Shown here one piece after another: positions 1-32,000 of a stretch of 32,000 nucleotides of DNA (position 1 is the stretch's first letter; each line of letters opens with the position of its first letter). Below the pieces are notes generated by a model, which saw only the letters and a program-made list of their open reading frames with translations, was not told the DNA's origin and made no database searches. The stretch is from Candidatus Calditenuaceae archaeon (lineage in GTDB: Archaea > Thermoproteota > Nitrososphaeria_A > Caldarchaeales > Calditenuaceae). The stretch lies in the NCBI GenBank assembly GCA_025059595.1, contig JANXDI010000012.1, positions 97,785-129,784 of the forward strand. Direction: 5' to 3'. The position numbers were made by a program, and so were the translations under genes.

Positions 1-1643
1 CCATGCAGTGTGTCGCAGACGCCTACGTCGCCTTCCCCGGAGGCACCGTCAGCATTCACAGCCTCTACGACTCGGCGGCCAGCTCGGCCGCGCCCGCGGG
101 CGACGGAGGCACATTCAGGCTGAGCAGCCCCCTCGAGGTCTACGCCACCGCGCCGGGCGAGGGGTTGAGGCTGGCCAGATGCGTCGCTGTCACTAGGAGG
201 TGGGCCCAATCCACGGTCAGGGTTGAGGCGGGCGATGGACTCACGCTGGTGGTCTCGCCCAACCACAAGTTCATCACTCTGGTGGGCGGGGCGGAGGTGG
301 AGGTTACGGCTGAGGAGCTTCTCAGGCTCTGGAATGCGGGGAGGAGGTCGATAATGCTGGCGAGGAGGCCGCCTCCCAGCGCCTGCATCCCCCTCAGCAT
401 CTTCTCGGATGGCCTCAGCTTCACGCTGGGCGGAGACTGTTGGTGGTCTCTGGGGAGGCTTGCGGGGGGAGACTTCATAGCCGCTTCTCCGCGGGGCTTC
501 GAGTGGGTTACTTGGAGTAGGGGCTCGGTCCTCGATAGGCTGAGAGGAGCCCTTAGGAGGCTTGGCTGGAAGGGTGATGAGAGGCGCGACAGAGTGATGG
601 GGGGTGTCGCGACGGTCTTGGAGGGCGTCGACCCTAGGCTGGTCCACTGGGCCCTGATGAACGGCCACCTATACAGGCGCGGAGATGCACTGGTCGGGAC
701 CGACAGGGCGGTCGACCCAGTCTTCAGGCTCCACTTCCTCAGCGGCGCCTGCTCGGCGATGCAAGACGTTCTTCCGGTCCTTGGCGAGGAGGTCGTCATG
801 GCCAACGGTCTCGATGCGCGTCCGAGAAGGAGGCTCTCCGCCCCTGAGGAGCTGGACCCCCAGCCCAGCTGGGAGCCGCCCGTGACTAGGTTCAGCCTCC
901 AGTATGTGAAGACCGAGCCTTGGAACTCCCACGAGGCCGGCTGCCTCGCATGGGTCCTCGGATGCAGCGCGGCAGTCCACAGGGCTCCGGGCGCGGCCTA
1001 CATCTACCACTACACCTCGGCGGGTGCGTGGGTTACGAGCGTCGAGCCGGGGGGCGGCTGCGCTGTCTATGACCTCGTGCTGGAGGGTGGTGGCTACTAC
1101 ATCGGCGGCCTCGGCCCAGCCCATCCTCTGATGGACACGGGCCACGGAGTTCTCTCAACCTTCCACGCCGGGAGCGTCCAGAAGCTTGTCCAGAGGCTGA
1201 CCGGAGACCCCATCAACATCCCCCGCACCTTCGTCGACAACCTCAACTGCATCGTCATCCTCAGCGCGGTGAGGCACCCGGTTACGGGAAAGCTCGAGAG
1301 GAGGGTTCTCAGCGTAAACGAGCTCCTCGGCCTCGACCCCGAGACAGGCGGAGTGAACTACGTCGAGGTCTTCGCCTGGAACCCTGTCGATGACACATTC
1401 GAGTTCAGGGGCGAGGGTACCAGCTATCTACTGGAGGAGAAGATTGCGAAGATGCGCGGCATTCCGAGGCATAGGCTGAGGGAGGTTTACGCCGAGCTCA
1501 ACAGGCGGGCCCTCTTCCTCCAGAGGCTCGCGGAAGCGAGCGTCCTAGACTATGCCCAAGTTTACAGGGCGATTGCGTCGGCATACAACCTCGGCCTCGA
1601 GGAGGCTGAGAGGATTGCTCTCGAAGCTGCTGCGGAGGAGTAG
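1..1643 (+). CDS. FlaI/ArlI-type (GspE/VirB11 superfamily) secretion/assembly ATPase, 5'-truncated by the window edge and interrupted by an intein-like insertion
   Basis: The frame is open to the window start. From residue 379 the translation reads TGHGVLSTFHAGSVQKLVQRLTGDPINIPRTFVDNLNCIVILSAV..., which matches the His-box and C-terminal domain pattern of archaeal FlaI/type IV pilus ATPases. A FlaJ-like gene follows. TAG stop at 1641-1643. Confidence 0.8.
   Translation, partial: MQCVADAYVAFPGGTVSIHSLYDSAASSAAPAGDGGTFRLSSPLEVYATAPGEGLRLARCVAVTRRWAQSTVRVEAGDGLTLVVSPNHKFITLVGGAEVEVTAEELLRLWNAGRRSIMLARRPPPSACIPLSIFSDGLSFTLGGDCWWSLGRLAGGDFIAASPRGFEWVTWSRGSVLDRLRGALRRLGWKGDERRDRVMGGVATVLEGVDPRLVHWALMNGHLYRRGDALVGTDRAVDPVFRLHFLSGACSAMQDVLPVLGEEVVMANGLDARPRRRLSAPEELDPQPSWEPPVTRFSLQYVKTEPWNSHEAGCLAWVLGCSAAVHRAPGAAYIYHYTSAGAWVTSVEPGGGCAVYDLVLEGGGYYIGGLGPAHPLMDTGHGVLSTFHAGSVQKLVQRLTGDPINIPRTFVDNLNCIVILSAVRHPVTGKLERRVLSVNELLGLDPETGGVNYVEVFAWNPVDDTFEFRGEGTSYLLEEKIAKMRGIPRHRLREVYAELNRRALFLQRLAEASVLDYAQVYRAIASAYNLGLEEAERIALEAAAEE
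9..1136 (+). other. Intein-like (Hint domain) insertion within the ATPase, ~376 aa, non-canonical C-terminal junction
   Basis: It starts with Cys in a block-A-like context (CVADAYVAFPGGTVSIHSLYD). It has a block-B-like TxxH element (VVSPNHKF) and a block-F-like VYDLVLEGGGYYIGG near its end. ATPase sequence resumes at TGHG. No terminal His-Asn. The alternative end is 1127. Confidence 0.65.
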
Positions 1644-3105
1644 GGAGCGGGGCGAGGAGGGGCTGGGCCGCGAGGCCGCCCTCCTATACCTCTCCGCACT
1701 CGCCTCCGCGAACCCAGACGACAACATGTTCCTCGCCGCCGTCGCCGAGACGGAGGGGCCGCTCTCCGGGAGGCTTCTCGTCTTGAGGAAGGCCGTGAGG
1801 CTGGTGAGGGGGTGGAGCTACCCAACCGCCTCCGCGCTCTCGGCTGCTGCCAAGACCGCCCCGCGTGAGGAGCTGAGGGAGCTGGCTGAGAAGATGTCGA
1901 AGGCGGTGAACATAGGAATGAGGGTCTCGAGCCTCGTCTCCACGGAGTATGAGAAGATGCGGGAGCACGCTCAGATAAATTTCGAGAGGGCGATGGAGAG
2001 GGTGAAGACGATGGGCGACGTCTTCTCCACGATTCTCAGCTCCAGCAGCTTCCTCCTCATATCGTTCATGATAGCCTCAATAATCTTCAGCGGCATAGAC
2101 CCCTACACGATACTCGCCTTAATCATGGGCGGCGTCGCAGCCGGCCTCGGAGGAATAGTCTACTACATCTACAGAATAAGCGGAAGTGGAAGCGTCCTCA
2201 ACCCCTCACCCTACAGGCCCCTCACAATCTACCTCGCCTCGAGGACGGCGAACATCGGCCTAATCGCGGCCCTGTCAGCTGCACTCGCAGCCTCAGCCCT
2301 CGCACCCCTCAGCATAGCCAGAGTGGTCCTAGCAGCCGCGCCAGCAGCCCTCATAGCCGCCTACACCGTCCCAGCCCTCCGCCTTCGGAAGATACCGGCC
2401 ATAGACGAGCAGCTCCCATTCTTCATGAAGAGTCTCGCAGAGACGCTCGGCTCGGTCCAGGTTCCTGAGAAGGTGCTCGAGATAATCAGGCTCAACGACT
2501 ACGGCGCCTTGAAGAAGTATCTGGAGCGGCTCTACCTCAGGGTGAAGAGTGGTGTGGACTTCTTCCTCTCCCTCAGGGTGATGGCGGGTGAGAGTTGCAG
2601 CGGCCTCCTCTACGAGGCAGTCGAGGTTTTCGTGGAGTCTTTGAAGAGGGGTGTTCCCGCGGGCTCCCTCGGCAGGAGGCTCTACGACTATTTGGCTGAT
2701 AGGATTGCGATGAGGAGGCGGAGGCAGCAGGTCTCCAGCTACGTTAGGGGCATCCTTTTCCCCACATCCTGCGCCGTCGCCGCGATACTCGGCCTCATGG
2801 ACTCCCTCTACATCCTCCTAGCAAGCTACAGCAGCCTCGCATCGACGATACTTCCCCTCTCACCCGCGGCACCTCCGGAGGCGGTAAGCCGCGCATCCAT
2901 GGCCATGATAGTCATGTTCTCCTCAGCCGGGAGCCTGGCCCTCCACTTCGCCGAGCGGAGAAGTGGAATACACCTCTGCCTGACGTTCGGCATGCTCCTA
3001 CTCGCCTCGGCCCTCACATTCCTAGCCGTCAGCATGGGGACATACGCTATACTCGAGTCCATGACAAGCTACGCCAGAAGCCTCAGGGAGATGGTGCCGA
3101 CATGA
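1552..3105 (+). CDS. FlaJ/ArlJ/TadC-like polytopic membrane platform protein (T2SS-F fold)
   Basis: 517-aa ORF directly after the ATPase, with many hydrophobic segments alternating with soluble helical segments, as in FlaJ. The start is uncertain: ATG 1552 overlaps the ATPase by 92 nt, and TTG 1615 is in frame. Conserved-looking sequence (EAALLYLSALASANPDD) lies upstream of ATG 1726. Confidence 0.7.
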   Translation: MPKFTGRLRRHTTSASRRLRGLLSKLLRRSRERGEEGLGREAALLYLSALASANPDDNMFLAAVAETEGPLSGRLLVLRKAVRLVRGWSYPTASALSAAAKTAPREELRELAEKMSKAVNIGMRVSSLVSTEYEKMREHAQINFERAMERVKTMGDVFSTILSSSSFLLISFMIASIIFSGIDPYTILALIMGGVAAGLGGIVYYIYRISGSGSVLNPSPYRPLTIYLASRTANIGLIAALSAALAASALAPLSIARVVLAAAPAALIAAYTVPALRLRKIPAIDEQLPFFMKSLAETLGSVQVPEKVLEIIRLNDYGALKKYLERLYLRVKSGVDFFLSLRVMAGESCSGLLYEAVEVFVESLKRGVPAGSLGRRLYDYLADRIAMRRRRQQVSSYVRGILFPTSCAVAAILGLMDSLYILLASYSSLASTILPLSPAAPPEAVSRASMAMIVMFSSAGSLALHFAERRSGIHLCLTFGMLLLASALTFLAVSMGTYAILESMTSYARSLREMVPT

Positions 3106-3566
3106 CATCGGGAGAGCTCGTCTTCACGATAATACTCGTGGTCACTGCAGCGGCGATGGCGGGCCTCTGGCTTACCATGAGGCCGCCTAAGACCTCCGAA
3201 AACCCGGTCGAGGCCGGAGTGGAGCTTGAAGCCCAGCCCCCCACCCGGCGGCAGAGGCTCCAGAGGGCTGAGCCGCGGGAGCAGACGCGGCCCAAGCCTC
3301 AGCGGCAGGCCCAGACACAGCAGCAGAGCCAGGCCAAGACGGTTGCGAGGCCTCAGACCGGGCAGCAGAGGGAGGAGGGCGGAGTGCAGTCGAGCTCCGG
3401 TGGAGGTGGTGAGGCCCGGGCCTCTGGGGAGGCTCAGCAGAGGGCCATAGTGGGTTTGGTGGATTCTGAGACTCAGGAGAGGCTTGAGGAGACTCTCAGG
3501 CTCTACGCCGACCTTCTTCAGGAGATGGAGCGGCTCAAGAAAAGGCTAGGTGAGAAGCTCTCTTAG
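3102..3566 (+). CDS. Small membrane-anchored protein with a Q/P/R-rich low-complexity middle and a coiled-coil-like C-terminus
   Basis: ATGA overlap with the stop of the platform gene (3102-3105). N-terminal TM segment (LVFTIILVVTAAAMAGLWL), then RPKPQRQAQTQQQSQAKTVARPQTGQQ, then LEETLRLYADLLQEMERLKKRL. No family recognised. Confidence 0.5.
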   Translation: MTSGELVFTIILVVTAAAMAGLWLTMRPPKTSENPVEAGVELEAQPPTRRQRLQRAEPREQTRPKPQRQAQTQQQSQAKTVARPQTGQQREEGGVQSSSGGGGEARASGEAQQRAIVGLVDSETQERLEETLRLYADLLQEMERLKKRLGEKLS

Positions 3567-4034
3567 CCTCTCCGCGGCCCTCCAGATTCTGTCGCCCGGG
3601 TGGTGGAGGTTCTCAGCGACTTTTCCGCGGCTCCGCGGCTGGAGGGAGACGCTCCCCACGAGGGCCCTGCAGACCGCCAAGGCCTTGCCGTGCCTCTCAT
3701 CCCTCACAACAACCAGCCCGCCCTCCCCAAACTCTCCACGCACCTCCACGACACCCGGACCCATGACATCCGCACCACCAGCAATCTTCGCCACCGCGCC
3801 CATATCGACGACGAGGCTTGGAAGATTGGCGATAACAGCGTCGTTCGCAGGCTCGTTCAACACGGGCAGAAGCATGCCACCAGCCTCCGCGAAGACAAGG
3901 CCGTCAAGCCAGTAGAGCCTGACATCCTCATCCTCCAATACCGCGGCGCTCCTAACATTCGCCGGCGCTCCGAGGGCTGCAGCCCTCTCCCCAACTCTCC
4001 GCGCATCACTCTTACTCAGCCTGTGAAACTTCAA
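3546..4034 (-). CDS. PUA-domain RNA-binding protein (pre-PUA + PUA, Tma20/MCT-1-like)
   Basis: VVDMGAVAKIAGGADVMGPGVVEV... is the typical PUA core. Size of 162 aa fits. Confidence 0.65.
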   Translation of the reverse strand: MKFHRLSKSDARRVGERAAALGAPANVRSAAVLEDEDVRLYWLDGLVFAEAGGMLLPVLNEPANDAVIANLPSLVVDMGAVAKIAGGADVMGPGVVEVRGEFGEGGLVVVRDERHGKALAVCRALVGSVSLQPRSRGKVAENLHHPGDRIWRAAERLRELLT

Positions 4035-4083
4035 GACCCTTCTAGCACCGCGCCACTACACGAGTCTCTGTCGAGCGCTAAGC

Positions 4084-4091
4084 CATAAAAG
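4084..4091 (+). promoter_or_regulatory. TATA-like box (CATAAAAG) centred ~27 nt upstream of ATG 4115
   Basis: An A/T box in otherwise GC-rich spacer. The spacing suggests a leaderless or near-leaderless mRNA. Confidence 0.35.
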
Positions 4092-4114
4092 CTACGGAGG
4101 GCTCGAGCGGCGGA

Positions 4115-4429
4115 ATGGTTAGGAGGCTTAGTGGGGAGGAGGCTGGGAGGCTTGTGGCTGGGGTCAGGCCTTGGAGGCTCCGCGGCAGATACATAGTCAG
4201 GAGCGTGGAGACGCGCGACTTCGCCGAGGCCCTCAAGCTTCTGAACAGAATTGGAAGAGTTGCAGACAGGATGAACCACCACCCTGATGTCGAGATGGGT
4301 TATGGATATCTCAGGCTGAAGCTCACGACGCACGACGCAGGCGGCCTCACGGAGCGGGACTTCAAGCTGGCCGAGAAGATTGAGAAGATTATCGCGGCTC
4401 GGGGCGGTGCTAGGTCTGCTCGGAGATGA
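4115..4429 (+). CDS. Pterin-4-alpha-carbinolamine dehydratase (PCD/DCoH family)
   Basis: 104 aa with the NHHPDVEMGYGYLRLKLTTHDAGGLTERDFKLAEKIE signature (HHPD core). Confidence 0.8.
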   Translation: MVRRLSGEEAGRLVAGVRPWRLRGRYIVRSVETRDFAEALKLLNRIGRVADRMNHHPDVEMGYGYLRLKLTTHDAGGLTERDFKLAEKIEKIIAARGGARSARR

Positions 4430-5459
4430 GCTTCAGGGCCTCGAGCGTCAGACGGTAGGCAGCCTCAAGGTCTCTCAGGTCTAGAATCAAGTGTGGGGAG
4501 TGTAGGTATCTGCAGGGGACGCCCACCACGCCCGTAGCCACTCCCCTTCCGTGCAGATGTATCCGCCCCGCATCAGTCGCACTCCCCGCCACAATCTGGG
4601 GCTGATAACTGACGCCTGCCCTCTCAGCCGCCTTGACCAGAGTCGCGTAGAACCCCCTATTCGTAATCATCGAGGAGTCCATGATTCTGACAGCAGCTCC
4701 TCTGCCGAGCCTCGTGACGCGGCTTGCCTCGGGCACGCCGGGAGTATCGGCTGCCACAGTCCCCTCCAAGACAATCGCATAGCGGGGATTGACGCTGTTC
4801 ACCGCGGTCGTAGCACCCCTCAGGCCGACCTCCTCCTGGACCGTGAAGACGGCGTAGAGCTCAACTCCGAGACCACCCTCGGCCGCGGCCCGCGCGACCA
4901 GCGCCTCCACAACGCATCCAGCCCGGTCATCGAACGCCTTGCCCATCACGCGTGTGCCGAGGAGCCTCGCGAAGTGCGCGGGGAAGGTGACGTAGCTTCC
5001 CATCTTGACGCCTGCGGCCTCCGCCTCCTCCCTGCTCGAGGCGCCGATGTCTATGTGGAGCTCCCTAATCTCGGGGGCCTTCTTCGCCTCCTCCTGAGTT
5101 GTGACGTGTGGGGGCTTCGCGCCTATGCAGCCCTCAAGCAGGCCCTTCTCCGTGTGGACCACGACCCTCTGCCCGAGCAGGACTCGCGGGTCAAGCCCGC
5201 CCACAGGCGTGAAGCTGAGGAAGCCCTCGTCGTCAATCCAGCTCACCATCATAGCCACCTCGTCCATGTGGGCCGCTAGCATAACCCTCGGCCCATCTCC
5301 GCCGACCCTCGCGATGAGGTTCCCCATGGCGTCGAAGTCGAAGGAGTCAATCGAGCCTCCGAGAAAAGCCATAATCTCGCCGGCGACCGCGTCCTCGCCG
5401 CCCGGTGGAGCGTAGCTTGTGCTCAGCCTCTCCAGAAGCCTCAGCGCCTCATCCATCAC
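4410..5459 (-). CDS. M42 family metallopeptidase (TET aminopeptidase / FrvX-like)
   Basis: Contains LAAHMDEVAMMV and FTVQEEVGLRGA motifs. 349 aa. Confidence 0.8.
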   Translation of the reverse strand: MMDEALRLLERLSTSYAPPGGEDAVAGEIMAFLGGSIDSFDFDAMGNLIARVGGDGPRVMLAAHMDEVAMMVSWIDDEGFLSFTPVGGLDPRVLLGQRVVVHTEKGLLEGCIGAKPPHVTTQEEAKKAPEIRELHIDIGASSREEAEAAGVKMGSYVTFPAHFARLLGTRVMGKAFDDRAGCVVEALVARAAAEGGLGVELYAVFTVQEEVGLRGATTAVNSVNPRYAIVLEGTVAADTPGVPEASRVTRLGRGAAVRIMDSSMITNRGFYATLVKAAERAGVSYQPQIVAGSATDAGRIHLHGRGVATGVVGVPCRYLHSPHLILDLRDLEAAYRLTLEALKLISEQT

Positions 5460-5565
5460 AGAGACCAGACAGGCCTCATCACCTAAAAATCATTACACCG
5501 GCAAGCCGGGGCTCGACGCCTTTATCTCTCGCCCCCCGTCTGCTATTTGCGAGTGGCGCGGCCTC

Positions 5566-6339
5566 ATGGCTGGTCTCTTGGTGCTGAAGCTGGGTGGGTC
5601 GCTTGTCACCGAGAAGAGGAGGGGCGGTGCTGTTAGGGAGGAGGCCCTGAAGGCTCTCGGCGCTGCCTTGGCAGGAGGGGTCGAGGGGAGGCCCCTGATT
5701 CTTGTTCACGGAGGCGGGGGGAGGGTTCACGATGTCGCTGCAGAGTATCGCGTGGCGCTCGGCTCAGCCTCGCCACACGGAGTCGAGGGGTTCGTGAAGA
5801 CCTCGGTCGAGACCAGGAGGCTCAACCTCAGGATAACTGAGATACTCTCCGAGGCCGGCCTCAAATGCGTCGGCATACCCTCCTCAACCATCTTCCAGAC
5901 GCGGAGAGGCATAATAGTCTCGGCCGCCCTCGACCCGATACTAGCGGCCCTAGACCAGGGCCTCGCACCAATCCTCAACGGAGACGTGGTCTTCGACAGG
6001 GAGCTCGGCTTCACAGTCCTCTCAGGCGACACCGTAGCCGTGGACCTCAGCCTGAGGCTGGGGGCTGAGAGGCTGGTCTTCGCAACCGATGTGGACGGAA
6101 TCTTTGAGCATCCCGGCGAAGGCGCTCGGCTCGTTGAGATGCTTGACAGGAGGACCCTAGCCTCGGTGAGGTTTGGAGACGTAGGGGACGTCACAGGCGG
6201 GATGGCTTCTAAGGTTGAGGAGGCTCTGAGGGCTGCGGAGGCCGGTGTGGAGGTCTACGTCGTGAACGGCTTGATTCCCTCGAGGGTTCTCGACGCCCTG
6301 CTAGGCAGGGAGACCGTCGGGACGAAAATTCTAGGATAG
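5566..6339 (+). CDS. Amino-acid-kinase-fold kinase, probably isopentenyl phosphate kinase
   Basis: MAGLLVLKLGGSLVTEK N-terminus and LILVHGGGGRVHD motif. ATG 5566 is preferred over the ORF-track start at 5419, which would overlap the divergent peptidase gene. Confidence 0.6.
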   Translation: MAGLLVLKLGGSLVTEKRRGGAVREEALKALGAALAGGVEGRPLILVHGGGGRVHDVAAEYRVALGSASPHGVEGFVKTSVETRRLNLRITEILSEAGLKCVGIPSSTIFQTRRGIIVSAALDPILAALDQGLAPILNGDVVFDRELGFTVLSGDTVAVDLSLRLGAERLVFATDVDGIFEHPGEGARLVEMLDRRTLASVRFGDVGDVTGGMASKVEEALRAAEAGVEVYVVNGLIPSRVLDALLGRETVGTKILG

Positions 6340-7356
6340 CCTGACCGGCGCGCCCAGCTTGGCAGACCTGTAGCAGGCGTCCTTGAACAGGGCGACCCTA
6401 AACCCATCCTCGGCGCTGGCAGCAGGCTTCTCAAGGCCCCGAACCGCCCTAACGAAGTTCGCCAAGGGGCTCGAAGACGGCGGCACCTCCTTCACAGGCC
6501 TCCTCAGGCTCTGAGCCTCACGCTCAAGCACCCAGACACTCCGAGACCCCAGCTCCTCCAAATACGCAACCAAGCCCCCCTCACAGTATATCCTCAGCCT
6601 CTCAGACCACAGGGGGGCGTCGCCGTTCAGCGACATGCAGAGAGTGCAGCCATCCCACCTCGCCGTTATCGAGGCGAAGAGCTCAGCACCCCACCCCTCC
6701 TTGCTAGAGAGAGCGGCGTAGACCTCTCTCGGGAGACCGCCGGCGAACCAGAGCATCATATCGACGACGTGGCTTCCCGAGTCCATGAGGAACCCTCCAC
6801 CCGCCAGCCTCGGGTCAGCCCTCCAAGTCCCCTTCGAGAAGAGTGTCCAGTCTTGGGAGAGCTGATACTCGATGAAGACCGGCGCGCCCAACCCCACGGG
6901 CCCGGCAACCCGCTTAACATAGTTGAAGAGCCCGTCTGTCCTCCTCTGATAGGCGACCGCAACCACCCGGCGGCTGGACTCGGCCATCCTCAAGACGTCT
7001 CGCGCCTCATCGGCGTTCACGACCATCGGCTTCTCCACTAGGACGTGGATGCCTCTCCGCAGGGCCTCGACTATCTGCTCTCTGTGGTAGACGTGCGGCG
7101 AGAGTATCAGGACGCCGTCAAGCTCCTCCTTCTCAATCATCGAGGAGTAGTCCGTGTATTCCTTCGCGTCTCTCAGTATGGGGGCTGCGTTCTTCAGCCG
7201 CGCTATCGCCTCCCTGCTCGGGTCGGAGAGGGCGGCGACATCGACACCCAAGTCTCCGGTCAAGGCCTTCGCGTGGTATTGGGCTATACCGCCGCAGCCT
7301 ATGAAGCCGAGCCTAAGTTTCTCACCGGCTATACTTTGCCCTGACACTTGTCGCAC
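6331..7356 (-). CDS. Gfo/Idh/MocA family NAD(P)-dependent oxidoreductase
   Basis: LRLGFIGCGGIAQYHAKAL Rossmann N-terminus and VLVEKPM motif. Confidence 0.8.
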   Translation of the reverse strand: MRQVSGQSIAGEKLRLGFIGCGGIAQYHAKALTGDLGVDVAALSDPSREAIARLKNAAPILRDAKEYTDYSSMIEKEELDGVLILSPHVYHREQIVEALRRGIHVLVEKPMVVNADEARDVLRMAESSRRVVAVAYQRRTDGLFNYVKRVAGPVGLGAPVFIEYQLSQDWTLFSKGTWRADPRLAGGGFLMDSGSHVVDMMLWFAGGLPREVYAALSSKEGWGAELFASITARWDGCTLCMSLNGDAPLWSERLRIYCEGGLVAYLEELGSRSVWVLEREAQSLRRPVKEVPPSSSPLANFVRAVRGLEKPAASAEDGFRVALFKDACYRSAKLGAPVRLS

Positions 7357-7421
7357 ACCCTCTTACCCTTCACCATGACCAGTTTTTCAGTTTTTCTACC
7401 ACAGACTTGGCAACGGGGCAT
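7329..7421 (-). CDS. Micro-ORF encoding a 30-aa CxxC...CxxC zinc-ribbon peptide (40 aa if it starts at GTG 7451)
   Basis: My own translation of the minus strand gives MPRCQVCGRKTEKLVMVKGKRVCDKCQGKV*. It is below the ORF-track size cut-off. It sits between two same-strand genes and overlaps the oxidoreductase start by 28 nt. Confidence 0.4.
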   Translation of the reverse strand: MPRCQVCGRKTEKLVMVKGKRVCDKCQGKV

Positions 7422-7462
7422 TCCTTCAACACCCCACTCCTCCAGACTCACGGGCGCGAGGC

Positions 7463-8290
7463 TTAACCTTTTCTCCAGCCCAGACGCGATGCCGAGACCA
7501 AGTTTCCAAGCTGCTCAGCCGAGAGCTCAGCCGGGAACCCCACCAAAGTATTCACCCTGCTTGAGGCGAGAGTGGAAATCCTCTCAGCAACCTCCTCGAC
7601 ACCACCCACGAGCGAGACCCTCAGAGCCTCACGCAGACCAACAGAGCCGTTACCCACGGCCCTCGCAAGCCTCTTCCTCCTCCGCGCATACGAGACCAAG
7701 ACCCTCTCAACATTCTTAGAGACCCCGTCTTCGCCTATGAAGAACGGGGCATAAACCGCGACGCCGCCCCGGCTTAGTTCGGCGAATGTCCGAGCCTCAT
7801 CCTCCACACCCTCGTCCAGCAGAAGGAAGGCCGTGCAACCCAAGCTGCTGCAGATTCTCCTCGAGACGCCCTCAACGTTCTCGGTTCCGAGAAGCAACGG
7901 CCGACCGTTCAAGACCCTGCTCGCGACCCTGCAAGCAAACCAGAGCAGCCTACCCGGCCTCACAGAGGCCTCCTCGACGCTAAGATAAGCCGGGTTACCG
8001 GCGACGATGCAGAGGCCCATCCGCCTACGCCTCGAGAGAGCCTCCAAGTAGCTCGGCAGGAGACTTCCAAAGTCGCTCCGCCTCACAGGAATTGTTGGAG
8101 CCACAACGGGGCCTCCCACGGCATCTGAATACTCGGCGGCCGCCTCGACATCGGCTGGCTTGAGGTCGTCGACAGCCCTCTCAGAATCGAGGACAACCAC
8201 TTCGACGCCAGCCTCGGATGCGATGCCGACCATCCGGATAAGGTTCTTTCTCTTCTCTTCAGGGCTAGAGCCTAGCATGCTGGGCTTCAA
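7463..8290 (-). CDS. Hypothetical protein (275 aa), family not recognised
   Basis: Long ORF in the same orientation as its neighbours. Any similarity to MTHFR-like TIM barrels (CIVAGNPAYL) is only an impression. Confidence 0.45.
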   Translation of the reverse strand: MKPSMLGSSPEEKRKNLIRMVGIASEAGVEVVVLDSERAVDDLKPADVEAAAEYSDAVGGPVVAPTIPVRRSDFGSLLPSYLEALSRRRRMGLCIVAGNPAYLSVEEASVRPGRLLWFACRVASRVLNGRPLLLGTENVEGVSRRICSSLGCTAFLLLDEGVEDEARTFAELSRGGVAVYAPFFIGEDGVSKNVERVLVSYARRRKRLARAVGNGSVGLREALRVSLVGGVEEVAERISTLASSRVNTLVGFPAELSAEQLGNLVSASRLGWRKG

Positions 8291-8400
8291 AGCGATGCCA
8301 AGCTGGAACTAAACCACCGGCCATACCTCGGGTTGGAGTAGGAGTGGGCTCGGCTTTAAAGTTTACAGCCCCAGACTGCCCACCGTTCCGAAGGGCCCCT

Positions 8401-8784
8401 TTAGCCCTTATACGCGACGGCGTCTATCTCGACGAGGAAGGCCTCATTCACCATCTTGACGGCGACTGTGGTCCTCGCAGGCGGCCCCTCGGGGAAATAC
8501 TCCCTATAGACCTCGTTCATCGCGGCGAAGTCCTCCGGCCTGACGAGATAGACGTTCACCTTGACCACGTCCCTGAGGCTTGCGCCAGCCGCCGCCAATA
8601 TCTCCCTCAGATTCTCCAGCACCCTCCGCGTCTGAGCCCTGACGTCGCCCTCAACCACCTTCCCAGTCGCCGGGTCCACGGCAACCTGCCCAGCCACAAA
8701 TATCCACCCGCCCGCCTTCACGGCCTGAGAGTATGGGCCGACCGGTTTGGGAGCCCTCTCGGTGAAGACAACCTCGCGCACCAT
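8401..8784 (-). CDS. RidA/YjgF/TdcF family reactive-intermediate deaminase
   Basis: Contains [21 protein letters not shown] and ARTTVAV motifs. 127 aa. Confidence 0.85.
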
Positions 8785-8822
8785 AGCCCGCCGGCGATAG
8801 CGGTATGCTCAGAGTAATAAGA

Positions 8823-9026
8823 TTACCTTAGCGGCCTGTCCAGCCTGAAAGCATCTACAACTCCACCAACCTTCTGGATAAGTCCCTCGTCCTCGGTGAC
8901 GAGAGGAACGCCCAGCTCCCTCGCCCAGAAAACGTATGAAGCGTCGTAGAACTTAATCCTCAGGTCTCGGGCCAGCACCAATATAATGGCCCGGAATATC
9001 GCTGAGGAGTCGAAGAGATGGCTCGC
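8823..9026 (-). pseudogene. Truncated PIN-domain (VapC) toxin remnant
   Basis: My own translation gives ASHLFDSSAIFRAIILVLARDLRIKFYDASYVFWARELGVPLVTEDEGLIQKVGGVVDAFRLDRPLR*. The first-Asp motif (FDSSAI) and C-terminal motifs (YDASY, LVTED) are present. The ~50-60 aa middle is missing, there is no start codon, and a TAG lies immediately upstream in frame. Confidence 0.55.
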
Positions 9027-9072
9027 CTATTCTCCCTGTCTCTCCTTATCTCACCGACGACATTCTCAACGC

Positions 9073-9264
9073 TTATCCGGCTGAGGACGGGCTCAGCTCC
9101 TCGACGGCACTCCTCAGCCTCTCAAGGCTCCTCTTCCTCACCTCCTCCTCTATGGCTTTCCTGAGAACCTCGGAAGGGTTTATCCCCGGCTCCCTCATCC
9201 TCTGCCGGAGCTCGTGGGGAATCTTGACAGATACCGTGACCTTCTCACCTAAAGGACCCACCAA
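9073..9264 (-). CDS. VapB-like ribbon-helix-helix antitoxin
   Basis: VTVSVKIPHELRQRMREPGINPSEVLRKAIEEEV is a typical archaeal RHH antitoxin pattern. It lies directly upstream of the PIN remnant. Confidence 0.6.
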   Translation of the reverse strand: MVGPLGEKVTVSVKIPHELRQRMREPGINPSEVLRKAIEEEVRKRSLERLRSAVEELSPSSAG

Positions 9265-9323
9265 TATCGACTGTCAAACCGTAAGATAATGAGGCTTACC
9301 GCCGCGCCCAGAACCTCACATCC

Positions 9324-10661
9324 TCAGCCCTCGACAAGCCTGAAGACCAGCTCTGCTACTAGAGGCGCTAAGCCGATATACTTCTCCGCCGACTCGGGGA
9401 TTATTTCCGAGGCTTTAAGCCCCTTCTCCTCCAGCAGCCTCCCGACCTCCTCGAGGTAGCCTCGGCCGCCTCTGCCGAGGGCCCTCAGCTCCTCCATAAC
9501 ATCCACGCCCCTCAGCCTCGCCCTAATCTGGACAGCCTCCGCGACGACTTCCGGGTGGCGCTCAAGGTCCCGCCGAGCCTCCTCCGAGTCGACCTCCATT
9601 CGGTCCAAGAACGCGGCCAAGTTTTTGGCTCCAATTAGCAGGTGGGCTAAGGCGACGCCGTAGTTTCTTCTTATCGTGGAGTCTGAGAGGTCGCGCTGCA
9701 GACGGGAGACGAGGAGTCTGGAGGCGAGGAAGCTGAGCATGTTCGCGGCCATCTCTAGGTTTCCTTCGGCGTTCTCGAGTTCGACTGGGTTGCTCTTCTG
9801 GGGCATCGTCGATGAGCCGACTCCCTTTGGCCGCGGATAGATTATGCCGAGCATCGAGAGAAGCCAGAGGTCGCGGCAGAGGTCCACGAGAGCCATCGCG
9901 GCGACCGCAAGCTCGTAGAGTAGGCGCGAAACATCGTCGTGCGGAACCACCTGCTTCGTCGCAACCCAGTGAACGAGACCCAGCGACTCGACAACCCTCC
10001 TCGAGACATCGAGGGCCTCGCCTCCAAAGACCTCCACAAGGCCCGCATAAGTCCCCACGGCCCCCGAGACCTTCCCAGGAAGCCGCGTATCACCAATCCT
10101 CCTCAGCGAGACTAGGAGCCTGTAGGCGTGGACTGAGAGCTCCTTGCCGAGCGTGGTGGGGACGGCGGGCTGGCCGTGTGTCCTAGCAACCGTCACGGTG
10201 TTCCTCTCCCTGTATGCGGCTTTTGCGACTTCGCGCATCAGAAGCTCCAAGGCCGGTGCGACGGCCTCCGTGATTGCGTCACGCAGAGCTAGCGAGTAGG
10301 CCAGGTTGTTCACATCCTCCGAGGTCAGACCGATGTGGACTAGGCGGGCTGCCTCCCCTAAGCCACGCTCCTCGAGCCTCCTACCCAGAAACCTGACGAC
10401 TGCCTCGACATCGTGCCTCGTCCCAGCCTCGATGCCCTTCACCTCAGCCGCACAAGCTTCATCAAAGCTGAAGACTATTTCTTTGAGGGCCGCTGATAGT
10501 CTTTCGAGCATGTGGGGCGCGGCCCTAGCAGCGACGTGCTTAAGATACTCGGCCTCAACCATCAGCCTATACCTCATCAAAGCCTCCTCAGAGAAGTAGC
10601 GGGCGAGCTCCGAGGCCAACGCCCTGTAACGGCCGTCGACAGGCGATACCGCCTCTCTCAC
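9324..10661 (-). CDS. purB: Adenylosuccinate lyase
   Basis: N-terminal SPVDGRYR motif and the fumarate-lyase signature GSSTMPQKSNP. 445 aa. Confidence 0.9.
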   Translation of the reverse strand: MREAVSPVDGRYRALASELARYFSEEALMRYRLMVEAEYLKHVAARAAPHMLERLSAALKEIVFSFDEACAAEVKGIEAGTRHDVEAVVRFLGRRLEERGLGEAARLVHIGLTSEDVNNLAYSLALRDAITEAVAPALELLMREVAKAAYRERNTVTVARTHGQPAVPTTLGKELSVHAYRLLVSLRRIGDTRLPGKVSGAVGTYAGLVEVFGGEALDVSRRVVESLGLVHWVATKQVVPHDDVSRLLYELAVAAMALVDLCRDLWLLSMLGIIYPRPKGVGSSTMPQKSNPVELENAEGNLEMAANMLSFLASRLLVSRLQRDLSDSTIRRNYGVALAHLLIGAKNLAAFLDRMEVDSEEARRDLERHPEVVAEAVQIRARLRGVDVMEELRALGRGGRGYLEEVGRLLEEKGLKASEIIPESAEKYIGLAPLVAELVFRLVEG

Positions 10662-10672
10662 AGAATCCAGCT

Positions 10673-11323
10673 GTGAAGCCGAGGCTTAATCCCTTTCCAT
10701 CGCGACACCTCTCGGGAAGGGTAGATAAGGCCGGCCCTAACATCTTTGTCCTCGTGCTAACCGCCCTCGAGAGGGCCCTGCTGAGCCGCGAGGCCAGCGG
10801 CCAATCCGGCTGGAGAAACAGCTGCCTAGTAGTCGACGAAACTGAGGGCGGCTCCTTCACCCTCTTTCTGGCTGAGGGGCTCGACGAGGGGGCGGCGGTT
10901 CATAGGCTGGCGTGCCATTTTGGGAGGTTCCCCCTGAGGGCGGGAGCCGTGAACTGCGCGGCCGTCAGGCACCGCGGAGACCCCGCGACGCTCAGCGCAA
11001 CGGTACTCGAGGTGAACAGGGCCCTCATCGACGGCGCCCCCATGACCCTCACGGCGAGACTCGAAGACCCTGAGCGGTTTCTCGTCAAACACGGATTCGC
11101 CCTCGTCTCGGAGCATAAACTCGAGGGAGGCGGGGAGGCCGCAGTTACGCTCTCGAGGAAGGCTTGGCGGAAATATCTGGGAGAGGCCTGCCCCCGATGT
11201 GGAAGCACCCTAGTCCTCCCGCTCATCCCGCCCGACGCAGACGTCAGAAAGGTCTGGACAGTCTACTGCCCCTCCTGCTCCTACAACTGGAGCATCGAAG
11301 AGCCGATAACCGAGTGGATTTAG
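10673..11323 (+). CDS. Hypothetical protein with a C-terminal zinc ribbon (CPRCGS...YCPSCS)
   Basis: ORF with a CxxC-x26-CxxC C-terminus. The track start lies only 11 nt from the divergent purB start, so in-frame GTG 10754 may be the real start. Confidence 0.45.
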   Translation: MKPRLNPFPSRHLSGRVDKAGPNIFVLVLTALERALLSREASGQSGWRNSCLVVDETEGGSFTLFLAEGLDEGAAVHRLACHFGRFPLRAGAVNCAAVRHRGDPATLSATVLEVNRALIDGAPMTLTARLEDPERFLVKHGFALVSEHKLEGGGEAAVTLSRKAWRKYLGEACPRCGSTLVLPLIPPDADVRKVWTVYCPSCSYNWSIEEPITEWI

Positions 11324-11390
11324 CCGGCAATCATAGTCTACTTTAGCTCAAGTTTCATCACCGCTTAAACTTCGGCGCAGCCTAGCCATT

Positions 11391-12023
11391 TCACATTGTG
11401 AAGAGGCTCTGGAGGGTGGGCCTCGCGGCTTTGGCTGGGAGGATTAGAAGTCCCTCCGACGGGTCTCCTAGGATGGTGCAGAGACCCCTCTTGTAGAGTA
11501 GTGCGACATAGGCGCATGTCGCGGCGTCGACCATGTCGAGGCTCAGGGACTTCGGAAGCTTGAGGCCGAGCCTCCTCAAACCGCGGGAGAGGCTCCCGGC
11601 CCTCCTCTCTCCACACCTCCAGAGGCCCAGAATCTTCTGGGCGCCGCTCGGAAAAGTCTCGATAACCTCGAACCCAAGCCCCCTGAGCCGGGCCGACAGC
11701 TCCAGACCCCTCGCGGTTAGGGCGCGCATCGAGCCGAAGAAGGGTGGAAAGATTCGGATGCCAACCCGTATCGCCTCCCTATCGCAGAGCCTGAGGCCCT
11801 TCCCCCCAGTTGGGCTGGAGAGGGGCGCGTCGATTGCTATGCAGGCGGGGGTGATTGTGCTCGCGAGTTCTAGAATCTCTTCGTTGAGCCTCGCCTCGTG
11901 GAAAACGGCCTCTCCGCCCGTCGATAATATGCACACCGCGGTGGCCCTGCTAGGGGATGCGGTAAGGTCTACACCCATGAACCTCTCTCCGCCGAGAGGC
12001 CCGCCTCCCGCAGAGCCCGACAC
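11391..12023 (-). CDS. DUF429-like predicted RNase H-fold protein
   Basis: FMGVDLTASPSRATAVCIL...CIAIDAPLS pattern (DxT/S ... IDAPL) as in the COG2410/DUF429 family. Recalled, not searched. Confidence 0.5.
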   Translation of the reverse strand: MSGSAGGGPLGGERFMGVDLTASPSRATAVCILSTGGEAVFHEARLNEEILELASTITPACIAIDAPLSSPTGGKGLRLCDREAIRVGIRIFPPFFGSMRALTARGLELSARLRGLGFEVIETFPSGAQKILGLWRCGERRAGSLSRGLRRLGLKLPKSLSLDMVDAATCAYVALLYKRGLCTILGDPSEGLLILPAKAARPTLQSLFTM

Positions 12024-12047
12024 ACCCGCCGCCCAGCCCCCTAAGCT

Positions 12048-12824
12048 CTACGGCCTCTTAACAACCCTCTCAAGCCACTCGGCCGTGAGTGATATCACCT
12101 TCCACTCGGCATCGTATCCAGTGAATGTGTGGTCTGCGTCCTCAACCACTATCTTCTCCCTCGGCTCACCCGCTGCGGAGAATATCTTATCCGCGTGCTC
12201 CGGAGGGACGACGATATCTTTGGAGCCGTGAACCACGAGGAGGGGGCGTGGAGAGATCTTCGCGGCGGCCTCCGCTATCCTGTAGCTCGCGATTTCTTGG
12301 AAGGCCCGGATGCTTACCCTGAACCCGGTCGGCAGGTCAATATATTCGCCTGAGACTCTGCTCGACTCGATGAGGCTCCTCATGTATTCTGAGAGCGTCA
12401 CGAAGTCTGCGGGTGCGGCCCAGCTGACGACGAACCTTATCCTCTGGTCCTGCGAGGCCCTGAATATCGAGACCGCTCCACCCATGCTCAGCCCCAAGAC
12501 TCCGAGCCTCCGCACATCGACGTCGGGCCTCCCAGCCACATAATCCAGCACGCTGCCAAGGTCCTCGACCTCGCTCGCGAAAGATGCCTCGTGAAACTCG
12601 CCCTCACTCTCACCAGACCCCCAGAAGTCAAAACGCACAACGAGGAGGCCTCGACGGCAGAACTCGCGGGCGGCCCTCACGAAGAGGCGGTGAGCCTCAA
12701 CCCTGTCGCCCGTGAAGCCGTGGCACATTATTAATGCGGGGGCCGGCGTGCTGCGCGGCACGTGAACCATGGCGGCAAGCCTCCCCCGAGGCCCACTCAC
12801 CCATACAAACTCCTCCACGTGCAA
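12048..12824 (-). CDS. Alpha/beta-fold hydrolase (dienelactone hydrolase / S9-like)
   Basis: GLSMGG nucleophile elbow, VVHGSKDIVVP acid motif, and His in DADHTF. Confidence 0.75.
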   Translation of the reverse strand: MHVEEFVWVSGPRGRLAAMVHVPRSTPAPALIMCHGFTGDRVEAHRLFVRAAREFCRRGLLVVRFDFWGSGESEGEFHEASFASEVEDLGSVLDYVAGRPDVDVRRLGVLGLSMGGAVSIFRASQDQRIRFVVSWAAPADFVTLSEYMRSLIESSRVSGEYIDLPTGFRVSIRAFQEIASYRIAEAAAKISPRPLLVVHGSKDIVVPPEHADKIFSAAGEPREKIVVEDADHTFTGYDAEWKVISLTAEWLERVVKRP

Positions 12825-12954
12825 GAAAGGCGCAAGCTAGGTAGATATAGTTTAGGGAGGTGTGGGGGCGATTTTGCTTTAGTGTCGCCGTATCGCGAGT
12901 TGAGATTTATAGAGAGGATGGATTTCTTGGAGCTGCCTGTGGTGTTGTGACAAG

Positions 12955-13332
12955 TTGAGCGGCCCGTTTTTCTCGGAGAAGGACTGGTCTAGGGGTTTCC
13001 CCATATCTCTACACGTGTATATTGATGGAGTCGAGTTTAGGTGGATTCGCCTCGGCTTGATCATCCATTTCAGCAGTATCGAGTTGATGAAAGTTGTGAA
13101 GATTCCTTGGTGGGTCGGCGCTAGAGGCGTTTCCACCCTTTTCCCTCTTAGTAAGAAGCTGTATATCATTTTGGGAGGCCACTCAGCTTTCAGGCCGGGT
13201 CAGGGGGTATTGTTTGAGAGGCAAGAGGGGTTTTGGAGAGAGGTCGTGATTTCCGTGAAGAATATGGAGGCGTTCATCGAGGCGGTAGAGAGAGCCTCGG
13301 GTAGAACAGTTTTCAAGACAGACATCCAGTAA
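12955..13332 (+). CDS. Hypothetical ORF in a lower-GC patch (weak)
   Basis: ORF only, with a non-ATG start in the track and no recognisable motif. A competing antisense ORF exists at 12879-13169. Confidence 0.2.
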   Translation: MSGPFFSEKDWSRGFPISLHVYIDGVEFRWIRLGLIIHFSSIELMKVVKIPWWVGARGVSTLFPLSKKLYIILGGHSAFRPGQGVLFERQEGFWREVVISVKNMEAFIEAVERASGRTVFKTDIQ

Positions 13333-13410
13333 GGTCACGGCCCCGAATACCTAAGAAAAATTTGAGGGTTGCTAAGGTTAGTGCAACGACTGCAAGGCGT
13401 ATCGAGGAGG

Positions 13411-13489
13411 TGGTGGGGCCGGCCGGATTTGAACCGGCGACCTCCTGGGCCCAAGCCAGGCATCTTAGACCATGCTCGACCACGGCCCC
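13411..13489 (-). tRNA. tRNA-Pro (anticodon UGG), genomically encoded 3' CCA
   Basis: Hand fold of the minus strand: GGGGCCG/CGGCCCC acceptor, anticodon stem CCTGG/CCAGG with loop CTTGGGC, T arm GCCGG-TTCAAAT-CCGGC, discriminator A followed by CCA (13411-13413). Confidence 0.85.
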
Positions 13490-13510
13490 TGAAATCTGGA
13501 CGGACTGATG

Positions 13511-13520
13511 ATTAATAAAA
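13511..13520 (-). promoter_or_regulatory. TATA-like box (TTTTATTAAT on minus strand) ~26 nt upstream of the tRNA-Pro 5' end
   Basis: Based on position and composition only. Confidence 0.35.
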
Positions 13521-13605
13521 CCTTAACCCCGAATAAGTTTCAAGGAGCTCGGTATCAGTCCATAAACTCGAGTAGATTATCACTCTACGTTGGCGAAAGA
13601 AAAAT

Positions 13606-14082
13606 TCACTCTTCGACGGTGAAGTAGGCCACTAGCTCTATCTTCTCGTCGGGGCTTCCAACTCTTTCAACTATTACCTCCTTGATGACTCTGTAGCGGC
13701 CGGGCTCGATGTCCTCCGGCAGCTCTATCACTCTGCTAAGCGACTCACCTGGCCCCAGCGTGTAGGCGATGGATATGAAGACTCTCTCGCGCATCCACTC
13801 CGGCGTTACCCACGAGCCGTCGACCATATGCTGAACAGTATACATCTCGCCGAGGACTACCGTGTCGCCCCTGTTATTGACGACCTTGTATCCCAGAGCC
13901 TCTACTCCTCTTTTAACAGTCGTCGAGTCCAAGATGAGCTGCAAACCATTTTTCTCGTCTCGTCCGAGAACTTGGTTGTCTTTTTCCTCATCGCCCTGAG
14001 GGGTGGCGTTTAGCATCATCCATCCCCCGATAAACAGCGCTGCAAGAACCGTTGCCACCGCGAAGGCCCAGAACTTTCCCAC
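13606..14082 (-). CDS. Membrane-anchored/secreted hypothetical protein
   Basis: N-terminal hydrophobic segment FWAFAVATVLAALFIGGWMML followed by a beta-rich soluble domain. No family recognised. Confidence 0.5.
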   Translation of the reverse strand: MGKFWAFAVATVLAALFIGGWMMLNATPQGDEEKDNQVLGRDEKNGLQLILDSTTVKRGVEALGYKVVNNRGDTVVLGEMYTVQHMVDGSWVTPEWMRERVFISIAYTLGPGESLSRVIELPEDIEPGRYRVIKEVIVERVGSPDEKIELVAYFTVEE

Positions 14083-14166
14083 GCGCGAGGCTATGTACCA
14101 AAATATACATAAACATTAGCCATAGTAGAGGGGGTTATTAAAATAAACATGGTCTGGTTGGGGGTG

Positions 14167-14394
14167 CTAAACGACTATCGCGGTCTCTGTGCTCTCTACG
14201 CCGTCTATCGTGTGTATCTTGGAGAGGACTGTGTCGGTGAGCGCCTTGAGGTCAGCCGCCTCGAGCAGCACGACTACATCGTATCTTCCCGTAACCATGC
14301 AGGCGAGCTTACAGCCTGAGAGCTTCCCGGCTTGCTCCGCCACGCTCGAGGCCTTCCCAGCTCTAGTTCTTATGAAGACGAACGCCTGAACCAC
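14167..14394 (-). CDS. Stand-alone Lrp/AsnC-type ligand-binding (RAM) domain protein
   Basis: 75 aa. FVFIRTRAGKASSVAEQAGKLSGCKLACMVTGRYDVVVLLEA...IDGVESTETAIVV matches the AsnC_trans_reg pattern. There is no HTH. Confidence 0.7.
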   Translation of the reverse strand: MVQAFVFIRTRAGKASSVAEQAGKLSGCKLACMVTGRYDVVVLLEAADLKALTDTVLSKIHTIDGVESTETAIVV

Positions 14395-14416
14395 GAATAA
14401 TCAGGGGGCGGCATGG

Positions 14417-14426
14417 CTTATAATAG
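14417..14426 (-). promoter_or_regulatory. TATA-like box (CTATTATAAG on minus strand) centred ~27 nt upstream of ATG 14394
   Basis: Based on position and composition. Confidence 0.35.
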
Positions 14427-14715
14427 TTTACCAGGACTTCACAGGCTCAGGGTGAGGTTGTGAAGAGTGGAGGGCGTTTCTGTGAATCTGTTAAGGGTGA
14501 AGTAATACTTCTGAATTTTCGTGGTAGGGCATTTGTGTGGTTGGGGTATATCTGTGGCATTTGGAGAAGGTATACGCCGGCTTCTTTTATGAATGCTAGA
14601 TTGTTTGCTAAACTGGCGGTTTAGCGGTTTTTCTCTGGGGCTGGGAGGCCGGTGACGTGAGGTGGCTACCGCCTGTGAAGGGGTGTGGTGAATTTGGGGG
14701 AGGTGTTTCCACAGG

Positions 14716-14736
14716 CTCCACTCGAAATGGAGGGGT
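14716..14736 (+). repeat. ORB-like box 1: CTCCACTCGAAATGGAGGGGT
   Basis: Fits TCCA-N3-GAAA-N4-GGGG. It shares 15 of 21 positions with the reverse complement of box 2. Confidence 0.55.
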
Positions 14737-14881
14737 TCAAAACAAGCACCCACACGCTTCACAGTGAAGAGTCGTGAAAAAATGTTGTCTGGTGTTGAGA
14801 AGCTCTTTCCGGGTTTCGGGCCAAACGTGACCAAGTCATCTGCTACACGACTAAGCAGTAAGAAGCCGCAAAAACACCCAG

Positions 14882-14903
14882 ACCCCGACGCTTCGAATGG
14901 AAA
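14882..14903 (-). repeat. ORB-like box 2 (minus strand: TTTCCATTCGAAGCGTCGGGGT)
   Basis: Inverted relative to box 1, with the same TCCA-N3-GAA-...-GGGGT layout. Confidence 0.55.
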
Positions 14904-14990
14904 TTAACTAAAATCAACACAAGCGGAGAACGAAAAAATAAAATAAGATAAATAATACAACATATCTAAGAATTTTGTAGAACGGCCAGC

Positions 14991-14996
14991 TTTAAT
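14991..14996 (+). promoter_or_regulatory. TATA-like box (TTTAAT) ~27 nt upstream of the cdc6 GTG start
   Basis: Based on position and composition. Confidence 0.3.
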
Positions 14997-15019
14997 CGTC
15001 CAAATCATCTACAATTGTC

Positions 15020-16291
15020 GTGGACGAGCTTCAGTTGAAGCAGAGGGGTGACCCTCTCGGCGAGCTTCTCGAGCGTATTACATCGTCTTCGCACATCTTC
15101 AAGGACAGGGAAGTTCTGAGGGCCGACTACATTCCAGGTAACCTGCCTCACAGGTGGGAGCACATAAAGCGTCTCGGCGAGATAGTCTCGACAGGCCTCA
15201 GGATGCATCGGCCAAGCAACGTCTTCATCTACGGAAAGACCGGGACAGGTAAAACCGCCGTCGTCAAGCATGTCTTTAAGAGGTTTTCCTCCGAGGCGGA
15301 GAGGCTTGGAATACCGCTCCGTTTCGTCTACGTGAACTGCAGGATTGCGGGGACGGAGTATCGGGTTCTTGCGGAGCTCTGCGAATCGCTCAACGTCCAA
15401 GTCCCCTTTACGGGCCTCTCGAAGGGCGAGGTCTTCAACAGGTTCCGCAGGGCCCTCTCCTCCTCCCAGAATCTATTAATTGTCTGCCTAGACGAGGTTG
15501 ATGTTTTGGTTAAGAGTGCGGGCGACGCCTTGCTCTACGAGCTGACGCGGATAAACGAGAGCCTGGAATACAGCAGGCTCTCCCTAATCGGTGTCTCGAA
15601 CGACTTAACGTTTAAGGAGATGCTTGACCCGCGGGTCTTGAGCAGTCTCAGCGAGGAGGAGATTGTCTTCCACCCCTATACGGCAGTCGAGCTTGTAGAT
15701 ATTTTGAGTGAGAGGGCGAGGCTCGCCTTCAGGGAGGGTGTTATGCCCCAATCAACGATAAACCTTTGCGCGGCCCTAGCCGCTGCTGAGCATGGTGATG
15801 CGAGGAGGGCCCTCGACCTTCTGAGGGTTGCGGCGGAGATTGCGGAGAGGAACTTGGCTGAGAGGGTTGAGGAGCAGCATGTACGGACGGCGCTCGGCGT
15901 GATTGAGCAGGGCCGCGTCTTCGAGGCCCTTACGACGCTTCCGCTACATGGGCGTATTGTCCTGCTCGCGGTCTATCAGGCCACGCTGAACTCCTCCGGA
16001 AAAATAACATCTGGCCTCGTCTACCAATACTACCGCACACTCTGCGGCCAGCTCGGACTCGAGCCTCTCACGGACAGGAGGGTAAGCACCTTAATCTCGG
16101 AGCTCGACATGCTGGGAGTCCTCTCAAGCAGCGTTGTAAGCTTTGGGAGGTATGGGAGGACGAGGAGAATCGCGCTGAAGATTCCTGTGGATGAGGTTAG
16201 GCAGGCGCTGGAGCGGGACGAGTTTCTCTCGCACCTCCTCGTGCAGGGCGTGGTCCGGGCGGGTAGCGAGGGTAGTGAGCGAGGCAGCTAG
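15020..16291 (+). CDS. cdc6: Orc1/Cdc6 replication initiator (AAA+ plus winged helix)
   Basis: Walker A IYGKTGTGKT and Walker B LIVCLDEVD. N-terminal pattern FKDREVLRADYIPGNLPHRWEHI. GTG start and TAG stop. Confidence 0.9.
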   Translation: MDELQLKQRGDPLGELLERITSSSHIFKDREVLRADYIPGNLPHRWEHIKRLGEIVSTGLRMHRPSNVFIYGKTGTGKTAVVKHVFKRFSSEAERLGIPLRFVYVNCRIAGTEYRVLAELCESLNVQVPFTGLSKGEVFNRFRRALSSSQNLLIVCLDEVDVLVKSAGDALLYELTRINESLEYSRLSLIGVSNDLTFKEMLDPRVLSSLSEEEIVFHPYTAVELVDILSERARLAFREGVMPQSTINLCAALAAAEHGDARRALDLLRVAAEIAERNLAERVEEQHVRTALGVIEQGRVFEALTTLPLHGRIVLLAVYQATLNSSGKITSGLVYQYYRTLCGQLGLEPLTDRRVSTLISELDMLGVLSSSVVSFGRYGRTRRIALKIPVDEVRQALERDEFLSHLLVQGVVRAGSEGSERGS

Positions 16292-17708
16292 GAGGCTTGC
16301 AGTCAAGGCGATTGACCGGGGCTACCAGCTTTCAGCCGAGGCTCTAGAGCGGCTTGTCAAGACGGAGAACCCTCTAGGCGTCCTCGAGGAGCTTCTTTCA
16401 TGGCTCGAGAATAGACGCATCAGCCAAGTCATCATAGACAGAGCGGTCCTTGAGAGGTTTCTCGCCGAGAGGGCTGGGCTCGCTGGAGAGGCCCCTGAAG
16501 AGCCCCCGCTCGATGTGGCTCTCGAGTCTCCGACCTACGAGGGCTTGGCAATAGAAGGCGTGGCGGAGGAGCAGAGAATCTACCTCCTCTCAAGGTATCA
16601 GTCCATCAGGCGGGTCTTTGAGGAGAGGGGCCTGAGCCTCAGGCCTGCGCGGGAGCTGATGCGCGAGGGCGGCGAGGCTTACGTGGTCGGCATGATCCTA
16701 AACATCAGGAGGCGCGACACCCACTTTCTGGTCGAGATGGAGGACCCCGTCGATAATTGGAGCCTCATAGCCCCCACCCGCGACCGCGCCCTCTCTGAGA
16801 AGATGGAGTATATCCTCCCCGACATGGTGGTTGTCTTTCGAGTGAAGTCTCGGAGGGGCCTCCTTGTTGCGAGTGACGTCTATCTCCCGGACACGCCTGG
16901 GCGGAGGCAGCCGTGGAGGGGCCCTGACCGTAACGTCTGCATAATCTCGGACATCCATGTCGGGAGCATGAGGCATGCTGCTGAGAGGCTTAAGAACTTC
17001 CTCGACTGGCTCGGCGGCCCTGAGAACGAGGCGGAGAAGACATCGCTCCTGATAATTAACGGAGACCTCGTAGAGGGTGTCTACGTCTTCCCCGGACAGG
17101 AGGCTGAGCTTAGCCTCAAATCCTATGGCGAGCAGTTCGCCGAGGCGGCCAAGGCCCTCACAAAAATCCCCCCGCGCATCAAGATTATCTACGTCCCCGG
17201 AAACCACGAGCCCTGTAGGAGGGCCCTTCCACAGCCTCCGATTCAGCCGAGGTTTAGGCAGATACTCGGGGACGGCAGGATTCTCTACACCGGTAACCCG
17301 GCCTGGATTAAGGTGGGCGGGCTCAAGATACTCGCCTTCCACGGACAGACCCTCGACGACATTATACAGGCCGGGACGCTCTTCAGCTACTCAACCCTCC
17401 GCGACAGGTCTGGTGAGCTGATGGAGCTCCTCCTCAAGTCCAGACACCTCGCCCCCACCCTAGGCGTTGCGACTCCAATCCTCCCCACGCGGACCGACTA
17501 CCTAGCCATTCCCGAGCCACCCGACGTCCTCTGCCTCGGACACACCCACGTCGCAGCCTACACAGCCTACAAGGGCACCCAGCTCGTAAACACCGGCTCT
17601 TGGCAGGAGCAGACCCGGATTCAAGAGAGCATCGGCCTCGAGCCAAGCGTCGGGACAGCCGCCCTCCTCAACCTCAAGACCCTATCTATACGGTTTCTCA
17701 CTTTCTAA
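16275..17708 (+). CDS. polB: DNA polymerase D (Pol II) small subunit DP1
   Basis: Calcineurin-like phosphoesterase motifs appear in order: ISDIHVGS, INGDLVEG, PGNHE, FHGQ, LGHTH. GTG 16275 is preferred as the start because it overlaps the cdc6 stop by only 17 nt; the track start at 16191 lies well inside cdc6. Confidence 0.85.
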   Translation: MSEAARRLAVKAIDRGYQLSAEALERLVKTENPLGVLEELLSWLENRRISQVIIDRAVLERFLAERAGLAGEAPEEPPLDVALESPTYEGLAIEGVAEEQRIYLLSRYQSIRRVFEERGLSLRPARELMREGGEAYVVGMILNIRRRDTHFLVEMEDPVDNWSLIAPTRDRALSEKMEYILPDMVVVFRVKSRRGLLVASDVYLPDTPGRRQPWRGPDRNVCIISDIHVGSMRHAAERLKNFLDWLGGPENEAEKTSLLIINGDLVEGVYVFPGQEAELSLKSYGEQFAEAAKALTKIPPRIKIIYVPGNHEPCRRALPQPPIQPRFRQILGDGRILYTGNPAWIKVGGLKILAFHGQTLDDIIQAGTLFSYSTLRDRSGELMELLLKSRHLAPTLGVATPILPTRTDYLAIPEPPDVLCLGHTHVAAYTAYKGTQLVNTGSWQEQTRIQESIGLEPSVGTAALLNLKTLSIRFLTF

Positions 17709-17981
17709 GACTGGGGGCAGCTCCATCAATATCCACTCTTCATGGTTTCGGGAGGAATGGCGAGGTCGCGGTCAAATGCGAATAGAAGATTCAAGCCCCC
17801 TCTTCTTTGAGTGGGTTATGCAGGTTAAACATTGGCGGTTTGCTTCCCATTTTTAAGAACGAAAAGTCTAGAGGATGGGGCGGGAGACGGCTGCGGCCTC
17901 CAAGGCTTTTTGGGGTAGGGCGCGTCGTTAGGAAGCCCGTAACTTCTTCTCAAAATGTAAAGGCCGCTCTCCAGCTTAACC

Positions 17982-18161
17982 TCATTTACGCAGCCTCTCT
18001 TGATGTGACTCCCTCATTAATGCATCGTTCAGAACTAGTTTGCTCATTGTGACTGCAGAGTTAAGAATAAACTCTTTCAGGGTAATCCTCTCTAGCGCCG
18101 CCGCGGCCATGAGAAGGGAAAGAACATCCTCGTCCTTAATCTCTATCACTAACTTTTCCAT
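17982..18161 (-). CDS. 59-aa DUF1778/TacA-like RHH antitoxin candidate with no intact partner toxin
   Basis: My own translation gives MEKLVIEIKDEDVLSLLMAAAALERITLKEFILNSAVTMSKLVLNDALMRESHQERLRK*. GGGGAGG lies 5-11 nt upstream of the ATG. It is one residue below the ORF-track cut-off. Confidence 0.45.
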   Translation of the reverse strand: MEKLVIEIKDEDVLSLLMAAAALERITLKEFILNSAVTMSKLVLNDALMRESHQERLRK

Positions 18162-18287
18162 TGCTTCCTCCCCACGAATATGGAGAAACTAAGCCTCCAG
18201 AATTTAATCGCTATTATATACCCTTCAGAGTCATGCTCGCCATCACAGGAGAAGGCTTTAATTAGCTCAATAGACGCCATCAAGCGC

Positions 18288-18545
18288 TCACCTCTTGCTG
18301 GTATCTGATGCCACTCCGTAACTATCATTAAGACAATCTTCGAGCTTTCGGCTAAGCTCCTCCCTAGAGATGTCTAACCTCAGAGTCCCGTTACTAAAAA
18401 CCACTTCCAAAACAGAGGAATCCGCGAAACAGATATTCAAAATATCCCCCATATCAGCCTCAAACAAACAGTACTCCACATTAGAAAATTCAAGTCTTGT
18501 AAGAGATTTGAGTGAGCTCACCTCAACCGATACCATCCTGGTCAT
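18288..18545 (-). CDS. Hypothetical 85-aa protein in the AT-rich island
   Basis: ORF whose composition matches the island. No motif recognised. Confidence 0.3.
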   Translation of the reverse strand: MTRMVSVEVSSLKSLTRLEFSNVEYCLFEADMGDILNICFADSSVLEVVFSNGTLRLDISREELSRKLEDCLNDSYGVASDTSKR

Positions 18546-18606
18546 ACCCAGGAATTACATACGAACAGAGACCATCTTAAATCTAGTTGAGGAAAACTGT
18601 CATGCT

Positions 18607-19443
18607 TTAAACAGAGTTGTATACATATGTGGAAATATTGTAGTAATAATCAAAGAGCCTCTCACATGAGTCCTTCATATGTGGGTGATGGAAGAGAAAA
18701 GCGACATCTCCTAAGGGGCTGCCCACAGAGTTTACAGGCATGAGAAGGGCCTCCTTTTCATTTACGACTACGTTGAGAGGAAGTACTCCTTCATAAATCC
18801 TCACATTGATTATGTTGTAACCATATTCAGAGTTTACAATTGGTGTCAAATTTTTCTGCTTGCTGTCTAAAAGTATGTAGAGTTTTATCTTACTTGGGTA
18901 GAAAAGGGGGAACATCTCAGCCCCTCTTATAGCAATTTTTAGATATTGTTTTGAAGAAGTGACAACTCTATAAACAAAGTATGTGACATTAAAATATCCT
19001 TCGATAGTTTGCGCCATCATCATGAAGATTGGACACAAACCGTTACATTTCATCGAGGCATTTAGCTCTCGCCACATTTCCTCTAAGTTTTTACCGTGGC
19101 CCGGCTTTGAATGGGGGTCAAGGCAGTTAAGGCAGGGGATAAATGCATTATTAATGGAGAGAAGTTGCAAACTTCTGAAATTTCTATTTATGATATTGTA
19201 CACTTGCAGGAAAAACTCGCCCATGATGCTAAGCGTATATTCCCCGTCATTCTTTTTAACAAACCCCATATCGGATAGTTTTACTAAATATCGTCTTACC
19301 TCTTGGGGAGATAGTTTTAACTTCTTCGCGAGTCTTGTTAAGTTGTGTGGGCAGTTTCTCAGGGCTGATAGGAGTTCCACCTTTTTCCTGCCGCCAAACG
19401 CCGAAAATAGATCACAAGTAGTGTGTTCATCAGAAATACTCAT
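18607..19443 (-). CDS. Winged-helix (ArsR-like) transcriptional regulator with a DUF1724/FilR1-like C-terminal domain
   Basis: The N-terminus VELLSALRNCPHNLTRLAKKLKLSPQEVRRYLVKLSDMGFVKKNDGEYTLS is a wHTH. The C-terminal ...ERLFDYYYN resembles the end of the COG4742 family. Confidence 0.6.
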   Translation of the reverse strand: MSISDEHTTCDLFSAFGGRKKVELLSALRNCPHNLTRLAKKLKLSPQEVRRYLVKLSDMGFVKKNDGEYTLSIMGEFFLQVYNIINRNFRSLQLLSINNAFIPCLNCLDPHSKPGHGKNLEEMWRELNASMKCNGLCPIFMMMAQTIEGYFNVTYFVYRVVTSSKQYLKIAIRGAEMFPLFYPSKIKLYILLDSKQKNLTPIVNSEYGYNIINVRIYEGVLPLNVVVNEKEALLMPVNSVGSPLGDVAFLFHHPHMKDSCERLFDYYYNISTYVYNSV

Positions 19444-19878
19444 CGACTGACAATATGCAATCTAATTTATTTTTTCCAGCAATATTGTGAAAAGTGAGAT
19501 TTTATTGTAATACTCATCGAATACGCTCGAGTTATATTCTTCGCCTATCGTGATCATCAATTAGAAAAGATATTTTTCGCATCTTCGGTACTAAACACTC
19601 TCCAGTCTTCTAAATGTCGGCGGCTCTGGGACATGAGAGCGGTATTCGCGAGGCGGTTGGGAGGAGATTAAGAATGAAGAAGCCTAAGCATCTGGTCGTG
19701 TTTGTGGTTAATTTAGGGGATTTTGATGCGAGTGAGCCGGAGAAACCTTTCAATGAATTTTTAGCCCAGCTTGGAAGATAAGCCCCAGCAGTCGGAGGGC
19801 CTCTACTATATTAAGGCACACTCCGTCTTGGTGGGATACACTATTTAAGAGGATAGCCGGTCTCGGGCTGAGGCTGGC

Positions 19879-21765
19879 TTGGAGGCTCCTAAGGGAGGGC
19901 GTTTTAAAAGGGAGATAGGGTGGTTTAGCGCCTTCTCCATGGGCTTCGGCGACGTAGGGGCTGACGTATTCATAGCCCTCGGGGTTACTATGCTCTACGC
20001 GGGCGGGGCCTCTTTCATCGCCTTCGCAGTCACGGCGATAGCCTATGTAGCGATTAGCCTCTCCTACGCTGAGCTGGCTCCGGCCTACCCCTACGCGGGG
20101 GGTGTGCAGGTTTACTCGCTACGGGCCTGGAACAGCCTCGCGAGCTTCATAGCCGGATGGGCGATACTCCTGGACTACGTTCTCTGCACCTCCCTCTTCG
20201 CCACCGCGGCGGCAGGATACTTCAAGTTCCTATTCAAGGGTGTTGAGGATATCTCCCTCCAGCTGGGGCCCCTCGCGGTCGGAAGCCTAGGCCTCATAGC
20301 GGCGGCGATAGTCCTTTTCCTCGTCGCGATAAACTATTTCGGAATAAAGTATTCGGCGGAGATGAACGCGGCGATAGTGGCCTTCGGACTCGCCGTCCAA
20401 GCGGCTGTAGTCGCTCTGGGCTTCTTGACGGTCTTCGACCCGGCCCGGTTCGCCTCCCAGCTCCAAACCATAGGAAACCCCGAGCCCCAAGAGGAGGTAG
20501 CCTACCTCCCGGGCCTCAGCATCTCGGAGAACAACTTCCTCTACGGTCTCACAATAGCCATGGCCTCATACATCGGCGTCGAGTCGATTGCCCAGGCCGC
20601 CGAGGAGACTCGAAGGCCACACCGCTGGATACCGAGGGCGACGATGCTCTGCGCCGTGATGGTTCCCCTCTTCGTCCTCCTCTTCAGCTCGATTGCGCTG
20701 GGTGGAACTGACTGGCATGTCATCGCGGGGGCCATAGAGAACCCCGTCGCGGCCCTCGTCGCCAGATACCCGGTCTTCGGCGCGGAGCTGGCCCTACTCG
20801 TCTCGCTGACCGCGATAATCCTCTGCACAGTCTCGTCGAATACGGGGCTCATCGGCGTCTCGAGGCTCGCCGCCAGTATGGGGAGGCTCGGCCTTCTACC
20901 TCGCTGGCTCTACCTTATTCACGTCAGATATGGGACGCCGACGAGGGCGATAATCTTCTTCGGAGTCATAGGGCTTCTCCTCACGCTGCCCGGAGATATC
21001 CCGTTCCTCGCAAGCCTCTACAACTTCGGCGCCTCCCTCAGCTACATCATGCTCCTCCTCTCACTCATAGCCCTCAGAAACAAGGAGCCACAGGTATACA
21101 GGCCTTGGAAGATGAGGCCAGCCATCAGGCTAAACCGGAACGGCAGAACCTACGAGATACCACTCTTAGGCCTCCTAGGCCTCGTCATTGTATCCGCGAT
21201 ATTCGTCCTGTTCCTCCTCCTTCACAGCGCGGGGCGCGTCTTAGGCCCCGCTTGGATGGTTGCCGGGGTCTTAGGGTTCTACGCATACCGTAGGCTGGTC
21301 TTGAGGAGGCCCGTGAGGAGCGTCGAGGAGCGGGCCGTCGTGGTGCCCGCGGGCTACATGATGAGGCTTACGGTTCTGGTTAGGCCGAGGGAGGAGCCGG
21401 AGACGGTCGAGGAGGCCCTCCGCCACTCGCTCGACAAGCGCTTCTCCCTCAAGCTCCTCTCCATAGTTGACCCAGAGATAGAGGATGATGTTGAGCATAC
21501 CCGGCTTGAGGCTGAGAAGAACTTGGAGAGGGCGCGGAGAATCCTCGCATCAAGCGGCTTCGAGGTCAAGTCTGAGGTTAGGGTAGGAAGCTACGACGGG
21601 GTTGTGAGCGAGGAGGCTGAGAGGGGCGGCTCAGACTTCATAGTTCTGCTGGTGAGGAGGTTTGAGAGGGCCTACATAGAGAAGGAGTCGCTCCTAGACT
21701 CGAAGATACACTCGGTCCTCGTCAAGTATCCTGCGAAGGTTGTGCTGCTGAGGAAACTCGTGTAG
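19879..21765 (+). CDS. APC-superfamily amino acid/polyamine permease fused to a C-terminal universal stress protein (USP) domain
   Basis: About 12 hydrophobic segments with an APC-like N-terminus (FSAFSMGFGDVGADVF). The C-terminal ~150 aa are soluble and USP-like. The start is non-ATG (TTG). Confidence 0.7.
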   Translation: MEAPKGGRFKREIGWFSAFSMGFGDVGADVFIALGVTMLYAGGASFIAFAVTAIAYVAISLSYAELAPAYPYAGGVQVYSLRAWNSLASFIAGWAILLDYVLCTSLFATAAAGYFKFLFKGVEDISLQLGPLAVGSLGLIAAAIVLFLVAINYFGIKYSAEMNAAIVAFGLAVQAAVVALGFLTVFDPARFASQLQTIGNPEPQEEVAYLPGLSISENNFLYGLTIAMASYIGVESIAQAAEETRRPHRWIPRATMLCAVMVPLFVLLFSSIALGGTDWHVIAGAIENPVAALVARYPVFGAELALLVSLTAIILCTVSSNTGLIGVSRLAASMGRLGLLPRWLYLIHVRYGTPTRAIIFFGVIGLLLTLPGDIPFLASLYNFGASLSYIMLLLSLIALRNKEPQVYRPWKMRPAIRLNRNGRTYEIPLLGLLGLVIVSAIFVLFLLLHSAGRVLGPAWMVAGVLGFYAYRRLVLRRPVRSVEERAVVVPAGYMMRLTVLVRPREEPETVEEALRHSLDKRFSLKLLSIVDPEIEDDVEHTRLEAEKNLERARRILASSGFEVKSEVRVGSYDGVVSEEAERGGSDFIVLLVRRFERAYIEKESLLDSKIHSVLVKYPAKVVLLRKLV

Positions 21766-21785
21766 GTCTTGGGCGCTGAGGAATC

Positions 21786-22058
21786 TCACTCCCAAGTCTC
21801 CACACCATTCTTCTTATGCGTGTGGAGTATAATCGAGGTAACGGAGCTCTTGACGCCCTCCACGCTATACACTTCCTTCGAGATGAACCTCCTCAAATCC
21901 TCGATACTTGAGACCGAGACAAGCGCGATAACGTCATACTCGCCAGTCACCTCGTAAACGTCCAGAGTCTCGGGGAGCTTTGCCAGCTGCTCGCAGACGC
22001 TCTCGAGCTTCCCCGACTCAACGAAAATGTGTAGAACCGCCCTAATTCCAGAAGCCAT
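21786..22058 (-). CDS. Stand-alone Lrp/AsnC-type RAM domain protein
   Basis: AVLHIFVESGKLESVCEQLAKLPETLDVYEVTGEYDVIALV...VEGVKSSVTSIIL. No HTH. Confidence 0.65.
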   Translation of the reverse strand: MASGIRAVLHIFVESGKLESVCEQLAKLPETLDVYEVTGEYDVIALVSVSSIEDLRRFISKEVYSVEGVKSSVTSIILHTHKKNGVETWE

Positions 22059-22174
22059 ATCCGCTACTCGAATCGCTGTAGAAGCCCTCTAATTAATATG
22101 CCGCCAAAAATACAGCCCGGAAGCCTCGCAAGACCCGAATTCAGCTTGAAGACGCTTTTCATCCTCGGAGGCTC

Positions 22175-23503
22175 TCAACCGTTACTTCTCCTCTCAGAAT
22201 CCGAGCCGGCCGGCTTACCTCTTCTTCTCTTATTTACGATTTGGACAGCCACCAAAGCTGCCGCAACGGCGCCTGCGCCGCCTATTGACGGTAAATCCGG
22301 CTCCAAGCCATACACGGCCTCGACATACTTGGGCGAGTCTACCTTGATGGATAGGGGGCCTCTGGTGAAGCAGCCCTCACCGCAGTCGCCGGCGTAGCGG
22401 CTGAGAACTCTCTTCGCGAAGAGGAAGGCCTGTAGCTCAGCCGGAGCCCAGACGACGGCCGTCGAGTTGGCTGGATACCATCCCGAGCCGGCCGCGCCCG
22501 CCGGAGACCTGACATCCACCCTATACTCCAGCCGGTAAACCGCACGCGCCGTGACGGGTGAATTGACGGTAAGCTTCACGCCCGGGGTGCTAGACGCTAT
22601 GTCGCCCTCCCAGCCGATGAAGAAGAGCCTCGCCGCATTGGGTATTAGCTCTATCGTGGGCGGCGTGGAGAGGTGGAGGGCCTCGCCTTCCCTGAACCAG
22701 TCATCGACGATGACGCCTTCAGGCCCGGCCACATAGACTTTAAAGTATCTGTCATACTCTGCCCTCACGGCGTGGGGGGCCATGGCCTCGAGCGTCGCTA
22801 CGGTCGAGCCTGCGCCTTGGATGATGGCTGGGTAGAGGCCGACTGAGACCCACTCCCTGAAGACCAGCCTCTCCCTGTCGCCGACTCTTATCTCCCTTGG
22901 AGCAGAGATGACTACGAGGTCGCCTAGCCGGTACCATCCAGACCCATTGACTGGAGCGCCGTGAATCGAGATGACATCAACCCTCACCTCTCTTCTGAAC
23001 CTCGCCTCAACGTAGACTGGCTCCGTGACTACGAGAATGTTCACCTCGCCGAACGGGGACTCCCCCATACTCCACCTCTCGAAGACGTATCTGAATCCTC
23101 CCTCGAAGTAGAACTTCTCAGCCTCGAGGACGACCCTCTCACCCCTCCTTACCCAGAAGCTACGCCTCAAGGGCTCATAGTTTGAGTCGAGAATCACGAG
23201 GACCTCCTCGTCGTATAATGCCTCGAGAACGTCTGACTTCGCTGTCACGCACGGGGTCGTCTCGCCGCTTGACCAGCCTCTGAAGACAAGCCTCCTGTCG
23301 GAGGCCAAGTAATAGACGTGGTGGACTACGCAGACGTTGGACCCCGGGCTAACCTTGGCTGGGAACTTCTCCACCAAATCGCCGTTGACCGTTAACGGGA
23401 GGCCATACCTGTTCGAGACCGTGGCCGCTTCACTCTCAGAGTAGGCCGTGTTCACAGCCAAGGCGAGAGCCACGAGCAGAACGGTGAAGGCTACGCCTCT
23501 CAT
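22175..23503 (-). CDS. Secreted, C-terminally membrane-anchored surface protein with ~5 divergent InlB-B-repeat-like domains
   Basis: Signal peptide MRGVAFTVLLVALALAVNTAYS. Repeating motifs RLVFRGWSSGE, RYVFERWSMGE, RLVFREWVSVG, RLFFIGWEGD and a degenerate fifth, each followed by ...V.A.Y. C-terminal TM segment GGAGAVAAALVAVQIV plus a basic tail NKRRRGK. Confidence 0.65.
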   Translation of the reverse strand: MRGVAFTVLLVALALAVNTAYSESEAATVSNRYGLPLTVNGDLVEKFPAKVSPGSNVCVVHHVYYLASDRRLVFRGWSSGETTPCVTAKSDVLEALYDEEVLVILDSNYEPLRRSFWVRRGERVVLEAEKFYFEGGFRYVFERWSMGESPFGEVNILVVTEPVYVEARFRREVRVDVISIHGAPVNGSGWYRLGDLVVISAPREIRVGDRERLVFREWVSVGLYPAIIQGAGSTVATLEAMAPHAVRAEYDRYFKVYVAGPEGVIVDDWFREGEALHLSTPPTIELIPNAARLFFIGWEGDIASSTPGVKLTVNSPVTARAVYRLEYRVDVRSPAGAAGSGWYPANSTAVVWAPAELQAFLFAKRVLSRYAGDCGEGCFTRGPLSIKVDSPKYVEAVYGLEPDLPSIGGAGAVAAALVAVQIVNKRRRGKPAGSDSERRSNG

Positions 23504-24165
23504 AACCCAAAAACCTCCATAAAGGATTTCTTAGAGATTGAGGCTAGGCACGCCACGATTAGGAGAATATACGAGGCGGCGACCAGCCTCCGAGCCACCC
23601 CATCAACTCTTGGCTCAAGGAACTTCAGAGAGAGAATCATCGCCAGCAGAATTAGGGCTGCAAAGGGTCTTCCCAGCGAAGCGAGGCCCGTGTCGCCGAC
23701 GGCCGCCATCAGGGCTAGCGAGAAGGCCGCGGGGAGAAATAGCGAAGAATCTGTGAATCGACCTCTAGGCAACGCTATGATGGCCGCGAGGCCGAGGATT
23801 ACGGCAGGCAGGGTTGTGACGCTTAAGGCCAAGTATCCGAGGAGCGGTATGACTAGGAGGGCCCTACCCTTAACCCTCTCCCACCCTATCAGTTCAGAAT
23901 AGCCGGGATAAGCGTCGGCGGTAATCACGACCCCGTCTGGCCCAACCTCGGAGACCCTGTGCATCACTGTCCGGCCCTCAAGGTCGTAGAGAACCATCTC
24001 GCCCGGAGCCACAAAAACATCAGGAGCCGCTATGACGAGCGAGCCGACTGGGACGCTGGGCTCCATGCTCCCAGAGACAATGTAGTGAAGCGTGAGGTGA
24101 CCGCTCAGGGCCGCGTAGAGAAGGGCCACCCCTGCGAGAACAATTGCGAGCTCCAAAGCCCTCAA
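23500..24165 (-). CDS. Type I signal peptidase (archaeal/ER/SipW type, Ser-His) with a ~120-aa multi-TM C-terminal extension
   Basis: N-terminal TM segment, SGSMEPSVPVGSLV (nucleophile Ser), and VMHRV (His). It ends in three to four further hydrophobic segments. Confidence 0.75.
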   Translation of the reverse strand: MRALELAIVLAGVALLYAALSGHLTLHYIVSGSMEPSVPVGSLVIAAPDVFVAPGEMVLYDLEGRTVMHRVSEVGPDGVVITADAYPGYSELIGWERVKGRALLVIPLLGYLALSVTTLPAVILGLAAIIALPRGRFTDSSLFLPAAFSLALMAAVGDTGLASLGRPFAALILLAMILSLKFLEPRVDGVARRLVAASYILLIVACLASISKKSFMEVFGL

Positions 24166-24539
24166 GGCTGATACACCCTCACCCTGACGGTTACCGGGGC
24201 ATTAAACGCGCATGTGGACGCTAGCGGTATTATTACGGTTGTGGTGCCTGTGCCTAGCGTGACCGTTACCTCCCCCGAGGCGCTGCAGGCCCCCACGCTG
24301 ACATAGGCCACTACTCTGTAGGACCCCGGCTGAGTCACCGCGATGTCGGCGGTGACCGTGCTTATGGTCGTCCCTGTGAGGGGCACTTGGACTCTCGTGA
24401 CCCTGACGTCCGTCTTGATGACTGCGACTTGGCCGGTCCCACCTAGCTGGCTCAGGTTGGGCATGGACATCGCCACGGAGTAGGCTGCCAGCGTGAATGC
24501 AACTATCAGACCGGTCAGAGCGAGGGTCTGGAGCTTCAT
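24162..24539 (-). CDS. Small secreted beta-rich protein C (putative fibre/pilin subunit)
   Basis: MKLQTLALTGLIVAFTLAAYSVAMSMPNLSQLGGTGQVAV... then a T/V-rich sequence. ATG 24539 forms an ATGA overlap with the stop of gene B. Confidence 0.6.
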   Translation of the reverse strand: MKLQTLALTGLIVAFTLAAYSVAMSMPNLSQLGGTGQVAVIKTDVRVTRVQVPLTGTTISTVTADIAVTQPGSYRVVAYVSVGACSASGEVTVTLGTGTTTVIIPLASTCAFNAPVTVRVRVYQP

Positions 24540-24973
24540 AGACACATCACGGAAGAGGGGCAGGAAGACACGATAGCCACACATGTTATAACCCGCGCCA
24601 CGCTGTACGCGTCTGCCAAACCCGTGAGCGATATCTGGACAGTCGTCGTTCCTGCTCCAGCTGGCACGCTAACGCACGCACTTCCTATTGCAAGCTGATT
24701 TCCATTAGCGTCGTAGAGCCCAGCTTGGAAGACGGCCCAAGTCGCGGCCCCAACTCCCCTAGTGTATGTTACATCGACGCGGTAAACGTCATTTCCTATG
24801 AGCTGGAGCTGGGCCACCCTTATCCTAATGATTCGAGTAGATGAGTAGCCTAGCTCGTAAATCGTGTCCGGCCTATTCGGGAGCACGGCCACCTGTGAGA
24901 CGAGAATTGGGACGGAAAAAACTGCTGAGGCTGTGAAGACCGCTAGAGCCGCTAGTAGGGCTCTATTGCTCAA
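24536..24973 (-). CDS. Small secreted beta-rich protein B (putative fibre/pilin subunit, divergent paralog)
   Basis: MSNRALLAALAVFTASAVFSVPILV... then a beta-rich domain. It overlaps gene A by 11 nt. Confidence 0.55.
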   Translation of the reverse strand: MSNRALLAALAVFTASAVFSVPILVSQVAVLPNRPDTIYELGYSSTRIIRIRVAQLQLIGNDVYRVDVTYTRGVGAATWAVFQAGLYDANGNQLAIGSACVSVPAGAGTTTVQISLTGLADAYSVARVITCVAIVSSCPSSVMCL

Positions 24974-25379
24974 CTATGACTACCTCAATTCTGTAGACGA
25001 CGCTGGGACTGATGTTGGAGACGTCTACAGTCGTTGTCACTTGCAAAGGTGAGGCTGCTTGCGTAGCTGACCCCGACGAGACTACGACGTTATTGTTGTC
25101 GTAGAGGACGACGTAGACCGTGTATGTCGCGCCTATGGGCTTAGCTGTTGTCCACTGCACGTTAACCCTGTCGACTAGGTATGGCGGCGAGGTTGTGAGT
25201 GTCCAGCTGACCCTAGTTATCTGGCAAGTGCTCGCGGGGCAGCTTACGTCAACTAGGCCTGTCCCACCCAAAGCGTTTACGTCGGTTGAGCTGAGGCTTA
25301 TCAGAACAGCGTAGCTCGCAGTTACCAGCAGCCCGAGAAGAACAGCCATCACGAGCGACACACTTGCCCGGCCACTCAT
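24963..25379 (-). CDS. Small secreted beta-rich protein A (putative fibre/pilin subunit)
   Basis: Start taken at ATG 25379: MSGRASVSLVMAVLLGLLVTASYAVLISLSSTDVNALGGTGLVDV... It shares the A-[SA]-Y-x-V...LGGTG-x-V-x-V motif with protein C. Confidence 0.6.
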   Translation of the reverse strand: MSGRASVSLVMAVLLGLLVTASYAVLISLSSTDVNALGGTGLVDVSCPASTCQITRVSWTLTTSPPYLVDRVNVQWTTAKPIGATYTVYVVLYDNNNVVVSSGSATQAASPLQVTTTVDVSNISPSVVYRIEVVIVEQ

Positions 25380-25404
25380 GACATCTAATCTCACTATAGG
25401 GCCC

Positions 25405-25412
25405 TTATTTAG
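25405..25412 (-). promoter_or_regulatory. TATA-like box (CTAAATAA on minus strand) ~29 nt upstream of ATG 25379
   Basis: Based on position and composition. It lies at the edge of a ~180-nt AT-rich intergenic region. Confidence 0.35.
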
Positions 25413-25622
25413 ACATAACGAATTGCCCGCGGGAAACAATTTTCTCGAATTACTTCACAAATTATTACTATTGTTAGTTTCTTTGTTTAGCTCTGCGGAT
25501 GACTGGTCTTTTCTGCCAATGTGGGAGGGTTACAGATTTACAAAATATGAAAAATAATATAATTGCATGAATTTTTAGCTCCAGAGGAAAAACCACTAGG
25601 CTGGATGAAGCGGTCAAAGCCT

Positions 25623-25725
25623 TGGGGCCGGTGGGACTTGAACCCACGGCTTCCGGGTTTCTTCTGCGCCAGCCACGATTCTGAGACCTGGAGCCCGGCG
25701 CCCTACCTTGCTAGGCCACGGCCCC
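25623..25725 (-). tRNA. tRNA-Trp (anticodon CCA) with a ~29-nt intron in the anticodon loop; no encoded CCA
   Basis: Hand fold: acceptor GGGGCCG/CGGCCCC, D arm GCCT-AGCAAGGTA-GGGC, anticodon stem CCGGG...CCCGG separated by 36 nt beginning CTCCAG, T arm GTGGG-TTCAAGT-CCCAC. 103 nt = 74 + 29. Confidence 0.8.
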
Positions 25726-25750
25726 CTACTCACGCTGAAGTGTAGAGGCG

Positions 25751-25758
25751 TAATTAAT
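25751..25758 (-). promoter_or_regulatory. TATA-like box (ATTAATTA) ~26-33 nt upstream of the tRNA-Trp 5' end
   Basis: Based on position and composition. Confidence 0.35.
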
Positions 25759-25836
25759 GCTTTTCTAACCGGCGGATGCAGCGGCAAACGTTAAAGCCAG
25801 GCCTTAGCGGTATTCAGCCGTCCGGTGTGGTGTTGC

Positions 25837-26721
25837 ATGAAGCTAGCCAGATTCAGGCTGGGCGAGCTCACAACTTATGGGTTCGTCGAGGGAGATTACT
25901 TGGTTTTCCGGGAGGAGGTTGAGGAGGCGGCCGGCTTCGCTTTCCCACCCTACTTCTCGGACTTCGTCGAGCGGTTCGTCGGTGAAGCGGATTTCCGTAG
26001 GCTGGTCTTGGAGGCTGCGGCGAGGGCGCCGCGGGTCTTAAAGCTCAGCCAAGTCAAGCTCCTAGCCCCGACCGACAACAAGCCTAAGGTCTTATGCATC
26101 GGGCTGAACTATAGGGACCACGCCGAGGAGTCTAAGGCTGCGGTCCCCGACGAGCCGATAATCTTCCTGAAGCCTCACACGGCGCTGACCGGGCCCTACG
26201 ACCCAGTCGAATACCCATCCATCGTGACTCAGCTCGACTATGAGGCTGAGCTGGCGGTGGTTATCGGGAGGAGGTGCAGGGGCGTGAAGCCTGAAGAGGC
26301 CCTGGAATATGTCTGCGGCTACGCGGCCTTCAACGACATATCTGCCCGAAACATACAGTTTAAGGACAGGCAGTGGACCCGCGGCAAATCATTCGATACA
26401 TTCGCGCCCCTCGGCCCGTGGATAGTTACGCGCGACGAGATTCCCAACCCCCACAACCTGAGGATAGCCTCCCGAGTCAACGGAGAGACGAGGCAGGACT
26501 CGAACACGAGAAACATGATATTCGGAGTCGATTACCTCGTCTCTTTCATTAGCATGGTCATGACGCTTGAGCCGGGGGATGTCATCGCTACGGGCACACC
26601 GGCGGGAGTTGGCATATTCGCCAAGCCGGAGCCGAGGCTCCTCAAAATAGGAGACGTGGTTGAGGTGGAGGTCGAGGGCGTCGGCGTGATTAGAAACACC
26701 GTCGTGAAGGGCCCTGTCTAA
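25837..26721 (+). CDS. Fumarylacetoacetate hydrolase (FAH) family protein
   Basis: Motifs GLNYRDHAEE, DYEAELAVVIG and GDVIATGTPAGVG. ATG 25837 (MKLARF...) is preferred. Confidence 0.85.
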   Translation: MKLARFRLGELTTYGFVEGDYLVFREEVEEAAGFAFPPYFSDFVERFVGEADFRRLVLEAAARAPRVLKLSQVKLLAPTDNKPKVLCIGLNYRDHAEESKAAVPDEPIIFLKPHTALTGPYDPVEYPSIVTQLDYEAELAVVIGRRCRGVKPEEALEYVCGYAAFNDISARNIQFKDRQWTRGKSFDTFAPLGPWIVTRDEIPNPHNLRIASRVNGETRQDSNTRNMIFGVDYLVSFISMVMTLEPGDVIATGTPAGVGIFAKPEPRLLKIGDVVEVEVEGVGVIRNTVVKGPV

Positions 26722-26780
26722 GCAACGGTTATCAGAAACTCTTAATAACAGTAAGACGCAAACTCTGCAGTGGTGAGCTG

Positions 26781-28104
26781 TTGAGTCAGATAGACCTTGG
26801 AAAGCTGGCTGTGAATTATTCGAGGTATTATCCGGGGGAAGATTGAGGTCCACCCCAAGGTTCCGGTCAGGGGGTTGAGGGACTTCGCAATCTGGTATAC
26901 GCCTGGCTTCGCGGATGCCTGTCGAGTCATCGTGAATGACAGGGATGAGGCCTTCAACCTTACGAACAGGTGGAACACGATAGCGGTTTTGACGAATGGG
27001 ACGCGGGTGCTCGGGCTGGGGAATATCGGCCCTGAGGTAAGCCTCCCTGTGATGGAGGGGAAGGCTCTTATCTTCAAGTATCTGGGGGGCGTGGATGCGA
27101 TTCCTGTCGCGGTTAGGGCCGAGTCTCCGGAGGAGTTCATCAAGGTGGCGAAGGCTCTGGAGCCCACATTTGGGGGCTTCAACCTCGAAGACATCCAGTC
27201 CCCGGACTGCTTCTAGATTCTCGAGAGGCTTACGGCGGAGGTCGAGATTCCGGTCTGGCACGACGACCAGCTCGGAACAGCCGCATATACTCTAGTCGCC
27301 CTCATCAACGCCCTGAAACTCACAGGCAGATCGCCGAGAGATACTGGGATTGTTATGCTCGGAGCGGGGGCGGCGAACATAGCCACGTGCATCCTCCTCG
27401 AGAAGTATGACTTCGACCCCGGGAAGATGATTCTGATAGACAGGGGCGGGGTACTTCACCCGGAGAGGTTTGACATGGAGTCGATGAAGTCGAGCAATAG
27501 GTGGAAGTATGAGATAGCGCTCAGGACGAATAGGGATGGGGTGAAGGGTGGGCTTAGGGAGGCTCTGGTGGATGCCGACGCGCTCATAGCGGCCTCGACG
27601 CCGGGGCCGGGCGTGGTCAAGAAGGAGGATGTGAAGCTGATGGCGAAGGACCCGATAGTCTTCGCCCTCGCAAACCCCGTCCCCGAGATATGGCCTTGGG
27701 AAGCCCAAGAGGCCGGAGCCGCTGTGGTCGCCACAGGAAGAAGCGACCTCCCAAACCAGGTCAACAACAGCCTCATATTCCCGTCGGTCTTCAGGGGAGC
27801 CCTAGACTGCAGCGCGAGGCAGATTACCTACGAGACGATGATTAGCTCCGCGGTGGAGCTTGCGCGGTGCGCGGAAGAGAAGGGCCTCTCGCCGAACTAC
27901 ATTATTCCGACGATGGAGGAGTGGATGGTCTTTCCAAGGGTGGCGGCCGCCGTGGCCGACTCCCTCTCAAGGGAGGGCCTCGCGCGGAGGAAGGTCAGCT
28001 ATCAGGAGGAGCTTGGGCTGGCGCAGGAGATAATAATGAGGGCGCGGCAGACCTTGAAGGCCCTTGTTGATTCGAGAATAGTTGTGGAGCCTTCGGAGGC
28101 TTAG
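26781..28104 (+). pseudogene. NAD(P)-dependent malic enzyme, disrupted by a frameshift in a G5 run (26834-26838) and an in-frame TAG (27214-27216)
   Basis: Three pieces line up with the malic enzyme pattern. First, ...NYSRYYPG then, one G later, KIEVHPKVPV..DFAIWYTPG...VLGLGNIGPEVSLPVMEGKALIFKYLGGVDA...GGFNLEDIQSPDCF. Then TAG. Then ILERLTAEVEIPVWHDDQLGTAAYTLVALINAL...VMLGAGAAN... Confidence 0.75.
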
Positions 28105-28140
28105 GCTGAGAACCTGTTGATAGGATAAATTGTGGTTTAA

Positions 28141-28575
28141 GTGTGGATAGTTGTGCCGAGGGTTGAGCTCAGCCGGCTCGAGGCAGCCTATCTCGTGACA
28201 CTCCACAAGATGGAGGGTGGGGGTAGGACTGGGACAAGCGCGCTCGCCGAGACGTTCGGGGTGAATGAAGCGAGTGTGGTGGATGTGATTAAGAGGCTTG
28301 AGGGGAAAGGGCTACTTGTGCGGGAGCCCTGGCGGTCGATAACCCTGACCAAGCGGGGAGAGACGCTGGCGACGCAGCTAATCCACAACCACAGAGTCAT
28401 CGAGACCTATCTCCACAAGGTCCTCGACATCCCCGCCGAGCTCGCGTGTAGCGAGGCACAGAAGCTCGACAGCATCTTGGACAGGAGGACGGTGGTCTCG
28501 ATGTGCCGCGCCCTAAACCGCCCCACGACGTGCATCCACGGCCAAGAGATAAGACACCTTAAGTGGTGCAGGTAG
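28141..28575 (+). CDS. DtxR/MntR/SirR family metal-dependent transcriptional repressor
   Basis: wHTH (TSALAETFGVNEASVVDVIKRLEGKGLLV...ITLTKRGE) followed by the dimerisation/metal domain (HNHRVIETYL). Confidence 0.75.
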   Translation: MWIVVPRVELSRLEAAYLVTLHKMEGGGRTGTSALAETFGVNEASVVDVIKRLEGKGLLVREPWRSITLTKRGETLATQLIHNHRVIETYLHKVLDIPAELACSEAQKLDSILDRRTVVSMCRALNRPTTCIHGQEIRHLKWCR

Positions 28576-29628
28576 CTACTGGACAACCTTCTTCAGGAGC
28601 CGCGGCCTATCAGGGTCGAGTGATTTCTCCAGAGCCAAGTAGTAGGCGAGAAGCTGGAACGGGGCAACCTCCACAGCCGTGGCGAAGACATGGCTCGTCC
28701 GCGGAAGCGTCAGGTCCGACCCCGCGACTCCGCCCTCGTGGGATAGAGTCATCGTGTAGACGCCTAGCGACCTAGCCTCGGCAGCCACCCTCTCAAAGAC
28801 ATCCAAGCTGTCCCCCGGCTCCGGCGGAACGATGAGGAAGCAGGCAACCCCCCTGTCGAGAAGCGAGATGGGCCCGTGCCTGAACTCGCGAACCGAGTAA
28901 GCCTCGGCGTGAACGCCGCATGTCTCCTTCAGCTTGAGAGATGCCTCGAGCGCGGCTATGTATGAAGGCCCTTGGCCGAGGAGAAAAGCCTCCCTGAGTT
29001 CCGCCATCTCCTTAGCACATCTGACCGCGAGCTCCTCAGAACCGTCAACCACCCGGCTTAGGAGGTCAGGCAGCCCCGCAAGCTCACCCCTAAGCCCACC
29101 CAGCTCCCCAGCCCCAAGTCTCGGAGAAGCCAGCCCGAGGGCCAGCGAATAGACCGCCGCAAGCTGGGCCATGAAGCTCTTCGTCGCAGGAACAGCCCTC
29201 TCCACCCCACATCTGACATTCAACACATACCGGGCCATGGAGCCGAGCGTGCTCGCTGGAGCCGCGGTAATCGCGAGGATATCGACACCCTTAGCCGATG
29301 CAAGTCTAGCAGCCCTCAGCGTGTCCGCGGACTCCCCCGACTGCGAGATGGCGACCAGCAGATGCTCCTTCCCGATAAAGCTGTGGATGTGCTCAGAATA
29401 CTCGGAGGAGAGGACCGAGTACGCCTCGACCCCCGCGAGCCTCGAGGCGGCGTAGCTGAGGCAGAGGCCCGCATGATGTGAAGAGCCGCTGCTGCATGTC
29501 AGGAGGCATCTGTATCTCGAGAGTATCTCGCCAGCTAGAGATTCCATGTTGGGTAGCGACTCTAGAGTTTCGCGGAAGGAAGGAGGCCCCTCCCGTATCT
29601 CCCTAATCATGAAGTGCTCAGCCTTCAA
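28576..29628 (-). CDS. Double-SIS-domain sugar-phosphate isomerase/aminotransferase-like protein (GlmS isomerase domain only; GlmD/FrlB/AgaS-like)
   Basis: Contains MIREIREGP, ISQSGESADTL and VPATKSF motifs. No glutaminase domain. Confidence 0.75.
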   Translation of the reverse strand: MKAEHFMIREIREGPPSFRETLESLPNMESLAGEILSRYRCLLTCSSGSSHHAGLCLSYAASRLAGVEAYSVLSSEYSEHIHSFIGKEHLLVAISQSGESADTLRAARLASAKGVDILAITAAPASTLGSMARYVLNVRCGVERAVPATKSFMAQLAAVYSLALGLASPRLGAGELGGLRGELAGLPDLLSRVVDGSEELAVRCAKEMAELREAFLLGQGPSYIAALEASLKLKETCGVHAEAYSVREFRHGPISLLDRGVACFLIVPPEPGDSLDVFERVAAEARSLGVYTMTLSHEGGVAGSDLTLPRTSHVFATAVEVAPFQLLAYYLALEKSLDPDRPRLLKKVVQ

Positions 29629-29692
29629 CCCTTCAGACCGTTAAACCCTAAATCCTTCTCTTAAAGAATACGACTCCGAGCGTAGTCTCCCC

Positions 29693-30823
29693 TTAGCGCC
29701 CAGCCCTGCGGAACCTCTCAACCTCCCTCTCTCTAATGGTTATGCCGAGGCCAGGCTTGGCTGGCGGCTCGAAGAAGCCCCCTGAGTGCTTGATTGCGTC
29801 TCCGGCGAGGGCCTCCCGTAGGGGGTTGGGCCTCAGGTGATACTCGATGATTGGCGAGTTAATTGTGAGGGCTGCGTGGAGGCTTGCGACGAACCCTATC
29901 CCACCGGCCGAGTAGTGTGGAATGAGTGGTAGGCCGTAGCTCCTCGCCAGCACGCCTATCCTCACCATCTCCGTTATCCCGCCATTCCACGCGGCGTCAG
30001 CCTGAACAATATCCACAGCATACCTCGAGATGAGCTCCCTAAACTCGTGGACCGTGAAGGCCGTCTCGTAGCCAGCCACAGGCACGTCCAGCTGAGCCGC
30101 GAGCCGCGCGCTCAGCTCCGGATAATCAGTTGAGACAGGCTCCTCGAAGAAGATAACACCAAACCTCTCCAAGCCCCGCCCCATCCTGAGGGCCTGGCTG
30201 AAGTCATAGACGTTGTTAGCGTCCACAGCGATTTCAAGCCCCTCTCCAAACCTCTCCCTCAAGGCCGAGAGCCGCTTAAGGTCCTCCTCGATGCTGAGGC
30301 CTCCCACCTTAATCTTGACAGTCTTGAACCCGCTCCTAACATACTCCTCAACCTCCTCCAGCAGCCTCGGAATATCCTTGTCCGGCCTGTAGTAGCCGCC
30401 CGTGATATAGCCCCTCATCCGCCTCGCCTCCCCGCCTAGCAACCTGTAGACCGGGGCTCCAAGCTCCTTCCCCGCGAGGTCCCAGAGAGCAATATCCACG
30501 CCGCTCATCGCGGAGACCACTATGCCCCTCCTGCCGAGCCTGAAGGTCGCCTTATACATCTTGTCCCAGAGGCGCCAGATGCTCGTAGACTCCTCACCCG
30601 CGACGAGGCGGCTCAAAACCGTGTTCACCGTAACCGCTACGCTGTCAGGAGACCCGTAGCCAATCGCCTCTCCAAACCCAACCTCGCCGTCAGAAGTCTC
30701 CACACGAACAAGACAGACCTCCATCGGATGCTCAGCACCTCCGACAACCGCCAAGGCATCACGCTCGTAAAACTCGGTAAACTCCAAAACCTCACAGCTA
30801 GCGCCAGAAATCCTCAAGGACAA
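29693..30823 (-). CDS. Enolase-superfamily enzyme (mandelate racemase/muconate lactonizing family; possibly a sugar-acid dehydratase)
   Basis: Motifs KIKVGG, AVDANN, FFEEP and DAAWNGGITE appear in the expected order. Confidence 0.8.
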   Translation of the reverse strand: MSLRISGASCEVLEFTEFYERDALAVVGGAEHPMEVCLVRVETSDGEVGFGEAIGYGSPDSVAVTVNTVLSRLVAGEESTSIWRLWDKMYKATFRLGRRGIVVSAMSGVDIALWDLAGKELGAPVYRLLGGEARRMRGYITGGYYRPDKDIPRLLEEVEEYVRSGFKTVKIKVGGLSIEEDLKRLSALRERFGEGLEIAVDANNVYDFSQALRMGRGLERFGVIFFEEPVSTDYPELSARLAAQLDVPVAGYETAFTVHEFRELISRYAVDIVQADAAWNGGITEMVRIGVLARSYGLPLIPHYSAGGIGFVASLHAALTINSPIIEYHLRPNPLREALAGDAIKHSGGFFEPPAKPGLGITIREREVERFRRAGR

Positions 30824-30957
30824 GTAAAAATGAGGTGCTCAAGGAAATTAAATCTTTCCACACAAACCGCCGCCTCCGAGCTCGAGCATCTCTCAGCTGG
30901 CAGGCATGTGGGAAGAGAAGGTGCGTGACTGCAAGAAAAATAGTGGTAGGGTCTTAC

Positions 30958-32000
30958 TTAGTTTCCGCCGGGTGCTCCGAGGGGCAGGTCTATCCAAGGC
31001 CAGTCGAAGACAGAGTCGTCGTCGAACCACGCATAATATCCGGACGGCACGGTCTGTCTGATGCACCTAGTCGCGTCGCAGCCCGACGAGACCTCATTTC
31101 CGAAGGCGTCCGTCCAGAAGCTCGAGGGGCCAGGGTTACCCCAGCCGAAGTCAGGATGCTCGACAGCCCTCTGGTTTCCGAGGAAGAAGCTTCGCGGGTC
31201 TCCGAAAGGAAGACCCTCAACAACGCCGCATATCGGATATACCCTCGTCAGGTCGTCTGTCTTCATGTAGGTCATGGGGTTATACACGGCTATGCCTGGA
31301 GCGGCGAAGAACTTGGCGCCGTTTATGTTCCCGGACCCTACGCGGATGGAGAAGTACCAGACCTCATAGAAGAGGCCTCTCGACACACACTCCTCGTCAG
31401 GAATTATTCTGTCGCCCACCCGGGGGCCGCACTTCGGGTTGAGGTTTCCAGTCGGCGCCATCAGATTAACGCTCGTCACCCGCCCCGCCGAGTCCCTTAC
31501 GTCTATCTGGATGCTGTGGAAAGTCTGCACTAGACGCCGCGCACCAGCCGTCCCCTGATGAACGACTATCCGCCACTCAGCGTTGTTCCCCAACCCATCA
31601 CCCGTCCTCGGCTTATAGAAGACCTTGAAACCCGCGTGAGCCGCTATCTCCTCAACCATCCCAGCCATCTTCGCCGCATATCCGAATGCAGGCAGAGTGT
31701 TGAAGCTACCCTGAAGAGGATTATCACCATGCTCATGCGCAAAGGTGCAGGTTCCCTTCCTAGGGTCAGATGGGTCTATGGGAACGGTTACCGGATGCCA
31801 AGTCCTGTACTTCCTTCCGTCGGGGCCTATGACGAAGTATCTGTCATGCACCTCGGGCGGGCAGCTTCCGAGAATAGCCGGATTAACTGCCGGAAAGGTG
31901 TCTGAATAGCCTGTCGTTGTGCTGGTGGTGGCCGTCGTGGAGGTTATGGTTGTGCGGGGCCTCCTAGGGCTCCTCGGAGGCCTACTCGCCGCGTCAGCAG
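30958..32000 (-). CDS. Unknown, probably secreted protein; a Thr-rich linker precedes a ~300-aa Cys/Trp/Gly-rich domain; 5' end lies beyond the window
   Basis: My own translation shows the frame stays open from 31851 to the window edge (...RPRTTITSTTATTSTTTGYSDTFPAVNPAILGSCPPEVHDRYF...). The track start is therefore only an internal GTG. No family recognised. Confidence 0.55.
   Translation of the reverse strand, partial: ADAASRPPRSPRRPRTTITSTTATTSTTTGYSDTFPAVNPAILGSCPPEVHDRYFVIGPDGRKYRTWHPVTVPIDPSDPRKGTCTFAHEHGDNPLQGSFNTLPAFGYAAKMAGMVEEIAAHAGFKVFYKPRTGDGLGNNAEWRIVVHQGTAGARRLVQTFHSIQIDVRDSAGRVTSVNLMAPTGNLNPKCGPRVGDRIIPDEECVSRGLFYEVWYFSIRVGSGNINGAKFFAAPGIAVYNPMTYMKTDDLTRVYPICGVVEGLPFGDPRSFFLGNQRAVEHPDFGWGNPGPSSFWTDAFGNEVSSGCDATRCIRQTVPSGYYAWFDDDSVFDWPWIDLPLGAPGGN

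Follow-up and report, generated by a model that had tools for sequence, protein, structure and literature searches.

What do five tightly packed genes encoding three small secreted proteins, a signal peptidase, and a repeat-rich membrane protein make together? The genes, A to E, lie on the minus strand of a 32,000-nt stretch of contig JANXDI010000012.1 from a Candidatus Calditenuaceae archaeon, an uncultured member of the Caldarchaeales from a hot spring; this stretch is the window analyzed here. The results described below led us to regard them as a conserved, unnamed module that is organized like the TasA/Tafi fibre systems but differs from them in its parts.

The five overlapping ORFs, their overlaps, and independent public gene calls for the same contig, which gave the lengths listed in Table 1, agree with the translationally packed five-gene operon proposed in a preliminary description. 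All four junctions overlap (4/4): A and B by 11 nt (24963–24973), B and C by a common ATGA at 24536–24539, and D and E by another at 23500–23503. An ATGA had also been claimed for the C/D junction; the 4-nt overlap exists (24162–24165), but its letters are TTGA because the start codon of D is TTG, not ATG. A longer ORF for gene A can be read back to a TTG at 25439; the start is most likely the ATG at 25379–25377 (MSGRA...), with orthologs and gene calls backing the shorter form. Genes B to E appear to be translationally coupled, and the first gene appears to be leaderless: a TATA-like element lies about 29 nt before the ATG, so that, by the usual archaeal TATA-to-start spacing, gene A would have little or no leader. 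The region upstream of gene A (25440–25590) is AT-rich. A possible transcript end lies about 60 nt past the stop of E, although the count of such sites was not above that in shuffled sequence.

Table 1. Positions of the cassette genes and of the putative transcription signals within the window.
Feature	Positions	Strand	Description
TATA-like element TAAATAA	25405..25411	-	~29 nt upstream of the gene A ATG, read from sequence
Gene A	24963..25379	-	138-aa precursor, putative major subunit
Gene B	24536..24973	-	145-aa precursor, TTG start, putative minor subunit
Gene C	24162..24539	-	125-aa precursor, putative minor subunit
Gene D	23500..24165	-	221-aa Sec11/SipW-type signal peptidase I
Gene E	22175..23503	-	442-aa type I membrane protein, putative anchor/stalk or partner of D
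Possible transcript end	22100..22116	-	Short stem then T-run, GCTGTATTTTTGGCGGC; consensus scan

Co-conservation of the five genes, a check set beforehand, was borne out: the order A-B-C-D-E was identical in every Caldarchaeales locus fetched (L001–L014, about 8 distinct genomes), despite entirely different flanking genes. More distant archaeal contigs carry variants of the cassette: A, A', B-like, C-like, peptidase, and E-like genes in L024; A, B-like, C-like, peptidase, and E-like genes in L023; and A, peptidase, and E-like genes in L022. In these three loci, the E-like gene directly follows the peptidase gene with an overlapping stop and start, and the B-type and C-type orthologs occupy the same positions in L023 and L024. 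In the distant loci L018, L021, and L020, an A-family gene directly precedes a signal peptidase I gene; L018 and L021 consist of one A-like gene and the peptidase, without E, and the peptidase of L020 is fused to DUF5305 (5e-19), which serves as the accessory module in Tafi and AbpX loci. A is the sole subunit in L022, L018, and L021, and is duplicated in L024. The linkage of an A-like gene to signal peptidase I holds over a large evolutionary distance.

The three small proteins had been described as beta-rich, secreted paralogs, and alignment, signals, and a structure model agree with this. Paralogy was evident with hhalign (A–C, 2.6e-14; A–B, 5.2e-14; B–C, 9.5e-7), and a BLASTP search with A found C orthologs directly (4e-5). 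All three are predicted to be secreted rather than integral membrane or cytoplasmic proteins, as each carries a cleavable Sec/signal-peptidase-I signal with the common junction A-[YF]-[AS]↓V-x-I-x-[LV] (the arrow marks cleavage); without it, mature A would have 114 aa, B 125 aa, and C 104 aa. In A, the best conserved of the three (56–71% identity among orthologs), the signal (1–24, ...ASYA↓V) is followed by a conserved N-terminal extension (25–43, V-x-I-x-L...LGGTG) and, in the AlphaFold model, by an Ig-like beta-sandwich of ~95 residues (~44–137). C has a signal at 1–21 (...AAYS↓V), QLGGTG in its extension, and two conserved Cys in its Ig-like core; the motifs A-[SA]-Y-x-V and LGGTG-x-V-x-V noticed earlier in A and C are conserved in orthologs. 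B, whose TTG start is preceded by a Shine-Dalgarno-like GAGGT, has a signal at 1–20 (...AVFS↓V), the mature N-terminus V-x-I-x-V-x-Q-V-x-x-L-P-N-R-P-D, an Ig-like core paralogous to A, and a Cys-rich tail (SSCPSSVMCL); it is a putative adapter, cap, or terminator.

The cleavage site itself points to how these proteins may act. Across all three paralog families, 100% of sequences have A or S at P1, with Y or F at P2 and mostly A at P3; the primed side shows V at P1', I or L at P3', and L or V at P5'. Since signal peptidase I requires chiefly positions -3 and -1, residues conserved as far as +5 suggest a role that follows cleavage. The N-terminal extension of A carries 1.91 bits per column compared with 1.77 for the core, and its pLDDT is 47–59 compared with ~90. 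The loose [KR]-[GA] motif at the start of A (MSGRA↓S) and B (MSNRA↓L) had also suggested type IV pilin-like proteins, with class III signals cut after R-A and assembly via the hydrophobic N-terminal helix. Of 54 close A homologs, 17 show such a loose motif, yet R-A↓ is not kept in orthologs (MKKAVY..., MRKAVL..., MRVKYL...), and the A-x-A-type site 20–24 residues in is invariant. The cassette carries signal peptidase I instead, and no prepilin peptidase, PilB-like ATPase, or PilC was found in or near any cassette examined; we reject this reading as highly improbable.

Homology of the small proteins to TasA, CalY, or AbpA, also raised earlier, was not upheld by family, profile-PDB, or Foldseek searches. 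In line with the earlier failure to place them by eye, no Pfam, NCBIfam, or PDB entry matched A, B, or C. PF12389 and DUF1102 gave no match even at E<=1, and profile searches against PDB sequences, including TasA, AbpA, and the thread, returned nothing significant. The top 50 Foldseek matches of A were generic Ig-like/E-set sandwiches, with weak fn3 matches, and included no TasA, AbpA, or thread chain and no jelly-roll fibres. Overall, these sequence and fold searches detected no likeness to the donor-strand pilins TasA, AbpA, thread, TafE, CanA, or those of the chaperone-usher type. The proteins might still be highly diverged members of the TasA superfamily (TasA, AbpA, AbpX, Tafi, thread, CanA), in the form of minimal jelly rolls whose donated 'B' strand would be the N-terminal one and whose strands C to I would be the seven of the model. 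One N-terminal and seven core strands make the eight of a jelly roll, the superfamily members are linked only by the most sensitive methods, and the locus grammar is the same, including the DUF5305-fused peptidase beside a distant A-like gene. Against these points stand the search results above and mature lengths of 104–125 aa, far below the 150–200 aa of known members, and we consider such membership unlikely.

The Ser/His signal peptidase motifs reported for D (SGSMEP, HRV) are present, and SGSMEP, HR, and D84 are invariant among cassette peptidases; the catalytic residues are S33, H69-R70, and D84. A profile built from cassette peptidases only retrieved SEC11C/A at 7e-11, and a mixed profile did so at 5e-18. 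On this sequence evidence, D is a Sec11/SipW-type (ER-type, Ser/His) signal peptidase I. Its N-terminal TM segment and catalytic domain are followed by at least four hydrophobic segments (98–130, 139–157, 160–187, and 194–212), which are missing in the 147–152-aa peptidases of distant cassettes. D carries all catalytic residues for a functional enzyme, as would a general signal peptidase I of the organism lying beside secreted-protein genes incidentally. This is an improbable reading, however, considering that in every cassette D overlaps both its neighbours, C and E, by 4 nt, that the linkage to an A-like gene is kept in very distant loci, that cassette orthologs evolve fast (30–49% identity to each other), that D scores 35.1 bits against TIGR02228, below the equivalog cutoff of 51.85, and that the extra TM segments are clade-specific. 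Synteny, divergence, and these extra segments suggest that D is dedicated to the cassette, and A to C are its probable substrates.

E had been described as a protein with a signal peptide, about five repeats, a C-terminal TM segment, and a basic tail, and it has precisely these parts: signal peptide 1–22, TM helix 404–427, cytoplasmic tail KRRRGK, and between them five tandem domains (26–98, 99–169, 170–251, 252–324, and 325–399) predicted to be beta-grasp or InlB-B-repeat-like, each of ~72–82 aa around R-x-[VF]-F-x-x-W (model pLDDT, 89). The best Foldseek matches were tandem ubiquitin chains (3e-5). No Pfam match was found for the E of the window at E<=1; PF18998 is annotated on distant E homologs. 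The repeats share G-x-G-W-Y...R-L-x-F-x-G-W-x-G-D...A-x-Y and the predicted beta-grasp fold with the divergent InlB B-repeat (PF18998 Flg_new_2/TIGR02543); this repeat is not known to have been described in linkage with a signal peptidase and small Ig-like proteins. Many E orthologs bear a cytoplasmic zinc ribbon.

We put at about one half the probability that the cassette, as one transcription unit, builds a peptidase-dependent surface fibre or short fimbria by N-terminal strand donation, with E as its anchor. Sec would export the precursors of A, B, and C, whose signal peptides would keep them in the membrane, and D would cut them after A-[YF]-[AS]. The freed N-terminus V-x-I-x-[LV], presumably an amphipathic beta-strand that a Gly-rich stretch (LGGTG in A and C) links to the ~95-residue Ig-like sandwich, would most likely enter the sandwich of the adjacent subunit (donor-strand complementation). 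Assembly would need no chaperone and would yield a thin fibre or short fimbria with A as the major subunit and B and C as minor ones (adapter, tip, or terminator). E may form a rod of five beta-grasp domains on its membrane helix, acting as an anchored base or stalk and possibly as a peptidase partner. We infer polymerization, these roles, and an adhesion or matrix function from the combined evidence; Tafi, TasA, and AbpX loci follow the same grammar, combining major and minor subunits with a TM anchor and a signal peptidase I of their own. Several observations count against this explanation: the searches above detected no likeness to known donor-strand pilins, D scores below the TIGR02228 cutoff, E carries no A-like domain (hhalign probability, 6%), and the A monomer model already has seven strands within residues 44–137, which leaves an open acceptor groove hypothetical. 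In favour of it, residues 25–27 of the same model form a strand pairing with the domain, resembling the self-complementing monomer models reported for AbpA.

The seemingly complete sandwich and the lack of detected likeness to known pilins would also suit a non-polymeric surface or pseudo-periplasmic complex, such as a heteromeric adhesin, receptor, or envelope scaffold, in which A, B, and C form no fibre but associate with each other or with the E stalk at a set stoichiometry, and the N-terminal segment is a docking peptide or peptidase recognition element. Three distinct paralogs in fixed order over a long evolutionary distance fit such stoichiometry, tight D–E translational coupling suits a membrane complex, and the zinc ribbon hints at signalling or regulated anchoring. 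The loci with one A-like gene and a peptidase but no E (L018 and L021) are hard to fit and resemble minimal matrix-fibre loci such as abpX of P. abyssi, and in known cases a signal peptidase of their own marks out TasA/Tafi/AbpX-type polymers. In addition, alternating hydrophobic residues right at a new N-terminus, as in A, B, and C, are typical of donor strands. We hold the non-polymeric complex to be possible but less likely than the fibre.

The proposed fibre can be compared with several known systems. Bacterial chaperone-usher pilins are likewise small Ig-like proteins whose alternating-hydrophobic N-terminal extension completes a neighbour; here there is no chaperone, usher, or homology, and the archaeal envelope has a single membrane; the resemblance probably concerns mechanism only. 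The threads of Sulfolobus acidocaldarius (Saci_0406/Saci_0405) resemble A, as predicted here, in that their subunit is SPase-I-processed and PibD-independent and joins a beta-sandwich head to an N-terminal tail strand, and their co-transcribed paralogous putative cap gene recalls the cassette paralogs. However, no dedicated peptidase is reported in the thread cluster, the thread head is 11-stranded, heavily glycosylated, and contains isopeptide bonds, and no likeness to A, B, or C was detected.

The arrangement of a peptidase within the operon, anticipated from Bacillus subtilis tapA-sipW-tasA, is indeed the same: in B. subtilis, as proposed for the cassette, a dedicated ER-type (Ser/His) enzyme processes a secreted beta-sandwich subunit, whose donor strand lies right after the cleavage site, and an accessory/anchoring protein. 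The cassette differs in having three subunit paralogs instead of one, which belong to another family (no PF12389 match) and are predicted to be Ig-like rather than TasA jelly rolls; its large accessory protein, E, is unlike TapA in spanning the membrane and carrying beta-grasp repeats, and the host is an archaeon. Closer in lineage, AbpX of Pyrodictium abyssi and AbpA of Pyrobaculum calidifontis are SPase-I-cleaved Thermoproteota subunits with chaperone-free N-terminal strand donation. Besides minor subunits and tip proteins, the abpX loci encode a signal peptidase I of their own, and the minimal two-gene locus (subunit and peptidase) recurs in L018 and L021. Neither protein matches by sequence or fold; AbpX-linked peptidases have ten TMs, and the AbpX donor strand is aromatic/acidic and Ca-binding (pI ~4), whereas the A-family candidates read V-x-I-x-L with no aromatic residue at position 2. 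The Pyrobaculum ABP operon, cited earlier as a peptidase precedent, is a poor one, since its authors report no dedicated signal peptidase near abpA; the Tafi and AbpX loci are the better precedents.

Tafi (Tat-fimbriae) are known from Haloarcula hispanica and Natrinema, with taf-like DUF1102 clusters in Thermococcales and Archaeoglobales (PMC11821415, PMC12337348). The cassette departs from them in several respects. A, B, and C lack DUF1102 or any Taf-related match and are shorter (104–125 versus 150–200 aa), and the window cassette has no DUF5305 protein, TafB-type regulator, or Tat motif. D misses the second extracellular Ig-like domain of TafD, and E consists of five-fold beta-grasp repeats without the subunit-like N-terminal domain of TafF. 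The overall plan is nevertheless shared: a 5–7-gene cluster encodes two or three small secreted paralogs as subunits, its own multi-TM S24/S26 signal peptidase (TafD, in which Ser, His, and Arg are conserved), paralleling D, and a larger protein with a C-terminal TM (TafF), a proposed anchor paralleling E (PMC11821415, PMC12337348). Descriptions of the Tafi subunits give them an Ig-like fold and N-terminal donor strands, as proposed here for A to C, and non-halophile versions use Sec/SPase I signals, as does the cassette (PMC11821415, PMC12337348). The likeness extends to L020, where a distant A-like gene adjoins the peptidase-DUF5305 fusion.

The window corresponds to contig JAVQTJ010000003.1 of the MAG GCA_033581375.1, which carries the NCBI label Nitrososphaerota archaeon; the nearest relatives of this MAG are labelled Candidatus Caldarchaeum or Caldarchaeales. 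The five minus-strand ORFs of the cassette (A to E) were confirmed, and the public gene calls concur with them in length. Direct reading of the junctions showed that A and B overlap by 11 nt, with TAG as the stop codon of A and TTG as the start codon of B, and that an ATGA is common to stop and start at both B/C and D/E. The junction between C and D had also been described as an ATGA; the overlap itself stands, but the sequence there is TTGA because D starts with TTG, not ATG. Translation of A most plausibly begins at the ATG at 25379. This codon is preceded, at a distance of 29 nt, by a TAAATAA element, the spacing expected if the element is the promoter of a leaderless first gene, and the GAGG/GGAGG-like motifs preceding B, D, and E may be Shine-Dalgarno sites. 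Scans for bacterial-type promoters and terminators found no more sites than in shuffled sequence, and a bacterial consensus is not meaningful for an archaeon. On the strand of A, some 245 nt before this gene, is a tRNA gene that presumably contains an intron; it was scored by Rfam (RF00005, 58 bits), although ARAGORN found no tRNA in the region upstream of A. Directly downstream of E lies a gene for a protein that consists of an AsnC/Lrp ligand-binding (RAM) domain alone, an adjacency that is not kept in other genomes.

Coordinates of the features discussed, in the window or in the locus named
Feature	Location	Positions	Strand	Length
A, putative subunit	window	24963-25379	-	138 aa
B, putative subunit	window	24536-24973	-	145 aa
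C, putative subunit	window	24162-24539	-	125 aa
D, signal peptidase I	window	23500-24165	-	221 aa
E, repeat protein with C-terminal TM	window	22175-23503	-	442 aa
tRNA gene upstream of A	window	25623-25725	-	103 nt
RAM-domain protein	window	21786-22058	-	90 aa
Second tRNA gene	window	13414-13489	-	
Big_14-domain ORF	window	13606-14082		
Low-GC stretch	window	18001-20000		
HTH protein	window	18607-19443	-	278 aa
Malic enzyme, 'malic' N-terminal part	window	26875-27216	+	113 aa
Malic enzyme, Malic_M part	window	27355-28104	+	249 aa
E ortholog with zinc ribbon	L003	7859-9262		
E ortholog with zinc ribbon	L005	7867-9306		
E ortholog with zinc ribbon	L007	7877-9310		
E-like protein, Bathyarchaeia MAG	L015	6674-8368	+	564 aa
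Signal peptidase I-DUF5305 fusion	L020	7506-9047	+	513 aa

Several features were also observed elsewhere in the window. The second tRNA gene (Rfam, 63 bits) adjoins the small Big_14-domain ORF, in a stretch of lower GC content (about 0.50 at 13-15 kb). The GC content is lower still in the stretch holding the HTH protein gene (0.41-0.44 versus about 0.60 elsewhere). The gene content of this stretch differs between two otherwise near-identical contigs, L001 and L002, which suggests a variable or acquired island. Malic enzyme appears to be divided between two ORFs in both of these contigs; the gene may be genuinely split, frameshifted, or a pseudogene.

Homologs of A were found in 85 clusters at identities of at least 48%, all of them unnamed and all from Caldarchaeum-like archaea. 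At each of the three A-homolog loci inspected, all five genes recur at unchanged sizes and, for the most part, with unchanged overlaps. The flanking genes of these loci are wholly different (histidine biosynthesis, NurA/HerA, and polysaccharide synthase). Six further Caldarchaeales loci came from scanning a single genome of each species with an E profile, and BLAST of all ORFs in these loci recovered the order A-B-C-D-E in every one of the six. The order is thus kept at all Caldarchaeales loci inspected, unlike the flanks, and the five genes are therefore co-conserved; a lack of co-conservation, which the preliminary description had named as refuting its reading, does not apply.

More distant loci, reached by exact-protein look-ups of remote A-family members, displayed variations of this arrangement. 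At L024, L023, and L022, the genes were assigned using family HMMs (E 1e-7 to 1e-54). The order is A, a second A-like gene (A'), B-type, C-type, a 147-aa signal peptidase, and a 469-aa E-like protein at L024; A, B-type, C-type, a 152-aa peptidase, and a 658-aa E-like protein at L023; and A, a 152-aa peptidase, and a 440-aa E-like protein at L022, where the 90%-identity cluster that includes the A-like protein bears the NCBI label Desulfurococcales archaeon. At L018 and L021, a single A-like gene is directly followed by a signal peptidase of 191-192 aa. At L020, the A-like gene is directly followed by a natural fusion of signal peptidase I with DUF5305 (E 5e-19 for DUF5305), which ties the unnamed A family to the accessory module of the Tafi and AbpX fibre loci. 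The conserved core therefore consists of one or more A-like subunits and a signal peptidase I, usually together with an E-like protein, and both the split into A, B, and C and the gene order are ancient.

Ortholog alignments showed that the N-terminal signals of A, B, and C are of the Sec/SPase I type, with a basic n-region, a hydrophobic core, and a c-region ending in A-[YF]-[AS]. The P1 residue is alanine or serine in 100% of the sequences of all three families, and valine at P1', isoleucine or leucine at P3', and leucine or valine at P5' are likewise kept in each. In A and C, this V-x-I-x-[LV] stretch is followed by the Gly-rich LGGTG segment. Predicted cleavage falls at A24|V25 in A, S20|V21 in B, S21|V22 in C, and S22|E23 in E. 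BLAST barely links the three proteins; full-length profile-profile alignment with hhalign gave values of 2.6e-14 for A-C, 5.2e-14 for A-B, and 9.5e-7 for B-C, and by these comparisons A, B, and C are paralogs. An alternative had been offered in which A and B are type IV pilin-like proteins cleaved at a class III prepilin site of the [KR]-[GA] type. The R-A motif of the window copies is missing in most orthologs, and the conserved cleavage site sits at the C-terminal end of the hydrophobic segment. In addition, no prepilin peptidase, assembly ATPase, or platform protein was found in the cassette or within 6-10 kb of it, in the window or in related loci. The pilin alternative was therefore rejected.

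The signal peptidase D shares S33 (SGSMEP), H69-R70, D84, G100, P107, and G110 with bacterial SipW-like peptidases in the alignment, and S33, H69-R70, and D84 are invariant among the cassette peptidases. D fits the S26B motifs: the serine of S-x-S-M-x-P, a histidine (not lysine) general base in H-R, and the aspartate of the GDxN box. A profile built from the cassette peptidases only matches human SEC11C and SEC11A at about 1e-10 (7e-11), and a mixed peptidase profile matches SEC11 at 5e-18. The alignment and these matches led us to conclude that D is an ER/SipW-type Ser/His signal peptidase I (MEROPS S26B), which bears out the earlier assignment of an in-operon Ser/His enzyme. Its scores lie below the equivalog cutoff of TIGR02228 (35.1 bits; cutoff 51.85) and the cutoff of Peptidase_S24 (18.4; cutoff 23.3). 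The Caldarchaeales enzymes carry about 100 extra C-terminal residues with about three added hydrophobic helices. Judged from its sequence, D is a divergent signal peptidase I member with an extra C-terminal TM region, and it sits between C and E in every cassette. The cassette is very probably a conserved secreted or surface module whose subunits are processed by its own signal peptidase I.

In the AlphaFold model of A (54-sequence alignment, mean pLDDT 76), a beta-sandwich core extends from residue 51 to the C-terminus with pLDDT values of 82-96. Seven strands were modelled in residues 44-137, the first of which (44-47) falls within a low-confidence block (41-50, mean 59), and pLDDT was 47-59 over the segment from residue 25 to about 50. 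This N-terminal segment is at least as conserved as the core (1.91 versus 1.77 bits per column). In a Foldseek search of the PDB with this model, the best E-value was 0.023, and the best 50 matches listed were generic Ig-like/E-set sandwiches, with Cj0090, DUF1425, RhoGDI, and the Ig domains of GH2 enzymes among the matches; these 50 included no TasA, AbpA, or thread chains. Neither PF12389 (Peptidase_M73/TasA) nor DUF1102 matched A, B, C, or 60 A-family members in Pfam at E<=1, and searches of all PDB sequences with single sequences and profiles of A, B, and C gave nothing significant. The likeness to TasA and AbpA suggested in the preliminary description thus finds no support in the sequence tests, and the structural comparison points to a generic Ig-like sandwich among the best 50 matches listed. 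Caldarchaeales have been reported to possess PF12389 TasA homologs; those are different genes, and A, B, and C do not match PF12389.

Pfam and NCBIfam searches of the window proteins and the 60 A-family members produced scattered sub-threshold Ig-like matches alone (fn3 and FxLYD among them), and no model of either library covers A-family members. When the A profile was run with HMMER against the full set of 1.84 billion representative proteins, 76 clusters were recovered. Proteins of 130-175 aa with the layout of A make up the majority; the rest are short fragments and a few very large repeat proteins with weak matches. The latter are generic He_PIG, Big_7, and fn3 repeat proteins and were set aside as uninformative. 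One 256-aa protein from the A-family search, P0174, naturally carries two A-like Ig domains in tandem on a single chain; its second domain lacks the N-terminal extension and the LGGTG linker, which helps to set the domain boundary.

In the AlphaFold model of E (mean pLDDT 89), a signal helix is followed by five beta-rich repeats and, at residues 404-427, by a TM helix, in agreement with the repeat-rich anchored surface protein described earlier. The repeats align on G-x-G-W-Y...R-L-x-F-x-x-W...A-x-Y, a motif in common with the PF18998 family (divergent InlB B-repeat). There are 26 homologs of E, the distant ones with PF18998; the window copy has no Pfam match at E<=1, and a Bathyarchaeia E-like protein matches PF18998 at 0.018. 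In Foldseek, the E model was matched best by linear chains of tetra-ubiquitin (3e-5 to 2e-4), along with other tandem arrays of ubiquitin-like or SHIRT domains, suggesting tandem beta-grasp domains. A cytoplasmic Zn_Ribbon_1 follows the TM helix in the orthologs of L003, L005, and L007 and in many others, and is missing from the window copy and the orthologs of L009-L011 and L013; the cytoplasmic tail is therefore a variable module. The E-like protein of L015 combines a signal peptide, InlB-B-like repeats, a TM helix, a zinc ribbon, and, at the C-terminus, one more cytoplasmic domain. Its gene has neither A/B/C nor peptidase genes nearby, and the E family therefore exists outside the cassette too.

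A membrane-anchored rod of this kind could serve simply as the stalk of a non-polymeric surface complex, the main rival reading, which we consider rather unlikely. The most economical reading is a strand-donated fibre anchored by E, given the conservation on the primed side of the cleavage site, the conserved but poorly modelled N-terminal extension, the minimal subunit-plus-peptidase loci, and the precedent of Tafi, TasA, and AbpX. The V-x-I-x-[LV] strand freed by cleavage would be donated to the neighbouring Ig-like domain, building a fibre anchored by E; we put the probability of this whole mechanism at roughly one half. It is a more tentative proposal that the cassette represents an undescribed class of archaeal filament, in Caldarchaeales and other Thermoproteota, in which minimal Ig-like subunits, with a core of about 95 residues and outside the TasA superfamily, donate a strand exposed by a cassette-specific Sec11-type peptidase and growth proceeds from a membrane-anchored rod of five beta-grasp domains. 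If true, this would be a third, independent invention of peptidase-triggered donor-strand assembly, beside TasA-type fibres and bacterial type V pili.

The hot-spring archaea of the Caldarchaeales, a group once called Aigarchaeota, are for the most part uncultured, and to our knowledge essentially nothing is known of their cell-surface biology. With its secreted subunits, its private signal peptidase, and its membrane stalk, the compact and conserved cassette is a concrete candidate for an adhesion or biofilm structure. If the mechanism holds, the principle of a dedicated signal peptidase paired with a strand-donating subunit would reach past the TasA superfamily to a much smaller and different fold. 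Thermostable subunits of such small size would also make appealing material for engineered protein fibres. The cassette is built from families that no curated library describes. Three families lacking a Pfam or NCBIfam model are defined here and could be curated: the Ig-like family of A, B, and C, the clade of cassette peptidases, and the five-repeat anchor represented by E.

TasA, AbpA, AbpX, CanA, threads, and Tafi are archaeal or bacterial fibres assembled by N-terminal donor-strand complementation after SPase I cleavage. An unusual dedicated signal peptidase is often encoded in their loci (SipW, TafD, or, for AbpX, an enzyme with 10 TM segments); further genes there specify minor subunits, tip proteins, an accessory protein with DUF5305, and a membrane anchor, for instance TafF. 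Like the Tafi and AbpX loci, the cassette has a dedicated signal peptidase I within the cluster, several paralogous small subunits, and a large TM-anchored protein. The Pyrobaculum ABP operon, cited earlier as a precedent for the in-operon enzyme, has no dedicated peptidase and is a poor parallel. DUF5305, present in Tafi and AbpX loci (TafG in the former), has no match in any of the five window proteins, and in an A-family context it was found at L020 alone, as the peptidase fusion. The Tafi loci contain the Lrp/AsnC-type regulator TafB, and in the window a RAM-only protein adjoins E. The anchor differs in kind from that of the known loci: hhalign found no relation between the A family and E, excluding a TafF-style subunit-like anchor, and E is analogous, not homologous, to TafF because it has no subunit-like domain. 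The operon of the preliminary description thus holds as observed and its fibre-system interpretation in part, the locus grammar being retained, the TasA/AbpA likeness unsupported, and the prepilin reading rejected. The cassette has the locus grammar of TasA, Tafi, and AbpX and fails the sequence tests of the TasA superfamily, and the best 50 Foldseek matches listed include no TasA, AbpA, or thread chain. The sequence of A is compatible with a donor strand, with a conserved V-x-I-x-[LV] after the cleavage site and an extension of low confidence in the monomer model.
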